Of a stretch of DNA of 64,000 nucleotides, positions 1-64,000 are shown piece by piece. Where the stretch lies: the IMG/VR virus record IMGVR_UViG_3300044658_000058, positions 64,001 through 128,000 of that record; one strand, written 5' to 3'. The stretch is from a virus. Under the pieces are notes generated by a model that was not told where the DNA came from, made no database searches, and saw only the letters and a program-made list of their open reading frames with translations. The position numbers and the translations under genes are program-made. Numbering within the stretch: position 1 is the stretch's first letter; each line of letters begins with the position of its first letter.

Positions 1-1023
1 ATCAGAACCGTGATCAAGAGAACTGTTGATAGGCAAAACTGGCGCTACGAATGCCGTAGTCGAAGCTTGGTTACCAGTGTTTGTCAAAGATGAAGGATGA
101 CCGGCCCAACGGATATAATCAGACTGTTGATTGATTACTTCCTTGTAATATGAAGTAGCACCATTGTCATACTTGGCATCTACAGCTTTCGAAATCTTCT
201 GATAAACTTCAAGGACTTCGCCACGCTGATTTGTCCAAAGACCATCTTCGTCAACGACAACGACGTGCATTTCATCGTCTGAACCACCAAGATTTGCAAC
301 GTAGTCAGAAGTACCCGGAGCGTTGTCAACTACAGTGTAGAATTCCCAACGACGCACGGCAGTCTGGCCAGTACCGCCAGCAATGTGACGTGAATCGAGA
401 GTCAACGAAGTTGTATTACCGATTGCAGCAACAGAGTGAGTTTCGCCATTGATAACCAAAAGGTCACCAACAACAACCTGTGTTGTAAAGTTTGTTCCAG
501 TACCGGTAACTGTAAGAGTATTTGCAGTAACGGAAACTGTACCAGTCAAAGTAGACTGATAAGCAGCCGCCGAAGGGCAAACCGCTACTTTCAAAGAGTT
601 ACCCATAGCGCCAGCGAACTTAGCAATCCATGGACCAGTATTGAAAGAAGATTGAAGACTACCAGTGTCGTAAGAAGCAGAATATTCTTCATCGTTACGA
701 ACAAGGAAACCGGCTGTACCGGCAGAAGCGTTGGTAGCTCTTAGAGCGGTGTTAGCGTTGTTATCGTTGACAACACGAACAATCCATAGGTTGTTAGCGT
801 ATGCCAAGAAATTAGCAGCCGAGAACCAGTCGTTAGCGACAGTATTGTTTGGTTTCCAGAAAGTATCGACAAGCTCTTGTTCTGAATCGATAGAGACAAG
901 CTGATCTACTGGACCCCACTGGAAAGAACCGGCCAAGCCACCTTCCGTAGTCGAAACCGCAGGAATGATATTGGTTGTGTCGAATTCTTTTACGTACACA
1001 CCGGCTGATAAATAGAATGGCAT
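1..1023 (-). CDS. 18: Tail sheath protein (T4 gp18 homolog), 5' part; runs off the window
   Basis: Manual translation from ATG at 1023: MPFYLSAGVYVKEFDTTNIIPAVSTTEGGLAGSFQWGPVDQ..., the typical gp18 N-terminus; absent from the ORF track because there is no stop in the window. Confidence 0.93.
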   Translation of the reverse strand, partial: MPFYLSAGVYVKEFDTTNIIPAVSTTEGGLAGSFQWGPVDQLVSIDSEQELVDTFWKPNNTVANDWFSAANFLAYANNLWIVRVVNDNNANTALRATNASAGTAGFLVRNDEEYSASYDTGSLQSSFNTGPWIAKFAGAMGNSLKVAVCPSAAAYQSTLTGTVSVTANTLTVTGTGTNFTTQVVVGDLLVINGETHSVAAIGNTTSLTLDSRHIAGGTGQTAVRRWEFYTVVDNAPGTSDYVANLGGSDDEMHVVVVDEDGLWTNQRGEVLEVYQKISKAVDAKYDNGATSYYKEVINQQSDYIRWAGHPSSLTNTGNQASTTAFVAPVLPINSSLDHGSD

Positions 1024-1028
1024 GGAAT

Positions 1029-1066
1029 TACTCCCTATTATTATTGTTATATGCGGGAGTATTTAG
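1029..1066 (-). promoter_or_regulatory. Late promoter CTAAATA plus an RBS-sequestering hairpin upstream of gp18
   Basis: CTAAATA at 1066-1060; inverted repeat TACTCCC (1029-1035) / GGGAGTA (1055-1061) covers the GGGAG Shine-Dalgarno. Confidence 0.6.
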
Positions 1067-1121
1067 GATTCGGCCCTTTTTAACTTAATTTTGACCTAAA
1101 TAGAGGTAAAAATGGTCAATT

Positions 1122-1433
1122 ATGACCATGCGGGGCACGATATTGGATACAAAGAATCCTTTCTTTGGGAAAAAGCACACGGCTGAATCCCGCAAAAAAA
1201 TCAAAGAGAATCATGTTGGTATGTCTGGGAAAAAACATTCTCCGGAAACGAAAGAAAAAATGTCAGCCGCTCATACTGGACGAAATTGGGTCTACAAAGG
1301 AATGGTGAACAAATCCATTCCGAGCGAAGAACTGCAAACCTATCTGGATAACGGTTGGCTACGGGGCAGAGCTATCGATAAAAGAGGATCGAAGAGCTAC
1401 ATGTTGAAATTTTTGTTTGAAAATTCCCCTTGA
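1122..1433 (+). CDS. NUMOD3 DNA-binding repeat protein (homing-endonuclease-derived, no nuclease domain)
   Basis: KNPFFGKKHTAESRKKI and GKKHSPETKEKMS repeats; C-terminal YLDNGWLRGR; no GIY-YIG or HNH motif. Confidence 0.75.
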   Translation: MTMRGTILDTKNPFFGKKHTAESRKKIKENHVGMSGKKHSPETKEKMSAAHTGRNWVYKGMVNKSIPSEELQTYLDNGWLRGRAIDKRGSKSYMLKFLFENSP

Positions 1434-1458
1434 CATTCATTCATATAACCGATATATT
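1430..1458 (+). promoter_or_regulatory. sigma70-type early promoter
   Basis: TTGACA-17 nt-TATATT. Confidence 0.75.
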
Positions 1459-1494
1459 GAAACCATAGTCATCGATTTAATGAAAGGTTTGTGA

Positions 1495-1704
1495 ATGGCT
1501 GATAAAGGCAACCGGGTTCAGATGGCGCAGATTGTTGCGTTCGCCAATTTTCCCGATTTGAAGCGCTTTCCCGACGAACGACACATTGTCGTGCGCAAAG
1601 AGTTGCGGCGCAATTTCGGGAATCTTAAGGACCAGTACGACTTGGCCCTTGCCAAGCTGGCCGCCGAACAGCGCACCATTCCCATTTCCCTTCCGGTCGC
1701 ATAA
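1495..1704 (+). CDS. Hypothetical protein
   Basis: First ORF after the promoter, AAGG RBS. Confidence 0.6.
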   Translation: MADKGNRVQMAQIVAFANFPDLKRFPDERHIVVRKELRRNFGNLKDQYDLALAKLAAEQRTIPISLPVA

Positions 1705-1877
1705 GATGGGTTGGCTTATTCCGATACCATTTTTGTTGGTGCTGTTGGCCATCGTCTGGCGAGCCCAACGAAAGCATGTGGCCGGGCGGGAAGCCCTGAT
1801 CGAATCGCAGGCGAAGCGTATCAAGGAACTTGAATACGAAAACTATTGCCTGAAATACCCACTGTTAAGGAGTCGAG

Positions 1878-2249
1878 ATGACTGAACAAGGTGAGAAGCC
1901 GGACAATTTGGATTATTACATTGTCCGTGGCGGAATGTCGTGGGGACGTGACGAAGACCTTAAGACGGCCTTCTTCAATTGGTTCAAGAATGAACGGCCA
2001 ATAGGCGATACCAAGGTCGTCGTCCACCAAGTCGCCGCCAGTGCCACGGTCGATGATTTCGGTCGCCTGAACTGGTTTGAAAAAGACGGGGAGCCGCCGA
2101 AGTTGGGCGAAATCGTCGTCACCAAGAAGCTCATTGACCGGTACAACGCCGTCATGAACGATCTTGACGAACTTCTAGTGCCGGTCGAAGAAAAATTCGA
2201 TTGGGACTTGGCCATGCACAACGGAGAAAAAGCCGATGAAAAAGCTTGA
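1878..2249 (+). CDS. Hypothetical protein
   Basis: AAGGAG RBS, 123 aa, in operon. Confidence 0.7.
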   Translation: MTEQGEKPDNLDYYIVRGGMSWGRDEDLKTAFFNWFKNERPIGDTKVVVHQVAASATVDDFGRLNWFEKDGEPPKLGEIVVTKKLIDRYNAVMNDLDELLVPVEEKFDWDLAMHNGEKADEKA

Positions 2250-2369
2250 ACCAAAGGTAGGTGATGTGGTCGCCTTCAACAAACTGCCGGATGCCGCATG
2301 GTTCGACGTTCTGGAAATTCAATTTGGCACTGATGGCACACGATTTTCTGATTTTTTGGCTTTTTGTTG

Positions 2370-2400
2370 TTGACAAACGAATAAAACTCTTTTATAAATA
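2370..2400 (+). promoter_or_regulatory. Composite early (TTGACA-17-TATAAA) and T4 late (TATAAATA) promoter for the tmRNA
   Basis: TTGACA 2370-2375; TATAAATA 2393-2400. Confidence 0.8.
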
Positions 2401-2404
2401 TACA

Positions 2405-2697
2405 TGAAACTGTTCGACGCCAAAGAGGATGACTGCAACACGGCGGTTCAAATCCGCCCACCTCCACCAAAACTCTCGACTCCACTTTATTTAGTCGAAA
2501 TATGGGGGTGACTTGGGATCGACTGCGGTAGGAATTTGAGGTTTAGGTTTCCGGCATTGTACCGCCGTTACCGGGCTAAACAAAGTAAGAGACAACGATA
2601 ACTTCGTTCCTCTGGCTGTCGCTGCCTAATCAGCAGTAAGCCAATGAGTTTTGGCGGTTGAACTTGGAAACAGAATCAACCGTCGCTTCCATTTTTC
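2405..2697 (+). ncRNA. ssrA: Circularly permuted (two-piece) tmRNA
   Basis: Acceptor piece first: T-arm GGCGG-TTCAAAT-CCGCC, then CACCTCC-A-CCA ending at 2469. Coding piece starts GGGGGTG at 2504, giving a G3:U70 Ala identity pair. Tag frame 2591-2629 reads DNDNFVPLAVAA*. Outer ends approximate. Confidence 0.93.
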
Positions 2698-2720
2698 AGG
2701 GAACAATTTGAGTAGAATAT

Positions 2721-2837
2721 GAAACATACGCTCGCAATCCAAAGTTCTATAACGGAACGTTCTGTTGCCAGTGCAAAGAACACAAGCCTTTGAGTGAATT
2801 CCATTGGTCTGGCACAACGGAAGTGGTTGGGTCTTGA
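2721..2837 (+). pseudogene. Start-less C-terminal remnant of a small Cys-rich phage protein
   Basis: Frame reads ETYARNPKFYNGTFCCQCKEHKPLSEFHWSGTTEVVGS*, with an upstream in-frame TGA and no start codon. Confidence 0.5.
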
Positions 2838-3058
2838 AAAAAGACCTAGACCCAGATTTTTGGGATGATTTCGTTTCTCTTGCACAGTCTTATGCTTCCA
2901 TTATGCAAGGCGACGTTTACGATAGTCAGATAAATTCTGCCTATGCCATCATGAAGAAATATGGCCTTGACGAGTATGGCCATCCTCCGGAAGACGAAGA
3001 AGACGACACGCCGGTTTACACCAACAATGGACCTAAGCCGAAGAAGGCGTCGGATTGA
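2804..3058 (+). CDS. Hypothetical protein (true start possibly TTG at 2834)
   Basis: ORF in operon, overlaps the start of the next gene. Confidence 0.55.
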   Translation: MVWHNGSGWVLKKDLDPDFWDDFVSLAQSYASIMQGDVYDSQINSAYAIMKKYGLDEYGHPPEDEEDDTPVYTNNGPKPKKASD

Positions 3059-3285
3059 ACGAATTCCTAAATGACTTCGAATCTCTGTTCGGAGTCCCCG
3101 ACAAGCCCAAGCGAGACTTCACCAAGGAAGTCCAAACCACCCAAGCAAATCCGGATGCTAAGAAGCTGATAACCATTCGGCTTGACCGGGATATTTTAGC
3201 ATATTTTCAACAGCAAGGCGAAGGGTATCAAACCCGAATCAATAATGCTTTGCGAGAATTCATGAATCAAAGATTAAAGAAATGA
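3055..3285 (+). CDS. BrnA-family antitoxin-like protein (ribbon-helix-helix)
   Basis: KKLITIRLDRDILAYFQQQGEGYQTRINNALREFM matches the BrnA C-terminal signature. Confidence 0.85.
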   Translation: MNEFLNDFESLFGVPDKPKRDFTKEVQTTQANPDAKKLITIRLDRDILAYFQQQGEGYQTRINNALREFMNQRLKK

Positions 3286-3382
3286 TGTTTGTATTAGGCG
3301 TTCTATTTGGCGCAATCGTAGTTGCCATAGTTGGCCTAGCCTTATTGGGCTACTTTTTTAAAGATTTCATGAGATACTAAGT

Positions 3383-3763
3383 GTGCGCTTAATCAGCGAA
3401 CAGGAATTTTCAGAAAAATTAATTTTTGAACTTTCCGACGAAGAATTTTCGGAATTTGGAGTGGTCACCGGGCCGGGTCGTTCAGGCGCAATCGCCTCTG
3501 TTTATGCCTCTCACTTCCTCCACATACCATTCATCCCGTATGGTGCAAACGCACCGGTCCACCTTGGCCGCTTGCTGATTATTGACACTGCTGAACAGAC
3601 CGGGAAGACCATCCGCAAAGCATCACGTCGTTATGAGAATGTGCCGCATACCGTGTTCACGCTCTACAAAGAGCCGCCACGGGTTTATTTTTGGTATGAG
3701 AATCAGCCACAACGACAAGAAAGAATAAATGAACAATCTACCGAACATTCTGACCAAGGATAG
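3383..3763 (+). CDS. Phosphoribosyltransferase-like protein
   Basis: GPGRSGAIAS..SHFLHIP and PRPP-loop-like LLIIDTAEQTGKT. Confidence 0.65.
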   Translation: MRLISEQEFSEKLIFELSDEEFSEFGVVTGPGRSGAIASVYASHFLHIPFIPYGANAPVHLGRLLIIDTAEQTGKTIRKASRRYENVPHTVFTLYKEPPRVYFWYENQPQRQERINEQSTEHSDQG

Positions 3764-3962
3764 TTTTTCTAAGGAAGTCGAAAAATTCGTTCTGGAAACC
3801 GGTTCCGATTATATGGATGCCGTGCTGCACATTTGTCAGCTTAGGGATATAGAGCCCGAAACAGCCGCCAAGCTTCTGAATGCCAATCTGAAAAACATGA
3901 TTGAAAAGGAAGCTAGTTCCCTGAACCTAGTCGAGAAAACACAAAGCCTTTCATTCGAATGA
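3729..3962 (+). CDS. 33: Late transcription coactivator (gp33)
   Basis: FSKEVEKFV..DYMDAVLHIC..IEPETAAKLL; synteny 33-59-32. Confidence 0.88.
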   Translation: MNNLPNILTKDSFSKEVEKFVLETGSDYMDAVLHICQLRDIEPETAAKLLNANLKNMIEKEASSLNLVEKTQSLSFE

Positions 3963-4564
3963 TATCGCCAGAGAGAACGAAACAAATTTTCGTTGCTCTT
4001 CGTCTGCATTTCACCGGGTCATACGACTACATTAAATATCAAGGCAAGACTCGGGCCGGACTAAAGCCAGCGGAAACATGGGCAGTCGAGAAGATTGCCT
4101 ACAAATTTCAGAACGAAAATACCGTTCGGGATTTCTTCGTTGCTAATATGATCGATTCATATGTGAAGTCTGGCAAAATCGTCGGCTTCATCGGTTCTTA
4201 CGCCAACAAAGAAGCGACAGAAATTTACGAAAAATCAACAAACTGGTACAATGCATCCTACAATCTGACTTCGGATTTGAAAAAATTCGATAGTCTGAAA
4301 GATGCCGTCCTGTGTATTGACGGTAATCATCCGAAAATTTTTCAGTATGTTTTAGATGGAGAAATTTCTATATTCACCATGGCGTGTGTAATGCTTCAAA
4401 TGGGTGATCATATTGTGAGATATTGGAATAAGAATTGCGATGATACGGTATTGTTTGGTGGATATATTCAATTTTTGAAAAAGTATGTTCCACTTATACC
4501 AAAAGATAGTGAAAAAATAAAAGAAACAATAAGCAGCTATAATTACAAGACAAGGAATACATGA
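3959..4564 (+). CDS. 59: Helicase loader (gp59)
   Basis: FVALRLHFTGSYDYIKYQGK, FFVAN; synteny. Confidence 0.88.
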   Translation: MISPERTKQIFVALRLHFTGSYDYIKYQGKTRAGLKPAETWAVEKIAYKFQNENTVRDFFVANMIDSYVKSGKIVGFIGSYANKEATEIYEKSTNWYNASYNLTSDLKKFDSLKDAVLCIDGNHPKIFQYVLDGEISIFTMACVMLQMGDHIVRYWNKNCDDTVLFGGYIQFLKKYVPLIPKDSEKIKETISSYNYKTRNT

Positions 4565-4785
4565 GAAGATCAAGAATCGAACGTCGTAACGAATGGCGTG
4601 ATGCCAATCGCCGGACCAATGGAGAACCAAATCAGCCATGGGTTTCGACTGTAGACCCACGCTATGAGCCGGTAGAAGTCAAGAGCAAGAAATACGCATC
4701 GAACGGCAAGCGTGAAGTTGCCCGTCGCCTTCGACAAGCTGGTGAACATTACAATCCCGAGTGGCTTGAACAGATGGGCGCTTAA
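4561..4785 (+). CDS. Hypothetical basic protein
   Basis: ATGA overlap with gp59, AAGGA RBS. Confidence 0.6.
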   Translation: MRRSRIERRNEWRDANRRTNGEPNQPWVSTVDPRYEPVEVKSKKYASNGKREVARRLRQAGEHYNPEWLEQMGA

Positions 4786-4786
4786 G

Positions 4787-5125
4787 ATGAACCTGAATGA
4801 GTACGCTGAACAATGCCACAAGGCAAACGCCAAGTGGTGGCCGGAAGACGTTCGAACCCGCAACAAAGGCGAGGCAATCGCCTTGATGCATTCCGAGCTA
4901 TCGGAAGCCTTGGAGGGCGAACGTAAGAATCTGATGGACGACAAGCTTCCACATCGCAAGATGGCAGAAGTAGAATTTGTCGATACGCTCATTCGAATTT
5001 TCGATTATTGCCACGCCTTCGGTTATGATTTGGAAGGCGCTTTTCAAGAGAAGATGGCCTATAACGCCATTCGGGAAGATCACAAGCTTGAAAATAGAAT
5101 GAAAGAAAACGGAAAGAAATTTTAA
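4787..5125 (+). CDS. MazG-like NTP pyrophosphohydrolase
   Basis: IALMHSELSEALEGERK..EVEFVDTLIRIFD..EKMAYN; start moved to ATG 4787. Confidence 0.82.
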   Translation: MNLNEYAEQCHKANAKWWPEDVRTRNKGEAIALMHSELSEALEGERKNLMDDKLPHRKMAEVEFVDTLIRIFDYCHAFGYDLEGAFQEKMAYNAIREDHKLENRMKENGKKF

Positions 5126-5130
5126 ATTTC

Positions 5131-5161
5131 TTGACTTTTCGATGATCTTCTGATATAAATA
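5131..5161 (+). promoter_or_regulatory. Composite early/late promoter of gene 32
   Basis: TTGACT-17-TATAAATA. Confidence 0.78.
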
Positions 5162-5280
5162 AAAGATATTATGTCTGTGTGGTTAAGAAAAGATATCAAC
5201 AATACGTCAATTTTATTATGCAGACGAAACTAATGTAGTTTCAGGAGTGGATATGACAAAATATAGGATAAAAATAATAA

Positions 5281-6156
5281 ATGTCACTATCCCTTTCAGA
5301 CTTGAAAAAGTCTTCGAAAACTCGTCTCGATAACCTAATCACAAAATCCCAAGCAAATGCAGAACAAGGCGCTAAGGACGCTCGCTTTTGGCAACCAACC
5401 GTTGACAAAGCTGGTAACGGCAGTGCTGTAATTCGCTTCCTTCCCGCTTCGAAGGAAGATGGCATTGACGCTCTCCCATGGGTAAAGTACTTTGAACACG
5501 GCTTCAAAGGCCCATCGGGCAAGTGGTATATCGAAAAATCCCTCACTTCGCTAGGTCAGAAAGACCCCGTTTCCGAGTATAATTCTAAGCTTTGGAACAA
5601 GGGGACCGATGAAGCAAAGGAAATCGCACGTTCGCAGAAGCGTAAGCTTGTGTTCGTGTCGAACATTCTGGTAATTACCGATCCGGGCAATCCAGAAAAT
5701 AACGGTAAGGTGTTCCTGTTTAAGTACGGTCAGAAGATTTTTGAGAAGATCAAGAATATCATGACTCCGGACGAAGCGCTTGGTGAAGAACCAAACGATC
5801 CGTTCGACTTCTGGACAGGCCAGAACTTCAAGCTTAAGATCAAGAAAGTTGGCGATTTCCGCAACTATGACGACTCTAGCTTCGCTAATCAGTCTGTTCT
5901 TTTCAAGAAAGATGAAGAAATCGAAGCGGTCTGGAATTCGCAGTACTCACTTGGTGAATTCCTTGATCCTAAGAACTACGAAACCTACGAAGAACTGGAA
6001 AAGAAGTTGTTCGACGTTCTACAGATTCAGACCGAATCTGTGTCAACGACCGCTGAACGTCTTTCCATGAAGGTTGATGCCGCCGTGGCTGATGCCAGTG
6101 CGGAAGTTGAAGCCGGTGAAGATGCCGACTTGGACGAAATTCTGAAAAACCTCTAA
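5281..6156 (+). CDS. 32: Single-stranded DNA-binding protein (gp32)
   Basis: DARFWQPTVDKAGNGSAVIRFLP, HGFKG..KWYIE, NGKVFLFKYG, acidic tail. Confidence 0.96.
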   Translation: MSLSLSDLKKSSKTRLDNLITKSQANAEQGAKDARFWQPTVDKAGNGSAVIRFLPASKEDGIDALPWVKYFEHGFKGPSGKWYIEKSLTSLGQKDPVSEYNSKLWNKGTDEAKEIARSQKRKLVFVSNILVITDPGNPENNGKVFLFKYGQKIFEKIKNIMTPDEALGEEPNDPFDFWTGQNFKLKIKKVGDFRNYDDSSFANQSVLFKKDEEIEAVWNSQYSLGEFLDPKNYETYEELEKKLFDVLQIQTESVSTTAERLSMKVDAAVADASAEVEAGEDADLDEILKNL

Positions 6157-6158
6157 GG

Positions 6159-6280
6159 TTTCAGAAAGCAGTGCGAAAGTTGAAAACTTGGGAACCCCAC
6201 CAAGACTGCGAAAAGGGGACCATTTTGGGCGGCTATAAAGACTTGTTACACGGTTCTCCACCGTGGCCCGGAACGGAGAA
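6159..6280 (+). ncRNA. Candidate tandem pseudoknot RNA element 3' of gene 32
   Basis: Two units sharing one architecture but not sequence (see findings). Confidence 0.5.
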
Positions 6281-6291
6281 AGGACGAAGAT

Positions 6292-6777
6292 TTATTCTTC
6301 GTCCTTTTTTTCATTTTTGAGAGCATCCAAAGTTTGCTCTAGAGTGCCGGTGAACACGGCTTTATCGATATAGACCTTGGCATTCCCGCCTGTGTCCGGC
6401 ATATACACTTTTCTCTTTTTCTCAATATAGGCCATCTTGGCAGAGAAAATGTTCACCTTCTTTTCGTTGCCGTCAATGATGGTTTTCAACAATCCATTGA
6501 GTGCCTGAAAGTCTTTGTCGTCCTCCGTATCGGATGCTATTTGTGCGGCCTTTTCAGCGGCTTCTACAGCGATTTCCAAAGCGTCGGCAATGTTGCGTCT
6601 CGCTTCCTCGAAATCTCTCTGTAGCTCTTGTTCTTCGGCATCCATGGGCTCTATGACCGCTCCACCGACCTGTGGCTGTACGGTTGGTAGGTTTTCGTGT
6701 TGCACGTCTGTTAGGTTTTCGTGCTCTTCCGGTTCGGCATCGATATCCAAAACTTCATGAATTAACTTTTTTGTCAT
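6292..6777 (-). CDS. 16: Terminase small subunit (gp16)
   Basis: DFEEARRNI..FQALNGLLKT..VFTGTLEQ pattern; follows gp15. Confidence 0.75.
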   Translation of the reverse strand: MTKKLIHEVLDIDAEPEEHENLTDVQHENLPTVQPQVGGAVIEPMDAEEQELQRDFEEARRNIADALEIAVEAAEKAAQIASDTEDDKDFQALNGLLKTIIDGNEKKVNIFSAKMAYIEKKRKVYMPDTGGNAKVYIDKAVFTGTLEQTLDALKNEKKDEE

Positions 6778-7646
6778 TTATCTGTTCCTGTCACAGGATC
6801 ATACTTTTTACCATCCTGAAATTCTTCGATGGACGTGATGAATCCGTAATCGTCTTCCTTATTTATGTCCTGATACGGGATTGTAAGATTTGGGTCTGAT
6901 GTTGGTTGTCCATCGGAAGTTAGACCGGGGGTGACCACAATTCGAGCGATACGACCATTGGCCTGCATTTCATCTTCCGTGATCTTGCCAAGCCCCGGAA
7001 TCGAGTGGAAATCCACCTGAACACGCTTGATCACACCGGATTTCTGGATTGGTCCGAAAATCCATCCATCGACTTCGAAATTGAAAGTAGCGGTCAACAC
7101 ACGGCGCTCTTTGAAGTCGCCATCGTAAATGTCTTCTATCTCCGGAGCGTCTAGCATATTCACTCTGGCATCGTATTTGTAGGCAGAGCCCGGTATCAAA
7201 TCGAGTGTGGTGTTGAAATCAGAGTTGAAGAAAGGAACAATCTGTTCGATCACCTGATACACGTCGTCGGTATTCACGGACATGACATAAAGTTGGAACT
7301 TGAATTTGACGGAAACAGGCATGAATTGTGAAAGAACTTTGTTGCCGTCATCAACAATAGACACCAATTTGTGAACGGCGTTGTTCTTACGAGACTCATC
7401 AATGGTGAAACCGTCACATATGAACCCCATGCGAGGCAATTGAATTTTCACAACCGGGCTATCAGCCGGATGATGCTTCATCAGAGCATACCATTTCTGC
7501 TTGGGAGCATATGTGATAGGAACCGGAATTTGCTGTAATTCGGTCTTGTCAGCCGACAAACGAGTGACAAATATTTCGTTGAAAATATTTCCGAACATAA
7601 TAACATATTTTCGAGTGGTCGAGTGATAGAATGAATGACCTAGCAT
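6774..7646 (-). CDS. 15: Tail sheath stabilizer/terminator (gp15)
   Basis: MLGHSFYHSTTRKYVIMFGNIFN, VPITYAPKQK, LPRMGF, QVIEQIVPFF. Confidence 0.93.
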   Translation of the reverse strand: MLGHSFYHSTTRKYVIMFGNIFNEIFVTRLSADKTELQQIPVPITYAPKQKWYALMKHHPADSPVVKIQLPRMGFICDGFTIDESRKNNAVHKLVSIVDDGNKVLSQFMPVSVKFKFQLYVMSVNTDDVYQVIEQIVPFFNSDFNTTLDLIPGSAYKYDARVNMLDAPEIEDIYDGDFKERRVLTATFNFEVDGWIFGPIQKSGVIKRVQVDFHSIPGLGKITEDEMQANGRIARIVVTPGLTSDGQPTSDPNLTIPYQDINKEDDYGFITSIEEFQDGKKYDPVTGTDK

Positions 7647-7650
7647 TTAA

Positions 7651-8508
7651 TTACCATTTAAAATCTTTATTTCTTTTCACGAACGGAGATATTTCAGAGA
7701 AGTCCACAACACCATCGGTTTCTCTCGTAATAAGAGAATTGTCTGCTTGTTTGTCTGTGTCCTCAATCTGTACATCTTCATCAATGAGTGTGGCTTCGTC
7801 TGTGTCATCCTCCAATTTGATCGATTCGTCGTCTTCCATCGCCATTGGTGAGCGCATAAGATCGCCAGAGAACAAATCTTCGATAATATCGATTTCATCG
7901 TCGCCGGTATCAATTTTCTCGCTACTGTATTCGAACAATTCACAGAACAATTCATAGGTCTGCAATGCACCACCCTGATAGAAAATGGCGTCGTGTTGAA
8001 CGAACTTGATTTCGAAAAGACGTTGGAACGTCGAAACCCAGATTAGATCGCCTTCACGTGGCCGATCATATGGGATATAGTAGCCTTCGATATTTCCTTC
8101 TTCCAAAAGAATACCGTTCAACTGTCCCGGCATATACCGATTGGTAATTTCTTGTTCCATCGTGTCGTCATTTTCTGACATGAGATGTTCCGCTCTCACT
8201 TCTTCGAAGCGCTTGCGAGAAATGGAAAGATGCAGTTCGTCTTTGATCTGCACATCGAATTTCGACATAAAACGAGCGCCGTCAAAACCTTCCGTGTTGT
8301 TGGGATAAGCTTCGATTAAAACGGCGTCATTGAATGAATTCACGGTCGATTCACCAAAAAGATCATCCATGTTCACGGCTGTACGAGGCAAATAATTTAC
8401 CCAGAAACCCATATTTTTGATCGCCCCAATGGTGAGGTCTTCAAACATCTTTTGGGTTGGACCATAGATGTAGTTGTTGATGTATCTATTAGGTGAACGT
8501 GATGCCAT
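7651..8508 (-). CDS. 14: Neck protein (gp14)
   Basis: YLPR..DDLFGE, RPREGDLI, LFEIKFV, YELFCELFEYSSE. Confidence 0.93.
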   Translation of the reverse strand: MASRSPNRYINNYIYGPTQKMFEDLTIGAIKNMGFWVNYLPRTAVNMDDLFGESTVNSFNDAVLIEAYPNNTEGFDGARFMSKFDVQIKDELHLSISRKRFEEVRAEHLMSENDDTMEQEITNRYMPGQLNGILLEEGNIEGYYIPYDRPREGDLIWVSTFQRLFEIKFVQHDAIFYQGGALQTYELFCELFEYSSEKIDTGDDEIDIIEDLFSGDLMRSPMAMEDDESIKLEDDTDEATLIDEDVQIEDTDKQADNSLITRETDGVVDFSEISPFVKRNKDFKW

Positions 8509-10542
8509 CTATCGTCTCTTTATAAAGTTATTCAAGTATTTATCATATGAAAAATTATTTGGTTCGTTATCTGTTGTTCCGACTGTGCCAATAACCGTGT
8601 TGGTATTCTTCGAATATCCTTTGGTCTGATTGGCACTGATGAATGCTTTCAAATAATTGTCGTAAGTGAACTTGGCTTTGAAAGTTATAGTTCCTGTAGA
8701 AACCACGGTATCATTTTGTTCACGTTCGTTAACATCAGCCCAACGGCTTGTTTTCTCGATAATACCACTTGCGGTATCGTTATGCTCTGCTATGTTCGCA
8801 TTGGCATGAGTTAGAACTTTACCGCTTGAAGTTACAAGGTCACTTTGCTCTGTGGCCACCACAACAGCATGTTTCGTCTGTTTTGAAGTGGAAACAATTG
8901 AGTCGTTAGCCTCTATGGTTGATAGAGCACCATGAATGATATTTCTTGTAACCGAGACAAGAGTATCATTATTTTCTGTTACGGTTACACTACCGAATAC
9001 AGGGAGTTTACCACCAAAGGAGTCGAGTGTGTCATTGGCTTCTGTAACAGAAATTGAACCTTCGACCGATGTTGTGGCGGTTGCCGACAACAAATCATTT
9101 TCTTCGGAACTTGTTTCTATGCCGGTAATATCGGTTGTGGCATTTGCTGTTAGTTGGTCATCACCTTCTGTGACATTGCCAATTGCCGCAATAGATAGAG
9201 ATGATGTGCCGGAAACAGTGTCGTTGGCTTCTGTAGCAGACAGAGATGCCTTTACAGAAGGGTTGGCTGTAGATGCCAACGTATCACTGGCTTCTGTGAT
9301 CGAGGCGCTGGCCTGAATCAGAACACCAGCGGTATCAGCGATGCTATCATTCGCTTCGATGATCGATGCAGTTGCTTTGATAGCGATTGTTGCTTGTGAC
9401 CCAACCGTGTCGGCGGCTTCCGTAACAGAAGTCGAACCATGTGTTGCCAAGGCCGAAACGGCAGAAACGGAATCGTTTGCTTCTGTAATAGAGGCCGCTG
9501 CACGATTTAGGGAGAAACCAGATGCCGAAAGGGTATCATCCCCTTCTGATATCGAAGTGCTGGCCTTAATGGCAATAGTGCCTGTCGAAGCGAGGGTATC
9601 GTTCGCTTCGGTAACGTTCACAAATCCTACCGGAGCATTACTTGCGAACAATATATCGTTCGCTTCTGTAATCGAAGCGGCGGCATGTGTAGAAAGTGTG
9701 GAGGTAGACAACACAGAATCATCAGATTCTGTGTTTGCTACTGTCGCATGAACCGGAACCAAACCTGTGGCCGAAACAGAATCGTTTGTTTCTGTAACAG
9801 ACAAGATCGCCTTAACAAGTACTTGTGCGGTTCCTGATAGGGTATCGTTACCTTCTGTAATGGAAGCCGATGCCTTGATCAAAAGCCCGGCAACATCAGA
9901 CGCCGTATCATTGGCTTCTGTGATTGAAGCGCTAGCATGAGTCGCCAGAGTGGATGCCGAAGAAACTGAATCATCCGCTTCCACCATTGGAGCGTTCATT
10001 TCATAGGCATAAAATTCCCATGTATCCTTATTCAGGAATATCGCAAATCGACCATCGGCAGAAACGGAAATGGTATTGACCGTGAGATTCGACGTATCGC
10101 CAAGCCAATGCCATGTGCTACCATAATCCAACGACTGATATAGGCCGGTTGTTCCACCAACATTTGTTACAGAATATTGAATGGAACCGTCTGCCGAACT
10201 GGCTTGAACAACACCTATAGTGAAGGGTGTTGACGATGACCATGTTGTGCCGCCATCAAATGATCGATATAGAGTAGAGGTAGGCCATGAGACAACATCA
10301 ATGATGCTGACAAACAACCCATCGGAAGAACATATGATGGATTTGGCATCTGTTAGCGTAACAGAGGTTATCTGATTCCAAGTAGCACCAGAATCAGTTG
10401 TCTTGAACAATTTCTGCGAAGATAGCAGATAAGCGATTTGGCCGTCGCTGGACGTAGCAACTTGACGGGCAACCCCGGCTGGTGCACTCGTAACAAGAGT
10501 TTCACCTAATGTTACTTCGCCAAGTGTCCAAGAACCTAACAT
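8509..10542 (-). CDS. Repeat-rich virion fibre protein: N-terminal Asp-box blades followed by many ASITEANDT-type repeats
   Basis: TTDSGATW, SFDGGTTW, SLDYGSTW Asp-boxes; ~22-aa TE(A/G)(N/D)D repeats. Confidence 0.7.
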   Translation of the reverse strand: MLGSWTLGEVTLGETLVTSAPAGVARQVATSSDGQIAYLLSSQKLFKTTDSGATWNQITSVTLTDAKSIICSSDGLFVSIIDVVSWPTSTLYRSFDGGTTWSSSTPFTIGVVQASSADGSIQYSVTNVGGTTGLYQSLDYGSTWHWLGDTSNLTVNTISVSADGRFAIFLNKDTWEFYAYEMNAPMVEADDSVSSASTLATHASASITEANDTASDVAGLLIKASASITEGNDTLSGTAQVLVKAILSVTETNDSVSATGLVPVHATVANTESDDSVLSTSTLSTHAAASITEANDILFASNAPVGFVNVTEANDTLASTGTIAIKASTSISEGDDTLSASGFSLNRAAASITEANDSVSAVSALATHGSTSVTEAADTVGSQATIAIKATASIIEANDSIADTAGVLIQASASITEASDTLASTANPSVKASLSATEANDTVSGTSSLSIAAIGNVTEGDDQLTANATTDITGIETSSEENDLLSATATTSVEGSISVTEANDTLDSFGGKLPVFGSVTVTENNDTLVSVTRNIIHGALSTIEANDSIVSTSKQTKHAVVVATEQSDLVTSSGKVLTHANANIAEHNDTASGIIEKTSRWADVNEREQNDTVVSTGTITFKAKFTYDNYLKAFISANQTKGYSKNTNTVIGTVGTTDNEPNNFSYDKYLNNFIKRR

Positions 10543-10551
10543 TTATTTTCC

Positions 10552-11676
10552 TTATGTTACAGTGCCAGCGGACCAAGTAATCAAAGTCCAACCTTGTGCC
10601 TGCCACTCGACTAAAATCATATCCCCTTGATTGTTCAATTTAACTGTAGTAGGGCTACTCCCATCCAATTTCTTAAAAGCATTGGTGAAATTTATTCTAT
10701 CCGATGCATTCGTTCTGGTCTGAAACTTCAATATAAATCTCGCTCCAAACACCAAGCCAGAAGGGGTATTCAAAGAAACGTTTTCATTTCCAGCACTACC
10801 GCTGGAAGTAAACCTTTGCTGATGGAAACTTGGCGTCACATTCAGTGTGGTTGCACCATTCGTAGTTTGGCTTTCATAAGCAAATTGAAAATTTGGATCA
10901 AGATTTTGAAAGAATACTTGTCCAGTGTCAGAAGTTGACATGATAAATTGGTTAGGGGTTGTAGTCACGTTGTTATAAATGAACAATGGAGTGACCCATG
11001 AGGCATCACCACCGGGACCACGAAACCAAATGCCATTAGTGGTGGCATTAGTGTTAACACCAGAACTTCCCATTACTACCCATTGATAATAATACGGATT
11101 CCATTCTAATTCGACAAACGCTCCTGTATAACCAAGAGAAAATGAAATATCAGCATCAGAACAAGTCACCGTATCACCGGGTGCAGATATAGTGTTCAAA
11201 ATGATAATTAGTTTGCGATTAAAACTCGTACTATCAAGATTTGCAGACGCCAATTTGATTACATTAGCTGTGCCTGAACCATTTGTTGTCAAACGGACGT
11301 AAGAAACATCAGGAAGAAAATATGGAGAGCCAACAAGAGTAATATCAAGTGGTTTATCAAAGTCTTCTGCTAAGATTACCCCCAAACGAACTTTAGGGGC
11401 GGAAGAAAAGTTTACGTTAGAATTACTGTTTGAAGAATTGTACACAAACATTCTACTAAGGTAAGAGCCTCCTACGTTCCATTCACCATAGCCGACTTCC
11501 CATTCAGAAGTTCCATTTTCTGCAATATAGTGGTAACCTTTACCAGAAACAATGTCCGGATCGGCTTCACTTGGAGAAAGGAAACCAGAGATCGTGCTGG
11601 CATAAACAAAGTTTCCAGTACCGCCACCACTGGCATTCCAATAGCAACGATTTATTTTTTGAGTAGAAAGTGGCAT
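10552..11676 (-). CDS. Virion structural/fibre protein
   Basis: N-terminal NRC..SGGGTG..YHYIAENGTSEWEVGYG module; beta-rich; late operon. Confidence 0.65.
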   Translation of the reverse strand: MPLSTQKINRCYWNASGGGTGNFVYASTISGFLSPSEADPDIVSGKGYHYIAENGTSEWEVGYGEWNVGGSYLSRMFVYNSSNSNSNVNFSSAPKVRLGVILAEDFDKPLDITLVGSPYFLPDVSYVRLTTNGSGTANVIKLASANLDSTSFNRKLIIILNTISAPGDTVTCSDADISFSLGYTGAFVELEWNPYYYQWVVMGSSGVNTNATTNGIWFRGPGGDASWVTPLFIYNNVTTTPNQFIMSTSDTGQVFFQNLDPNFQFAYESQTTNGATTLNVTPSFHQQRFTSSGSAGNENVSLNTPSGLVFGARFILKFQTRTNASDRINFTNAFKKLDGSSPTTVKLNNQGDMILVEWQAQGWTLITWSAGTVT

Positions 11677-11702
11677 TGTAATTTTCCTTTAAATAGAAAT
11701 AT

Positions 11703-14700
11703 TTATGATATAGCGGTAAAGTTCCATGTAGCGCCAACGTCGGTTGACACATACACTCCACCCGATTGAACAGCATAAATTACACCACCATTTGGTGATA
11801 CTGTTACACTTGTCCAAGCACCAGTTGTAGAAGGTGATGGTTGAGTCCATGTCACACCACGATTAGTCGAGACATATGGTGTTCCACTATCCGGCAGTGC
11901 TACAAGCAAATTACCATCATTTGACGAAGCGACGGCATTCCAGTTCGCAGATGGCAATCCATTGCTATTAAGTTCTGTCCATGTGTCGCCTTCGTTTGTA
12001 GAAATCCATGGATAACCAACTGTATCCACCCATGCACCAGCAAGGATGATCGATTTATCTCCGGATACGGCTACCGCACCAGACCAATTGAAGTTCAAAT
12101 CACCAGAATTGGTTCTGTAATATCCCTTACCGTTTGCTTTGATCGGAGCAATGGACGTGGCTGAAACAGAATCACCACTTTCCGTAATTGCCAGCGAAGC
12201 TTTTGCCGCAAGTCCCGCTGTTGATGATATTGAATCGTTGGCTTCCGTGTTTGATGCAGAAGCCTTGATTGCGATGGCCGATGTTGCCGAAATCGTATCG
12301 GGGGCTTCGGTAATCGAGGCAGTTGCATGAGTTGCCAGAGTAGAAGCGGCAGAAACAGTGTCATCGGCTTCTGTAATGGATGCCGAAGCGACAGGGCCAG
12401 ATACAGCCGTACCAGCCGCCGAAATCGTGTCGTCCGCTTCTGTGTTAGAAAGAGAAGCCTTGATCGCAACGGCAGATGTCGAAGAAACAGAATCGCTTGC
12501 TTCTGTAATGGATGCAGAGGCTTTTAGGGCAACTGTCGCTGGTGCCACAATCGTATCATCGGCTTCTGTTACAGAAGTCGTAGCCTTCAATGCTATCGTA
12601 GCTGGTGCGGCGATGGTATCACCGGCTTCCGTGATCGATGCAGCGGCCTTCAACGCAATTGTTGAAGTCGATGCAACAGTATCACCGGCTTCCGTAACAG
12701 AAGCCGTGCCTTTAATTTGCATTGCCGAAGTGGCGGAAACCGTGTCACCGGCTTCTGTGATCGAAGCCGTGGCGGTTGCAAGGTCTTGACCTACCCAATT
12801 ATCAGTATCATAGGCGAGGTTATCATAGTAAACATTGTAGCCAGAAGTATTAGGACCAACGGAGCCGCCATATTGATACCCAATATTGTCAGAAACATAG
12901 TTTGGTGTAGCAGTATAGATGACTGTGCCATTCAATCTAATAGTTACGACACCGGGGCTGCCTGTTTGAACAAAATATTCAAAGCAAGCCCATTGATTAT
13001 ATCCCCATCCTGTGATTTGCGTTTGGGTACTATTTGTATCCAGCCATATTGTTCCATCAGCTTTCAAAAGAATGTAAGCCGACATAATTGCATTACTTGC
13101 GCTTTCCATAGACACCAATTTGAAATCTTGATCTACAGTAAGTGCGGGCGATGGCTGATCAACATAGACCGCCATTCTACCATAAGAGGTTTTGGAACCG
13201 AATGAAGACGGATTCGACCAACTAAAGGTAGAACCGTGGTTATCCGTTGGAAGTCTTAGACAATATGTTCCTGTGCGAGGATGTGTTGTGACAACAGTAG
13301 TCGAACCGGGAGCCACAAGATCGGCGGTTGTACCCGTTTCAAATCCGGTCGAGAACGTTTGACGGATATGCGCCGCTCCGGAAGACGTATCATTGGCTTC
13401 CGTGATCGATGCTGTTCCTGCAATCGGCGTAAGTTGAATTACAGAACTTACAGTATCATTCGCTTCTGTTATCGATGCATTTGCAGTATTTGGCGTACTG
13501 TTATGGCTTGCTGATGATAGTGTATCATCGGATTCGACAATATTTGTTTGGTACAGAACAAAATAAATATCCTGAAAAGCAGAACCACTATCCCAACTGC
13601 TTGTTCCAGAATTATATGTGAACAACATACCATTAGCATATGTGTCTGATATGCTGTACCCAACCCAATAATAGTTGGATGCATCAAGTGCGCCTGTTCG
13701 TCTAATTACAAACATGTAGGTTGTGCCGCCTGTTAGCGCAACGCCACCTGAAAATGTAAAGCTGGCATCAGCACGGGATGTCGTTAATGAACTTCCCGCC
13801 ACTGTGGTTGACGTTCCGAGCACAGTCGTTCCGGTTGAGTCTCGTATCTCCATCACAACGCTATCAGATGGAGAACCGGTCTTCATCATTTTCAGACCGA
13901 TTTTGGTCAATAAAACATTTGAAGTTGGGATAAATGTTTCGCCATAATATGCCGCACTACTACCGAAACCAAATTGAGTATCGCTACCAACATTTGTCTG
14001 GCTTAGGAACGCTATATCCGTTCCGCCATTGACGGCAGTGATCTTTACCGTACTTGCGGATGCAACTGTATCATCAGCTTCTGTGATAGAAGTGGTGCCA
14101 GTAATACCAAATGTTCTTACTGTGTATTCATTATATTTTAGTGTGCCGTTATCATTGACAATATATGGCAGGACCATGGAACTGCCACGTTGATAGATTG
14201 TCGCATCTTGGTTAAGACCACCACCCATTGATGTTGCGCCAGTGAATGCGGCGACGCCTGTCGTCTGTGTCGAGCCGTTATTAGATGAACTTGACACATA
14301 GACAATTTTATTGTTCGTGCTGACCCATAGAATCCAGAGAGTGCCATTATCCCATGCGGTTATACCAACGCCACTGGTGCCAGCATCAACGCCACTGGTG
14401 CCGCCAGTGTTAATCGTTGGCGTGTTTCCACTATCGAAATAGAGATTTCGAACACCGTTGCCTGACGATGCACTATCAACACCAGTGAACGCAACCTTTT
14501 GCACTGACGAAATATTTGCACTTGAACCAACAACATTACCGGCAGTGTTTGTTGCTACACCAGTGCTGACCGTTTGCAGCACGTTGCTACTATTCAGTGT
14601 TCTTTGAACAAATGTTGATGCTGGATATTTGTAGCCGAAGTGGATAGAGTTCGATGCGCCCATAACGCAATCGCTGACATAACCATCGAGTGCACCACCA

Positions 14701-15686
14701 GCGTCAACAGCAACGTTAGTTGTCCATGTGTTTGTTGCAGTTCTTCTCGCATAAACAACACGTGCATATGAGGTAGCCATCGATGCAACACGTGCACCGT
14801 TATACAAAATGATTGGCTGATTATCAGATGTTCTGAAAATAATGTCGCAATTGAATACGGTGGCGGCTGCACTATCCGTTGGGTTGAATGATGCCTGAAC
14901 GACTTCCTTGATAGGGAAAGTATCGCTCGTCATATCAAATGTTTGATAGTGAATATTTGTGGACGTGCTGGAACCACTCATCACTGCCAGATGAATAGTG
15001 CTGCCATTTTGATAGCCTGAAATAGCTTGTACGGCTGTTGCATAACCAGTGCTTGTAGCAATACTTGACCAAGATGTATCCGGTGAAGTAGATTTATACG
15101 CCTGTAGTGTAGTGGAAGTGGTAGAATCACGACCGAAGAAGTAATATGCTTCCTGATACAGCTTGTAAGCCATATCAATGCTGCGAGCAGTGTATGTAGA
15201 ACCATCATACCAATAACTATCTCCACCAGCGTTTGATGAAGAAGTAGATGTCCAGAAATAGAAATTAGTTGCAGCAGGAGCACCACTTCTTTTCATAACC
15301 AACATATACTGAGTTGATGCAGACAAAGAAACGACGTTGCTGAATGCAAAATCTACAAAAGTTCCGCTTGAAGTGCCTAATGTGCTACCATCAACTAGTG
15401 ATGATGTTGCTATTACAGTAGAACCGGTAGAATCTCTTATTTCAACGTATACGTTGTCCGTAACAGTGCCAGACCTATAGATAGGTAATGACACACCTGA
15501 TATAGAATAATTTGCGCTTGGGGTAAAGGTCTGTCCAATAGCCTGATGACTAGTATCGTTACCTATTGCATAGCTAGAGCTAAGAGTTGTGAAAGACTCT
15601 GATGTTATAGGCGTCAACGAATTTTTGAACGGTCCAACAGTCGCTATTGCCGTCGAAATACCAGTAATTGTTACAGGCAGTGCCAT
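11703..15686 (-). CDS. Large modular fibre/adhesin: ITEADDT repeat scaffold with inserted lectin-like domains and C-terminal Asp-box blades
   Basis: Two copies of a G(Q/E)TF.P..EIRDSTG domain, a TGFETG..HPRTGTY domain, ~22-aa repeats, STNEGDTW/STNRGVTW/STDVGATW. Confidence 0.75.
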   Translation of the reverse strand: MALPVTITGISTAIATVGPFKNSLTPITSESFTTLSSSYAIGNDTSHQAIGQTFTPSANYSISGVSLPIYRSGTVTDNVYVEIRDSTGSTVIATSSLVDGSTLGTSSGTFVDFAFSNVVSLSASTQYMLVMKRSGAPAATNFYFWTSTSSSNAGGDSYWYDGSTYTARSIDMAYKLYQEAYYFFGRDSTTSTTLQAYKSTSPDTSWSSIATSTGYATAVQAISGYQNGSTIHLAVMSGSSTSTNIHYQTFDMTSDTFPIKEVVQASFNPTDSAAATVFNCDIIFRTSDNQPIILYNGARVASMATSYARVVYARRTATNTWTTNVAVDAGGALDGYVSDCVMGASNSIHFGYKYPASTFVQRTLNSSNVLQTVSTGVATNTAGNVVGSSANISSVQKVAFTGVDSASSGNGVRNLYFDSGNTPTINTGGTSGVDAGTSGVGITAWDNGTLWILWVSTNNKIVYVSSSSNNGSTQTTGVAAFTGATSMGGGLNQDATIYQRGSSMVLPYIVNDNGTLKYNEYTVRTFGITGTTSITEADDTVASASTVKITAVNGGTDIAFLSQTNVGSDTQFGFGSSAAYYGETFIPTSNVLLTKIGLKMMKTGSPSDSVVMEIRDSTGTTVLGTSTTVAGSSLTTSRADASFTFSGGVALTGGTTYMFVIRRTGALDASNYYWVGYSISDTYANGMLFTYNSGTSSWDSGSAFQDIYFVLYQTNIVESDDTLSSASHNSTPNTANASITEANDTVSSVIQLTPIAGTASITEANDTSSGAAHIRQTFSTGFETGTTADLVAPGSTTVVTTHPRTGTYCLRLPTDNHGSTFSWSNPSSFGSKTSYGRMAVYVDQPSPALTVDQDFKLVSMESASNAIMSAYILLKADGTIWLDTNSTQTQITGWGYNQWACFEYFVQTGSPGVVTIRLNGTVIYTATPNYVSDNIGYQYGGSVGPNTSGYNVYYDNLAYDTDNWVGQDLATATASITEAGDTVSATSAMQIKGTASVTEAGDTVASTSTIALKAAASITEAGDTIAAPATIALKATTSVTEADDTIVAPATVALKASASITEASDSVSSTSAVAIKASLSNTEADDTISAAGTAVSGPVASASITEADDTVSAASTLATHATASITEAPDTISATSAIAIKASASNTEANDSISSTAGLAAKASLAITESGDSVSATSIAPIKANGKGYYRTNSGDLNFNWSGAVAVSGDKSIILAGAWVDTVGYPWISTNEGDTWTELNSNGLPSANWNAVASSNDGNLLVALPDSGTPYVSTNRGVTWTQPSPSTTGAWTSVTVSPNGGVIYAVQSGGVYVSTDVGATWNFTAIS

Positions 15687-16261
15687 TAGATAACCTCACC
15701 ACGACCACGCTGGACAACGAAGTCCGGGGAAACTAATTCTTTCCATTGTTCCTTGGTTTTCCAATTCAACCCACCGCCAGAACTTGGAGTCGAACATGTA
15801 ACCCAATGCACAACTTTTGGAGCCAGCAAACGCAAGGCAGAAGAAAGTTCTACACATTCTTCGTCATATAGATTTGGAAGAACATCTTCCGTTATAGCTA
15901 TTGTGATCGGTTTCCCTATTGCATTTCTGATATTGTTTCTCGATTCCTCGGTCAAAGAAGATTCGTTCAAAATAGGAACTGTAGCTTGTTTTGCTTTGTG
16001 TTCGTGAACCCATGTAGAAATGTCGGTAACGATCACCGATAGTCCGGCTTCAATCCAATCCTCTGCTACCCATCCGAACGCTCCACCAATCAAAACAATG
16101 CCGTCTTCCGGAGTCAGACTAAGAGCATCCTTAAGAATCATGTGATCGTTGCCAAAATATTGTTGTTTAGCAATGCGGTCGAAACCGACGATTTGGCCAT
16201 CAATTTCACAACTATAAAGTTGGGACCAAGTAGATTCGAGATTGCTATCGACCAATGGCAT
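15686..16261 (-). CDS. Class I SAM-methyltransferase-like protein
   Basis: IVLIGGAFGW..VIVTDIS..ITEDVLPNL. Confidence 0.55.
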   Translation of the reverse strand: MPLVDSNLESTWSQLYSCEIDGQIVGFDRIAKQQYFGNDHMILKDALSLTPEDGIVLIGGAFGWVAEDWIEAGLSVIVTDISTWVHEHKAKQATVPILNESSLTEESRNNIRNAIGKPITIAITEDVLPNLYDEECVELSSALRLLAPKVVHWVTCSTPSSGGGLNWKTKEQWKELVSPDFVVQRGRGEVI

Positions 16262-16303
16262 TATGGATTTCCGGGATTATTGTATATTCCTATTTAGTTA
16301 AAC

Positions 16304-16331
16304 AAAAAAAGGCGGCTGTTACGCCGCCTTT
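16304..16331 (-). terminator. Rho-independent terminator
   Basis: AAAGGCGGC-GTAACA-GCCGCCTTTTTTT on the minus strand. Confidence 0.85.
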
Positions 16332-16355
16332 CGATATTCAAAAGTGAATTTACTA

Positions 16356-16760
16356 TTAAGCGTTGCCCGCAGTAAGCGTAAAGCTTGTAACAGAGAATGA
16401 CTGACCAGTTGCGAACGATGTGTTGTCAACGGTCATGTCGCCACCACCACCAGTAGCAGTTACAGTGCCTTGCATGTGGCATGTACCGGTCGATGAAAAG
16501 ATACGGAAGTGACCGGCAGTACCGGTAGCGTCCGCAGAAGTATCCTGCCAAGTACCTGTCATAGACTTTGTACCACCAGATGCAGCGGCCATCCAATCGG
16601 ATGGAAGCGTACATGTTGCGAGAACAGTACCGGAGTTAGCGGCTGCGCAAGATGCAGGAGGGGCACCAGATTTGATCAAAAGAACAGCCGATGTTCCGGT
16701 TGTCGATTCAACAACATCAAGACGTGCGTTACGAACGGCAACAGAATATTGTAGTGTCAT
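16356..16760 (-). CDS. Small virion structural protein, probably abundant
   Basis: AVRNARLD..GTAGHFRI..GTVTATGGGGDM; own TATAAATA promoter and terminator. Confidence 0.75.
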   Translation of the reverse strand: MTLQYSVAVRNARLDVVESTTGTSAVLLIKSGAPPASCAAANSGTVLATCTLPSDWMAAASGGTKSMTGTWQDTSADATGTAGHFRIFSSTGTCHMQGTVTATGGGGDMTVDNTSFATGQSFSVTSFTLTAGNA

Positions 16761-16791
16761 AAAAATTCCTCTAAAAAGTTTAATTTCAAGT

Positions 16792-16799
16792 TATTTATA
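16792..16799 (-). promoter_or_regulatory. T4-type late promoter
   Basis: TATAAATA about 30 nt upstream of the ATG. Confidence 0.75.
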
Positions 16800-16803
16800 A
16801 AAG

Positions 16804-17556
16804 TTAGAGTCCCGGCCCGAACATATCCGTCAAAGGAATCGAGAATGAACGAATCATTTCTTCTTCAAGTTCCTGAATTTCTTTTTCGGCTTCGTCATAA
16901 ATTTCTTGGCCGGACAATTCCGCACCCGAAAGAATTTTCACAGATTTATAGAGCTTAAGGTTCGTTCCCCATTGTCTTTTCACCAAAGCTGTGGCATAGC
17001 GAAGAAGCCATTTATCTGACCATACTTCTGGATATTCGTCCGGATTCAAGACCTGATATCCGTCAAAAATGATGTATGTGCCGACTGCATATTTTGTCCA
17101 ATCGGTATCGACAAATATTCTGTTCATTTTACGATTAAAACGAATGCCGGGAGTGGCATTGAAGAAATCGTTGAACATGTTGATATGACGAATTGCCAAA
17201 TAGTATGGGACAATAGATGTGTTTGTCAGATTATAGAAATCATTCAGCATCACTTGATATGTGGTGGAGAAGAGAGCAGATGCGCTTCCGATCAAACCAG
17301 AGCCATCGACAACCTTAGTGATGCCTGTGATAGAACTATCGACTTCGATGTATTGATTTGCGATGTCGTCAGCGGTAATCTGATGTTTGTAGAAAATCTG
17401 GGTCATACCATCGAAGTGATATTCCTGATAATAAGAAAGGGCATCATCGATACGATCTTCGACTTGTTCGGCATCCACGGCAATTTCAATGACAGGAAAG
17501 CCGAGACGACGCATAATGTATTCTTTAAACGCCTTTCTTGTAGTTGGTAATGCCAT
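16804..17556 (-). CDS. 13: Neck protein (gp13)
   Basis: RRLGFPVIEI..QVEDRIDDAL..YHFDG; WLLRYATALVKRQWGTNL; start set at MALPTT. Confidence 0.93.
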   Translation of the reverse strand: MALPTTRKAFKEYIMRRLGFPVIEIAVDAEQVEDRIDDALSYYQEYHFDGMTQIFYKHQITADDIANQYIEVDSSITGITKVVDGSGLIGSASALFSTTYQVMLNDFYNLTNTSIVPYYLAIRHINMFNDFFNATPGIRFNRKMNRIFVDTDWTKYAVGTYIIFDGYQVLNPDEYPEVWSDKWLLRYATALVKRQWGTNLKLYKSVKILSGAELSGQEIYDEAEKEIQELEEEMIRSFSIPLTDMFGPGL

Positions 17557-17941
17557 AGATTTTCTTTTCCTTAAAAGCTCTTCCACCGTTTAGGCGCACG
17601 ACAATCCAGACGGCCCAAGCAAGATATCTTGGCGAACCCAGAGCGATCATTGCATCAAACAACTGATTGTCAGCAAACAATCTATTGTTATCCAGAACGC
17701 TATAGAGCTTGTCGTGTAGTGCGCCAGCGGCAGCATATTTCCCTGATGTATTTATAAACCCCTCAAAAATACGAGGGATAGACATAAGATCGGTGAGATA
17801 TCCTTTTTGAACATAGATATAATTACCAGAGCCCTTTTCACCGACTTCCCAAACAAGATCACGGGTTAGGCGAAAAACTCGCCTGTCCCCGTTGAAATAT
17901 TCTGTGGATGCAAATTGAATTGGGTCTGTAAAATTGGACAT
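17525..17941 (-). CDS. DUF1353-family protein
   Basis: VQKGYLTDLMSIPR..AAGALHDKLY..AD..FDAM..VRLNG. Confidence 0.8.
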   Translation of the reverse strand: MSNFTDPIQFASTEYFNGDRRVFRLTRDLVWEVGEKGSGNYIYVQKGYLTDLMSIPRIFEGFINTSGKYAAAGALHDKLYSVLDNNRLFADNQLFDAMIALGSPRYLAWAVWIVVRLNGGRAFKEKKIYGITNYKKGV

Positions 17942-18552
17942 TAGCTACCAGATACCGGCCATAGCGTGTCGTTTGTGTAATCGCCCGGAACCGGGGAAGA
18001 CTGTTTGATCACACGGGCGGCAAAAATCAATTTGGTTTCCCATGCGGCGGCGGCTTGGCCAAAAGCAAAACACGTTTGGGCATCCATTCGTGTTAGAGAG
18101 TTGTCATCAGCAATCCAAACGAAGTCCGAAGAGCCGCCATGCCAACGATAGTTACCAGTTTGTGCGCCAGCGGCTATGGCAAATCCGGCCAAAGTAGCAG
18201 CGCCAATGATGCGAGCCTTCGATTCATTGTCCATCGCATAGGATTTGCCTGCGAACTGGAAACCTGTCGCAATGCGTTTGTCACGCTCTGCATTCACTTC
18301 ATCAGCCGTTGGAACCTTGACTGATGTGGTCCAGACATATTTCGGAACGCCATTGGTTACCACGACATTTTGTGATACGCCAACATAGCCAACCGGAATA
18401 GGGTCCGCTGGCGAAATTTCTTTCAAAGTATACGTTCCATTATCCCAACCGGCATAGGCAGGAGAAGTAACATCGTTCCCTATAACGAATGTACTGCCAG
18501 ACAAAACTTGTTTCACAACAGAATTGTCAGATTTCTTTATTAATGCTAACAT
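17941..18552 (-). CDS. DUF4376-like tail fibre-associated protein
   Basis: VNAERDKRIATGF..WIADDNS..MDA. Confidence 0.7.
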   Translation of the reverse strand: MLALIKKSDNSVVKQVLSGSTFVIGNDVTSPAYAGWDNGTYTLKEISPADPIPVGYVGVSQNVVVTNGVPKYVWTTSVKVPTADEVNAERDKRIATGFQFAGKSYAMDNESKARIIGAATLAGFAIAAGAQTGNYRWHGGSSDFVWIADDNSLTRMDAQTCFAFGQAAAAWETKLIFAARVIKQSSPVPGDYTNDTLWPVSGS

Positions 18553-19190
18553 TTAAGTCCTTCGTAAATCTCTATATCTTTCTCATAGTATTTATTCACC
18601 GCAGCTAAGGTGGCTTCATCATAGAATGTGTCAACCCAATCTTTTATATCTACATTTTGGAGTGACTTATTTTGATGTTTTAGCGGTTGCTTGATGTCTA
18701 TATTGTATGTTTCGACAAATTCTTGAATATGCTCATCCAATCTATCGTAAAGCCACCAAGTTCCAATTTCTTTTCCTCGATAGGTCAGAAACGTCGATTG
18801 GAGTTGATTTTGCCATGGTCGATCCGGATAATATCCAGTGTTGACGACGGACTGTCTGAAATCCTTAATTGATGGATTTTGAACCAAGCCCTGTTTTGCT
18901 CGGTAGAGGTAGAGGCTAAGAACCCGGTCGATTGGATTTCGGACCACACCAACGATGGTTTCGTTTGGATTCAAGAGCCCATTGTCGATGGCATAGGTTA
19001 CATCCATGTGCGAGTGTTCGGCGTGTACAGGTTCCATATTTTGGGACCAATGAATATTCTCTGTCGCATAATATTTCGAATACATGTCTTCCGGGTGTAT
19101 AACGTTATCAATGAAGAAACGCCGAATGGAGGTTGATGCATTCTTCGGCACATTGATGAAATTGAATTTAAAACGTTTGATACTAATCAT
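18546..19190 (-). CDS. Sulfotransferase family 2 protein
   Basis: FINVPKNASTSI (5'-PSB) and VRNPIDRVLSLY (3'-PB) motifs, YYEKD. Confidence 0.85.
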   Translation of the reverse strand: MISIKRFKFNFINVPKNASTSIRRFFIDNVIHPEDMYSKYYATENIHWSQNMEPVHAEHSHMDVTYAIDNGLLNPNETIVGVVRNPIDRVLSLYLYRAKQGLVQNPSIKDFRQSVVNTGYYPDRPWQNQLQSTFLTYRGKEIGTWWLYDRLDEHIQEFVETYNIDIKQPLKHQNKSLQNVDIKDWVDTFYDEATLAAVNKYYEKDIEIYEGLKC

Positions 19191-19744
19191 CTAAGCAGAA
19201 AAGAATTTAAAGTGAGCCTAACATTACCTATAGATTTATAAGAATGCCATGTAACACCAGTTTTACCAGCAAAGACCATCATTCTATTCTGTTGCCATTC
19301 GATTTGCTTGACAAAATTCTTGTCCTTGTCGTAAAGAAGAGTTCCTTGACCGTTCATTGGGTAGAGGTAGGTAACGGCTGACAAAACTTTGTTTTCAGCT
19401 TCATCATGAATAGGATGTTCAGAGGCGTCCAAGCACAGGATACATTCACCATAGAGCGAGAGCTTCTTATGTTCCCGACGATCTGGAAAATAGTCAAGCA
19501 AAGCGTTCGTGTCTCTGGACAACAGTAAATTTCTTGTAATGGGAAATTCTGAATTTTCGTACAAATTATTTTTGGAAATGAAAATTCGCTTGGCCGTTTT
19601 GGTTACAAATTGTTCCGGCTTTGTTTTGAGATTGTCCCAAATTTCTCGAATTGCCGCTGATGTATCATCGTAATAATCATCGATGGTTACATGCGGCCAT
19701 GGTTCAGTTGAAATCGACAATTCGTTGTTCAATTCGTTCTTCAA
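19187..19744 (-). CDS. 2OG-Fe(II) oxygenase
   Basis: PWPHVTIDD, IHDE..KVLSAVTYL, GTLLY, TWHSY..R. Confidence 0.82.
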   Translation of the reverse strand: MKNELNNELSISTEPWPHVTIDDYYDDTSAAIREIWDNLKTKPEQFVTKTAKRIFISKNNLYENSEFPITRNLLLSRDTNALLDYFPDRREHKKLSLYGECILCLDASEHPIHDEAENKVLSAVTYLYPMNGQGTLLYDKDKNFVKQIEWQQNRMMVFAGKTGVTWHSYKSIGNVRLTLNSFLLR

Positions 19745-20504
19745 AATCCTCTTGCGTCACATCGATGCAGAGCTTATGGGCATACCAAGATAGGAACCGT
19801 TTTAGGTCGTCCTGATTGACCGGCTGCATGTCTTCCAATTCCCTAGCGGTCTTGATCTTCGGTAAAATTTCCGAAAATGGGGTTGTGTCATAGCTGGCAC
19901 AAACCTTTCCACGGATCATGGCATTCACGCTAACGGACGAATAGGAGCTTGACACCTTGTCAGCACCGTCCAAGAGATGACTTAGGTTATGTGAGCCATC
20001 GACAAAGATTACATATTCGCTTTGTGGCACGGTTATTTTGGTCAAAGGATGTTGTTTGAACACTGTATAGACCTTGTGAGTCTTGGCGTATTCGACGGCA
20101 TCCGAAAAATGATCAAGTTCTTTGTTCATATTGTCTTGCATCAGAAAGAGATTGTATCGTTCTGGCAATTCCATGATCACATTTCCTTCGGAATATTTCG
20201 TACCGAAGCGCCCCGTTATCATTGGATCAATATCACATTCTTTCCATGCGTGAAGAAACGGGTTTTCTCGGTCGAGATATTGACGATTTGGGGTGAACAC
20301 AAAAAATTCCACCTTTGGTGAGCCGAAGCGCCACGTCAATTTTCTCTCAAATTTCATGGGATCGACAATTTCTGAAAATATGCAGTTTGTCAGTCCATGT
20401 TTTTCTAATATGGCATCGACAATTTTGGCAACTTTAATTGTTTGTGCGAACATGTAATGGGTCTGTTGAAGGTCTTTCACCATATTGACCCATTTCAATA
20501 CCAA
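19704..20504 (-). CDS. Capsule-biosynthesis (KpsS/KpsC-like) glycosyltransferase-like protein; start uncertain
   Basis: LFLMQ, VFKQHP, LLDGADKV..SSVSVNAMIRGK. Confidence 0.65.
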   Translation of the reverse strand: MVLKWVNMVKDLQQTHYMFAQTIKVAKIVDAILEKHGLTNCIFSEIVDPMKFERKLTWRFGSPKVEFFVFTPNRQYLDRENPFLHAWKECDIDPMITGRFGTKYSEGNVIMELPERYNLFLMQDNMNKELDHFSDAVEYAKTHKVYTVFKQHPLTKITVPQSEYVIFVDGSHNLSHLLDGADKVSSSYSSVSVNAMIRGKVCASYDTTPFSEILPKIKTARELEDMQPVNQDDLKRFLSWYAHKLCIDVTQEDFEERIEQRIVDFN

Positions 20505-20505
20505 A

Positions 20506-21204
20506 TTATAGTTGGACCGCATACATGTATTCGTTATCTCTTCCGACATTTTCAGCGAGCAATTCTGCTTTCAGAATAGAGACATTCTTTTTACGAATAT
20601 AAACTACTGGACACTTGCTTTTCAGTGCCTTTTTCATTGTCTCTATAGCCCAATCCTCTTTGTCCGGTCTGCAAATTAAACAGACCATGGATTTGGTGAA
20701 CTTGAAATCGAGAGCATTCATGATCTTCACTGGATACTCATAATTTTCATAAGAAGCGATATCGATACACGTCACGTCAAACCCGGCTTCTGTAAGAATC
20801 TTTCCTGTATAGCCGTTGCCAGCGCCGCAATCGATGATGTGGTGACCAGAGAACAATTCCTTCATCTTGTTAATGAAAATCTCATTAGGATGAAAGTAAT
20901 GACCACTTAGTTCAGGAACAATTTTGAGAATTTCTGCGAATTGCTCGTCAGTTAGAGTTTTCTCATTATAAGAAGATATGATTTCGCTTTCTTTCTCTTT
21001 CTTGTAGGCATCAACCATCTTCTTCGTCCACACAGTTTTGTGAGCTTTTTTAATTGCCTCTCTGACATCTTCGATCACGTAATCATTTGGATTGGTGAGA
21101 ACCCATTCGTTGTTGACAACATGGGCTGGTGGAATTTCGAACGTTAATCCGGGTAGTTCAAGGTGCAGAATCTTGTGTGATCCCACGTATTTTACATTAC
21201 TCAT
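20506..21204 (-). CDS. Class I SAM methyltransferase with an N-terminal extension
   Basis: IIDCGAGNG..FDVTCID. Confidence 0.7.
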   Translation of the reverse strand: MSNVKYVGSHKILHLELPGLTFEIPPAHVVNNEWVLTNPNDYVIEDVREAIKKAHKTVWTKKMVDAYKKEKESEIISSYNEKTLTDEQFAEILKIVPELSGHYFHPNEIFINKMKELFSGHHIIDCGAGNGYTGKILTEAGFDVTCIDIASYENYEYPVKIMNALDFKFTKSMVCLICRPDKEDWAIETMKKALKSKCPVVYIRKKNVSILKAELLAENVGRDNEYMYAVQL

Positions 21205-22073
21205 GGCTCTACAAATCTTACGCTTTGGACAAAGTTACTATAGAAATGCCATGTAGTTGTGACGACCCCGCCCGAGTGACCGCCGCCACCACCAGTTGAT
21301 GTGGTTTGATATAGTGTATCAGTAACAAATGTTCCATTTGCATCCATACATTCCAATGCTATCTCTCTTGAATATCCACCATAAGCAGCATTCGTTTCAA
21401 GGATTCTCGTATGTGCTGGACCGCTATGGGCGATTGTCGGAGGGCTTATATCGTTGATATCCAGTCCACCTTTTATGAACACCAAGTCATTCTGTAGAAC
21501 GGATATACTGGTGGAAGGGTGAGACGAACTGCTTCCTGTTCCACCACCATAAAATGCATTCGTAACACCACTCCATCTGCCCGGAAGGACATAGACCATT
21601 TGAGAGTTCGTGCGTGATGTGCTGCTTGCTTTGACAAATGTTGCCGCAACCGAAGTCAAATTACCAAATCCAATTGGAACTTGGAATTGACAAAACTTAA
21701 AATCCGAACCCAGACCGGTATTCTTACTATACAATATAGTTTCATCGGTTGCCGTATATGCGCCGCTGTTCACGTTGACAGAAGTTGTTCCGGGTGAGCT
21801 ACCTTCGTTCAATGTAAACAATGTCGTCCATCGACTTTGTAAATTGATGGCAGCTTGCGGGTATGTTAATGTGCCAGAAACAGATGTTGCAGTTGCGAAT
21901 GTAGAGTCGAACGATTCAGAAAATGGACCAGTCGTAGTGTTGGTTTCAAACCCCTGATTGACAGAGGTTTTAGAAATCATCGCATTTCGTGAAGAAATAG
22001 TTTTCAGCGCCGAAACTACATCAGATACACCAATTAGCACCACTGATGGAATGGATGTTGGGAAAAAAGGCAA
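21201..22073 (-). CDS. Tail fibre/tip-associated protein
   Basis: S/T/G-rich; TTG start abutting the fibre gene stop. Confidence 0.55.
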   Translation of the reverse strand: MPFFPTSIPSVVLIGVSDVVSALKTISSRNAMISKTSVNQGFETNTTTGPFSESFDSTFATATSVSGTLTYPQAAINLQSRWTTLFTLNEGSSPGTTSVNVNSGAYTATDETILYSKNTGLGSDFKFCQFQVPIGFGNLTSVAATFVKASSTSRTNSQMVYVLPGRWSGVTNAFYGGGTGSSSSHPSTSISVLQNDLVFIKGGLDINDISPPTIAHSGPAHTRILETNAAYGGYSREIALECMDANGTFVTDTLYQTTSTGGGGGHSGGVVTTTWHFYSNFVQSVRFVEP

Positions 22074-23402
22074 TTATCCGAGAACCTTTTGAATATGACA
22101 ATGCTTCACACCACCGATAGAAGTAATGAACAAGAAAAATGCATTACCAACTACAGTGTTTAGAGTATCGCCGGTTACTTTATGCCAACCGGAGAACGTA
22201 ATAGCTCCAGGTGCAGAGTTGTAGAAATACACGACCATGCTACCGTCATTTGCTGGTGGAGCAATGGTGAACGTACCGCCATTTCTCATGAGCACAAAAT
22301 TACCAGATGCCATGTTCGGTGTCCAAGTTCCGGTAGTTGTCGTTCCCAAATCTGGTGTTGTGACAGTGTATCCAACTGTCATGTTTTTTGTGACATTGGA
22401 TTTCACAGTGGCAGCATCGAACCCTTGGATAGTTGTTCCGATAGAACCCGCCAAGCCCGCTGGCGTCACCGCTCTTGTTCCATCTGTTCCTGTCGTTGTT
22501 TCGGCAGTTGTCGCCAATTCCACCACGCCAGTAGCGGCAGTCGAAGCGGCTGAAACCGTTATAGCTGGATTGCCCAAAACACCATCGCCATTGGTGATTC
22601 CAAGAGGCGCTGTCACAGTGATTGCACGTTGCGCCCATGTGTCTGTTGTGGTTCTAACTGGAAATCCTGTGGAGTTAAGCGCTTCAATAGCGCCAACGTC
22701 GTTAGCCAAGGAAACGGCGGGATTTCCAGAAACGCCATCGCCGTTTGACACAGAAAGACCGGCACCAGAACTAGTGATCGCTCTTTGAGCCCATGTATCG
22801 GCGGCTGTTCGAACGGCAATACCGGTCGATGCCAAAGATTCGAGAGCGTTCAAGTCGTTTGCAAGAGCAATTGTTGGATTGCCAGACACGCCATCACCAT
22901 TCGTGACCTGAATGCCAGTAGCCGGACCTGTAATGGTTCTTTGTGCCCATGTGTCGGCAGTGGTTCGAACGGCAATACCAGTAGAAGCGAGAGCCTCCAA
23001 AGCGGCCAAGTCGTTAGCCAATGCGATGGTTGGGTTACCCGCAACACCACCGCCATTTGAAATTGTCAAACCAGCGGCAGGAGCCGTAATAGTTCTGGAC
23101 GAAAAAGTTCCGTTACCAGTTCTGGAAACTATGCCAGTTCCACTAAGATTTGTGATACCGGTAAGGTTATTCGATGAAAGCGTATTGTTGATTGTGACAA
23201 TTTGTGATTTGACCGTATTCACATTTGCCGATAAAGAAGATAGTGATGTCGAAAGAGTAACGACATTTGCAGTAACAGCATTAAGATCACTGTTTATAGA
23301 CGTAATGTCTGTAACAATCTTGTTAGTATTGTTACCCCATTGTTGGAACGTTACCGAAGAAATGCTCCGAACGTCCATAATAGATGCCGTTATAACTGTC
23401 AT
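22074..23402 (-). CDS. Tail fibre protein with tandem ~42-aa repeats
   Basis: 4x NGDGVSGNPTIALANDL..WAQRTIT; GVVELATTAE motif. Confidence 0.8.
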   Translation of the reverse strand: MTVITASIMDVRSISSVTFQQWGNNTNKIVTDITSINSDLNAVTANVVTLSTSLSSLSANVNTVKSQIVTINNTLSSNNLTGITNLSGTGIVSRTGNGTFSSRTITAPAAGLTISNGGGVAGNPTIALANDLAALEALASTGIAVRTTADTWAQRTITGPATGIQVTNGDGVSGNPTIALANDLNALESLASTGIAVRTAADTWAQRAITSSGAGLSVSNGDGVSGNPAVSLANDVGAIEALNSTGFPVRTTTDTWAQRAITVTAPLGITNGDGVLGNPAITVSAASTAATGVVELATTAETTTGTDGTRAVTPAGLAGSIGTTIQGFDAATVKSNVTKNMTVGYTVTTPDLGTTTTGTWTPNMASGNFVLMRNGGTFTIAPPANDGSMVVYFYNSAPGAITFSGWHKVTGDTLNTVVGNAFFLFITSIGGVKHCHIQKVLG

Positions 23403-23602
23403 TTATTTTCTAAAGCTCTTAATCTTATAGTTAGGTCGCTCACCATTTTTTCGAGATTGGCAATCCGCTTTTCCATTAAAGGAATGTTTTTTGCCGTCTG
23501 TCTTCTTTTGCGGTAAGCTTCCAACGATTTGTTGTCTTTATTTATGAGAGCCCCGGTACTCTCATTTCTGAAAATGCCGGGTACTTCTGTTCTTTGGTCC
23601 AT
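23399..23602 (-). CDS. Small coiled-coil protein
   Basis: VPGIFRNESTGALINKD then a heptad region; usual neighbour of the large structural gene. Confidence 0.65.
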   Translation of the reverse strand: MDQRTEVPGIFRNESTGALINKDNKSLEAYRKRRQTAKNIPLMEKRIANLEKMVSDLTIRLRALENK

Positions 23603-23606
23603 ATTT

Positions 23607-26600
23607 TTACATCTGTAGAGCAATCAAACGAAGATCGGCCACTCTCGGAACCATGGCAGAATTCGTTGAAGTTAGAACGATCTTTACTGAAAATTGCTTG
23701 AAGCCAGAGAATGCAACGTTGTTTGAATTTGTGTATTGAACAGCGCCATATAGACCGGTCATGATAGTAGGAGAGAATCCAAATTCATATTCAATCCAAT
23801 CATCGGTATTAGAGATTGAAGAGAACACGGTATCTGATGTTTCCAACTGTATCCAATCATGACTATCGAACGTGTCGGAGTCTTCATTGTTTGCAATTTT
23901 CGCATATACCAAAATGTCCGTGTTCGGTGGACGATAAGCAGTCAAATAGACCTTCAAATCTTCGGCGTCCTGACCTTCGGCCAAGGTGATGGTTTTGCAG
24001 ATATATTTGTTTTGTGCAGCACCACCGGATGGAGCGGTTTCATTCGCAGTGTTTGCGTTCACGATGTTGTGGACAAACACACCATGTGTTCTGTTCAAAT
24101 CGATCACTGGCGAAACATAAGGTGTGCTTGACACGATAGATGCTACCGCCTGATTTGAACGGGCGCTCGAAATCAAGTCCACTTCCTTCGAACGGCCAAG
24201 CAAATGCTTTTCCGACGTGAAGAAATTGTTGTCGTCCGAAACAACTGCAATCGAAGTCGAATCCAATGAGTTGGTGTTCGATGTCCCCTTCATCGTCCAT
24301 CCCAAAGATGTGTTCTGGAATGTCAGATAATTTGGTTCGAAATCCACAACAGAATATTTGATCGGAATCTTCGATCCTATGGTTCCACGGTCACCCGAGG
24401 CTGAACCAATAATGATTTCACCATCTTCCCAATAGCCAGTTGTGTCACGCAATTCGAGATGAATAAGATTTGCTGTCACATCACGGAAGCTGTACAATGA
24501 ACCGCTTGGGTACGATACTGTAGCGAGTGTTGCCGTTCCTCTTGTGGTGCCGGTATTTGACTTGATAGTCAGTGTTTCGCCCGCAGTGTAATTCATGATA
24601 GAATTTGCTGTCAGACGGTATGTTCCGGCAGAAATTGCAACAACTTGGCTGTTTGCGTGAGAAGTAGCACCCACAAGACGGTTACCAACTGCGATTGCGG
24701 CAGTGTTGCCCGAGATTGTGATACGGTTCTGACCACGAACAGTTTCACCAAACATGTCAAAGTCCGAAGTAACGGATGACATGATGAATTTTTCGAATGG
24801 CTTGTTGCCAAAGTTCGCTGTTCCGGTCGAGTTCGTAGTGAAATCGGCACGATAGAATGTCACCTTCAAGTCAGCATTTGGAACAGGAACCCAATCCATA
24901 TTGTTGTTTGTATCGAACAACGTTCCTGTATATTTTCTGCTTACAACATTCTGTCCCGTTGTAACGTCGGCTTCACCAAGCTTCATAATCCAGAGATAGG
25001 TATCCGGATTTGTTGCAGTAGGATGGATAACCAATGCGTATTCGACGTTATTGTACAAGAAAATTGGACACTGGAAATAAATTCTTTGTGCAACAGAGGC
25101 ATCATCAGACACAGAAATTTGTGATGATTCCAGAGTAACAACAGAGTATGGCACTGTGTTTCTAGTAATATTACCAGAATTGTCCACTTCACGGATTTCG
25201 AACCAAGCACCATACAATGGGTTCTTTGCTTCGAAGTATAGATCGAAACTTGTAAGAAATACACCTTCTTCTGTTGTCGGTGCAGAAATGAAGAACGTGT
25301 AGGCCAAGCAGTCACGGTTACCGGTGGCCGAACCGTTGCCGCCACGGGAACCCGTATCTGTTGTCGAACGGTTTACGACCGGATTGACAATCGTTGAATT
25401 ACCCTGAACACCACCAGTCTGTGTAACGTCGTCTTGTGAAGTTACGACCACATTGGTTGAAAGGATAGTATCCTGCTTTTGCTGAATCAGACCGGAGGCA
25501 GTGAAATAGGCCAAAGCATATGTTGTCGAATCATCTTCGTTCGTCGGACTATCAGAAACACGAACTTTCTTTGTGCCTGTACGGAAACGCTTTCCGGAAT
25601 CAGGGAAGCGAAGTAATCCATAAGCCTTACCGTCTGAGCCGGAAACCCAATTCGAGCCTTCTGCACCAGTCGCCACATATGAGCTATTCGCTGGCGTTGT
25701 ATAGTCTGACATTAGTTCGTCATCGACATATACCCAAAGACGAGTGTTTGGCTTCACATCACGGGCTGACAAAAGAATCGTTTGTGGACGAATGTATGGG
25801 ATAATCGAAACGTCAACCACCTTGTTTCCAAGATTTTCTGTTGTCGAGACAACGCTTGACGTTGTGGTCGTTCCTGTGCGAGTTTGAGAACCGAACTGTT
25901 CAATTTTTGTGGATTGTCCAGTTCTATTGCTTGTAGTTTGCGCAGCCGACAAAGCCGCCGCTTCCGTGGTGTAAGTTCCAATCAGAGCGCCAGTGCTGTT
26001 GTTGTATACTTTGTAACCGGTAATAGTTGTCTGCCACGAATCCCACGTGGTTTGCATAGGAGGAACATTAGTTGGTGTTGTTCCACCAACCATAGTATCC
26101 GGTAGCTGAACGGTATCGACCCAAACGTCCGAATCCGGAGTGAGTGTCAACAGACCAATGAAGCTATAAACCGCATTTGTCGAATTGCGAGTTGTCGTTG
26201 CATATGGCTGTTGAATGAACGCTACTTCTGTGTATGGAAGTGTGATCAAATTATTTGATTGTTGAACGCCAGAACCGGAAATATATTGGTATCCAACCGA
26301 GTCCATATCGAACTGTGGACGAATACTCTGTTCTTTCGGATCAACAACAATTGCGTAGTCTGGATTTGTGATAGCACCTTGTGAGTGATCACGGAATGTA
26401 TCGACAAAAATACCGTTCTTGAAGCGATCAAGACCGTTATCATCCAAGATAGACAAATCAGAAGCTTGTTTTTCCAGCAAGTTTAGCTGGTTATAATATT
26501 CAAGATTAGAAATACGTTCATCTAGAACGCCGATATCACGCTTAGTATAGTTTCTAAACGCTGTCTTCTTGACCGTGCAAGCCAAATCTTGACGATCCGA

Positions 26601-29447
26601 CTCAATGGCGTAAGCTGGCGACAACGAAGGATATGGAGCGATGGTCAATGTGGCCAGAGCCATAGCGTTTGGAGGCGTAGCAGGCGTGATCGGAACGGTA
26701 GCAGGCTGACCTTCTACAATCGAGATGTTGCCCGACGAATCCATGATTACCAAGTCCTTTCGGGACATGTAATATGAATAGTCGTATGTTACCTGACCGG
26801 AAGGCGAAGGAAGATGCAGGCCACCAGATGGCGACGTGAAGCTATTTGTCTTGGCCGGATTCGATGTTGCACCAGCAACCGTTGTCGAGCTAGTAGCAGT
26901 TGCCGCCTTCACTGGACGGAAATCGAGGCTATTGCGAAGATCGTAACGGATACCGCTTGTTGGTGACACATAGACCGGAATCTGTTGTGTCAAGATAGTG
27001 GTATCTGAAATCGTTGAATCATCTACAGGATATGAGTCTACAGAGAAGTATCCCAAGCCCTGTGTGAAGGAAGGTTCGAAGTGGTCAAGGCATACCAAGA
27101 GATAATCACCCGAACCAATAGGTGAGATAGGAGTGATCGACGCATGATCATACATGTTGTCACGCTGGCCATTGTCGAAAATGAAATTGTCTGTTACATC
27201 AGTTCCATCGGTCGAAGCCGAGAAAGCAGAGCTTTTCAGGCGAACAGAACGAATTTTGTATACGTCTGCGATACCAAGGTTGAATGGGCCGGTTGTGCCA
27301 GATGTCGCACCATCGATCTTCACGTAACGTGATGGACGAAGCAACTTCGCTGTTTCACGGGCAGTTGTCTTAGTCAAACGCAATGTCGCTGTAGCGGCTG
27401 TTGTGCCGGAAAGCGTTTCCTTCATATCGAATGAGGCGCTTGTTGACGAATTGATAGTGATTGTTCTATCTGTTCCGGCGTCTGCCCCCTTGCCGGTGAA
27501 GTCTACAATATCACCGATTTTGTACTGTTTTGTAATGGTCTGACCGGTCACGGTTGGAACCGCAGCCGTCGTCTTCAACACAGTATCACTTACGATTTGA
27601 GCGATATAGAACGTACCTGTAACGGTAGAAATAGAAATTTTATCACCGACATTCAAACGAGTGAAAAATGTCGATGTACCGTTTACAGTTGTATTGGCAT
27701 GAGTGGCAACTGTGCCCGGCAGTGTCTTGGTAGCAGCGGCGTCCAAAGAGATGATGATTTCTTCTTTGTCGTCATCAACCAAGCCGCCAATGCCATATGG
27801 GAAGATTTCATCAACCGCACCAGTATTGATGGTGAACGTACCGCCAGAGGCGATAGAAATTGGGAATGATTTGGTAAACGAATAAGAGGTATCGACGTTA
27901 CCGCCCGAATCTCTTACTGTTTTGACCGCACCAGCGCCTATGTCATAGATCGAAGCGTCCAGAGATGTTTCGAGAAGAACAGCCGTGTTTGAAATGGGAT
28001 CAAGAACAACGTCGGCACCAAGGTCCGCAGTCGAAGCATTGTTTAGATACAAACTGCGAACAGAAGAGAATGCACCGTTCGACATTTGCACATCAAACAA
28101 ATAGATGTTATATTGAGCGGAAGGCGTTCCGGCAACACCAGAATGAAGTTCGATACCACGAATCTTTGCTTTGCCGATGGCAGCGCCAGTCTGTGCCGCA
28201 GAAGAGAAACCAAGACTTGTCAAGCGTGTCTGTGGAGTGTTGTATAGCCACACCACGGAAGCACTGTTCATGTCCCATGAGCCGCAAAGTTCCTGAACAC
28301 GCAAATAGTTACCCATGCGAGTACGTGATACTTGGTTGCTGATATTCTGCGCATCGATAGCCTTGCGAACATCAGTGTACTTTGTCACCAAAGTTTCAAT
28401 GTCATAACCCTTGACATACGCCAATCCGGGCTCTACACCGGCAACCAACAAAGAAGTGTTACCAGTTGTCGTGTATAGACCCTGATTTGTTCCGTTGTCC
28501 TTATGTTCACGGATACGAACGTTCAAACCGGTTGCATAGAAGTCACCGCAATCAGCGGCGGTTCTTCTAGCCAATTCATCACGTATGGCCGAATATTGAG
28601 TTCTTTCGTATGTGACTTCCAAAATACCGTCACGAATACGGAACAATTCCACAAAGTTTGGTGGACCAGAGATATCGTCTAGATCGGTCTTGGCCAAAAC
28701 GGCTTCAAGTTTGAAACGGTCGGCACCGGGAGCCGCATAGTTGTATGCGCCGAGCGCCGGATCATTCAGAGAAGGATCATCGACTGCCGTTACGATGGAT
28801 TCTAGAACATTGAAACCGATACGGGCGGAAGGTGTTTCCGAATATCTGTCGAGGATGATGGTCTGCTTTACGAATGTAACGAAGTGATCTTTCGAGAATA
28901 CAATGCCATCGTCGATGGTAAAGGTCGAACCCTTACCGGTAGCGTCTGTTGCAAATACAACAGCATTACCAGATGTTGACGTTAGAATTTCGCCATCGGC
29001 AAAAACTTTCGTAACATTATCTGTACCAGATGAAAGATAGCGAACAAAGAGAGTTTTCTTGTCTGTAGCGGCCTGTGCACCATCGGCTACAGACACAACA
29101 TAAGCCTTGACACCGGTAGTCGCACCTGTCATTGTAGCACCGACAAGATTGTCAACGATCACGGCACCGCCACCTGATGTGGTATCGTTGATTTTCACAT
29201 AATCAATGTCAGTGTCGATGTGGAACTGTCCACCAGCTACCAATGAACCTTCTTTGAAGATATGTTCCGCAAATCTATCGATCTGCTTTTGTAGCATTGT
29301 TTGTAGCTGCGTTAGTTCACGGGCCTGAACAGCAATCGATGGCTTGAAAACAATACGATAAAAACCCTTGGTTTGATCGTAGTCGTCGTACCAAGGGTTT
29401 ACGTTAAAGTCAGTATTGTAGGAAAAGCTGATAGTATTTGAAGCCAT
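23607..29447 (-). CDS. Large baseplate/virion structural protein (DUF4815/VrlC-like)
   Basis: PWYDDYD..VQARELTQLQTMLQ, APGADR, DRFKNGIFVD, VPRVADLRLIAL. Confidence 0.9.
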   Translation of the reverse strand: MASNTISFSYNTDFNVNPWYDDYDQTKGFYRIVFKPSIAVQARELTQLQTMLQKQIDRFAEHIFKEGSLVAGGQFHIDTDIDYVKINDTTSGGGAVIVDNLVGATMTGATTGVKAYVVSVADGAQAATDKKTLFVRYLSSGTDNVTKVFADGEILTSTSGNAVVFATDATGKGSTFTIDDGIVFSKDHFVTFVKQTIILDRYSETPSARIGFNVLESIVTAVDDPSLNDPALGAYNYAAPGADRFKLEAVLAKTDLDDISGPPNFVELFRIRDGILEVTYERTQYSAIRDELARRTAADCGDFYATGLNVRIREHKDNGTNQGLYTTTGNTSLLVAGVEPGLAYVKGYDIETLVTKYTDVRKAIDAQNISNQVSRTRMGNYLRVQELCGSWDMNSASVVWLYNTPQTRLTSLGFSSAAQTGAAIGKAKIRGIELHSGVAGTPSAQYNIYLFDVQMSNGAFSSVRSLYLNNASTADLGADVVLDPISNTAVLLETSLDASIYDIGAGAVKTVRDSGGNVDTSYSFTKSFPISIASGGTFTINTGAVDEIFPYGIGGLVDDDKEEIIISLDAAATKTLPGTVATHANTTVNGTSTFFTRLNVGDKISISTVTGTFYIAQIVSDTVLKTTAAVPTVTGQTITKQYKIGDIVDFTGKGADAGTDRTITINSSTSASFDMKETLSGTTAATATLRLTKTTARETAKLLRPSRYVKIDGATSGTTGPFNLGIADVYKIRSVRLKSSAFSASTDGTDVTDNFIFDNGQRDNMYDHASITPISPIGSGDYLLVCLDHFEPSFTQGLGYFSVDSYPVDDSTISDTTILTQQIPVYVSPTSGIRYDLRNSLDFRPVKAATATSSTTVAGATSNPAKTNSFTSPSGGLHLPSPSGQVTYDYSYYMSRKDLVIMDSSGNISIVEGQPATVPITPATPPNAMALATLTIAPYPSLSPAYAIESDRQDLACTVKKTAFRNYTKRDIGVLDERISNLEYYNQLNLLEKQASDLSILDDNGLDRFKNGIFVDTFRDHSQGAITNPDYAIVVDPKEQSIRPQFDMDSVGYQYISGSGVQQSNNLITLPYTEVAFIQQPYATTTRNSTNAVYSFIGLLTLTPDSDVWVDTVQLPDTMVGGTTPTNVPPMQTTWDSWQTTITGYKVYNNSTGALIGTYTTEAAALSAAQTTSNRTGQSTKIEQFGSQTRTGTTTTSSVVSTTENLGNKVVDVSIIPYIRPQTILLSARDVKPNTRLWVYVDDELMSDYTTPANSSYVATGAEGSNWVSGSDGKAYGLLRFPDSGKRFRTGTKKVRVSDSPTNEDDSTTYALAYFTASGLIQQKQDTILSTNVVVTSQDDVTQTGGVQGNSTIVNPVVNRSTTDTGSRGGNGSATGNRDCLAYTFFISAPTTEEGVFLTSFDLYFEAKNPLYGAWFEIREVDNSGNITRNTVPYSVVTLESSQISVSDDASVAQRIYFQCPIFLYNNVEYALVIHPTATNPDTYLWIMKLGEADVTTGQNVVSRKYTGTLFDTNNNMDWVPVPNADLKVTFYRADFTTNSTGTANFGNKPFEKFIMSSVTSDFDMFGETVRGQNRITISGNTAAIAVGNRLVGATSHANSQVVAISAGTYRLTANSIMNYTAGETLTIKSNTGTTRGTATLATVSYPSGSLYSFRDVTANLIHLELRDTTGYWEDGEIIIGSASGDRGTIGSKIPIKYSVVDFEPNYLTFQNTSLGWTMKGTSNTNSLDSTSIAVVSDDNNFFTSEKHLLGRSKEVDLISSARSNQAVASIVSSTPYVSPVIDLNRTHGVFVHNIVNANTANETAPSGGAAQNKYICKTITLAEGQDAEDLKVYLTAYRPPNTDILVYAKIANNEDSDTFDSHDWIQLETSDTVFSSISNTDDWIEYEFGFSPTIMTGLYGAVQYTNSNNVAFSGFKQFSVKIVLTSTNSAMVPRVADLRLIALQM

Positions 29448-29477
29448 CTTTGTCTTTAATTATGAGGAAATATCAAT

Positions 29478-29485
29478 TATTTATA
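29478..29485 (-). promoter_or_regulatory. T4-type late promoter
   Basis: TATAAATA. Confidence 0.72.
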
Positions 29486-29492
29486 AGAGATA

Positions 29493-31001
29493 TTATAGAT
29501 TGATTACGAGACGGAAGTTTTCTTCCTGATTCACCGAACGAACAATTGGCGATCTATTTTCGACATACAAAAGAGAGCCGGAATATTTCTTTAGCGGTGA
29601 TGTCACGATAGAAGCTATTGTAGCTGTTGCCGCAGATGTTCCGCCTGTGATTGTTTCCGAAGTCGAGAATGAACCAACGACATTTGTTACGATAATTGAA
29701 GAACTATTCGCATTTTCAACATACACGCCTGTCGCACCAGATGTTCCGCCTGTGATCGTTTCGTCGGGAAGGAACGTTCCGGATTGAGAAGTCAGGTTGA
29801 GTTTTGGAGCGACAAGATATGATGTGTCCGTGGCGATAGCGTTGTTCGCCAACAATGGGTTGGCCAAAACACCGATGATACGGAAATCGTTGTTTGAGAA
29901 AAACTTACCAGCTTCGTCACCAGAAAATTGAACGAACATCATCACATTATAGCCGTTCAATTCATAGACTGCATTAGAACCGTGTCCACCGTTTGGTGAC
30001 AATTGCGCCACTACGGAAGCGCCAGAGCCCGTGTTGGCTGTAACCGCCAATGTTGCTCGTCTGTATCCCGAGCCTTCGTTAACAACTTCGACGGTCGAAA
30101 TTGAGCCATTCGAAACGGTCGAATAGGCAGAGAAACCAGTGCCATCACCAGATGTGACAGAGATGGTAGGCGATACCAGATATGCCGAACCGCCGTTTGG
30201 AGCGATAGAGAATGCAGGGGAAACGGTTGCGATCTTCGAAGCACCAGAATAGTTGGTGATCACACGCTTCTGACCAGCGCCCGTGCCGGACGTGATATAA
30301 ATTGATGAACCCACATAGATGCCACCGGTTGAGTTAGCGGTAGGAGCGAGTGTAACTTTTGTGGTGTTAGCCGTCGTAACCGTGCCAGAATTCGTCTTGT
30401 AGTTGGCACCACCAGCCGCCACACGCACTGTCGAAATTGAACCATCAACGGCGGCGGCTTGAACGTCCCATTGGAAAGAACCATCATCGGAAGTCAATTT
30501 CTTCAATGGGACAAAGGTCGTTGTCACATATTTGACGGCATCCGGAGCGGAAACTTCGCCCATGAATTTCCATTTATAACCATCGCCAGTCGAGAAAACC
30601 GAAGTCAGACGGCCAGATGGCTTGACAGTAGATGGAGCGCCTTTGTTGTTGTACATGCACTTGTAAAGATTATATTCATCGGTTAGAACGAAGAATTGAC
30701 TATCTTGAAATGCTGTATCGGTGTTATATTCAGTATAAACTTGCCCGCTTGTCCAATTATAACGTGGTCCCGCAAAAGTTACATCACCAGAAGCTACCTT
30801 CTTTGTCGAAATAATGTTATCCCAAATCTGGTATTCGGATGCATTCACCGAATCTACTGGTGCGGGAGGATTGTTGTCGTCAGTCCAAGGTTTTGGACGG
30901 CCAATAAACACATAGAGATTTTCTGACCCTACTTCATCGAACAGTTCTTTGAATTGTTCGGCTGCAAAAAGTCGAAATCTCTTGGTAATAGTTCCTGTCA
31001 T
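29493..31001 (-). CDS. 8: Baseplate wedge subunit (gp8)
   Basis: YVFIGRPKPW, PRYNWTSG, YKCMYN, DGYKWKFM, YVENRSPI. Confidence 0.9.
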   Translation of the reverse strand: MTGTITKRFRLFAAEQFKELFDEVGSENLYVFIGRPKPWTDDNNPPAPVDSVNASEYQIWDNIISTKKVASGDVTFAGPRYNWTSGQVYTEYNTDTAFQDSQFFVLTDEYNLYKCMYNNKGAPSTVKPSGRLTSVFSTGDGYKWKFMGEVSAPDAVKYVTTTFVPLKKLTSDDGSFQWDVQAAAVDGSISTVRVAAGGANYKTNSGTVTTANTTKVTLAPTANSTGGIYVGSSIYITSGTGAGQKRVITNYSGASKIATVSPAFSIAPNGGSAYLVSPTISVTSGDGTGFSAYSTVSNGSISTVEVVNEGSGYRRATLAVTANTGSGASVVAQLSPNGGHGSNAVYELNGYNVMMFVQFSGDEAGKFFSNNDFRIIGVLANPLLANNAIATDTSYLVAPKLNLTSQSGTFLPDETITGGTSGATGVYVENANSSSIIVTNVVGSFSTSETITGGTSAATATIASIVTSPLKKYSGSLLYVENRSPIVRSVNQEENFRLVINL

Positions 31002-31025
31002 TGTTTATCCTGAAAATGTTTCTTA

Positions 31026-31033
31026 TATTTATA
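31026..31033 (-). promoter_or_regulatory. T4-type late promoter
   Basis: TATAAATA upstream of gp8. Confidence 0.7.
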
Positions 31034-31050
31034 CTGTTTATTGGATTGAA

Positions 31051-33528
31051 TTATCCGATTCCGGGCAACTGGAAGCCTCGGAAATCACACACAAAAAGGC
31101 TAACTGGACGTGACGGATTACCAGCACCACGCCATGTCGAAGCAAAGACCAGACGTTTACCGGTTGGCGACAGAGAACCATGCGGTTCGTTGTCATAGTC
31201 GGCGTTAACGCCACGCTGATTATGGCATAGGCGTCCCTTAGCAGAACCATCCTTGGCAATAATGATTTCTTCACCCACGTATGGGTCGCCAGAGTCATCA
31301 AAATAATCGTTGGCAATCCAAGCTCCGCCACGATAGTTCGTAGCGCTTGTGTGATAGCCATAAGGAATGGAGTTGATCGTCACCTGTGAACCATCAGAAA
31401 GCTTACGTTTGATGATAACACCACCGGACATAGCACCATAAGCGTATTCTGTAGTTCCTTCCACACCCAAGCTATGGTGACGTGGTTGTCCAACTTCTGA
31501 CCAAGTGTTGATAATATTTGTGCCAGTGATATCGAGAACAACAGCCGTTTCATCGTCAAAATAAACAAGCATATAGTTTTTGAGAGGCGAGATAGAAACC
31601 TGTCCAAGGTCCATTGTTTTTGTCGGCCAACGTGCTGCAACATCATTCACAGTTCCCATAGTGTCTGTTGAAATTGTGTATGGGAAGAATATGTTGGCGC
31701 TGTCCGAAACTCTTTGGCCCTTAATCGGGAAGATATCGTTATCGTATGATTGTTCACCTTTAAGAGAACCGATATAGAGATTTTTGTACGTTCCTGCCCA
31801 TGAGCGAATTAACGTGCTAACGTTTGTTCGTGGATAGTAGTAGTACAAGCTGTTATTTGTTACATAAACCATTCTATCGGGATCGTTTCTGTCCCAACGA
31901 CCTTCAACCCAACCGGAAGGTCTTGGATGAACGTATGCAACTTCGTACGTTTCGCCATCCAAGAAAATAACGTCACTTTGACCGGTAGCCGGACCACCAG
32001 AGTTCGTTTCAATGAACATGAGACTTTCGTCGGCGTTCCAAACTGGAAACTTCATGTATTGATGATGGACGATATCACCCCATACAGAGCCGCTTGAACC
32101 TGTTAGATAAGTGCCCGGATCACCAGAGATACGAGTGATTGTTGTTCCGAATGTCGGATCGATATAAGGATCAAGGTAATCTGGTTTTGGATTGTCCGTA
32201 GGTGGCGGCAATGATGCCGTGTTGGTTATCAGATTTTGTAATGGTTCCTCGGAGATTTGGTAATGTAAATCGTTCGCTGCACCAAATTGATATGGCTGCG
32301 AAAGCACCAAAACAGTATTATTCACAACCTTTTGCGCAAAATGATATGTGTTTGCGGAATTGTTTACGTCCAAGATTTTGATTGCTGTCCAGTCTTCCAT
32401 ATCAAATGTAGAAGCATTCGAGAGGAATACTGTGTAATCTTCGAAGGTAGAAAAAGCGGGCATATTTCCAAATGTTTGGAAAGCCGGTTGACTTCCCCAA
32501 AATCCTATCGAATTTTGCTTTTCAACACTCTGGGTGCCAGATTGCGTAACCCACGTGCGAGGCTCAACATCATCGGTAATGTTGAGATGTGTTCTTTCAT
32601 TAAGCAACAATTCGTAAGAAATTGTGATCTTTGCGACATCACCGACGTTATCAAGATTTGATAGAAGCGAAAGATTGATGGAAGAAAGATCGGCAGTCGC
32701 AAGCATATCGACGGCACCGAAGAGCTTCGTACCAGCCGGGTGAACCAATTGCGTGGCTACGGATTCATATTCGGACAATGCATGAGAAGAACGAATTTGG
32801 TACGAATATTCTTGGTAGAAAAAGTTATCTTGAAGATATTTGTTAGAAGATAAGAAACCGTCAGTTCCGATCCAACCACCGGGATACGTGACAAGCTCTG
32901 TAACAAACCCAATTTGTTCGCCTGTATTGTCATTAACAATACTTTCGTTTACTTCAAAAGTTCCAAAAATATTGTTGATGTAAAGTTCATTTGTTTGGAC
33001 TTCATTCACAACATATGAAATAAATTTATCTTTTCTTGCTGTCGCATTGGATGAAGTGCCACGAATGACCACAATATCTTCCATTTTATCTAAGCTTGTG
33101 GTCAGTTTCAATTTCAGAGAACGCTCTATAACCCACTTACCATCCGAAGCTCTAAGAATGTCTTTGCCCGGATAGTAATAAGAAACTGTTTCGTCGCCAT
33201 ACAGAATGCGGAAAAGCATATTGTAAGCTTTTTCCGTGCCACGGGCACGATAGAAGTCTACAATATTTTTAATAAGCAAACGATCATCGACCAGCGTGAC
33301 CGGTATGGACTTCATGAATTCATTGCGCATGAATTGGAAGTATTTTTCCGGAATCAAATCGGCGTCTTTGTAGTCTGCTAATTTGCGAGAGACTTGTACA
33401 GGATTTTCAAATTGTTCAAGCCACTGATAGTAACATTTAATGAAGTTAACCAATTCTTCGCCATCCCGATTCCAGAAATCGGGCACTTGTGATTTAACAA
33501 AGATGGAGATAGAATTGGACTGTGCCAT
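31051..33528 (-). CDS. 7: Baseplate wedge protein (gp7-like) with a C-terminal beta-propeller domain
   Basis: IVDFYRARGT, LRASDGKW, LQDNFFYQEYSY, VHPAGTKLFG; C-terminal DPTFGTTITRIS..HGSLSPTGKRLVFAS. Confidence 0.8.
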   Translation of the reverse strand: MAQSNSISIFVKSQVPDFWNRDGEELVNFIKCYYQWLEQFENPVQVSRKLADYKDADLIPEKYFQFMRNEFMKSIPVTLVDDRLLIKNIVDFYRARGTEKAYNMLFRILYGDETVSYYYPGKDILRASDGKWVIERSLKLKLTTSLDKMEDIVVIRGTSSNATARKDKFISYVVNEVQTNELYINNIFGTFEVNESIVNDNTGEQIGFVTELVTYPGGWIGTDGFLSSNKYLQDNFFYQEYSYQIRSSHALSEYESVATQLVHPAGTKLFGAVDMLATADLSSINLSLLSNLDNVGDVAKITISYELLLNERTHLNITDDVEPRTWVTQSGTQSVEKQNSIGFWGSQPAFQTFGNMPAFSTFEDYTVFLSNASTFDMEDWTAIKILDVNNSANTYHFAQKVVNNTVLVLSQPYQFGAANDLHYQISEEPLQNLITNTASLPPPTDNPKPDYLDPYIDPTFGTTITRISGDPGTYLTGSSGSVWGDIVHHQYMKFPVWNADESLMFIETNSGGPATGQSDVIFLDGETYEVAYVHPRPSGWVEGRWDRNDPDRMVYVTNNSLYYYYPRTNVSTLIRSWAGTYKNLYIGSLKGEQSYDNDIFPIKGQRVSDSANIFFPYTISTDTMGTVNDVAARWPTKTMDLGQVSISPLKNYMLVYFDDETAVVLDITGTNIINTWSEVGQPRHHSLGVEGTTEYAYGAMSGGVIIKRKLSDGSQVTINSIPYGYHTSATNYRGGAWIANDYFDDSGDPYVGEEIIIAKDGSAKGRLCHNQRGVNADYDNEPHGSLSPTGKRLVFASTWRGAGNPSRPVSLFVCDFRGFQLPGIG

Positions 33529-35402
33529 TAAAGAGTTACCGTGTTCGAAATACCGTCAACATCGATTAGAGTTTCGTTGCCGATCACTTGCACAATGTCG
33601 GTAAAGATCAATTTGTTCTGTGTAACATCGAACATGTTGAATGTAGGATGGGACAACAGAATGATTTGATTGTTCTGTGAGTATATATCTGTAGAATTCG
33701 GTTGTGCCGAAATAACCACTTCATCATCATAATCTGTGAAGATGAAGGATTTCATGCTCAATGTGCCGTTCAGATAATCGACGGTTCCAACGTTGCTATC
33801 GTAATAGTTCTTTGTGGAACCTACCATATAATAGAGGCGTAGGACGCCGTTTCCGTCGTCATCGAGATACATGGTTTGGTCAGAACCGGCGATTTCAAAA
33901 CCATTCGAAGAGATGCACCCTTGGTATCCGGCGAAAGGACAATATAGCCTGTTTTGAAAGTCCACATTGTAATTGAATTTAGAGTTGATGACCGGTGCAA
34001 AACGTTTTTCAATGGTGATAGAGACTTGGTTAGATTCAATTGCGTTATCCGAATTGTCGATCATTGTTGCGAATTTAGACTGACGGAATCTATTGCCGAA
34101 AACGCCAAGTTCTGTTGTTTCAAAGTTCTGAACATTTGTTGCGATCTTCGAAAAGAGTTCATCGACTGATAGAAGCGATGTGGTGGAATTGTAGTTTACC
34201 TGAACCACTGGCTTGACAAACAGGAACACGGGGTCGATAATAGCGGGATCAATCGACATTGGATTGAATTTTTTAATGTCGTTGATGATTTCCGATTTTC
34301 TGTTCTGTGTGATGACGAAGCCGGTCACTGGCTTCACGGCGATGATCGATTTTCCATACAATGGAGGATTATGTGTTTCGCCACCCCAAACGTTCACGGC
34401 TTCAATATCCGAATAATTTGAAAGGATGAAATTTTTATAGTCAGCCGCAGTGATCAATCGATTCTGAATTTCGAAGTTTCGAGGTGCATTGAACTTGATC
34501 GAATCGATGGTTTCTTCGTCCTGTCCCTCACGGGCACGAAGATTAACATTCACAATGTTGCAAATGTACTTTACGGTTGGGCTGTCCTTGTTGTATCCTG
34601 TGTAGCCAATTTTGGAGAATGCATAGGCGTTGTTTGGGGCTTCACCATTGCAAGCACGGAAAGTGATCGTTACAATGTTATTCAGATCAAGAGCCTTGCC
34701 TAGAACACCGTCACCGAAGTAAATTTCATAGAAACCATTTGAATTCTTTTGCAAATAATAGACGGTTGAAGTTGCTGAAACTTCCGTAGCATCCTTCACC
34801 AAGGTATATGTTGTCTTGGTTGTCGATGTTGAAGAAGCCTGAACTTCCACCTTCATGGTAGAAGTGTCCACACCGGCAACCGGAATTTCATATAGCTTGC
34901 GAGAGGCGTTTACCGTGTATTTGTTCGAAAGAACAATGCCTTCATAGATATCAATGTTTTTTTGATAGACGCCACCATTTGATTGAACAGAATAATCAGC
35001 AAGGGTTGAAAAGTAATAAATTACGCCATCAATAGTTGTAGAAAATTTTGTGTAGGCTGGAATGATGATTTCGGACGGAGAATCGTTTGGACTAAAAGAA
35101 ATAGCCAATTGTGCCGTTGCTGAACGGGCTGAACGTGGTGTGTAATTCAACATTTTTGAAATGGAGTAAACTGACTCCTTCATAATGGCAGAATCGAGGA
35201 AGGTTTCGTTCGCCACCATATTCAAATAGAAAGAATTATAGTATGTATTGTATGCAAGCACGTCTAGCAATGTAGACATGGTTGAGCCTTCGAAGTCAAA
35301 GTCGGTAAATTCGGGTTTGGCTCTCAAAAAGTTTTTGAGATTATTCTTGATTTCAAAGAAACCAAGTTCAGAGACTTGAAGGTTTGTATTTGCTAATGCC
35401 AT
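33528..35402 (-). CDS. 6: Baseplate wedge subunit (gp6)
   Basis: FTDFDFEGS, LAYNTYYN, EIYFGDGVLGK, QNRLITAADY, WGGE. Confidence 0.95.
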   Translation of the reverse strand: MALANTNLQVSELGFFEIKNNLKNFLRAKPEFTDFDFEGSTMSTLLDVLAYNTYYNSFYLNMVANETFLDSAIMKESVYSISKMLNYTPRSARSATAQLAISFSPNDSPSEIIIPAYTKFSTTIDGVIYYFSTLADYSVQSNGGVYQKNIDIYEGIVLSNKYTVNASRKLYEIPVAGVDTSTMKVEVQASSTSTTKTTYTLVKDATEVSATSTVYYLQKNSNGFYEIYFGDGVLGKALDLNNIVTITFRACNGEAPNNAYAFSKIGYTGYNKDSPTVKYICNIVNVNLRAREGQDEETIDSIKFNAPRNFEIQNRLITAADYKNFILSNYSDIEAVNVWGGETHNPPLYGKSIIAVKPVTGFVITQNRKSEIINDIKKFNPMSIDPAIIDPVFLFVKPVVQVNYNSTTSLLSVDELFSKIATNVQNFETTELGVFGNRFRQSKFATMIDNSDNAIESNQVSITIEKRFAPVINSKFNYNVDFQNRLYCPFAGYQGCISSNGFEIAGSDQTMYLDDDGNGVLRLYYMVGSTKNYYDSNVGTVDYLNGTLSMKSFIFTDYDDEVVISAQPNSTDIYSQNNQIILLSHPTFNMFDVTQNKLIFTDIVQVIGNETLIDVDGISNTVTL

Positions 35403-35407
35403 TTATA

Positions 35408-35809
35408 TTAACGTGTTCTCTCTAGAAATAGGGAAATCTCAACCGGATGTTGAAAACTTAATGGTTTAATTGTCACTGTGACTTCGAAAGAATTAGCGTC
35501 AAGATTGTCCGTCAATGTGATTGAGAGCAATTCTGCACGTTCCGCATAATTCGCAATCACATCAGATATGGCCGTTTTGACTGTCTGAATTGTTACAGGA
35601 TCAAAATCTTCGAAAAGGGCTTCGTTTAGGCCACCATAGACTTGTGGACGAAACAAAGTTTCATAATGGTTTGTAAAAATCAGATTTTTGACTTGCTGCT
35701 TGACCGCATTTTCATTACGAACAACGCTTACCGCTCCGGTTTCCGGATGGGGCACAAATTTCAGAGACAAATCCCTATAAACATCTTTTTTCGTAAGCTT
35801 TGTAACCAT
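35408..35809 (-). CDS. 25: Baseplate wedge subunit (gp25)
   Basis: YRDLSLKF.PHP..NENAVKQQVKNLIFT..LERTR. Confidence 0.9.
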   Translation of the reverse strand: MVTKLTKKDVYRDLSLKFVPHPETGAVSVVRNENAVKQQVKNLIFTNHYETLFRPQVYGGLNEALFEDFDPVTIQTVKTAISDVIANYAERAELLSITLTDNLDANSFEVTVTIKPLSFQHPVEISLFLERTR

Positions 35810-36091
35810 TTAAGCCCCTATTGTTATTTGGGTTTGCGACGATACCACTGTTGATGCTCCACAATATCGAGAGTCGCCATGTCGATGAATTGCCTTTCCG
35901 GCAACCGTCCACTTTCCGGAGCCGCTAGAGGAATTTGTAGTGCCGCTCGGATGAAACAAATTATCCGATGAAGCTACAGTATCCACCGTCGTTACCAGCT
36001 TTCCGCCGACTGTCCATTTTGTTTGTGGAGGAGTCTGCAATGCTCCACCACCATGCGAATTAAGATCGCCAATCAAAGCTAAAAGCGGAAT
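35810..36091 (-). CDS. PAAR-like spike-tip protein (gp5.4), probable ATT start
   Basis: LIGD..SHGG..HRHGD..CGA; AGGAG lies 7 nt before the in-frame ATT at 36091. Confidence 0.8.
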   Translation of the reverse strand: MPLLALIGDLNSHGGGALQTPPQTKWTVGGKLVTTVDTVASSDNLFHPSGTTNSSSGSGKWTVAGKAIHRHGDSRYCGASTVVSSQTQITIGA

Positions 36092-36115
36092 TTTATATCT
36101 CCTTTTTGATATTGA

Positions 36116-36123
36116 TATTTATA
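36116..36123 (-). promoter_or_regulatory. T4-type late promoter
   Basis: TATAAATA. Confidence 0.72.
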
Positions 36124-36205
36124 CTGAAATAGCCTTTCTGAAATTCCGCACTTGACAAGTTTCAAGAGAATGATCATATTAGATTGGAATTGACGGGAGT
36201 TTGGA

Positions 36206-36457
36206 ATGACGTTTGCAGAAGCCAAGGAACAGAAAGCAGCGCTAGAAAAGGCGGTTCATGAAACCGGAGCGGTGCTTAAGGCTTATCCGAGAAATGCGAT
36301 GGGTCTTGTTCCCGAATCGGTGCGCATAACACCTGAATATCAGGCACAGAGAAAGGCGTATCAGGCGGCATTCTCTGAGCTACAGTCCTTCAATCAGGTT
36401 TACGTCGTCCGTTTCGCAAAGGAAATCAAGGACGAACGGCGCAAGAGGTTTTCATGA
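36206..36457 (+). CDS. Hypothetical early protein
   Basis: TTGACA(36152)-17-CATATT promoter and GGGAG RBS. Confidence 0.75.
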   Translation: MTFAEAKEQKAALEKAVHETGAVLKAYPRNAMGLVPESVRITPEYQAQRKAYQAAFSELQSFNQVYVVRFAKEIKDERRKRFS

Positions 36458-36690
36458 AAGATTGGAGCAAAATTAGCACTGACGATATCGCTCTTCGTAT
36501 CTACAATCGTGCTATGCGATTGGCCCGTTTGATAGATATGAAGAATGCTCCACTTTGGGTGATCGCTAACGAAAAGAAAATTCTGGACGACGCCTATACG
36601 GCTTGGGCAAATCGAACTGGCGCTAAGCCAATAAGCTTAGAGGAACCCACGGATAGCGGACAAACCGGAAGTGGTGAGTCCAGACACTAA
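36454..36690 (+). CDS. Hypothetical protein
   Basis: ATGA coupling to the upstream gene. Confidence 0.6.
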   Translation: MKDWSKISTDDIALRIYNRAMRLARLIDMKNAPLWVIANEKKILDDAYTAWANRTGAKPISLEEPTDSGQTGSGESRH

Positions 36691-37233
36691 GTCTGACGTG
36701 AATATTTGTGGGTCCGGCAAAAGATTTGGTGCAACGCCAAGTTTATTCGGATTTATATCCACATGTACCCATGAATTTTGAATTCCATTTACCAGATTGA
36801 TGGAATCGGCCACTCTGGTAAATGGTTGAATTTCCTTCATGATATTATACATGTTGTCTTCGAAGTTTCGAATTTGCACGTCGAAGCCGAGGCCAATCAG
36901 ATGCGAAATTTCGTTCGGCAATCCATTTTGCGGAATGTTGTTCATGAACGCCGCTTTGATGATCAAGTCAGGTCCAAAATTTCCTAGCAATCCTTCCAAC
37001 ATTCCTCTTGCACCAGCCTGTAAATTTGATACTATCTTCCATAGAGGCATGTTGTTGCCGCCAGTTAGATTGAGCGGCAGACTAGAATCCGGAATGAGAG
37101 TGGCAGAAAATTTGGGCATCCAAGTTGCGGTGACCGGATTGTATGCACCAGAAGTAAGATGCGAAAGGTTGAAATTGCGGCTTAGCTGAATTCCAACGTC
37201 TATAATTGTGTTTTCGGTAATATCGAACGGCAT
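36637..37233 (-). CDS. Divergent peptidase M15 (Hedgehog/DD-peptidase fold) protein
   Basis: LSRNFNLSHLT, SHLIGLGFD, WVHVD; late promoter at 37258-37265. Confidence 0.65.
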   Translation of the reverse strand: MPFDITENTIIDVGIQLSRNFNLSHLTSGAYNPVTATWMPKFSATLIPDSSLPLNLTGGNNMPLWKIVSNLQAGARGMLEGLLGNFGPDLIIKAAFMNNIPQNGLPNEISHLIGLGFDVQIRNFEDNMYNIMKEIQPFTRVADSINLVNGIQNSWVHVDINPNKLGVAPNLLPDPQIFTSDLVSGLTTSGLSAIRGFL

Positions 37234-37343
37234 GGGTTAATTCCTGTGGTCTGAAAATATTTATATTGTCCCTCTTGACTCCCGCCAAAATAGTGCGTAT
37301 ATGAGCGGCGAGATTGGTACTAACCAACAGAGGGTGAACTAAA

Positions 37344-37730
37344 GTGAAAAAGTTTCTTGTAGCCGCTGCGATGCTGCTTTCGAGTGCAGTAGCCGCCCAC
37401 TCCATGACGAAGCTTGAAGATAGCTACATCAAGGACTATGTTCTTGCCAAAGCTGTCGTGATGCAGAATACTTTCTGTCATTTCAAGTCAGACCAGAATA
37501 TGTCGAATGTTGCGCAGCCGGTGATCGAAATTGGGGCGCAGATTCTCTCCAAGTATCCTGCAATCCAGAACGACATCAACAATGCCGCCAAGACGAGCGC
37601 TGTTGATTTCTACAAGATGCAGCAGAACAACACGTTGAATGCCTATTGCAAGCAGCAGAAGGCATCATTCAACAAACATTTCAAGTATCTCTACTCAACG
37701 CAGGACGAAAGCAACGAGAGCGCCGACTAA
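37344..37730 (+). CDS. Predicted exported protein
   Basis: Signal peptide MKKFLVAAAMLLSSAVAAHS; TTGACT-17-TATATG promoter. Confidence 0.7.
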   Translation: MKKFLVAAAMLLSSAVAAHSMTKLEDSYIKDYVLAKAVVMQNTFCHFKSDQNMSNVAQPVIEIGAQILSKYPAIQNDINNAAKTSAVDFYKMQQNNTLNAYCKQQKASFNKHFKYLYSTQDESNESAD

Positions 37731-38386
37731 GAGCCGTATTTGTCTTTGCCCAAGTCCTGTAGAAACTGCATCTTACCGGCGAAGCCACAACGCTTGTAGA
37801 AGTAGTCATATACTTCCCGGTTGGTTCTTTTCTGGGTCTTTGTTCCTCTCTTCTTATTGAGGACCAAATCATCCTTTTGGGTTCCAACCGATTGTGCTTC
37901 ATCTTCTGGCGAATTGATGCTCTTGTCAAGGATTTCTTTGACCTTAGAAGCACCGTTTACCGCATAGGCCATGAACATTTCGGCTTTCATCGGATCACGA
38001 CCAAGCGACTGGCGTAGTTGTGGTAGGTATTGGAGCATCTGATTCGCAATACCTTGTGCGTCCGAACCGTCAGAACGGGAAGTCATATCCTGTTTCCAGT
38101 CACATGCAAACAGAAGGATATCGTAGGGAACCTTCGTTTTCTTCGCTGCATCGGAAATATCTTCGAAAACTTTTTTCTGAATTTCCCCAGAAAGAAGCTG
38201 TTCCTTGGTGTTCGACAAATCTCTTGCTGTATTGATCACCTGAATCATGCCATTTGATGTGAAGTATGGATGTTCATGACCGACAACATTCGTCTTCAAC
38301 GAAGCATCGACCGGTTCATCATGTGCCTCTTCACCGTCACCAAGTTTAAATTGTGGGTAGTTTGGGTCGTTATAATCTAGACTCAT
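37727..38386 (-). CDS. Degenerate lytic transglycosylase-like protein
   Basis: LRQSLGRDPMKAEMFMAY..RTNREVY resembles phage SLT C-termini; no catalytic ES motif. Confidence 0.45.
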   Translation of the reverse strand: MSLDYNDPNYPQFKLGDGEEAHDEPVDASLKTNVVGHEHPYFTSNGMIQVINTARDLSNTKEQLLSGEIQKKVFEDISDAAKKTKVPYDILLFACDWKQDMTSRSDGSDAQGIANQMLQYLPQLRQSLGRDPMKAEMFMAYAVNGASKVKEILDKSINSPEDEAQSVGTQKDDLVLNKKRGTKTQKRTNREVYDYFYKRCGFAGKMQFLQDLGKDKYGS

Positions 38387-40743
38387 ACTGATGTTCTCTT
38401 GGTTGGGTCGTTTGGACCATAGGTTGTCATTGCGTCATCGGCGGTTGCTACGATATCTGGGTTCTTTCTCTGATATGGAGTTTTCAGAACCGTCGAACGC
38501 TTCTGTGGAGTTCCAAGATCGGTAGATTTACCGGTCATCTCTGGAATTTCCTTGGCTTGTCCTTCAAGCCACTTCAATGAACTAGCATCGGCATGGAAGC
38601 CTCCGCTCGAAAATACGGTTGTGTCGCCGCCCGACGATGTTGCCATGTTACCACCAGAGCGCATTTTGATATCGCCGCCAGCTTCCATGGTGATGTTGGA
38701 ATGCGCCACAAAGTCTATATTTTCGGCTTCAATAATCAGACGATTGCATTTGATTTGTAGAGTTTCACCGACTAGCACATCCTTTTTGCCGGATGTGTGT
38801 TCGACTGCATCATTACGAATAAGCATAGTCACTGTTCCATCAGAATGCATCGTGATATCAGAAGTCGAACGCATATCGATATCGTCTTTGACCGATACTT
38901 TATAAGCGCCCATGGTCAAATGATATGAATCGCCAGATGTGATGTTGTACATGTTGCCTTGGCTTTTCAGAAGGGTCGTACCTTCCGCTCCCATGGCCAA
39001 ACGTGATCCTGAACGATGCTGTAGGTTCACACGTTCGACACCGGGAGTGTCGTCCATTTCCCACATATGGCCCGTCAAAGAGGCATAGACGAAATTGTAC
39101 GGGTATTGTGGAGCTTCCGACATTTGGGGCTCGCCCACTGTTCCTTTGTCACCAGCGGTCGGAAATGTCGTCAAACGGGCATCATTGTTCTTCATAATTT
39201 CCGGTTGGAACATGTTGCCATTGAAACCAACGGCAGTATGATGAGTCGACGGCTTGCCTTGATAGCCACCATATGGCAAGGAACCGGATGGATCACGAAA
39301 ACCATTATTTCCATCGCCAGACGGATTTCCTGTATATTGGTTATAAAGTTCTGCATATTTTCCAACTGACATGCCGTTCACGTCGGTTGCGCCAGAATTT
39401 TTCATTCCACCTTCACCAGCAAACCATGCTTGTGCAGCGCCAGCGCCACCATATTTGGCCTTCAAACGTCCAAACTCGCCATCAAAAACGGCATCCTGTG
39501 CAGCCGGATTGGCTAGAAATTCACTTGGTGTAAGTGTCTGGCCATAATATTGTTGAGTCCATGACGGAATATTTGCACCCATGACTTGGTAAGCACCATA
39601 TGCACGGTCACCAGTTCTGGTTTCATTGCCAACGGCTGAATAATTACCGCCAGAGGATTCGATGTTTTTGATCGCCTGACGATCTTGTGGAGTAACCGCA
39701 CCGTTGTTCGTGGTCGAACCGGTTGTGGTTGAATCTGTATTTGATGAAGCGGTGTTGGCGGTCGTTGCATTGGTCGTGCGAACGTCCTTTAAGCCCGGCT
39801 TGCCCGGATACCAACCCGCTTGCTTGATCGCATCAATGAACCATGATGCCGTCGCACCGCCCCATGTGCGACCAGAGCCCGTGTCTATATGGATGAAGGT
39901 AGGATAGAGTCCAAAACCAACGAAACCACACTGTACGGCGGTCTGTGCGAATTTAGCAAGGTTTCCGTGTGAGTTGCCACCAATCGAGGAATACGGAATG
40001 TCGAAGGCACGACCATGCAAATGCTGCGAATGCTTTGCGGCACCGGGGAGAGTCGCATTATATGCGGGTGTTCTATAGGCCGAATTGATTTTTGGAGGCG
40101 TTCCCCAACGCTTAGCGAGTTCTTCAAGCGCCAATGCAGAGGCGTAGTGAATGAACAGAGACGAATCGGCATCTTTGCAGGCAAGACCATAATCGCCACG
40201 TGCTGGCGTTGATTTGTAAATTTTCAGCGGCCAATTTGGAATATTCTGTTTGGTCAAATGCGAGCCGTCATCAGAAATGACAGAGCCGCCACCCGGATTG
40301 ATTTGCGGTGCAGGATAGAATTCCCCCGTTACCGAATTAGGGTTTGGAGGCGTGGCAGAGCCCGAATACAGAGAATCGTTTGTGTGATAGCCTGAACCCG
40401 AGTTGCCGATGTAAGAGCCCGGCGCTGATGCATCATGAACACGGGGAATAGACCCAAGCACCATCGGAAACTGTGCCGTGTCGCCATCCAAGAACATGAC
40501 AAAAACCCACGAATCGGGTTTCAAATAATTTGGCGAAAATCCGACACCGGAAGTTGATGCCGATGACTGCAACACGGTTGCCCATGGAAGGTCAATGGTA
40601 GGAACTTTGTTGCGATCTACAGGGTGATGACCAAAACAACGAACCTTAACACGGCCAAGTGCGAGAGGGTCGGTAACGTCTTCCACAACTCCAATGGCAA
40701 ATTCAAATTTACCTTTTCCTAGAAATTGTTCAATATCTTTCAA
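38383..40743 (-). CDS. 5: Baseplate hub/central spike (gp5) with M15A peptidase and lysozyme-like domains
   Basis: OB fold GVVEDVTDPLALGRVKVRCFG; SAYR..SQHLHGRAFD..FIHID; IESSGGNY..AYGAYQ; YPYN..GHMWEMDDTPG. Confidence 0.92.
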   Translation of the reverse strand: MKDIEQFLGKGKFEFAIGVVEDVTDPLALGRVKVRCFGHHPVDRNKVPTIDLPWATVLQSSASTSGVGFSPNYLKPDSWVFVMFLDGDTAQFPMVLGSIPRVHDASAPGSYIGNSGSGYHTNDSLYSGSATPPNPNSVTGEFYPAPQINPGGGSVISDDGSHLTKQNIPNWPLKIYKSTPARGDYGLACKDADSSLFIHYASALALEELAKRWGTPPKINSAYRTPAYNATLPGAAKHSQHLHGRAFDIPYSSIGGNSHGNLAKFAQTAVQCGFVGFGLYPTFIHIDTGSGRTWGGATASWFIDAIKQAGWYPGKPGLKDVRTTNATTANTASSNTDSTTTGSTTNNGAVTPQDRQAIKNIESSGGNYSAVGNETRTGDRAYGAYQVMGANIPSWTQQYYGQTLTPSEFLANPAAQDAVFDGEFGRLKAKYGGAGAAQAWFAGEGGMKNSGATDVNGMSVGKYAELYNQYTGNPSGDGNNGFRDPSGSLPYGGYQGKPSTHHTAVGFNGNMFQPEIMKNNDARLTTFPTAGDKGTVGEPQMSEAPQYPYNFVYASLTGHMWEMDDTPGVERVNLQHRSGSRLAMGAEGTTLLKSQGNMYNITSGDSYHLTMGAYKVSVKDDIDMRSTSDITMHSDGTVTMLIRNDAVEHTSGKKDVLVGETLQIKCNRLIIEAENIDFVAHSNITMEAGGDIKMRSGGNMATSSGGDTTVFSSGGFHADASSLKWLEGQAKEIPEMTGKSTDLGTPQKRSTVLKTPYQRKNPDIVATADDAMTTYGPNDPTKRTSV

Positions 40744-42198
40744 TTATACTTTCTCCCCGCCCGAGTTCGGCCATAGTGGACTCAGCGGTGTTGTTGTGTT
40801 TGTCGGAATCGACGGTCTAGCCGGGAAAGTAGCAATGTTTTCTGTGATAACACCTTCGTCCGCACCTTCTGTAGGATTGGATGGAAGAGCGTCTTGATCA
40901 TATGTGTTCTTTGCACATTGCATCACACAAGCGTAACCATCTGCATTGTATATATGACGAATACCAAGTACCAAATACCATCCAGAAACATAACGATTGA
41001 TCTTTCCTTCAATATCGTCCGTTGCGCCAAATTCCGGAAACTGTAAGTCAATTATATCGCCAGCACGTCTATCTGTGTCCCCCGGTATTGTTACTTCGAC
41101 TAGAACATTATCGAGAACACCCAAGGAACCGGCTTTGATATGGAAGAAATCTGGTTTTTGATCCTTGTCCACACCGGAGCCCGATGCATTCGTCATGAAG
41201 AAATTTTCCATCGACGTTTTGGCCGAAATCAACGTAGTGTCCTGTGACATGAATTTTCCGCCGCCTTTGCCAGAGGTATGGCGAAGGTCCGAATAGTTGG
41301 AAAAATAGTCGTAAGTGTGTGATGTAAATTCCGAGTAAATGGGATCGATGTAATATGCCGTATTTTCCCAACCGCCAGAAACGCCAGCACGGTCAGCATT
41401 GAACAACTGAATAAATTGGAAGTCGGTCATTTTCAGCATTTCATAAGGCTTGCTGGACTGTCTAGAACCGCCACCGGCACCGGTTCCTGCATCATCACGG
41501 GGTGTTCGGTCCGGATTTTCCCAATCCTTCACTACCGCCCAATATTTTTCCTTAGTGGAATTGGAGCTAATCAATTCATCAATTGTCTTGAAGTTGAATT
41601 CACCATTGCAATCTTCATAAAAAACGTAATTGGAAGCCTTATAGGTGGCGCTCATGGCTTCCTGTGAGAGCCATTCGATGGCTCTCGTCGGCTTCATGGA
41701 AGGTATAACAATGGTTCGTTGGCCTTCTGTGTCGGAAGCGTTTAGAGTTTTCTTAGACACTAGGTAAGAAGAATGAATATCCTTAATCATATCAGAAATG
41801 GTCTTCTGGCGATATGATTGTTCGATACGTGTCATAAAATTTTGGAAGTATTCGGTAGACGCCAAATGAACAATATAGTTTGTCATACGTGGTTTTGAAC
41901 GAACGACATTTTCAATCGAGGCAATACGAAATTCCAAATCAATCGATTTTAGAACAGAATCGTGCGGCGTCTTGAATTTAATATGGACTGTTTCTTGTCC
42001 GACAAGCGGAATGATCGTAGTCAAGGATAGAGCATCCGAAAGCACCATGTCTGCCGTCAGAAACGGTTCCGTAATGGCTTCATAGATGCTAAATTCTTGA
42101 ACTAAGTTTTTGATTTCCCAAGGATCACCGCCAAGATCACTCTTAATAGTGATCGTGTCGATGACAATACTACCGGCAGGAAGTTTTTGATCAACCAT
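40744..42198 (-). CDS. Baseplate hub protein (gp27-like)
   Basis: FSIYEAI..PLVGQE; YVFYE; IPGD..AGDII..SGWYLV; sits between gp53 and gp5. Confidence 0.7.
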   Translation of the reverse strand: MVDQKLPAGSIVIDTITIKSDLGGDPWEIKNLVQEFSIYEAITEPFLTADMVLSDALSLTTIIPLVGQETVHIKFKTPHDSVLKSIDLEFRIASIENVVRSKPRMTNYIVHLASTEYFQNFMTRIEQSYRQKTISDMIKDIHSSYLVSKKTLNASDTEGQRTIVIPSMKPTRAIEWLSQEAMSATYKASNYVFYEDCNGEFNFKTIDELISSNSTKEKYWAVVKDWENPDRTPRDDAGTGAGGGSRQSSKPYEMLKMTDFQFIQLFNADRAGVSGGWENTAYYIDPIYSEFTSHTYDYFSNYSDLRHTSGKGGGKFMSQDTTLISAKTSMENFFMTNASGSGVDKDQKPDFFHIKAGSLGVLDNVLVEVTIPGDTDRRAGDIIDLQFPEFGATDDIEGKINRYVSGWYLVLGIRHIYNADGYACVMQCAKNTYDQDALPSNPTEGADEGVITENIATFPARPSIPTNTTTPLSPLWPNSGGEKV

Positions 42199-42764
42199 TA
42201 CTTAAATATATTCTTCAATTCTTCTTCAATTTGTGGAATGTATGATGGTTTAATCAAAGAAATTTCACGTTTGCTTTCGTTTAGATCATGTTCATAGTCA
42301 TAAGCGTAAACCAACTTGCGTTCATTATTCACCAATCCAAGGTATGTTGACTGGTCTACCCTAACAGAGCGCTCTTCAACAATTGTACCGTCATAGTATT
42401 GAGTGCGAGGTTGAATAATTTGATAATAGGCATAAACAGTCTGTGTAGCGATGGGAACACTACCGTATTTAGTTTCGATATAGTCATCGAATTCAGTTGA
42501 CGATAGTGGCCAATCGAAATACGGATCAATAATTGAATTGGTAATCAGAATCAATTCTGAAAGTTCTGGACGACCATAGTAACGGTCAGCAACTACAAAT
42601 GGTTTCTCTCCGTCACGAACGACGTAATTGAATAGAGATTCTGTATAACTTAGAACAATATCTCTAATTTTATAACGAACCATAATGTTGGTTGAAGTGA
42701 CTGGAACACCACTCTTGTTGATATCATATTGAATTTGTGGAAATACATCAAAAAATGCTGACAT
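42198..42764 (-). CDS. 53: Baseplate wedge subunit (gp53)
   Basis: FFDVFPQIQY, DGEKP..VADRYYG, DWPLS, YEHDLNESKREI. Confidence 0.9.
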   Translation of the reverse strand: MSAFFDVFPQIQYDINKSGVPVTSTNIMVRYKIRDIVLSYTESLFNYVVRDGEKPFVVADRYYGRPELSELILITNSIIDPYFDWPLSSTEFDDYIETKYGSVPIATQTVYAYYQIIQPRTQYYDGTIVEERSVRVDQSTYLGLVNNERKLVYAYDYEHDLNESKREISLIKPSYIPQIEEELKNIFK

Positions 42765-43663
42765 TAATATCCAGCCTCAATATCTTCTTTTGTAAGAATA
42801 GAAATTTCTTGGAAACTCAAATTCATTGACAGAGACAATGGAATAGATTTATCTGCACGAAAGTATGATTTTGTGCCTTCTGCATGAAAATTGAATGTCG
42901 CATTGGTCAACACGCATGTAACGAACTTGAAAAGGTAATCGTCATCTGGGCCAAGTTCGATTCTCCACACATCAGGATACTTGAAGATGTTATCCTGATA
43001 TCCCTGTGCGAATTCCGGATGCATTCCGAGTTTGAATTCTTTTGAAATTTGGCGAAGAATATCGGCTTCTTGCAAATTTGACGGAATAAATTTATATGCG
43101 AAGTCGAATGTTCTGAAATTTGGCGATGAATACAGAACCGCCTTGTATGGATTGACCGACAATCCAGCGCCACGGGAGAAAGCTTCACCGATCTTCGTAT
43201 CCGCCGCAAAATCGAGAGCGAACGCCTGTGCAAAAGCTGATGCCTTATCTCCGGTGTTGGCTTTCGCATAATCGACCATCGAATCGAGAATCGCACCAAC
43301 GCCGCCACCTTTCTTGTTGGCACCCTTCATGATATCGCCAGCCGCATTCACGACCAGATTCCCTACCAATCCAAGATCGACATTCTGCCAATCGGCAGAA
43401 TATTGGGCCTGCAAATCGAGCGGTACGGGCAAGGTTATCAAACTGCCGACACGGGATTCTACAGGAGGGGTTTTGGCGTCTGAACGGGAGTATTTGTAGC
43501 GTTGAAAATGGATAATGTGCTTCCATTCCGACATGAGCGTTTTCGGAAACGTCAGCGGAGCGGACGTAGCTGACGTGCTAGCAGCATTCATCTTGTCTTC
43601 CGCAGTTTGGGAAGCTGATTTTTGAGTAATTGTAATTGTTGTCGGTGGAGTTTTTGTCGCCAT
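42764..43663 (-). CDS. 48: Baseplate tail-tube cap (gp48)
   Basis: NPY..LYSSPNFRTFDFAYKFIP..YPD..LSFQE. Confidence 0.82.
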   Translation of the reverse strand: MATKTPPTTITITQKSASQTAEDKMNAASTSATSAPLTFPKTLMSEWKHIIHFQRYKYSRSDAKTPPVESRVGSLITLPVPLDLQAQYSADWQNVDLGLVGNLVVNAAGDIMKGANKKGGGVGAILDSMVDYAKANTGDKASAFAQAFALDFAADTKIGEAFSRGAGLSVNPYKAVLYSSPNFRTFDFAYKFIPSNLQEADILRQISKEFKLGMHPEFAQGYQDNIFKYPDVWRIELGPDDDYLFKFVTCVLTNATFNFHAEGTKSYFRADKSIPLSLSMNLSFQEISILTKEDIEAGY

Positions 43664-43674
43664 CAGTATGCCCG

Positions 43675-43706
43675 TAAATAGTATGAAACTATTTATACCC
43701 TAAATA
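43675..43706. promoter_or_regulatory. Divergent late promoters for gp48 and gp4
   Basis: TATAAATA on minus (43690-43697); CTAAATA on plus (43700-43706). Confidence 0.65.
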
Positions 43707-43711
43707 CGGGC

Positions 43712-44209
43712 ATGACGAAATTTCTATTACCAGAAGAAGACGCTAAGAAGCGTCGAAAGGCAAAAAAGAAGTCGAAACTTCCGCAACCGAAGTATTTTGT
43801 GGCCGAAAATCCGCAAAAATACATGGGCGACCCTAATTGTATTATCGCCCGTTCAAATCTGGAAAGAAAATTTTACAAAATTTTTGATTCCAACCCGGCA
43901 ATTCTCAAATGGGGTTGTGAAGAGATGTTCATTCGTTACAAATCATCTATCGACGGAAGTATTCATCGTTACTTTCCGGATGCAGTTATCAAAATCAAGA
44001 CACGTTCTGGCAAAACAATCGTGTGTATGATTGAAATCAAGCCAAAAAAACAGTGTTTTCCGCCAAAAAACACTAAATCCAAGCGTTTTTTGAACGAACA
44101 AATAACTTATCAGACGAATCAGGACAAATGGAAAGCAGCCAAAGACTTTTGTAAAGCCAATGGCATGGTCTTTCACGTACTAACCGAAGAGCATGTAGGA
44201 GGGTTTTAG
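43712..44209 (+). CDS. 4: Head completion nuclease (gp4)
   Basis: NPQKYMGD, RSNLE, HRYFPD, IEIKP, N..KWKAA. Confidence 0.92.
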   Translation: MTKFLLPEEDAKKRRKAKKKSKLPQPKYFVAENPQKYMGDPNCIIARSNLERKFYKIFDSNPAILKWGCEEMFIRYKSSIDGSIHRYFPDAVIKIKTRSGKTIVCMIEIKPKKQCFPPKNTKSKRFLNEQITYQTNQDKWKAAKDFCKANGMVFHVLTEEHVGGF

Positions 44210-44490
44210 CCGTAATAGCCGAGATAGGCGACCGGGATTTGCGTCACTTCATAATTCGGGTCGGATCGATAAACGGTTTCCCACGTGTGCTTAACAATGT
44301 CTTCACTCGAATTGGCCAGAGGCGCACAACTGGAAAAATTTTTGGGAATTTTCCCCCATTCTTCCCGACGTTTTTGGAAAACAGCGCCCCGCTCTTTATG
44401 CACAAGCCAATATGCATTGACGATGCATTCGCCGTTCTTTGGGTTCTGTAGCTTGTCCAGAGGGATGAAATAAAGCCTATCGATATCCAT
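44206..44490 (-). CDS. Hypothetical protein
   Basis: In the minus-strand operon. Confidence 0.6.
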   Translation of the reverse strand: MDIDRLYFIPLDKLQNPKNGECIVNAYWLVHKERGAVFQKRREEWGKIPKNFSSCAPLANSSEDIVKHTWETVYRSDPNYEVTQIPVAYLGYYG

Positions 44491-44674
44491 GAGGGAACAC
44501 CTTCTCTTTCACGAATTCTTCCATATTGCCGGGAAATTTCAGATAGGATGCGAACGTGTAGAGCGAGTCGAAGTCCTTTGAGCGAAGCCGAATCGTTTCT
44601 TTATCGTAATCGATCACGGCTTTGACGATATGCCCGTCAAGATCATACTCTCTTTCGACGGGGTTGTCATTCAT
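44477..44674 (-). CDS. Hypothetical protein
   Basis: ATGA coupling. Confidence 0.6.
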   Translation of the reverse strand: MNDNPVEREYDLDGHIVKAVIDYDKETIRLRSKDFDSLYTFASYLKFPGNMEEFVKEKVFPHGYR

Positions 44675-45141
44675 CCAATCCTACTCCCGTCCGGTCGCAT
44701 TTTGACGCCTCCGTCAGCCGGATCACATGGATGGTGACCCATGACCGCAAAATATTTGTCCCGCATGAGTTTCTTGCCATTGAACCAGAAACCCCAACGA
44801 CGGGACGGTTTTCCGGTAATCAGGAAAGTCCAAGTACCGGGAATCACATTCTGGACGGAATGTCGAAATTCGGCTTCCCGAAATCGGACCATGCCGGGTC
44901 GCAGTGTTTCCTTGAAAGTGAACCCTTCCTTCGGCGTGAGTGAAATATCGTCATAACCGCCCTTCAAGATGAAGGTGAGAAACCAGTACGGATGATCGTG
45001 ATAGGCCCGATGATCATCATCGCCAAGCCAATGATGGAGGCGAAGTGAAAACCAGCCGAAATCAAGAACATATTTGTAAAAATATGGACATTCTTTCAGA
45101 CCGCCCGGCTGTTTCCATGTGAGTTTGGGGAGAAATCTCAT
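44671..45141 (-). CDS. Cupin-like protein
   Basis: LRLHHW..DD..YHDHPY..ILKGGY..HSV..WTFLITG..WGF. Confidence 0.7.
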   Translation of the reverse strand: MRFLPKLTWKQPGGLKECPYFYKYVLDFGWFSLRLHHWLGDDDHRAYHDHPYWFLTFILKGGYDDISLTPKEGFTFKETLRPGMVRFREAEFRHSVQNVIPGTWTFLITGKPSRRWGFWFNGKKLMRDKYFAVMGHHPCDPADGGVKMRPDGSRIG

Positions 45142-45431
45142 TTGTAGTATCTCTCCGCAAATTCTTTGGCCGTTTGAACCCAATAGGGAGTAGCCATACC
45201 GAGTGTAGCGGAAAGGATATTTCCGAGAATTTCCACCTTCCCGTCAACGACCATCGTATCACGCTTTGAGACACGATGTGTTCTTGCCAGTTTTAAGAAG
45301 GTTTGGTGGGTCGTCATCATTTTGACCCAGACGACCGCTTGCGTCTTGTCAAATTTCCAACCTCCCGGCGCTGGAAATTCTTTAGCGCCGCCCGCCGTCG
45401 AAATTACTACCTTCTGTTCGCTCATAAACAA
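45138..45431 (-). CDS. Hypothetical protein
   Basis: In operon. Confidence 0.6.
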   Translation of the reverse strand: MFMSEQKVVISTAGGAKEFPAPGGWKFDKTQAVVWVKMMTTHQTFLKLARTHRVSKRDTMVVDGKVEILGNILSATLGMATPYWVQTAKEFAERYYK

Positions 45432-45966
45432 TCAATCCCGATTCCACATGCTTTCCATCAATCTGGAACGTATCATAGGGGAGAGGATGAAAGTTGTCAA
45501 TATATTTGTTAATATTTTCAGAATCTTTACGCACCAGTGCGACAAGCTTGCCGCCCGGTTTCAAAAATCTGATTGCATGATCAACGTGAGGGATTGAATT
45601 TTTTGGCGGGCACATTAGAACGGCATCGAACTTCCGTGCGTAAGTCACGTTTGGATTGAGTGTGAGAAAATCGTGATTGAGACAACGAAAACCCTTGGAC
45701 TCAAGATACGAGGCGGCTTTCTTGTTCAATTCAACGCACTCTACATGAGCGCCTAATAATCTGGCAATTTTAGCCAGATTGCCATAACCGGCAGATGGTT
45801 CTAAAACACGGGAACCATCTTGAACACCAGCAAGATTGGCCATTTCAATAGCCAAGAACATAGGTGTTTCTTTTGCAGGAAGATTGGTCCGAGTGGACCG
45901 ATTCGAACAGCCGACCCCTAAGTTTTCATCTGGGCTTTCATCCGGTTTGGTTTCTGTAGCGAACAT
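45382..45966 (-). CDS. Small methyltransferase-like protein (start 45966 or 45861)
   Basis: VLEPSAGYG, VELN, DFL, FDAVLMCPP (NPPF motif altered). Confidence 0.75.
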   Translation of the reverse strand: MFATETKPDESPDENLGVGCSNRSTRTNLPAKETPMFLAIEMANLAGVQDGSRVLEPSAGYGNLAKIARLLGAHVECVELNKKAASYLESKGFRCLNHDFLTLNPNVTYARKFDAVLMCPPKNSIPHVDHAIRFLKPGGKLVALVRKDSENINKYIDNFHPLPYDTFQIDGKHVESGLIVYERTEGSNFDGGRR

Positions 45967-46106
45967 ATTACCCTATCGGAATCCCTGTAGATTTCATTCG
46001 TCATTGTCGCTCTGTTCGTACCAGCCGTCGCCAGTCATCCCTTCGCTATCGTCCGAACTAATTTCTCCTACCAGCCTTAGTGCTCTACCAACTGAGCTAC
46101 ACTCGG
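45885..46106 (-). tRNA. Interrupted tRNA, probably Phe(GAA), with a ~147-nt insert in the anticodon loop
   Basis: 5' half CCGAGTG-TA-GCTC-AGTTGGTA-GAGC-A-CTAAG (46106-46076); 3' half TGAAAA-CTTAG-GGGTC-GGCTG-TTCGAAT-CGGTC-CACTCGG-A-CCA (45928-45885). Confidence 0.8.
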
Positions 46107-46114
46107 ATAACCTC

Positions 46115-46143
46115 TAGATATGTGAACCCCATTTCGATGTCAA
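46115..46143 (-). promoter_or_regulatory. sigma70-type promoter of the split tRNA
   Basis: TTGACA-17-TATCTA, 8 nt before tRNA position 1. Confidence 0.65.
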
Positions 46144-46171
46144 TGGACGATTTTTACTTTTTTTGTAGTTA

Positions 46172-46362
46172 TCGTCTTCTCGTAGCGGTCTGTGAGAATT
46201 TTCAAAAACTGTCTAAGCTCTACATCGCTGCAAGCAAGGGTGAGAGTGGTAAACCCGTCCTTACAGGACGGAATGTACACTTCCCAAAGAGTGTGCATGG
46301 AACGTCCCTTCGTTGGCCGGATGACAAGCTTCTATACGAAGCATTGTCTTGCTACAAGGCGA
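46172..46362 (+). ncRNA. Candidate ~190-nt multibranch ncRNA
   Basis: Closing stem plus at least 3 internal hairpins; G-U wobbles favour the plus strand. Confidence 0.5.
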
Positions 46363-46468
46363 ATCAACCAAAAAAAGTCCGGATTTTGCCCTTGACATCA
46401 ACTTTCGTGACGATTCGCCTTGACGGTTTCAATATTTTGATTATATTGAATGTAAAAGAGGAATCGAC

Positions 46469-46681
46469 ATGACGAAGTTCAAAGACAAGAAACTCCAATC
46501 GGTGTTCGAGCTTTTTAGCCAGAAACCGCCTTCCGAGCGTGGTTCCGGACTATCAAGGTTCTACTTCAACGGATTGGAGTTTCCAAATAAGGAAAACTTA
46601 AAGCCGGATCGGGGAACGTTTGCATATGCCGCATGGGCGGCGGGTAAGGCAGCTTCGAAGTTAAGAAAAGTCGCCCTTTAA
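46469..46681 (+). CDS. Hypothetical early protein
   Basis: TTGACG..TATATT promoter, GAGG RBS. Confidence 0.7.
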   Translation: MTKFKDKKLQSVFELFSQKPPSERGSGLSRFYFNGLEFPNKENLKPDRGTFAYAAWAAGKAASKLRKVAL

Positions 46682-46963
46682 GCGCCGGGTAGAGCTAATT
46701 TCTGTCGTTACCGTTCTGGTAAGAAGCTCAATATCACCGACAATATGATATTTGGATTGGCCATGCTTGATTTGAGCTATGGCCTTGTCTACCTTATTTG
46801 CATCATCAAACCATAGCTGGTCGATTGTGTCTTCTACCCAACGAACCTCATTGGCCCATGGGCCTGTTCCAACAACGCCAAGTGGAAGATAGATGTTGCC
46901 GTCATTGTCTCGGGCAAGAACCCGAGCGGAATGCTCCGTCTTAATCGTTCTTGAAATCAGCAT
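46661..46963 (-). CDS. Hypothetical protein
   Basis: In operon. Confidence 0.6.
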   Translation of the reverse strand: MLISRTIKTEHSARVLARDNDGNIYLPLGVVGTGPWANEVRWVEDTIDQLWFDDANKVDKAIAQIKHGQSKYHIVGDIELLTRTVTTEISSTRRLKGDFS

Positions 46964-47166
46964 CGGGCAAGAAAATTTGTATTCGGTCCATTGTGTATAT
47001 CGTTCAATGTCTTTTGCTGACCTTCCGGATAGCTTTTGTCGATATCATGAACGAACACCATATCCAGATGGCGCTTGATAAGTTCCGTTTGATGAGCGTT
47101 CAAATCCTTTGGTTCTGATAACTCAAACATGCCCTGTAGCCAATAGCAAAATTCAACTGCCTTCAT
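46957..47166 (-). CDS. Conserved-looking small phage protein
   Basis: FCYWLQGMFEL..IKRHLDMVF. Confidence 0.7.
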   Translation of the reverse strand: MKAVEFCYWLQGMFELSEPKDLNAHQTELIKRHLDMVFVHDIDKSYPEGQQKTLNDIHNGPNTNFLARC

Positions 47167-47399
47167 TCTTTCTCCAATTTCTCGTAATATGAACGATTTT
47201 TAAGTGTTTCGATATATTCGGTGTTGATCTTAAGACTCACTGTAAAATCTGGCGTGTCGGGAATTTTCCCGTTTATAGAAAGCATATGGTCAAACAGAAG
47301 GTCTACCTTTTCATCGGTCGTCAAAGAGCCGAGGCGGACTCGATATTTTTTCAGGGTGACCTTTGGTTGGGATTTTCTGAATGGCCACATCATATCCAC
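47163..47399 (-). CDS. Hypothetical protein
   Basis: In operon. Confidence 0.55.
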   Translation of the reverse strand: MDMMWPFRKSQPKVTLKKYRVRLGSLTTDEKVDLLFDHMLSINGKIPDTPDFTVSLKINTEYIETLKNRSYYEKLEKE

Positions 47400-47899
47400 C
47401 CTTCTAGATATTCGCTAATCATCTTGTAATGTGAAGGAAACGCTACCTCTTCCGGAAGAACATTTTGCCGCAGAGCCATTTCTGTGACTTCCGAATCATG
47501 CGGAAGCGTTAGATCAATGACTTTCGGCTGTACCTTGCAGAACAAAAGATTATGACCGTCAATGGTCACGACATCGATCAATTCCGGTTGCCAGATGGTC
47601 AGTCCGGTTTCTTCCTTGACTTCCCGAATGGCCGCTTCCTGCCACGTTTCGCCAAAATTCTGATATCCTCCCGGCAAAGCGAGCAAACCCGAATCAGTCC
47701 TACGAACCAATAGCAAACATCCATCTTCGTCTGGAATCAATACGACAACGACCGGCAAAGGATTACGAAATTTTGGAAAGCGGCTTTTTAGCTCTTCCAA
47801 GGCATCAGAAATCCATTGTTCAAAGCCATGCTTAGCGTTGAACACTCTGAAAATCTCGTCTGTATCCATATCTTTCAATTGTTCAGTGTATTTTCCCAT
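47390..47899 (-). CDS. NUDIX hydrolase
   Basis: Nudix box GGYQNFGETWQEAAIREVKEETGL. Confidence 0.92.
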   Translation of the reverse strand: MGKYTEQLKDMDTDEIFRVFNAKHGFEQWISDALEELKSRFPKFRNPLPVVVVLIPDEDGCLLLVRRTDSGLLALPGGYQNFGETWQEAAIREVKEETGLTIWQPELIDVVTIDGHNLLFCKVQPKVIDLTLPHDSEVTEMALRQNVLPEEVAFPSHYKMISEYLEGWI

Positions 47900-48179
47900 T
47901 GACGAATCTCTAATATTTTGTTGATATGAACGAGAAAGGAATCACGATGTTTCTCCCAAAGGGTGTCGTTCTCGAACGGCGTGGTGGAATGGTCATCTCT
48001 CGTCACATGAAGAAATTCTATGTGGAAGGGTATTATCAGAACCACTTTATTAGGCGAGTCTTCACCAACAAAGCAGAAGCATTCAAGTTTTTCCGTCAGT
48101 ACCCAAAATGAACCATGTCCCGATTTGACACACGTCGGATCACGGTTTATAACCGCTTGTAATACGAGGAAGGGCGGCA

Positions 48180-48398
48180 ATGCACAAGTCAAAAGCGTCT
48201 TTAAAAAAGGATTTCGGAACCAAACCGGCAGCAACGAAAGCTATCGAGAAAGCTGGTCTTCAACATCTTCCACATATGATTCAGATAAACAGAAACGGTT
48301 CCACTTATCGTTTCGAACCGGTGTTCTTCATCGACAATAGTCATAGTCACTACGATGAAGTTAGGTCATTCGGGTTTACTGTTCGACCTAAGCTGTAA
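48180..48398 (+). CDS. Hypothetical protein
   Basis: ORF with purine-rich RBS. Confidence 0.5.
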   Translation: MHKSKASLKKDFGTKPAATKAIEKAGLQHLPHMIQINRNGSTYRFEPVFFIDNSHSHYDEVRSFGFTVRPKL

Positions 48399-48809
48399 TC
48401 GATTGGAGGACCGCCATCGGGGAACTTATCAACGGTCTTATCCGTGTTCCCCGTGCGCTCCATCCAAGCCTCACATTCCCATTTGACGGTAAAGCAGGCC
48501 AGAATTGTTGTACCGTCTCTGACAATCCATATTGCGTGTGATCTAGCCACGTTTGGAAACCAGCTTCAATAGTTTCCAAATGCCATAGGCCACAGCCGCT
48601 ACAGCGACCACAAACCAAAACATTTAATTCTCCATGATTTCAGTGAACGTACCACAAAAAAGTTTAAAGTCAATAGCTTGACTTCTTACACAAAATGATT
48701 ATATTACGAATGAAAGGGAAGTATCAATGCGATCTTTGAAAGAAATCTTAACAGATCGAGGTAACTGGATCACATTTATCGGTGGTCTTGTCGTCGGTCT
48801 GTTTCTGAA

Positions 48810-49307
48810 ATGGTATTTTGGGATATGACCGACTGGACAGAAAAACAAATCATGGCCGCAAGAGCGATTGCGCTTATCAAGCGCAAGCTTGAGCCAAAAT
48901 GCGAAGCTTGCGGCGTCGGTGCGGATCGTCCGAAATGTTACAATGACCTTGGCGGCTATTGCCAGCGTCACGAACAGGACGACTATAACGCCTACCATTC
49001 AGTGATCGAATCCCTTACCAATGCGGCGTTCACAGGTGATGCCCGTTATCGGTGGGCGATAGACATGCCGATCTATCTCTACAACGATTTCTCGGAAGAA
49101 GAAATTGCGTTGTTGCGGGATTTGGCGGATGCTCCGAATCAGGAACTTAAGACTCGCAAGATCGATGAACGCTTCGCCAGTTTGCGTCGTAAAGGGGCAT
49201 GTTCGCTGTCAGCCCAATACGACTTCTATTGGACAAGACTGGAAAAGAAGGGCCGTGAACTTCTGACATATGTCGATGAAAATAACTTGAAATCATGTAG
49301 CGGCTAG
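48810..49307 (+). CDS. Hypothetical protein with CxxC motif
   Basis: CEACG..C..C; downstream of a TTGACT..TATATT promoter. Confidence 0.65.
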   Translation: MVFWDMTDWTEKQIMAARAIALIKRKLEPKCEACGVGADRPKCYNDLGGYCQRHEQDDYNAYHSVIESLTNAAFTGDARYRWAIDMPIYLYNDFSEEEIALLRDLADAPNQELKTRKIDERFASLRRKGACSLSAQYDFYWTRLEKKGRELLTYVDENNLKSCSG

Positions 49308-49319
49308 ACTACATGATGT

Positions 49320-49411
49320 GAAGCGAGAGGAATCAGTGAAATGATGATTCCTCCTCTAATCAGGCCACACCACAGTTCAGTCGAATGCTCTGTCGGATTT
49401 CCTCTCGCTTC
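49320..49411 (+). ncRNA. Candidate small hairpin RNA with a CCTCCTCT loop
   Basis: GAAGCGAGAGGA/TCCTCTCGCTTC closing stem; inner TGATT-CCTCCTCT-AATCA. Confidence 0.4.
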
Positions 49412-49413
49412 CC

Positions 49414-49659
49414 TTATTCTTCTCCTTCGGCTTCCTCTTCAAAATCGTCATTTTCTGGACTGATGGCATAGCCGTCATACCCGTAGGCTTCTAATCCGGG
49501 GAAGCCGGACCAATCGATATCTTCATCTTCATTCCATAAAGGTTCATCTATTTCGACAGTTCCATCGAAATAGATCGTTTTGGTTTCATGGCAATTATCG
49601 ACATATTTCGTTCCGTCTTCGTCGGTAATTATGCTTCGTTGGATGAATGGGATAAAGAT
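49414..49659 (-). CDS. Very acidic small protein missed by the ORF track (putative ATC start)
   Basis: GGAGG-7 nt-ATC; 81 aa, about 25 D/E versus 3 K/R. Confidence 0.45.
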   Translation of the reverse strand: MFIPFIQRSIITDEDGTKYVDNCHETKTIYFDGTVEIDEPLWNEDEDIDWSGFPGLEAYGYDGYAISPENDDFEEEAEGEE

Positions 49660-49865
49660 GGAACTTCCTCCACTAGCAGTTCTGGTGTTTCTCTTTTTTC
49701 ACGTTTCAAGAGAACCACGGTATGCGGTTTCGAGGCTTTCTCACCATATTCCATGGTGATCATTTCCCAACCGTCTCGACCGAATTCGTTGAGCCTGTCC
49801 TGAAAAGCGGACGGACTTGTCGTAATAGTTTTGTCGATTGTTTCGACACGATATTCCCAAGTCAA
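49629..49865 (-). CDS. DUF4177-like protein
   Basis: WEYRVE..LNEFGRDGWEMI..LKRE. Confidence 0.7.
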   Translation of the reverse strand: MTWEYRVETIDKTITTSPSAFQDRLNEFGRDGWEMITMEYGEKASKPHTVVLLKREKRETPELLVEEVPSLSHSSNEA

Positions 49866-49892
49866 AATTTTTTCCTTCTGGTTACGTTATGA

Positions 49893-50102
49893 CTATGTAG
49901 TCATTCCGTGACCTATGGCATAAGCTATAACGATAACTACGATCATCACGGCACCGAACCCGAGAATAGGATACAGAGAAACCATGTCAGGAAGGCTTGC
50001 CGTTATGACCAGCACACAGAAAGCGATGAATAACATGCCGGTGCCAATTAGAAGTCTTTTCAAATGAACCATGATACAATCTTTAAAATTTCTGGGAGCC
50101 AT
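49893..50102 (-). CDS. Small membrane protein
   Basis: Two hydrophobic segments. Confidence 0.55.
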   Translation of the reverse strand: MAPRNFKDCIMVHLKRLLIGTGMLFIAFCVLVITASLPDMVSLYPILGFGAVMIVVIVIAYAIGHGMTT

Positions 50103-50295
50103 GCTAGCATCAGCACACTAAGGGAAAAAGCCCAACATGAAGCAGCAAGAACATACCAGCGTTGTGTGAACGCAAACCATCCTTTGTACACAAAGTACAA
50201 ACCGAAGAGAGTCACAAAAATATGAACGAAAATTTCTTGCATAATTTCTTGTATCGCATATTGTGAAAGAAATGTCAAGATGATAAGGAAGTGAC

Positions 50296-50556
50296 ATGAA
50301 ACCAGAATATCGAATCGAGAAATGGTCCATCATTGATGGTTATTTCGGTCCCGGCAAACACTTGCTTGGACATATCCAAGGCCATCCAAGATGCACACCC
50401 GGCAAACTTCATGTTACATCACGAATTGTTCGTATCATCGATGACGACGTGATGGAAACCGAAAACTCGATCTATCACCTAGGCGAAGTCGATGGCTGGT
50501 TTAAGCAATTTGAGAGAATTAAGCGTGGCGAAATCAAAAACAATAGCGGCCAATGA
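50296..50556 (+). CDS. Conserved-looking hypothetical protein
   Basis: WS..GHIQGHPR..G..TSRIV..ETENSIYHLG. Confidence 0.75.
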   Translation: MKPEYRIEKWSIIDGYFGPGKHLLGHIQGHPRCTPGKLHVTSRIVRIIDDDVMETENSIYHLGEVDGWFKQFERIKRGEIKNNSGQ

Positions 50557-50752
50557 AGCATTGGAAAAATTGCGTGATGCCGGATATCTGGTGGAATACC
50601 ACACACCGCCAAGGAAATCGCTGGCCATCCGCTTCTATTGCGATCTAAGCAAGAAGGATGTCCCGGTGTTGAACAATCAGGTCGATGCGGTCGTGATCAA
50701 TGAGCTTTGCAAAGAAGGGCCGATAGAAAGTCTTATAACTTCAATGAAATAA
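50492..50752 (+). CDS. Hypothetical protein
   Basis: Follows the previous gene. Confidence 0.5.
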   Translation: MAGLSNLRELSVAKSKTIAANEALEKLRDAGYLVEYHTPPRKSLAIRFYCDLSKKDVPVLNNQVDAVVINELCKEGPIESLITSMK

Positions 50753-50804
50753 AAAATGAGCCGGTCCCGTTGTTTCCTAACGGAAGGGGATGGGGACCGG
50801 CTCA
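50749..50804 (-). terminator. Large-loop hairpin terminator between convergent genes
   Basis: TGAGCCGGTCCC/GGGACCGGCTCA 12-bp stem followed by TTTTTT on the minus strand. Confidence 0.6.
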
Positions 50805-50840
50805 CCGCCTGTTTACGTATGGCCCGCATAACAAGCATCC

Positions 50841-51227
50841 CTAGGTAACCAATTTCGGTTCCTTCGTCAAGAGAGTTTCGTACTTTTGACGAAGCTCGTC
50901 CAATTCTCGGGCTTTCATCACCATCTGTTCCAGAATTTTATTTTTCTGGTGTTCGAACACGATGATCGCCGGATGATTGAGATTTGGCGTTTGAACGAAA
51001 TCATCCATGTTGGTGACGAAAATACTGCCGTTTCCATAGCTTTCCGAGCTACCCCGTTGACCATAGCCATAGGCAGTACAATCGAAGTGAGAACCATTGT
51101 ATTTCACGTCGAAAAAGATATCCAAATCGTCATCGCCTTTATATGGCCAACGAACAACTGAAAAATCCATAAACACCGACGCCCCAGATTTGATCCGGGC
51201 CGAGAATTCTACAATAGTCTTATCCAT
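50841..51227 (-). CDS. Hypothetical protein
   Basis: 128 aa ORF. Confidence 0.65.
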   Translation of the reverse strand: MDKTIVEFSARIKSGASVFMDFSVVRWPYKGDDDLDIFFDVKYNGSHFDCTAYGYGQRGSSESYGNGSIFVTNMDDFVQTPNLNHPAIIVFEHQKNKILEQMVMKARELDELRQKYETLLTKEPKLVT

Positions 51228-51388
51228 TTAATGTTTCGTTCCATAATGTTGAATAAGAATATTTGTCTTCACATACTCTGGAATGTCCGGCCTATTCTTT
51301 GTCATAACTACAGTTATTGGAGCAAACTTGTCATCCTTTGTCCAAGAATAGTATTTGTCGTTGTCAAGTTGGTCAGAAGATTTGGCTG

Positions 51389-51883
51389 TCATGACGGTTT
51401 ACCTTTCTTGATCTTGGGAGTATCACAACGAATATCCAATTTAGAATGTCCGGTGATGTGCTTTTCCGGATGCCGAAGAATACCATAGAAAATTTCCATG
51501 GTCGACTCATAAACTTGTGGTCGAAATGCAGCCGGGGTGAACAATGGTTCTATCAACACACGGGTTCCATCTGGACCTATGCACCAGTGTTGGCGATTAT
51601 GAATCTCCGCCAAGCGCAAACCAACACCAAAACTCTTCATTTGATCCGAGTAGGCTACTTCGATATCTCTAATCGTGTAGGTTTCCCGATAGGTAGGAAC
51701 GGAGAGCCCAAATACGTCTGGGTTGAAATCTTTCCTAAAATCATAAATGCAAACGACTTTTTCGCCTGCCTTAAATTCATGCGTCAAGTGATTCTTCCCA
51801 TTGTTTTCTATGTTCTCTATTAAAAGTTTGCGTCCGACGATAGAGTGACATAGCTTCGTCCAAGCTTTGCGAAAGATCGGCAT
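51389..51883 (-). CDS. Hypothetical phage protein (start probably later)
   Basis: FKAGEKVVCI..YTIR..GLRLAEI..FRP pattern. Confidence 0.65.
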   Translation of the reverse strand: MPIFRKAWTKLCHSIVGRKLLIENIENNGKNHLTHEFKAGEKVVCIYDFRKDFNPDVFGLSVPTYRETYTIRDIEVAYSDQMKSFGVGLRLAEIHNRQHWCIGPDGTRVLIEPLFTPAAFRPQVYESTMEIFYGILRHPEKHITGHSKLDIRCDTPKIKKGKPS

Positions 51884-51979
51884 TTGACAATTTCTCCAAA
51901 TTGGCTTTTGCCCGGTCCCTCAACCCGTGCGGAATGCATAGAGACATGATAATCTCTCGAATGGCGCTTTGTCTATCGA

Positions 51980-52219
51980 TCATGAGCCCAATCGGTGTTG
52001 TGCCAACCATTCCGGAAGTGGAATTCTAGGAGCCCAAAACGCTTGTGTCGCTGGATTGCGTGTTCCGGGTACGTCGAAATATTCCCGGCTTTGTCGATTG
52101 TAGTCCTCTTGGACGTATTTGTCATAGGCGAGGCGTTCACCCGCTGTCATCGAGCGATAAAGTTCTTGCTGACCAGCCCGGTTTAGGTGAACCCAAATTT
52201 GTGAATCGGGGATATTCAT
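51980..52219 (-). CDS. Hypothetical protein
   Basis: ATGA coupling. Confidence 0.55.
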   Translation of the reverse strand: MNIPDSQIWVHLNRAGQQELYRSMTAGERLAYDKYVQEDYNRQSREYFDVPGTRNPATQAFWAPRIPLPEWLAQHRLGS

Positions 52220-52848
52220 TCTTCAAATTTCCGAAATTTTTTTGATTTGCTGACGCCGGGGAAGCGGCGCTTCGACGGCTTTTTGATATTCGGGTCTGGC
52301 AAGGATTCGAAGGTCGCATTTGCCTTAAGTGCCCGGTTTTTGATCATGTCGTTGATCTTGTCGATGTTCAACCCCATCTCGGGAAAAGCGTTGGCAAGCG
52401 TCGTTGCTTCTTCCTGTGTCGGCAAATTTTGGGGTGGTGATATGCCGGGCATAAAAATTTTTGGCGGATTGTCAGCGATGTGTTTTTGTGCAGCTTCGAT
52501 TTCCGCTAAACACTCCGCATCTTCAATCTGTTTCTTGCGGATGTACTCTTGTGCTTCCTCTAGTGTGACATTGTAGGCATGATTTTTGCGCTGTCTGCCC
52601 AATGTATCACGCATTTCATAAGTATTGGCGAAATGCCAATCATACTTTATCTTGTTGTAATAGTTGCCCACATACTCTTCAACATTGTAGTTGCCCTTGT
52701 CATTAGGCACAATGCGATAAGTCCTTTCCGGATACTCTGGAACATCGTCGGTGAGTTCTATTTTCTTCTTCGTTTCAGTTTCGGAATAAGAAACGGCAAA
52801 AATAATACAACCAATAGCTATGGCTATAATCAATAGGTAAAAGATCAT
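52216..52848 (-). CDS. N-terminally membrane-anchored protein
   Basis: Hydrophobic N-terminus. Confidence 0.7.
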   Translation of the reverse strand: MIFYLLIIAIAIGCIIFAVSYSETETKKKIELTDDVPEYPERTYRIVPNDKGNYNVEEYVGNYYNKIKYDWHFANTYEMRDTLGRQRKNHAYNVTLEEAQEYIRKKQIEDAECLAEIEAAQKHIADNPPKIFMPGISPPQNLPTQEEATTLANAFPEMGLNIDKINDMIKNRALKANATFESLPDPNIKKPSKRRFPGVSKSKKFRKFEE

Positions 52849-53159
52849 GCTTCTAATAGTTCTTCGAGTTTATCTGCTATTTGTGGAAATGTGAGCTTAT
52901 CAACATCATTCCATTCCATGATTTGAGTAAGAACACCGGGCGGAAGCTCATAATATATAACAAGGTTAGGGATGGACCAAAAATCCTTGGGACTGGCGAT
53001 TTGACGCATTAGACCAAGCGCACAGTAAGAGTAGTCTTCGGCTCTTGGCTTTTTGATATCACTGGATTTCTCTCTGCGATGAATACCGGCTGTTTGTTCC
53101 CACTTGCCAGAGCGAAGTTCAGAAAGGAACAGTTTCATTTTCTCGGAAATCATCATCAA
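52845..53159 (-). CDS. Paralog family C protein
   Basis: LRSGKWEQ..YCALG..WND..TFPQIADKLE. Confidence 0.75.
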   Translation of the reverse strand: MMMISEKMKLFLSELRSGKWEQTAGIHRREKSSDIKKPRAEDYSYCALGLMRQIASPKDFWSIPNLVIYYELPPGVLTQIMEWNDVDKLTFPQIADKLEELLEA

Positions 53160-53280
53160 ACTCCATGTGAATTGTCAGAATATAGAATAACTCAAAGAGA
53201 AAAGTCAAGTTCTTTCTCGCTTGACTTTCTCCAATAGGCGTGTTATATTAATGAAGTTTATTAGAGATTGGATTTGATCA

Positions 53281-53493
53281 ATGCCACATGTCACGTCTGG
53301 GATGATCCCCGCACCATCCGAACTTTACCAGATGAATCAATGCGTGGAGTTCATGGAAAAGGTGGAAACCACCTTACAGAAAATCGGGCAGAGGACGCAA
53401 CATCCCCGGATCATGGCATTAGCCAGTAGCACGACCGGATTAAGATCGGCTATTCAAGATTTCGTTGAGGGAAAAAATACCCCGACTGAGTAG
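53281..53493 (+). CDS. Hypothetical early protein
   Basis: TTGACT-17-TATATT promoter at 53221. Confidence 0.65.
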   Translation: MPHVTSGMIPAPSELYQMNQCVEFMEKVETTLQKIGQRTQHPRIMALASSTTGLRSAIQDFVEGKNTPTE

Positions 53494-53700
53494 CGGAGGG
53501 GGTTCCAAAATCGGCTTGATTGGAAACGCTACTAGCCGGGGCCGAAGGTCAGCCAAGTTCAGCCAGAATTTGAACTTGGCGATAAAATTCTACCAACCTC
53601 TTTGGCAAAGTCAAGAAAGAAAAGACCGGTGGAAACGAGGGTAACCACCGGTCTAACCCCTAGCCTCTGGAATGGGGGGGCAAACCGTTTGCGACTAGGG
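53489..53700 (+). ncRNA. Candidate structured RNA with three tandem pseudoknots
   Basis: Perfect 10-bp stems whose loops are complementary to immediately downstream sequence. Confidence 0.55.
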
Positions 53701-53914
53701 ACCATGTTGTTACGAAATCTGATGGCTGGTGTCAAGGGACTAAGAATGCGTGGACAAAAATATCTGCACCACGGCAAGTATCACGATGAAAGGTATCGTG
53801 ATCTTGTATCCAAGGCTTGAACCAGCGGTAAAAGAGAACACCATGATCGAAGCCAGCACAAGTTGCAGGAATCCGATCAATGCAAATGTCGGTGCCATCA
53901 AACTAAACGAAACG

Positions 53915-54148
53915 TCACTCACCTTCTTTTTCTTCTTTCTTGTACCAGCCGAGGCGGTTCAGCATCTTTTCAATATCTTCCATGGACGAGCACGGCCCGT
54001 CAAAATTTTCGTCGCCCAAAATGAGCGCCAGAAAAACTTTTTTCTTGTCGTTGTGCCTGAATTCTGCCCATGAGCGATCATCGCCATAATGCCGAAAATT
54101 GCGGAGGCGAACGACTGAACCGTTTCCAATTGTCAACAGATCGTTCAT
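53915..54148 (-). CDS. Hypothetical protein
   Basis: ATGA coupling. Confidence 0.6.
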   Translation of the reverse strand: MNDLLTIGNGSVVRLRNFRHYGDDRSWAEFRHNDKKKVFLALILGDENFDGPCSSMEDIEKMLNRLGWYKKEEKEGE

Positions 54149-54426
54149 GAAAGTTTCCTCACAACGTCGGCAAAGGTAAACACATCTCTTTCGAACATCG
54201 CCACGACATCATGCTCATGGATTTTCAATCGAGCGATAGTCTTGTGCTTTAAATTTCTTGCCAGCACATAACCTTTCGTGTTGAAGGCCAAGGTACTTGC
54301 CGTATTGGGCTCTACCGAAGCCAGAAATTGCGTCAAGGCGCAAGTCTCTATGTTCCTTCTGTTGAATTTTTCATCGCCCTTAGTTTTGCAAAAGGCAATA
54401 AATTGTTCCGTGGAATACTCATTCAT
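54145..54426 (-). CDS. Paralog family D protein
   Basis: FIAFCKTKG..TCALTQF..TFADVV. Confidence 0.7.
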   Translation of the reverse strand: MNEYSTEQFIAFCKTKGDEKFNRRNIETCALTQFLASVEPNTASTLAFNTKGYVLARNLKHKTIARLKIHEHDVVAMFERDVFTFADVVRKLS

Positions 54427-54739
54427 CGGTAAGCACCTTCACCACTTTCGAGAATGTCCGGCAAGAAAACACCCGTTCGATTTCATATGGTTCAAGCCGA
54501 AGATAACCAAGCGTCTTACCGAACCTTTCTTCCGCAAAGGGAAGGCCGGTAGCGATGCTGTATGAGACTGACGCATGGGTCGTCGGATAGATCGACTTGA
54601 AGAACTGTGTCAATGCACAGGTGAATGGATTGGTCGGATCGAACCGCTTTGAACCCTTCGTCTTGCAAAAGGCAAGGAATTCTTCCTTTTCGTGAATCTT
54701 CGGACCAAGAACTTCCATAACATGTCCCTCACTGTTCAT
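54419..54739 (-). CDS. Paralog family D protein
   Basis: FLAFCKTKG..TCALTQF..TFSKVV. Confidence 0.7.
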   Translation of the reverse strand: MNSEGHVMEVLGPKIHEKEEFLAFCKTKGSKRFDPTNPFTCALTQFFKSIYPTTHASVSYSIATGLPFAEERFGKTLGYLRLEPYEIERVFSCRTFSKVVKVLTDE

Positions 54740-55155
54740 ATAACCATTATATAATGATTAATCGGCAATTTGCAAGGGCAGACAATACAGTCCGGATGAC
54801 GAATCGCCAGTCGCTTCCAATTCTTTTTGAGCGCCTTTGACGATTTCCATACATTCCGAATAGGTATCGAACGGCATATAGGTCATACCGTTCACATGTA
54901 TCTGTTGCGACAATGGAAGATAGGACATGATAACCAAAACAAATATGGTATGCAATCAGAAGCTCCAATAATGTGTCGGCTGACCATTATCCGGATGACC
55001 ATACCAGTCAGCCGTTCCATCCTCTTTCAGAACACATTTCTTGGGTTTGGGATTTTCCTTCGACTTCATGATCAGAACGAAGTTGAACAAATCGAATTTT
55101 TCGTCGATTGGTATCCAGTGCGGTTCATGCTTGGGATACGTTTTGGAACCAACTT

Positions 55156-55530
55156 TCATAGCACCGTCTTTTCTTCCGAGCCTTCATAATGCGCAATGGC
55201 CCGATCAAATATGTTCATCACGTCGGTATGCGTGGTGGTTCGATGATCATTGTAGACGGACATGAAATTCATGCCTGTGAGAACGGAGAAAGTATTGCTG
55301 ATATCCCTGAAAATTTCGACCGTTCCGGGCTTCGGATCGCCATGTTCATCAACACCACCAAGTTCATGGAAAGCACGATGCAGAGCGCCGGACATGCACC
55401 ATTTACAGGCTTGCGGGGAATTGAGTGGCGTCATGCGGCCATATTCATCCGTGGCCATATAGAACTTGGTCCAGTTTTCCGGATTGGCGATGACGGCTTT
55501 GCCAGTTTTAAGAATGTCAATCGGTTTCAT
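55156..55530 (-). CDS. Paralog family A (DUF6197-like) protein
   Basis: PENWTK..CKWCMSGAL..YND..HTDVMNIFDRAI. Confidence 0.75.
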   Translation of the reverse strand: MKPIDILKTGKAVIANPENWTKFYMATDEYGRMTPLNSPQACKWCMSGALHRAFHELGGVDEHGDPKPGTVEIFRDISNTFSVLTGMNFMSVYNDHRTTTHTDVMNIFDRAIAHYEGSEEKTVL

Positions 55531-55538
55531 TGATTATC

Positions 55539-55907
55539 CTAAGCCTCATTGGTTTTTCCTTCCTGTTCACGGGCCTTCACGATGGCCTTGTCGAGTGCTT
55601 CGATCACTTCGGAATGCTGGCGTCCCGGCAGATCATTCCAAACGGCGACCGAGCCGTAAAAATCTCCGAAAACGGATGCCAGAGTTGCACGGGCCTTTGA
55701 ATAGGCTTGATCCCATTCGTCCAAGGAAAGGCCATGGCGGTTGATGGTCTTCATGATGCCACCAACAAGGCACCAGCGACACGCAAGGGAGTCCAGAGCG
55801 CCAACCGGTTCACCATTGGCGTCTCTGCCGTTCGTGCCCTGTCCCCAATGATCGGGTTCAGACAAAAGCTCACGGGTTTCCGAGAGGACTTGTGAAGTCT
55901 TGATCAT
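55539..55907 (-). CDS. Paralog family A (DUF6197-like) protein
   Basis: PDHWGQG..CRWCLVGGI..WNDLPGRQHSEVIEALDKAI. Confidence 0.75.
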   Translation of the reverse strand: MIKTSQVLSETRELLSEPDHWGQGTNGRDANGEPVGALDSLACRWCLVGGIMKTINRHGLSLDEWDQAYSKARATLASVFGDFYGSVAVWNDLPGRQHSEVIEALDKAIVKAREQEGKTNEA

Positions 55908-55921
55908 GGCATTCCCTTCGA

Positions 55922-56242
55922 TCACAGTTCGATGGCCTTATCAATCAGTGCGATGACTTCGGAATGTTTGCGTTCAGGAAGGTCATTCCATTCAATGAGC
56001 GGCCCGGAATCGTCGTTATAATTTGACCCTTTGAGCGCCAAAAGCAGGCGATCACGAATCTGTCGATATTCGCCGTGATTATCACTCACCTTGCTGATGC
56101 CGCCGACAAGGCACCAACAAACACCGCTTTGAATGGATGCAGATGACCAGCCCGTACTATCCCGAGCAAAACAGCCCTTGGTCCAGTGTTCCGGGTTGGA
56201 AAAAAGCTTTTTCAGCTTTTCGAGTGATCTTTTGACATCCAT
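55922..56242 (-). CDS. Paralog family A (DUF6197-like) protein
   Basis: PEHWTKG..VCWCLVGGI..WNDLPERKHSEVIALIDKAI; start reset to MDVKRS. Confidence 0.75.
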   Translation of the reverse strand: MDVKRSLEKLKKLFSNPEHWTKGCFARDSTGWSSASIQSGVCWCLVGGISKVSDNHGEYRQIRDRLLLALKGSNYNDDSGPLIEWNDLPERKHSEVIALIDKAIEL

Positions 56243-56246
56243 GATT

Positions 56247-56582
56247 TTATTCCGTCGGTTCCGGGTAGCGTTCGGGATGTGCCTTGAAAAGTTCGATGGC
56301 CTTGTCAAACACCGCCATGACATCTTCATGTTTGCGGTTATGTGCATCGTTCCAATGCACGATATCCCGGTGACCCAAGGCATCATAGACCGCCAAGCGA
56401 GCCGAATAGCTGGTGAAGTCGGACACTCTTTCCAAAGCACCGTTCATGCAGAATTTGCAGGCTTTTTCGCCAAGTAGTGTGGCGGTATGGCCATTGGCAT
56501 CACGGGCGTTTGAGCCTTGTGTCCACGTGTCCGGCGTGTTGATAAGCGCCTTGGCCTTGGTCAGAATTTCGAGCGTATTCAA
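56247..56582 (-). CDS. Paralog family A (DUF6197-like) protein
   Basis: PDTWTQG..CKFCMNGAL..WNDAHNRKHEDVMAVFDKAI. Confidence 0.75.
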   Translation of the reverse strand: MNTLEILTKAKALINTPDTWTQGSNARDANGHTATLLGEKACKFCMNGALERVSDFTSYSARLAVYDALGHRDIVHWNDAHNRKHEDVMAVFDKAIELFKAHPERYPEPTE

Positions 56583-56815
56583 GCGATTTCCTCCATCAGA
56601 GCCTTGGCGGCGACATAGGCACAGTCGGCCATATGCTGAATGTTTCCATCATGCCAATCGGACTGGAAACAATATTCGCATTTCCGGAACACGTTGCGGC
56701 CCGTTTCATCGTCCTGAATGCCACGTTCTACCACGGTCTGACAGACCAGTTTCAGCTTTTTCGTTTCTTCATGGTTCAAAAGTGTCGATGCCATTTTCAT
56801 TCCCTCGCTTTTCAA
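56579..56815 (-). CDS. Small Cys/His protein
   Basis: CEYC..H..DC. Confidence 0.6.
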   Translation of the reverse strand: MKSEGMKMASTLLNHEETKKLKLVCQTVVERGIQDDETGRNVFRKCEYCFQSDWHDGNIQHMADCAYVAAKALMEEIA

Positions 56816-56821
56816 GAATTT

Positions 56822-56984
56822 CGGGGCGTGGGGAGGAGTCGAACCTTGCCACTAACGAACACCACGGAAAGGGTTAACGACCTTTCTTGCATCCGTTGCA
56901 TAGACCTCTTGGGTACTCACTGGCTTCCGGAAGGGTAATGATCACTCCCCGACTTTCCACCGGCTTTCGCCTCACTATCACGCC
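56822..56984 (-). ncRNA. ~160-nt tRNA-like RNA
   Basis: GGCGTG/CACGCC terminal stem, AGG-TTCGACT-CCT T-loop, promoter TTGACA-17-TATCTT predicting a start at 56984. Confidence 0.6.
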
Positions 56985-57029
56985 AACCACAAGATAGGTG
57001 ACGATCTGTAGAATGTCAATAGTTAGATT

Positions 57030-57257
57030 CTATGTACCATGATATTCTAGCGAATAATAATATCGGATCACGAAATAGCCGGGATCGAATATGCTCTTGG
57101 AATCCCACATGTGCCATTTCTCACGAACACGAACCCGCTCTAGCCATGCCCAACGCCGCTTGTCTTCAAGGAACACAGGACGCCATGCAAACCACCAATC
57201 GGGTTTCTCGGGTATCCAGTCCCAAAGACGATGCCACCAATCCATTCTGAATTGCAT
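57030..57257 (-). CDS. Trp-rich hypothetical protein
   Basis: WFAWRPV..RWAWLERV. Confidence 0.65.
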   Translation of the reverse strand: MQFRMDWWHRLWDWIPEKPDWWFAWRPVFLEDKRRWAWLERVRVREKWHMWDSKSIFDPGYFVIRYYYSLEYHGT

Positions 57258-57278
57258 GATGTTCCTAATTAAAACTTT

Positions 57279-57322
57279 GCCGGGCTCACAGCTTCGCCGG
57301 GCTCACAGCTTCGCCGGGCTCA
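57279..57322. repeat. 17-bp tandem repeat, about 2.6 copies
   Basis: GCCGGGCTCACAGCTTC x2 plus GCCGGGCTCA. Confidence 0.9.
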
Positions 57323-57506
57323 TTCCATGACCACGAAATCCCGTGATCGGCTTCGGTTCATTGCGCCCATTGCGATAGACAAAATGCCCGTACCAAGGGC
57401 GAGAATCGCACAGGCTCACGCTGGCTTCATTGCCCATGCCATAATGTTTCATTCCCCAATACCAGCGGGGAAGTTTAGAATCTTTTGGGGCTTTGAAGCA
57501 CATCAT
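57303..57506 (-). CDS. Hypothetical protein
   Basis: In operon; ends within the repeat. Confidence 0.5.
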   Translation of the reverse strand: MMCFKAPKDSKLPRWYWGMKHYGMGNEASVSLCDSRPWYGHFVYRNGRNEPKPITGFRGHGMSPAKL

Positions 57507-57509
57507 GAT

Positions 57510-57812
57510 TTAATGTTCGGTGTTATAGCGACTTTTGAACCGTGAGCCCATCGGGGTTGTTCCACAACCCATCAGAAACTCATTCCGTGTCGGTCGTGGC
57601 GAGGCGTCCACAAACTTTCCGCCACGATAAATTTGCAGCGGAATATACGGATGAAAAATTTCCAAGCCGGATTTGTAGCGAACATGTGTTCCAATAATCC
57701 GGTCTTCATGATCGAAATGTTCCGTTCGTTCTGCACCTTCGTTGATGCTTCGGAACAGTTCCAAAAGGTCGTCGGCATCATAGAAAGAGTTATCGTTCAT
57801 AGCTTCGGTCAT
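57510..57812 (-). CDS. Hypothetical protein
   Basis: GGAG/GAGG RBS. Confidence 0.6.
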   Translation of the reverse strand: MTEAMNDNSFYDADDLLELFRSINEGAERTEHFDHEDRIIGTHVRYKSGLEIFHPYIPLQIYRGGKFVDASPRPTRNEFLMGCGTTPMGSRFKSRYNTEH

Positions 57813-58343
57813 AGCCTCACTCCGGTTTCTCTCCCATTCATATAATCATTTATTGATTGAAATCAATGTCTCGTTCCATCATATAGCAGACAAAGAATAA
57901 TGGCAATCGGAAACCACAGATACCAGTAAGCTACCATTTCAGGTTCTCCAATCAGGGGAAACTTACAAGTTTCCCTCAAAGATCGTCAATCGTCCAAGGT
58001 TGAGCCTTGTTCGAATATTCAAAATACGGTTCGCCCTTACCCCACTCACAAACAAATCATCGGTACTTTGGCTTGCCTAAAAACAATCGCACATACCATG
58101 GAGTCGGTTCCCACCAAAGCTTGGTGATAATCTTTTCGTTCACTTCGTTCATTGTGGTTTATCTTTTTCGGATGGTTCACACAGTCGGCAGCGAGTCGTC
58201 GGATCATATTCATTCTTATTGCCAAGCTGATGAAACAAGGCACAATCCGTATCGCAGCGATGACGCTTGTTATCAAACATTGGATTTTCAGGGAAGAGAT
58301 TATTCAATTTCATTCGAATAATCCAATAGAGTGTTTTTAAACA

Positions 58344-58658
58344 TCAGCGAGCGTTCAAATACTTTTCGATTTGCCGTTGCACGTGACCAATATCTTTCTC
58401 GACTTTGATAGAGAAATCATAGTCCCATGTCGGTTGATCATGATCGGATATGCGAAGCACAAAGTTCCTCTGTCCTATACGAAAGTACATATAGATGGAA
58501 TTGGAAGTCTTGGCTTTCTCTTGACGAAACTTAATGTTCTTCGCAGTCAGAAACTTCGTCATTATCAGTGAATATACGGCTATCAATTTCCAATCTCCAA
58601 AGCGCCCATGCGGACGTTGCCATATAATAGATTTGTTTTGTTCGATGTTTATAGACAC
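58344..58658 (-). CDS. Hypothetical protein
   Basis: SNSIYMY..LRISDH motif. Confidence 0.6.
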   Translation of the reverse strand: MSINIEQNKSIIWQRPHGRFGDWKLIAVYSLIMTKFLTAKNIKFRQEKAKTSNSIYMYFRIGQRNFVLRISDHDQPTWDYDFSIKVEKDIGHVQRQIEKYLNAR

Positions 58659-59227
58659 CCACCGACTCGCCTGTCACTCTCTATCGATAAACAGGCAAGG
58701 ATCGATACATTTCATCGGATAACCGAATATGGATAGCGGTTCAAATGCAGATAGGTTGAGCATCAGCTTTTCCAGAATGGACTCGTCAGCAACAAGATGA
58801 TTGCATAGACGCCAAGCACCCATAGAAAAGCCTTTGTGCCTTCCCGTGGTGAGCCGGTGACAGTCTCACGATAGACCGCAGCACATAGTGCACCAACTGG
58901 CACGACAAAGAATGAGATAGGAACGGCATAATGTAGGAGCGAAACAATGTTCGCCCAAAGCGTTGTGAAGTACCAAATCATTTCTTTTTTATTTCCGCAT
59001 AGATCGGCCATGAATAGAATGGATTATCGAGATCGCCCCAGACATGCCAAAAGCCTTCATGGATTTCACCAGTTTGTGCTCGTCTTCGCAGACTGGCACA
59101 GAAGCGATCTATATGGCATACATGCGATCATAGGTCCGATGCATGTATAGGGTCACGGACCAATCAGAGGCAACAAGCCCGCCAACGGATACAAGCGGTT
59201 GCTGATAGAATTCTGACCAGTCTAACA

Positions 59228-59491
59228 TTATGGCCAGATAACCACGACTTTTCTTATGTCGTCGGCTTCGTATTCCGCCACGTCTTCTTCGGCCAGAACA
59301 TCATCAATGAAATATGCTCCCGGTCTGGTAGACGTTGTGAAATATTCCCATGCACCATTGCAGAAGTTGAAACCATTGCCTTCGGCGTCACGGGCGACAT
59401 AAACCTCTAGTTCAGGATCAAGGCCCTGTAGGCACTCAATCAGTTCTTTGACTTTCAATGATCTTCTGCTTTCACAGTGAAGGGAATGCAA
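59228..59491 (-). CDS. Hypothetical protein
   Basis: KVKELIE.LQ..DPELEV..DAEGN..VVIWP. Confidence 0.65.
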   Translation of the reverse strand: MHSLHCESRRSLKVKELIECLQGLDPELEVYVARDAEGNGFNFCNGAWEYFTTSTRPGAYFIDDVLAEEDVAEYEADDIRKVVVIWP

Positions 59492-59883
59492 CGAAGTTCA
59501 GCCGTGATATCCTTGCCTGCAATGGCTTGGTCTAGAACCGGCTGATTTTTCTTTAGTTCGTTTGTGCATTCCAGTTCGGATGTAAAATAGCTCCGGGTTT
59601 GTGCGACTTGGGCCACATCGATATCCGGATTATACATCAGAGCGATTAAAATATAGATTGTTGTGGACATGTTCACATGTTCCCTGTGTTCATCGTGTTT
59701 CACCAATCAAACAGATATGGCTATGTGTGTATGTGTCCCGTTTATCGAACTGTTTCCCCACGGCTTCACACTTCTCTAGAGTCGAGAAATAGAAGCCACC
59801 ATTGCCCCATGTATCGCCAATGTTCACATCGACCATCGATACACCTGTACCGGCATACATAATCAGGATAAGCTTAATGAACA

Positions 59884-60333
59884 TTACGCTTCGTCCAGAA
59901 TTTCGCCCGGAATGCTAAGTCCATGAGAGGCAGCATAAGATCGCATGGCAGCTTCCACGTCATAGACACCTTCAATGCCTAGTTCATCATTAGGCACGAC
60001 AAAATAATGATCATGGCAGCGCTGCAATTCCACCAAGTCGTCGGTATCGATATTGGAAAACAGGTCTTTCCATGTCCCTCTCCCATAGACCAGAGTCGAT
60101 ATGGAGCCGATTGCGTTGCAGACTTCCGTTCCGTTATCCTTCGTTCGAAAACCAATGAAGTCGTCCGGCACAATGTGACCAATGGCACATTTCAAGCCAT
60201 CAGGTGTGTGATATTCGCAGCCCAAGCCATCGCTACCCGTGGCACGTTGCCAGTTCTGGCTTCTCATGCCTTCCCAAGCCTTGTCAAAGACTTGCTGCAA
60301 ATTATCGAATGGCACAGCGTTCGTATCAGTCAT
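59884..60333 (-). CDS. Paralog family B protein
   Basis: LQQVFDKA..CEY..GLKCAIGH..LQRCHD. Confidence 0.78.
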   Translation of the reverse strand: MTDTNAVPFDNLQQVFDKAWEGMRSQNWQRATGSDGLGCEYHTPDGLKCAIGHIVPDDFIGFRTKDNGTEVCNAIGSISTLVYGRGTWKDLFSNIDTDDLVELQRCHDHYFVVPNDELGIEGVYDVEAAMRSYAASHGLSIPGEILDEA

Positions 60334-60854
60334 TAGATTCCTACCTCGTCGGGTGAAACAGCCGTTTCCGGAACAGGCAGCACAAGATTGTGTTGCTTGG
60401 CAAACGCTTCAAAACTTTTTTTGATCTTTTCGGCAATCACATCATTATCATTGTCATAGTGATGAATGACCGTAAAGTCATGGCAATCCTGCAAAGCCGA
60501 TAGTTCATGCATAGGAATGTTCTTGAACAGTTCTTTCAGTTCATTGTAGGCAGAAGCTTTGTCAGAATCGGCAGCGTAATAGATGCCGGTCATATAATCG
60601 ACCTTGCCCGGATAATTGTCGCCAGATGCGACAGTGGCAGTCCAGCGGAGTGAGTTTATAGCGCCAGTAAATGGCATTCGATGGATGATGGAGTCAGGAA
60701 TTGTGTGACCAATGGCACAACGCTTTTGCTTGTCGTGGGTCAGATAGACACAAGAGCCACCACCAAAGGCCGGTTGAAAGTTTTGCTTGGCCATCCCGAG
60801 ATAGGCAGCATTAAAAAGTTCTTGTAGGTCTTTATATGGATTAATCTTCGTCAT
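60333..60854 (-). CDS. Paralog family B protein
   Basis: LQELFNAAY..CVY..RCAIGH..LQDCHD. Confidence 0.78.
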   Translation of the reverse strand: MTKINPYKDLQELFNAAYLGMAKQNFQPAFGGGSCVYLTHDKQKRCAIGHTIPDSIIHRMPFTGAINSLRWTATVASGDNYPGKVDYMTGIYYAADSDKASAYNELKELFKNIPMHELSALQDCHDFTVIHHYDNDNDVIAEKIKKSFEAFAKQHNLVLPVPETAVSPDEVGI

Positions 60855-61053
60855 AATCGTCCTCCACCAGTTCAGGCGGTTCACTAAATTTTATGTTGTC
60901 GGTATCGATTGTATAGTCGCAAGCACCATCGACAATGTAGCCGAACAGCTTTTCATGATACTTTGCCACCCGCTCACGGTCTTCCCAAGTTCGATAATAT
61001 CGCAGGGAATATGAGCCATCCCCACCATCGGCAATGTAAACATAAATTTTCAT
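60841..61053 (-). CDS. Small acidic protein
   Basis: DGGDGSYS motif. Confidence 0.6.
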   Translation of the reverse strand: MKIYVYIADGGDGSYSLRYYRTWEDRERVAKYHEKLFGYIVDGACDYTIDTDNIKFSEPPELVEDDYDED

Positions 61054-61061
61054 GGGAAGAT

Positions 61062-61487
61062 TTATGCAGTTTCAGTTGCAGGCGAACAATCAGGGACAGT
61101 CAGCCCATATGCCCTAGCATATTCCTCTAGCCGCTCTTTCATCCTCTCCGGTTGAAAGCTTCGATCATGGCACGATTGCAATGACTCCAGAGCGGATACG
61201 CTGATTTTGGAAAACAGAGTCTTCCAATCTTCACTCTTCCGGATGCCGGTTGTTATCGAAAAGAGTTGACCACCATCCGGCCCAACATAGACCAGTTCAT
61301 CGGGAATACAGTGGCCAATGGCACATTTGGTTTCATTTGCGCCACGATAGGCACAATAGTTTCGGCCATCAGAAGCCTTTATGTTGGCTTGGACAAAGCC
61401 TTGTGCAGCCAAGCCACGATAGGCGACGTTGAACACATCTTGCAATGTTTCAAAGGGTTTTATGGAGTTCGCAGAATTCGGTTCCAT
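61062..61487 (-). CDS. Paralog family B protein
   Basis: LQDVFNVAY..CAYRG..KCAIGH..LQSCHD. Confidence 0.78.
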   Translation of the reverse strand: MEPNSANSIKPFETLQDVFNVAYRGLAAQGFVQANIKASDGRNYCAYRGANETKCAIGHCIPDELVYVGPDGGQLFSITTGIRKSEDWKTLFSKISVSALESLQSCHDRSFQPERMKERLEEYARAYGLTVPDCSPATETA

Positions 61488-61506
61488 CAATTTATTCCTT
61501 TCTTCT

Positions 61507-61962
61507 TTAGGCCGCTTCCAACACGGGAATTGTAAGCTCGTATCGCTTGGCAAAGCTTTCCAACTGACGCTTCATGTGTTTGGGATTATCCAAATCCGTT
61601 ATATCGGCATAATTGGTAGGAAGGCGAGCATTGTCATGGCAAGCCTGCAATGAACACAATGCACTTAGCGGAATGTTCTTGAATAGTTCGTTCCATTCCG
61701 GAAAATGTTTCTCTTGCTGTCCCGATGGATCATCATGTGTGTATCCAGTCAGAATGCGATAAAGACTTTTCGTGCCGATATCAGCCGTTACCATTTCATC
61801 GGGAACAACATGGCCAATGGCACACTTCGTTCCATTCTCGCCCCGATAGGCACAGGCAACCTGACCGCCCGCAGTAATCGTTATGGCACGTCGCCAGTTC
61901 TGTTTTGCGAGTCCGACATAAGCCTTGTCGAAAATTTCTTGTAACGATTCGTAAGGTTTCAT
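61507..61962 (-). CDS. Paralog family B protein
   Basis: LQEIFDKAY..CAYRG..KCAIGH..LQACHD. Confidence 0.78.
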   Translation of the reverse strand: MKPYESLQEIFDKAYVGLAKQNWRRAITITAGGQVACAYRGENGTKCAIGHVVPDEMVTADIGTKSLYRILTGYTHDDPSGQQEKHFPEWNELFKNIPLSALCSLQACHDNARLPTNYADITDLDNPKHMKRQLESFAKRYELTIPVLEAA

Positions 61963-61975
61963 TATTTTCCCTCAA

Positions 61976-62458
61976 TCAGATAGATGGTTTGCAGCCTTTG
62001 CCATCGGCAAAGATACGACGCCATGGCGTTTGAGAGCCACCAAGGATCATGGGTTCCAGAATGTCGGCAATCTCGGATGGTCGAATGTTCGAATCGTCGT
62101 TCAGAGCCACCAATGAACTATATGGGTTCTTGCGAAACCAATGGTTTGCATCATCCAAACGAAAATAGTCCGGATATTCCTTCACGACCTTGAAATGGCC
62201 AGAATGCGAGAACATTCCAAGAGCATCTTTGATGGAGTCGGGCAATGAATAGGCATCGCCTTCATACTTCCATTGTTCATTGACATCATCAAAGACCGAC
62301 GCAACACCCATCACATCGCACATATGACCGAGGCAGCATCGAGCCCTTCCACGACCACGCAAAACACCTTGTGCTTTGTGCAATCCCGGTTTTCGAAGAT
62401 ACGCAATGATCTTCTTTCGGTTCGCTAGAATTTCATCGTCTGTGTAATCAGTTTTCAT
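61976..62458 (-). CDS. Paralog family C protein
   Basis: DDEILANR..RCCLGHMCD..LNDD..EIADILE. Confidence 0.78.
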   Translation of the reverse strand: MKTDYTDDEILANRKKIIAYLRKPGLHKAQGVLRGRGRARCCLGHMCDVMGVASVFDDVNEQWKYEGDAYSLPDSIKDALGMFSHSGHFKVVKEYPDYFRLDDANHWFRKNPYSSLVALNDDSNIRPSEIADILEPMILGGSQTPWRRIFADGKGCKPSI

Positions 62459-62539
62459 TCAGTTCCCTCAATCTCATATATGGGTTTGCAGACAGGAGCT
62501 AGAAGCGTGTTTATCAGTTCCCAATGATTTGGCTATAGC

Positions 62540-63004
62540 TCATTTCTTTTCGATCCGAGTCCATGGTGAAACATGACTGTCACCATAGATAATTCCTTCG
62601 AGGAAATGGCCGATAGCATCCGGTTGGATTGTTGAGTCATCGTTCAGATTGGCCAGCGAGTCGAAGCAGCCATTTTCATAACGAAAATAGTTGATGTAGC
62701 TGTTTTCTTCCTTGGTGTTGTCATAGAATCGACCAGCGGAGTCATTCATGCCAAGGGCAGCGACCAGAGAGTCCGGCAAATTATATTTTTCGTTATCATA
62801 GAACCACTCACCAGATGCATTTTTCTTGCCATCTAGGCCCATTGCATCACACATATGACCGAGGCAACAGCGCCCGCCAACGGAGTTGCGCAACTGGCCT
62901 TTGGCCTTCCGAAGTTCCGGATTTTTTAGATAGTCAACGACCTTCCGGCGATTGGCCAAAATTTCATCATCAGACCAAAATTTTCCGTCTGTCAGCATGA
63001 CCAT
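62540..63004 (-). CDS. Paralog family C protein
   Basis: DDEILANR..RCCLGHMCD..LNDD. Confidence 0.78.
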   Translation of the reverse strand: MVMLTDGKFWSDDEILANRRKVVDYLKNPELRKAKGQLRNSVGGRCCLGHMCDAMGLDGKKNASGEWFYDNEKYNLPDSLVAALGMNDSAGRFYDNTKEENSYINYFRYENGCFDSLANLNDDSTIQPDAIGHFLEGIIYGDSHVSPWTRIEKK

Positions 63005-63199
63005 CTTTTATTCCTCCGATGTAGTCGAAGCGACTTCGATTCGCTTCCATGGTGTTCCCGGTCCACCATCGTTTTTATCGATAGGCACGTTCAAGAATTC
63101 TACCATGGGAAACCTCCGGTTACATTTTCAAAAGCATAAACACTATCATCAACAGTGTCACGCATGGAATGGTTATGAATAGAATAAGTGTCCAGTCAA

Positions 63200-63418
63200 T
63201 CAACGGCGAGTACTCACATAATATTCCATGATACCAGCAACAAGGACAATCGCCATTCCCGTTACGATACCGAGTCCCCAACCATTACCAGAATTGTTAA
63301 CGGCCATGACGGTCGAGGCACCGACCACGACACCACCAATGGTGTACATTGCATTCAATAGAATTCTCCCACGCAAGAAATTTGCGTTAATACTTTCAGA
63401 TGTGCAAAAATCCATCAT
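63200..63418 (-). CDS. Small membrane protein
   Basis: Two hydrophobic segments. Confidence 0.55.
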   Translation of the reverse strand: MMDFCTSESINANFLRGRILLNAMYTIGGVVVGASTVMAVNNSGNGWGLGIVTGMAIVLVAGIMEYYVSTRR

Positions 63419-63784
63419 TCACCCGAAGGCACAACGACGAATCTTTGCATGAGATTGGAAGAATACGCAAAAATCTTGCGTGAACGCCGAATCATCAGTG
63501 GATAATGGCGTCTTTTCTATAGATGGCCGAAAGAAATGTCAAGAGAAAACTTCGTTTCTCCCAAGCAAAATTGTTCCCATGCGGAGCATTTTCCAAATGC
63601 TCACAAGAACATTGCATGAGTTCGATCTAACACGCAAAGATTCGTCATTGCACCGAAGGACAGACCGTGGATTCTTGCGTGTCAGGATGATTTGTTGCAA
63701 TAATTGTGAGTCCCAGATAGATCGCCACCATCAGGACGAACACAGTCTTTTCCAATCGGTTCCAAGGTCTAAGAGATTTCATAT

Positions 63785-63988
63785 CTACCACGAAACATCT
63801 TCGTTCCCCGAGGCATAGTAATATGCCGTTGTCTTCTCCCGAGGATATGTTTTGATAAGCTGAATATGGGCTTCGGCAGCTTTCTTTGTGTCAAATGATT
63901 TCACAAATTCCCATTTCTGCCCCAGATGAATGAACCATGGAAACTTTGTTCTTTGATATAGATGATGAACAACTATTTCTGGTGCCAA
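63785..63988 (-). CDS. Hypothetical protein
   Basis: ORF at the window end. Confidence 0.5.
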   Translation of the reverse strand: MAPEIVVHHLYQRTKFPWFIHLGQKWEFVKSFDTKKAAEAHIQLIKTYPREKTTAYYYASGNEDVSW

Positions 63989-64000
63989 TTCTACTGTGAC

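Follow-up and report, generated by a model that had tools for sequence, protein, structure and literature searches.

A tmRNA gene carried by a virus raises the question of whether it is a working ribosome-rescue gene of the phage, an RNA that interferes with the rescue system of the host, or a stray copy of a host gene. The gene considered here lies in a stretch of 64,000 nucleotides (the window), which corresponds to bases 64001–128000 of a 153,292-bp IMG/VR virus record with an estimated completeness of 85%. T4-type baseplate wedge, hub and tail genes are present in the window, and the surroundings of the tmRNA consist, in order, of the tail sheath gene, small ORFs, the tmRNA itself, further small ORFs, a gp33-like late coactivator gene (3729–3962), the gp59 helicase loader gene, a MazG-like pyrophosphatase gene and gp32 (5281–6156). 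T4-type baseplate, sheath, gp33, gp59 and gp32 genes flank the tmRNA on both sides. Because these genes surround it and no tyrosine integrase is found in the entire 153-kb record (85% complete), we place the gene inside a lytic-type phage genome; judged from this gene content, it is internal to a T4-like genome and is neither a host flank nor an attachment-site remnant. Genes for tRNA-Ala, tRNA-Leu, tRNA-Met and tRNA-Ile are also present in the record, outside the window. The lack of smpB, noted in the initial annotation for the window, extends to the whole 153-kb record.

Identity of the gene is indicated by two kinds of search, both of which the initial annotation had proposed. ARAGORN calls one permuted tmRNA at 2376–2720 with the tag DNDNFVPLAVAA. 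The Rfam 15 model tmRNA_permuted (RF04321, gathering cut-off 47 bits) aligns to 2406–2629 over its full length (model positions 1–213) with 102.1 bits (E 9e-19), and alpha_tmRNA (RF01849, cut-off 50 bits) aligns to 2366–2684 with 82.8 bits (E 6e-21). Over the whole gene, beta_tmRNA (60.1 bits, cut-off 84) and cyano_tmRNA (26.7 bits, cut-off 70) are both under threshold. The order of elements is permuted, as the T-arm, the acceptor 3' strand and CCA (2442–2469) precede the acceptor 5' strand (2504–2510). With ARAGORN and two Rfam models above their cut-offs, the original claim of a circularly permuted two-piece tmRNA carried by a phage holds, the tag frame is complete, and the positions first given for the T-arm, acceptor strands, spacer hairpin and tag agree base by base with ours. 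The accompanying statement that permuted ssrA is the alphaproteobacterial form was too broad; Alphaproteobacteria do have it, and so do Betaproteobacteria and Cyanobacteria. When the whole precursor is folded by minimum energy, the T-arm is not recovered, so that single-sequence folding of the full RNA is uninformative and structure is discussed below element by element. Comparisons are made with IMG/VR contigs (numbered with an L), in which 80 loci were recovered through gp32. The nearest of them, L010–L012 and L013, have the same locus with the same flanking genes at 79–86% nucleotide identity. The alpha_tmRNA score is 83 bits here as against 126–130 bits in close relatives.

All parts of the tmRNA gene are described on the plus strand. 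The acceptor piece (2406–2469) begins where the RF04321 alignment starts, and ARAGORN puts the 3' tRNA domain here. It comprises a P2 strand (2406–2437), the junction A+CAC (2438–2441) and, by direct reading, the T-arm GGCGG-TTCAAAT-CCGCC (2442–2458), the acceptor 3' strand CACCTCC (2459–2465), the discriminator A (2466) and an encoded CCA (2467–2469). The following 34-nt spacer (2470–2503) is predicted to be removed in processing. It contains the hairpin TCGACT/AGTCGA (2476–2481/2493–2498), as had been described before; its energy is −5.4 kcal/mol (z −2.6; 6/200 shuffles as good), and the length of the spacer in relatives ranges from 16 to 175 nt. The 5' part of the coding piece (2504–2553, delimited by the Rfam alignments) carries the acceptor 5' strand GGGGGTG (2504–2510, direct reading), the D-loop analogue ACTTGGGATCGA with the SmpB-contact GAC ending at 2522, and the second P2 strand. 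GGGGGTG and CACCTCC form all seven pairs of the acceptor stem with G3 opposite U70, in agreement with the earlier reading. The local fold of 2437–2510, which includes the T-arm, acceptor stem and spacer hairpin, has an energy of −23.7 kcal/mol (z −4.0), and none of 200 shuffles is as good. G3:U70, A73, CCA, a canonical T-loop, the SmpB-contact GAC and the U-A frame ruler are intact.

The tRNA-like domain is not of the alphaproteobacterial type, for which a GGC(A/G)GTA T-loop and a GGAC junction would be expected; the T-loop here is the canonical TTCAAAT. At the junction before the T-stem an A×C mismatch is followed by CAC, whereas nearly all relatives have a G-C pair and GAC. The conserved G-GAC junction between P2a and the T-stem (a sequence feature rather than a formal family criterion) is therefore absent. 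The A-CAC variant is present in 21 IMG/VR contigs, in permuted, apparently standard and tiny frame-less forms, and since it recurs in this way it is, on its distribution, a heritable type and not decay. The outer part of P2 is weak, with a duplex energy equal to the shuffle mean. Taken alone, the tRNA-like module has beta_tmRNA as its best match within the Rfam clan (38.9 bits), and 2406–2553 matches none of the 120 alphaproteobacterial tmRNAs compared. Given the variant junction and the weak outer P2, activity with an alphaproteobacterial SmpB would not be assured. The tiny forms include RNAs of about 75 nt in two large IMG/VR contigs (L108:4800-4871 and L116:1060-1130), which lack a coding frame and are built only from a tmRNA-like acceptor stem, a D-loop analogue (GGGTTTCGAC) and, joined by a short connector, a T-arm that ends in CCA. 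They resemble the CDS-less tmRNA reported for mycobacteriophage DS6A (PMC11915505).

The remainder of the coding piece is alphaproteobacterial in character, with an alpha-type PK1, an NDN tag and a PK2 with the ..AACAGAA loop. The PK1 region with the leader to the resume codon spans 2554–2590. A 25-mer of PK1 has an exact match in at least 120 alphaproteobacterial genomes, and the region 2554–2690 matches all 120 alphaproteobacterial tmRNAs compared, at 78–81% identity. The tag frame GAC AAC GAT AAC TTC GTT CCT CTG GCT GTC GCT GCC TAA (2591–2629) encodes the peptide DNDNFVPLAVAA. In the Rfam alignment, its first codons GAC AAC GAT AAC are homologous to the alpha consensus GCA AAC GAY AAC, and GAC is therefore assigned to the resume position. 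The E. coli frame is set by U85-A86 and the resume codon starts four nucleotides after this A (PMC2481249). In the window, U2586-A2587 is followed by A-G-A and then G2591, which is the spacing of the E. coli rule with U-A at −5/−4. The frame, its ruler and a hydrophobic C-terminus ending in ..AA are all found. The GAC resume codon, reported from the outset in place of the usual GCN, is thus supported by homology to the alpha consensus, by the U-A ruler and by the same GAC in the closest relatives. The tag of L011, DNDNFVPLAIAA, has this GAC too and differs at two codons, one synonymously (GCT/GCA) and one conservatively (GTC/ATC, Val/Ile); in numbers this small, such differences are the pattern that would be expected of a translated frame.

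The Asp codon is fixed in the sub-clade formed by the window and L010–L012. All 115 of the bacterial tags from alphaproteobacterial tmRNAs that share the PK1 of the window start with ANDN and hence with Ala, and in other phages with a tmRNA at the gp33 locus the first residue is Ala, or Gly in phage Mosig and L026. Asp-first tags are found in Mycoplasma. In Helicobacter pylori the resume codon is GUA, again a non-alanine codon (PMC2584231). Because non-alanine resume codons are known in bacteria, the Asp codon is unusual for the lineage, not unprecedented. With the alanine carried by the RNA itself, the mature tag would read A-DNDNFVPLAVAA. It retains NDNF and ends in AVAA at the C-terminus, and in this resembles the bacterial tags ANDNFAPVAVAA and ANDN(T/S)(E/K)VLAVAA. 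In Caulobacter, NDNF is the SspB-alpha contact and the terminal ..AA is the ClpX degron. Judged from the tag and PK1, the host is probably an alphaproteobacterium. Tags ending in LAVAA are found in Acetobacteraceae within a set that was chosen by PK1 match and is hence biased.

PK2 occupies 2641–2684, and its hairpin (2653–2661/2676–2684, loop ACTTGGAAACAGAA) corresponds to PK2 of two-piece tmRNAs (PMC3985003). Across 10 phage tmRNAs all nine hairpin pairs change on both sides, and 87.8% of the hairpin cells are paired, compared with 49.1% in shuffles (0/500 reach the observed value) and 30–53% when the partner strand is slid. The motif CCAA (2641–2644) could pair with TTGG (2664–2667) as the pseudoknot stem. 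Downstream lies the 3' tail GCTTCCATTTTTC (2685–2697), whose T-run is kept in L011 and L013; a scan of this region finds no canonical intrinsic terminator. A putative 24-codon ORF, MKHTLAIQSSITERSVASAKNTSL (2719–2793, +), begins right after the tail with GAGTAG before it and lies in a stretch (2720–3293) that is 82% identical in nucleotides to L011.

The initial annotation had also proposed that the acceptor piece pairs with the coding piece over a longer distance. Complementarity does exist between GTTCGACGCCAAA (2412–2424) and TTTGGCGGTTGAAC (2650–2663), with 13 pairs and one bulge. The energy of this duplex is −23.7 kcal/mol as against −15.4 ± 2.9 kcal/mol in shuffles and is reached by 0.85% of them; in a slightly different frame, 12% of shuffles reach it. 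However, the 3' strand of the proposed helix contains the 5' strand of the covarying PK2 hairpin. L011 and L013 have no acceptor sequence complementary to the 3' half despite having the same 3' half, and in no relative is the duplex better than its own shuffles (fractions 0.36–0.86). The complementarity therefore stands as such, while a conserved helix does not. Because of the overlap with PK2, the PK2 covariation and the lack of a counterpart in relatives, we treat the long-range helix as fortuitous, at most a transient alternative that the RNA of the window alone might form. PK2 covariation and absence from L011 and L013 are also the grounds for rejecting 2412–2424/2650–2663 as a helix left by loop opening in the permutation.

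The upstream region reads as a promoter of composite design. A −35-like hexamer TTGACA (2370–2375) is situated 17 nt upstream of TATAAATA (2393–2400), which is both a −10-like element (TATAAA) and a T4-type late-promoter motif; both elements come from direct reading. TTGAC is found at the same position before the tmRNA in most relatives. The genome contains 15 copies of TATAAATA. Nine of them fall between genes, in a genome with only 8.6% non-coding sequence, and eight lie 24–39 nt upstream of same-strand gene starts, mostly of structural genes. By this placement, TATAAATA is a late-promoter motif in the phage genome. TTGAC(A/T) stands exactly 17 nt upstream in three of the 15 copies, those of the tmRNA, gp32 and tRNA-Ala, where 0.07 would be expected from a background of 0.0044 per site (binomial P ~4e-5). 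The copy before gp32 (TTGACT-N17-TATAAATA, window 5131–5161, +) is also present in L011 and L013, and the copy before tRNA-Ala(UGC), again TTGACT-N17-TATAAATA, lies outside the window at genome positions ~8795–8767 on the minus strand. The same composite precedes the tmRNA in phage Melnitz and in L035, and L021 has an offset version. The tmRNA promoter of L011 and L013 is TTGACT-N17-TATACA, so the late element is not universal. A simple promoter scan did not list the tmRNA site because TATAAA lacks the usual final T. The dual early/late promoter proposed at first is well supported at the sequence level, since the TTGACA-N17-TATAAATA design is met again before gp32, before tRNA-Ala and before the tmRNAs of Melnitz and L035. 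Its sharing by the tmRNA, tRNA-Ala, gp32 and the Melnitz tmRNA suggests that the RNA is wanted throughout infection, not only early as has been proposed for Melnitz. Transcription starting about 6 nt past the motif would have its first nucleotide near 2406, the position at which the Rfam alignment opens, and from this spacing the 5' end of the acceptor piece may be put at about 2406.

Comparison with L011 reveals that the gene is a mosaic. Identity to L011 is 52% in the promoter, 39% in the acceptor piece, 41% in the spacer, 65% in the acceptor 5' strand with the D-loop analogue and 52% in the P2 strand. It then rises to 92% from PK1 to the resume codon, 95% in the tag and 98% in PK2, values above those of the flanking genes (79–86%). 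The right-hand end of the divergent block is the 2504–2553 segment, and the block is a self-contained structural unit which includes both acceptor-stem strands and both P2 strands. By these identities, a replacement relative to the nearest relatives has taken place that covers the promoter, the tRNA-like domain and P2. The mRNA-like half is nearly identical to that of L010–L012 and L013, whereas their promoter, acceptor piece, spacer and P2 have no relation to those of the window; these relatives are of the alpha type with the T-arm TCGGGGGCGGAACCCGA, the acceptor stem GGGCTAG/CTAGTCC, a 75-nt spacer and the TATACA promoter. Because L011 and the more distant L013 share the alpha type, the tRNA-like domain of the window is taken to be the derived state. 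Between L011 and L013, the acceptor and T stems differ by compensatory changes.

Only L009 has a tRNA-like domain closely similar to that of the window. Of viral contigs, L009 alone contains the exact 25-mer of the module; of genomes, two Planctomycetia MAGs do, and their copies may be generic tmRNA 3' ends. The pattern GGGGGTGACNTGGGATCGACT occurs in L009 and in two protein-coding coincidences (L241, L242). No donor of the module was found in genomes or in two metagenome scans. A stretch of 227 bp in the window corresponds to ~1.27 kb in L011, where two extra ORFs precede the tmRNA; about 1 kb with two such ORFs is a trait of the nearest relatives generally. Since no informative family was found for the two ORFs of L011, a homing-endonuclease explanation for the swap is unsupported. 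Separately, an ORF of 103 aa (window 1122–1433, +) about 1 kb upstream of the mosaic region contains two NUMOD3 motifs (PF07460, 56 bits) without a nuclease domain. This ORF, which L011 has as well, probably derives from a homing endonuclease, as a remnant or a DNA-binding fragment.

Taken together, the observations make it likely that an uncultured, lytic T4-like phage has at this locus a working ssrA gene whose product is a two-piece tmRNA. Intact elements, conserved position, PK2 covariation, promoter motifs and a tag like the bacterial ones all support function. Expression, processing, charging, tagging and benefit to the phage are deduced from the sequence, and the following steps are proposed accordingly as a model. 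Transcription would begin at the composite promoter near 2406, by host sigma-70 polymerase early and by phage gp55/gp33-type machinery late. Host tRNA-processing enzymes would cut at G2504 (RNase P) and at the encoded CCA, discarding the 34-nt spacer, and the resulting acceptor piece of ~64 nt and coding piece of ~185 nt would be held together by the acceptor stem and P2. Host AlaRS could charge the RNA through G3:U70 and A73. As the phage has no smpB, host SmpB would be used, with EF-Tu, to deliver the RNA to stalled ribosomes. Translation would resume on GAC 2591, appending (A)DNDNFVPLAVAA, and because the tag keeps NDNF and the AVAA degron, the tagged proteins should go to ClpXP. The likely benefit would be a rescue capacity that persists for the whole infection, despite the shutdown of host RNA synthesis and the cleavage of mRNAs. 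Near the tmRNA, about 360 nt 3' of it, lies a gene for a BrnA-family antitoxin of 76 aa (window 3055–3285, +; PF14384, 63 bits; phrog_4692). The ORF just before it (2804–3058), examined for a BrnT toxin domain, has no Pfam match of any kind even at E<=10. It may be speculated that a lone phage antitoxin and the adjoining rescue RNA could both counter host RNase toxins.

Another explanation for such an RNA would be a decoy or competitor, whose variant tRNA-like domain binds host SmpB, AlaRS or EF-Tu and so damps or redirects host trans-translation. The missing G-GAC junction would suit this role, as would the fact that the A-CAC variant is common to the tiny RNAs of L108 and L116, which consist of a tRNA-like domain alone with no coding frame; one CDS-less phage tmRNA, that of DS6A, reportedly inhibits the cell's own tmRNA in E. 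coli (PMC11915505). However, a decoy needs no complete PK1, U-A ruler, tag frame or PK2, yet these are kept at 92–98% identity, the degron-like AVAA end is preserved, and the changes in the tag are synonymous or conservative. We consider a decoy unlikely. The same conservation bears on the idea that the gene is a decaying or passenger copy of host ssrA (the remnant of a prophage attachment site, for instance, or a chimera made in assembly) that plays no part in the phage. Phages that integrate at ssrA can carry its fragments (PMC9004378), but the gene here is complete, lies deep inside a lytic T4-like genome in a record with no integrase, holds a conserved position in many independent contigs and is more conserved in its mRNA-like half than its flanks. 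A passenger copy is accordingly very improbable.

A further alternative concerns the tag and not the RNA. The first templated tag position has a role in SspB-alpha binding. An Asp there might weaken or alter recognition by SspB-alpha, so that phage-tagged proteins would be handled unlike host-tagged ones, and the fixation of Asp in the window and L010–L012, against Ala in 115/115 of the alphaproteobacterial tags compared, is in keeping with this. On the other hand, both the NDNF core and the AVAA end are kept, the mature tag still opens with the Ala that the tmRNA itself carries, and no consistent trend emerges, as other phages at the locus use Ala or Gly. An altered fate of the tag is therefore quite improbable, and we retain the reading of a functional rescue RNA.

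How the functional gene came to be a mosaic invites a more tentative proposal. In T4-like phages, the place upstream of gp33 where ssrA sits might serve as a site of exchange, with one module made up of the promoter, acceptor piece, spacer and P2 (tRNA-like) and another of PK1, tag and PK2 (mRNA-like) swapped independently of each other, and the gene of the window might be a recent chimera of a non-alpha tRNA-like domain with an alphaproteobacterial tag module. If so, phages could re-fit the tmRNA to the SmpB, AlaRS and RNase P of a new host and still keep a tag readable by host proteases, and through its Asp resume codon the tag would bear a mark specific to the phage. The sharp module boundary against close relatives amounts to a natural domain-swap experiment, which shows that the tRNA-like domain and P2 are exchangeable as a unit, and the phage of the window and L011 offer paired natural constructs on the tmRNA features that need to match host SmpB.

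The structural scanner finds a permuted tRNA-like domain in 19 of the 80 gp32-recovered loci, always on the same strand as gp32 and upstream of it; when only loci with over 5 kb of sequence upstream are considered, 15 of 30 carry one, at 1.6–5.5 kb from gp32. Seven related T4-like contigs (L036, L042, L058, L059, L061, L062 and L065) have permuted tmRNAs at this locus with canonical T-loops and tags such as ANDERFALAA, ANDEKFALAA and ANDESYALAA, which look betaproteobacterial in type. With such ANDE-type tags at the same position, the locus holds different tmRNA lineages in different phages. ARAGORN 1.2.41 misses six of the relatives (L010:2188-2500, L011:2928-3283, L012, L023:3007-3160, L074:1766-1850 and L009:3960-4222), examples having the acceptor stem GGGCTAG/CTAGTCC with a 75-nt spacer; a simple structural scan finds all six, and Rfam also finds L009 and L011. 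Published counts are 53 two-piece tmRNAs among 18,146 phage genomes (PMC9004378) and 79 phage sequences in the tmRNA database (PMC11915505). Because ARAGORN misses several relatives, counts of phage tmRNAs based on it are probably too low.

Phage-borne two-piece tmRNAs are nevertheless already documented in related marine phages, contrary to the novelty that the initial annotation implied. Methylophilales phage Melnitz carries a two-piece ssrA directly upstream of its late-transcription coactivator gene; this ssrA has been related to the ssrA genes of SAR11 bacteria and of the myophages that infect them (Buchholz et al. 2022, PMC9004378). Our searches confirm permuted tmRNAs in Melnitz (113 bits) and in the Pelagibacter phages Mosig (94 bits) and HTVC008M (91 bits). 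Like the phage of the window, all three are T4-like (Kyanoviridae-type) myophages with no phage smpB reported. In Melnitz and HTVC008M the tmRNA lies upstream of a gp33-type gene, followed in Melnitz by gp59 and gp32 as in the window, and the Melnitz tmRNA is preceded by TTGACA-N17-TATAAATA. No glutamine riboswitch like that of Melnitz is found near the tmRNA of the window (positions 1–7000, at gathering thresholds or E<=1). Nucleotide searches with the tmRNA and with the first 20 kb of the window against 50,697 GenBank phages give no match, and the tmRNA is too distant from those of Melnitz, HTVC008M and Mosig for blastn to align them. Ochrobactrum phage vB_OspM_OC, the best gp6 match, was set aside as a relative because it has no permuted tmRNA. 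The gene differs from those of Melnitz, HTVC008M and Mosig in that its tag starts with Asp, where theirs start with Ala or Gly, and in its canonical T-loop and A-CAC junction, where theirs have the alpha-type T-loop and GGAC. With the alphaproteobacterial two-piece tmRNA of the Caulobacter type (RF01849; Keiler, Shapiro and Williams 2000, as cited in the review PMC3985003) it shares the order of acceptor piece, spacer and coding piece, a tag flanked by PK1 and PK2, and an NDNF...AVAA-type tag, and it departs from this type in its Asp resume codon, its non-alpha tRNA-like module and its phage carrier. The existence of the gene thus changes little in what is known of phage tmRNAs; what it adds is modest and consists in the chimeric build of the gene, the resume codon for Asp and a composite promoter that recurs.

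What the first reader, a model, noticed from the sequence alone, without database searches (positions are those of the whole stretch)
45885..46143. tRNA split at the anticodon loop by a ~147-nt insert, with its 3' half read in frame inside a methyltransferase ORF
Seen: both halves are intact and complementary (acceptor CCGAGTG/CACTCGG, anticodon stem CTAAG/CTTAG, TTCGAAT, ACCA) under a dedicated promoter. The insert (45929-46075) is too short for a typical group I intron and lacks its motifs. It contains a gene-end-like frame (..GDGWYEQSDNDE*) and the ATG at 45966, which reads through the tRNA 3' half into the methyltransferase. Insert ends can pair (CTGG/CCAG) and each end motif is duplicated internally (GGCTGGTA, GATGAAA). 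Inference: either an unusual protein-spliced intron, a tRNA-shaped mRNA leader whose processing controls the gene, a decoy for anticodon nucleases, or a recombination scar.
Basis: partly seen in the sequence, partly recalled or inferred. Interest (0 to 1): 0.78.

Follow-up and report, generated by a model that had tools for sequence, protein, structure and literature searches.

The report
Interrupted phage tRNA-Phe overlapping a methyltransferase gene
A phage gene for a phenylalanine tRNA is split by a 146-base folded insert of no known intron type, a methyltransferase gene starts inside that insert, and the same unannotated arrangement occurs in cultured Caulobacter, Brevundimonas and Rhizobium phages, where it can be tested.

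Summary
On the minus strand (46106..45885) lies a complete tRNA-Phe(GAA) cloverleaf, interrupted between nt 31 and 32 by a 146-nt insert.

It is not a one-off or an assembly artefact. Fifteen related copies carry an insert of 114-200 nt at the same site. These come from uncultured soil phages and from cultured Caulobacter phages CcrColossus and CcrPW, Brevundimonas phage Bajun and Rhizobium phage RHph_Y1_11. All stems show compensatory changes (100% of cells paired, 16 of 25 pairs covary). A 4-6 bp helix closes every insert, and the inserts themselves are structured.

No group I, ribozyme or bulge-helix-bulge signature was found. The gene never sits in the phages' tRNA clusters and always lies beside one small amino-methyltransferase. 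In this phage that ORF starts in the insert (ATG 45966) and is read through the tRNA 3' half; codon-position statistics support translation.

Position 33 is U in only 8 of 15 copies.

My leading reading (about 0.45) is an undescribed intron class, removed by cleavage and ligation. The main rival (about 0.35) is an unspliced tRNA-like RNA that works with or regulates the methyltransferase.

The scan met this family before on other DNA (e1-5343997).

The parts
46138..46143 (-). -35 box TTGACA of the promoter; it overlaps the stop codon of the upstream small ORF
   Evidence: Read. TTGACA followed after 16-17 nt by TAT.. recurs upstream of the relatives' copies.
46115..46120 (-). weak -10 box TATCTA, 8 nt before tRNA nt 1
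   Evidence: It fails the consensus scan, so the promoter is inferred from the conserved arrangement only.
46076..46106 (-). tRNA-Phe 5' part, nt 1-31: acceptor 5' strand, D arm and anticodon-stem 5' strand
   Evidence: ARAGORN -i; covariation with the 3' part.
45930..46075 (-). 146-nt structured insert (class A)
   Evidence: The class A consensus has several helices with compensatory changes. No Rfam family matches.
46071..46074 (-). closing helix, 5' strand CUGG, preceded by a 1-nt spacer G (46075)
   Evidence: It pairs with CCAG at 45933..45930. Across the family the pair is CUGG/CCAG, CCGG/CCGG, CCGU/ACGG or CGGA/UCCG.
45930..45933 (-). closing helix, 3' strand CCAG, directly before A32
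45885..45929 (-). tRNA-Phe 3' part, nt 32-76: 7-nt loop AUGAAAA, anticodon-stem 3' strand, variable loop, T arm, acceptor 3' strand and ACCA. It also forms codons 13-27 of the methyltransferase ORF.
45382..45966 (-). methyltransferase ORF (194 aa), from the ATG inside the insert, through the tRNA 3' part, to the stop
   Evidence: There is no in-frame start between TAG 45975..45973 and the tRNA 3' end. A coding signature is present downstream of the tRNA. The fold is an amino-methyltransferase core.
45973..45996 (-). two in-frame stops (TGA 45996..45994 and TAG 45975..45973) that separate the frame through the 5' half from the methyltransferase frame
   Evidence: In Rhizobium phage RHph_Y1_11 the equivalent frame is uninterrupted and is annotated as one CDS.
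46143..46298 (-). conserved upstream small ORF (52 aa) that keeps synteny with the module
   Evidence: 60% identity to the L006 homologue.

Best explanation
This is a genuine, selected gene of a previously unannotated family found in phages of Alphaproteobacteria. It is a tRNA-Phe(GAA) whose anticodon arm is interrupted between nt 31 and 32 by a structured insert of 114-200 nt, and it always sits next to one small amino-methyltransferase gene.

SHOWN
- The two halves co-evolve to keep a full cloverleaf.
- A 4-6 bp helix closes the insert directly before an intact 7-nt loop, A-N-G-A-A-R-N.
- The insert is not a group I or group II intron, not a bulge-helix-bulge intron, and matches no Rfam family.
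- In this phage the methyltransferase ORF begins in the insert and is translated through the tRNA 3' half.

INFERRED (my leading reading)
- The insert is an intron of an undescribed class.
- The primary transcript starts at or just before tRNA nt 1.
- Some molecules are translated as methyltransferase mRNA.
- Others fold into the tRNA shape and are cut on both strands of the asymmetric junction: after G31, and after the last G of the closing helix.
- They are then resealed by an RNA ligase (phage RtcB or Rnl-type, or a host enzyme), giving a 76-nt tRNA-Phe.
- The cutting activity is unknown. It could be a protein or the insert itself.
For: (1) Conservation. Fifteen copies carry the insert at the same site: the window, L006, L012, L013, L014, L015, L016, L018, L019, L025, CcrColossus x2, Bajun x2 and RHph_Y1_11.

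(2) Covariation. 100% of cells are paired, 16 of 25 pairs change on both sides, and 0 of 500 shuffles reach this. Between CcrColossus and CcrPW, an acceptor change A>C is matched by T>G on the other strand.

(3) All canonical tRNA features are kept over a methyltransferase divergence down to about 35% identity:
- stems of 7, 4, 5 and 5 bp
- the GG D loop and the TTCRAAY T loop
- a 5-nt variable loop
- A73 and an encoded CCA
- a loop of 7 nt in 14 of 15 copies (Bajun copy 1 is degenerate), with GAA invariant and a purine at position 37
Such completeness is expected of an RNA that must pass as a real tRNA.

(4) The 5' spacer varies from 0 to 2 nt. Insert length and sequence also vary while the junction architecture stays constant. 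This is intron-like behaviour.

(5) In CcrColossus versus CcrPW, the copy-2 exons show 0 substitutions in 77 nt while its insert differs by 22%, with compensatory blocks.

(6) The complete genomes G001 and CcrColossus have no other tRNA-Phe among their 23 and 28 tRNAs.

(7) RNA ligases are phage-encoded in 4 of 5 complete carrier genomes: RtcB plus PF09414 in CcrColossus, RtcB in Bajun, and PF09414 in G001 and G002.

(8) Translation through the 3' half. In the 15 codons after the tRNA, variable sites by codon position are 7, 4 and 13. pN/pS is 0.26 in the methyltransferase frame against 0.85 and 3.83 in the other two frames. The ATG at 45861 is not conserved: its codon is AAG in L012, GAG in L014 and CCA in L016. 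There is no in-frame start inside the tRNA 3' half.

(9) Precedent. Unclassified 'enigmatic' introns in phage tRNAs have been reported (PMC6784885, read).
Against: - Position 33 is U in only 8 of 15 copies (C in 4, A in 3), and position 32 is A in 13 of 15 by a fixed-offset parse that displaces two copies. Among the ordinary tRNAs of the same phages, position 33 is U in 45 of 48 and position 32 is almost always a pyrimidine. A decoding tRNA should keep U33.
- No cutting enzyme or ribozyme was identified. There is no EndA homologue in G000-G002 and no Rfam ribozyme.
- RHph_Y1_11 encodes neither RtcB nor a PF09414 ligase.
- Splicing would destroy the methyltransferase mRNA in the 9 copies where the ORF overlaps.
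- The gene lies away from the tRNA clusters and always beside the methyltransferase. This suggests a dedicated RNA-protein module rather than an ordinary tRNA gene.
- G002 also has an intact tRNA-Phe.
- The inserts are themselves under structural selection. In CcrColossus versus CcrPW, insert 1 differs by only 3%.
- No RNA data were available.
Confidence: 0.45

Rival explanations
1. The RNA works unspliced, as a tRNA-like RNA in a module with the methyltransferase. It keeps the tRNA-Phe body and the PheRS-type identity nucleotides, but its anticodon arm carries a functional structured domain. It would serve as substrate, partner or scaffold, or cis/trans regulator of the adjacent small methyltransferase, which has no target-recognition domain. 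In this phage it would also act as the structured 5' part of the methyltransferase mRNA, where folding or processing competes with translation.
For: - N33 is free and A32 is unusual, whereas G34-A36, A73, U20 and G44 are kept. This pattern fits recognition by a synthetase or other tRNA-binding protein, but not ribosomal decoding.
- Linkage to the methyltransferase is strict in all 15 copies, across Caulobacter, Brevundimonas and Rhizobium phages and soil phages, and the gene is never in a tRNA cluster.
- The ORF overlaps the RNA in three different ways.
- The inserts have covariation-supported helices and motifs shared across deep divergence, such as GACGAUA and a GGCGACGG-type hairpin.
- CcrColossus insert 1 is 97% conserved against CcrPW, while synonymous sites differ by 20-30%.
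- The methyltransferase fold is closest to the tRNA m2G methyltransferases TrmN and Trm11 and to M.TaqI, and it lacks THUMP and TRD domains.
Against: - Known tRNA-derived functional RNAs (tmRNA, YrlA, viral tRNA-like structures) have lost canonical tRNA features. This one keeps all of them, including a 5-bp anticodon stem and, in 14 of 15 copies, a 7-nt loop.
- The insert classes differ greatly in sequence and length (114-200 nt), which is odd for a conserved functional domain.
- CcrColossus copy 2 has invariant exons and a fast-evolving insert.
- In L025 a terminator and a new promoter separate the RNA from the methyltransferase, so cis regulation cannot be general.
Confidence: 0.35
2. The RNA is a decoy or sponge for a host tRNA-targeting defence: an uncleavable tRNA-Phe look-alike that titrates an anticodon nuclease or another tRNA-directed effector.
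For: - The invariant GAA is displayed in a 7-nt bulge on an intact tRNA body.
- These phages carry other tRNAs with unusual loops, for example C33 in the tRNA-Glu and tRNA-Val of G002.
- Literature shows that phage tRNAs can counter tRNA-targeting defences (PMC10264068 and PMC11555353, seen as listings and not read in full).
Against: - I know of no defence system that targets tRNA-Phe, and none was seen nearby.
- The reading does not explain the strict methyltransferase linkage.
- It does not explain why positions 33 and 38 vary; such nucleases usually read those positions.
Confidence: 0.07
3. The gene is a decaying relic: a tRNA-Phe gene inactivated by an insertion, kept only because the methyltransferase ORF or its promoter now depends on the sequence.
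For: - Bajun copy 1 is degenerate, with an A31·C39 mismatch and an 8-nt or A33 loop.
- The ORF overlap imposes a coding constraint on the 3' half.
Against: - Compensatory changes occur in every stem, including the 5' half, which is not coding in most members.
- The fold is kept in L018, L025 and CcrColossus, where no ORF overlaps it.
- The CcrColossus copy-2 exons are invariant, while neighbouring synonymous sites differ by 20-30%.
Confidence: 0.03

Closest known systems
Group I introns in bacterial tRNA anticodon loops (cyanobacterial tRNA-Leu(UAA), Azoarcus tRNA-Ile, Agrobacterium tRNA-Arg; from my own knowledge, and reviewed in PMC3984707, which appeared)
   Same: A bacterial-type tRNA gene is interrupted in the anticodon-loop region by a structured RNA of about 100-250 nt. 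The last insert nucleotide is G.
   Different: There is no match to the Rfam group I model in seven inserts. The 5' exon ends in G31, not U. The insertion is at the stem/loop border, with the whole 7-nt loop left on the 3' side. Most inserts (114-173 nt) are shorter than the smallest natural group I intron I know of (Azoarcus, 205 nt).
'Enigmatic' introns of Lak megaphage tRNAs (Devoto et al. 2019, PMC6784885)
   Same: These are phage tRNA genes with conserved inserts that fit no Rfam class and have no known splicing route.
   Different: They occur in a different phage lineage (Prevotella megaphages), in different tRNAs and at different insert positions. Some Lak inserts are themselves tRNA-shaped. 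No methyltransferase linkage or ORF overlap was reported there.
Archaeal and eukaryal tRNA introns spliced by EndA/Sen endonuclease and RtcB (bulge-helix-bulge)
   Same: The insert would be removed by proteins and defined by local structure at the exon-intron junction. RtcB is encoded by two carrier phages.
   Different: The junction is a helix next to an asymmetric 0-2 nt / 7-nt internal loop, not two 3-nt bulges flanking a 4-bp helix. No EndA homologue was found. The hosts are bacterial, as shown by sigma-70-type promoters, an intrinsic terminator in L025 and an alpha-type tmRNA.
tRNA-like functional RNAs (tmRNA, the tRNA-like domain of YrlA Y RNAs, plant-virus tRNA-like structures) and the engineered 'tRNA scaffold' in which a foreign RNA replaces the anticodon loop
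   Same: A tRNA body carries an extra RNA domain on the anticodon arm. The RNA is stable and tRNA-shaped, and it may partner with a protein.
   Different: Here every canonical tRNA element is kept, including the D stem, the anticodon stem and a 7-nt loop. Position 3-70 is G-C, so there is no Ala identity. No conserved tag ORF is present. Only a sub-threshold YrlA hit was found (25 bits against a gathering score of 69), and it lies across the junction of the two CcrColossus copies. G000-G002 have no Ro60 gene.
tRNA-mimicking mRNA operators (E. coli thrS leader; own knowledge)
   Same: A tRNA-like fold sits in the 5' part of an mRNA and could be bound by a tRNA-recognising protein to control translation.
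   Different: The thrS operator mimics only an anticodon arm and lies in the untranslated leader. Here a complete tRNA is present, and its 3' half is itself translated.

Membership tests
Group I intron | Match to the group I covariance model (Rfam RF00028: conserved P3-P8 core) | tested here: not met
   No hit at E<=10 in permissive scans of the window, L006, L025, CcrColossus (2 copies), Bajun (2 copies) and RHph_Y1_11.
Group I intron | 5' exon ends in U, which pairs with G of the internal guide; the intron ends in G | tested here: not met
   The last exon nucleotide is G31 in 14 of 15 copies. The terminal G is present in 14 of 15, but it is also the closing base pair of the helix.
Bulge-helix-bulge (archaeal-type) tRNA intron | Two 3-nt bulges on opposite strands, separated by a 4-bp helix, each containing a splice site | tested here: not met
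   Both junctions lie on the same side of the closing helix, with 0-2 nt on the 5' strand and 7 nt on the 3' strand. Beyond the helix there is at most 1 bp of a possible h' helix (sequence reading).
Bulge-helix-bulge (archaeal-type) tRNA intron | EndA-family splicing endonuclease available | tested here: not met
   PF01974 is absent from G000, G001 and G002, while the archaeal control genomes score. The cultured phages and the hosts were not tested.
Canonical elongator tRNA-Phe | Cloverleaf with co-varying stems, GAA anticodon, A73 and CCA | tested here: met
Canonical elongator tRNA-Phe | Invariant U33 and a contiguous anticodon loop | tested here: not met
   U33 is present in 8 of 15 copies, against 45 of 48 in the other tRNAs of the same phages. 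The gene is not contiguous and is missed by default ARAGORN and by Rfam RF00005.
tmRNA-like RNA | G3·U70 alanine identity and a conserved internal tag reading frame | tested here: not met
   Pair 3-70 is G-C in all 8 sequences. The acidic frame is not kept in frame or in sequence among relatives, and its conserved core is a hairpin with a compensatory change in L013.
YrlA / Y RNA | Rfam RF02553 match and an adjacent Ro60 (TROVE) gene | tested here: not met
   The only hit is 25.3 bits (gathering score 69), across the junction of the two CcrColossus copies. TROVE is absent from G000-G002. In CcrColossus it lies 133 kb away, beside a different tRNA-like array.
Unclassified phage tRNA introns (Lak-type 'enigmatic' introns) | A conserved insert in the anticodon region of a phage tRNA with no Rfam class; removal from the RNA shown | tested here: inconclusive
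   The first half is met. Removal has not been shown for either family, and no RNA runs were available.
Amino (N6-A / N2-G) class I SAM methyltransferase (the neighbouring gene) | Rossmann fold with motif I (E/D)xGxG and motif IV (N/D)PP(Y/F/W) | tested here: inconclusive
   The fold is confident (pLDDT 93) and is closest to TrmN, M.TaqI, PH1948 and Trm11. Motif I, LEPSAGxG, is invariant. Motif IV reads CPPK here, and NPPR or NPPI in the cultured-phage homologues, so the aromatic residue is missing. The substrate (DNA or RNA) is undetermined.

The most novel reading that the evidence does not exclude
The insert is a new class of small catalytic or ligase-dependent intron (114-200 nt) in viruses of bacteria. 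It would cleave itself, or be cleaved, precisely at a helix/asymmetric-loop junction of the anticodon arm, and the ends would be resealed by phage RtcB or Rnl. The unspliced precursor would double as the mRNA of a methyltransferase, so that one transcript partitions between 'tRNA' and 'mRNA' fates. A variant of this reading: the tRNA-shaped RNA is the RNA subunit that gives the domain-less methyltransferase its target specificity.
Probability: 0.15. Interest if true: 0.95.

Novelty: new variant of a known kind. Interest (0 to 1): 0.8.

Why it matters
- Bacteria and their viruses are thought to splice tRNAs only through self-splicing group I introns. This family has strong comparative support (15 copies, full covariation) for a tRNA interrupted by something else.
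- The family is present, unannotated, in cultured phages of the model bacterium Caulobacter crescentus (CcrColossus, CcrPW), of Brevundimonas and of Rhizobium. The question 'how do phages handle non-group-I tRNA inserts?' therefore becomes directly testable at the bench.
- It is a clear natural case of dual coding. One stretch of RNA is selected both as a tRNA 3' half and as codons of a protein.
- It links a widespread small phage methyltransferase of unknown substrate to a specific RNA.
- For annotation, standard tRNA finders miss these genes, and gene callers extend or truncate the methyltransferase inconsistently.

Tried and rejected
- **Group I and all other Rfam families:** permissive scans of seven inserts gave nothing relevant.
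- **Bulge-helix-bulge, K-turn, sarcin-ricin, hammerhead and HDV-like motifs:** I tried to fit these by hand at the junction. None fitted consistently across members.
- **Pairing of the GAA loop with a UUC in the insert:** UUC is present in classes A and B but absent from L018 and L025, so this was dropped.
- **tmRNA-like acidic tag ORF:** rejected (see the membership test).
- **Alternative-pairing 'switch'** using the internal copy of the 5' junction motif: it is not conserved. The internal copy in L012 breaks a pair without compensation.
- **RNA evidence:** no RNA holder was listed for this DNA.
- **Search for further members:**
  - The metagenome protein-pattern search found no relative.
  - The DNA-pattern scans of metagenomes, viral contigs and species-representative genomes added only L103 and L025. 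No copy was found in bacterial genomes.
  - blastn of the window locus against cultured phages found nothing. The cultured relatives were reached only through the more conserved 3' half of L006 and through the methyltransferase protein.
- **EndA:** not found in G000-G002.
- **Pfam on the methyltransferase:** nothing above threshold.
Full report
**What is there**

The window is part of a 153-kb IMG/VR phage record that is about 85% complete. It has about 45% G+C and carries an alpha-proteobacterial-type permuted tmRNA.

The feature lies on the minus strand at 46106..45885.
- The 5' part has a 7-nt acceptor strand, a canonical D arm and a 5-nt anticodon-stem strand (nt 1-31).
- 146 nt of other sequence follow.
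- The 3' part has a 7-nt loop AUGAAAA, the complementary stem strand, a 5-nt variable loop, a T arm with TTCGAAT, the complementary acceptor strand and ACCA.

ARAGORN with introns allowed reports tRNA-Phe(gaa), 76 nt, with an intron of 146 nt between positions 31 and 32. Default ARAGORN and Rfam see nothing.

A perfect -35 box (TTGACA) lies 17 nt upstream of a weak -10 (TATCTA), which lies 8 nt before nt 1. The same arrangement recurs in relatives, although the -10 fails a consensus scan.

**It is conserved, not a one-off**

I followed the downstream methyltransferase into public collections and scanned with DNA patterns. This gave ten further loci from soil and rhizosphere phages, every one with an interrupted tRNA-Phe at the same position. 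Insert lengths are 114, 122, 123, 139, 145, 171, 171, 172 and 173 nt.

I tested this and it holds.
- Caulobacter phages CcrColossus and CcrPW carry two tandem copies, with inserts of 200 and 172 nt.
- Brevundimonas phage Bajun carries two copies.
- Rhizobium phage RHph_Y1_11 carries one copy, with a 152-nt insert.
- All are unannotated, and all lie directly upstream of or overlapping a homologue of the same methyltransferase.
- The original CcrColossus paper lists 28 tRNAs and does not mention these genes. It calls gp358 a possible rRNA methyltransferase of unknown function (PMC3556154).

**The tRNA fold is under selection**

On an alignment of eight full-length members, the cloverleaf plus closing helix is 100% paired over 196 cells. 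Sixteen of 25 pairs have changes on both sides. No shuffle out of 500 reaches this, and sliding the partners by 1 to 3 columns collapses the pairing to 25-46%.

The helix that closes the insert co-varies: CUGG/CCAG, CCGG/CCGG, CCGU/ACGG, CGGA/UCCG, and up to 6 bp in Bajun and CcrColossus.

Between CcrColossus and CcrPW an acceptor-stem change is compensated on the other strand. The copy-2 exons are identical over 77 nt, while neighbouring third codon positions differ by 20-30%.

**The inserts**

They fall into at least two sequence classes.
- Class A comprises the window, L013, L014 and L016.
- Class B comprises L006, L012, L015 and L019.
- L018, L025 and the cultured-phage copies are further forms.

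Within each class RNAalifold finds several helices with compensatory changes. Short motifs recur across classes, such as GACGAUA and a GGCGACGG-type hairpin.

Constant features of the junction:
- G31
- a spacer of 0-2 nt
- the closing helix
- a GAA-containing purine stretch just before the 3' strand of the helix
- the loop A-N-G-A-A-R-N

Permissive Rfam scans of seven different inserts give no group I intron and no self-cleaving ribozyme. The junction is not a bulge-helix-bulge.

In CcrColossus versus CcrPW, insert 1 differs by 3%. Insert 2 differs by 22%, but with blocks of compensatory substitutions.

**The overlapping methyltransferase**

The ORF 45966..45382 starts at the only possible start codon, because a TAG lies two codons upstream. 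It runs through the tRNA 3' part.

Three observations show this is not an accident of annotation.
- The 15 codons between the tRNA 3' end and a conserved Met vary at codon positions 1, 2 and 3 in 7, 4 and 13 sites. pN/pS is 0.26 in this frame against 0.85 and 3.83 in the other two frames.
- The ATG at 45861, which a gene caller would choose, is replaced by AAG, GAG or CCA in L012, L014 and L016.
- The tRNA 3' half contains no in-frame start.

The stretch includes the 'TP' motif, where PHROG methyltransferase profiles begin to match.

The overlap is derived.
- In L018, CcrColossus and Bajun the enzyme has its own Shine-Dalgarno sequence and ATG after the CCA.
- In L025 a terminator and a promoter lie between the RNA and the methyltransferase.
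- In RHph_Y1_11 the annotated CDS starts 10 nt upstream of the tRNA and reads through all of it.
- In the window the same frame is open from just before the tRNA. It is broken only by TGA and TAG in the insert.

The protein is a 159-aa amino-methyltransferase core (pLDDT 93). Its closest solved structures are TrmN, M.TaqI, PH1948 and Trm11, and it lacks THUMP and target-recognition domains. Motif IV reads CPPK here and NPPR or NPPI in the cultured phages.

**Arguments for and against splicing**

For splicing:
- Every canonical tRNA feature is retained over deep divergence, including a 5-bp anticodon stem, a loop of 7 nt in 14 of 15 copies (Bajun copy 1 is degenerate), GAA, a purine at 37, A73 and CCA.
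- The 5' spacer and the insert size are flexible.
- G001 and CcrColossus have no other tRNA-Phe.
- RNA ligases are phage-encoded in four of five complete carrier genomes.
- Unclassified phage tRNA introns have been reported.

Against splicing:
- Position 33 is U in only 8 of 15 copies and position 32 is A in 13 of 15, the latter from a parse that displaces two copies. In the other tRNAs of the same phages, position 33 is U in 45 of 48.
- No endonuclease or ribozyme was found.
- The gene is never in the tRNA clusters and is always beside the methyltransferase.
- Splicing would destroy the overlapping mRNA.
- G002 also has an intact tRNA-Phe.

I put 'undescribed intron, cut and religated' at about 0.45. 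I put 'unspliced tRNA-like RNA that works with or regulates the methyltransferase' at about 0.35. The remainder goes to a decoy role or a relic. No RNA-seq runs hold this DNA, so the choice needs a bench test, and that test is now possible with the cultured phages.

**Host and context**

Three things point to an alphaproteobacterial host: the alpha-type tmRNA, the sigma-70-type promoters, and the relatives in Caulobacter, Brevundimonas and Rhizobium phages. No copy was found in species-representative bacterial genomes.

Noticed in passing
window 2376-2720 (+): The phage encodes an alpha-proteobacterial-type permuted (two-piece) tmRNA with tag DNDNFVPLAVAA (ARAGORN; Rfam RF04321 at 102 bits and RF01849 at 83 bits).
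   Followed up: no
window 46143-46298 (-): A 52-aa ORF is 60% identical to its syntenic homologue in L006. Its stop codon overlaps the -35 box of the tRNA promoter. Another first-stage note read this region (46172-46362) as a plus-strand ncRNA with 'no credible ORF'; the conserved minus-strand ORF argues against that.
   Followed up: partly
L173 = CcrColossus JX100810.1 108500-109600 (-): An array of about five repeated tRNA-like units (shared GGGTGGCGTAG..TACTTCG and TTGTTCCCCC blocks, T arms, weak RF00005 hits) lies directly beside a Ro60/TROVE gene (107635-108432). These are probably YrlA-type Y RNAs, and they appear to be unannotated.
   Followed up: partly
L010:216-416 and L011:3474-3656: Two unrelated low-GC viral contigs were fetched only because they encode distant homologues (30-38% identity) of the methyltransferase. 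Each also has a well-formed interrupted tRNA within about 700 nt: Arg(gcg) with a 125-nt insert, and Ile(gat) with a 106-nt insert containing a T-arm-like GGTTCGAAACC. The L010 insert shares ..ACGATAGGAAG.. and ..GACGACGG.. motifs with the family. The methyltransferase/interrupted-tRNA link may be broader than tRNA-Phe.
   Followed up: partly
L002:3170-3193 and L003:6523-6546: In the tRNA clusters of two other large phages, a tRNA 5' half identical over 24 nt (D arm plus CTAAG) is followed by about 100 nt of other sequence and a T arm whose acceptor strand matches the preceding tRNA's end. This is an odd, unresolved tRNA arrangement.
   Followed up: no
L038 (G002:C1:82500-95000): The complete relative G002 has an intact but divergent tRNA-Phe (loop TTGAAGA). 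Its tRNA-Glu and tRNA-Val have C33, so non-U33 loops are not confined to the interrupted gene in this phage group.
   Followed up: no
window 43712-44209 (+): This is a TnsA-like endonuclease N-terminal domain protein (PF08722, E=1.7e-18; PHROGs call it 'head closure'). It is kept in synteny about 2 kb from the module in L014, L015 and L016.
   Followed up: no
window 45382-45861 (-) and homologues: Motif IV of the methyltransferase is CPPK or CPPR in the soil-phage clade, and NPPR or NPPI in CcrColossus, Bajun and RHph_Y1_11. The usual aromatic fourth residue is absent throughout.
   Followed up: partly
L169:2497-2611 (CcrColossus): A sub-threshold Rfam YrlA hit (25 bits, E=0.08) spans the 3' half of copy 1, the 12-nt spacer and the 5' half of copy 2. 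The two acceptor strands are not complementary, so this probably reflects only the permuted-tRNA topology of YrlA.
   Followed up: no
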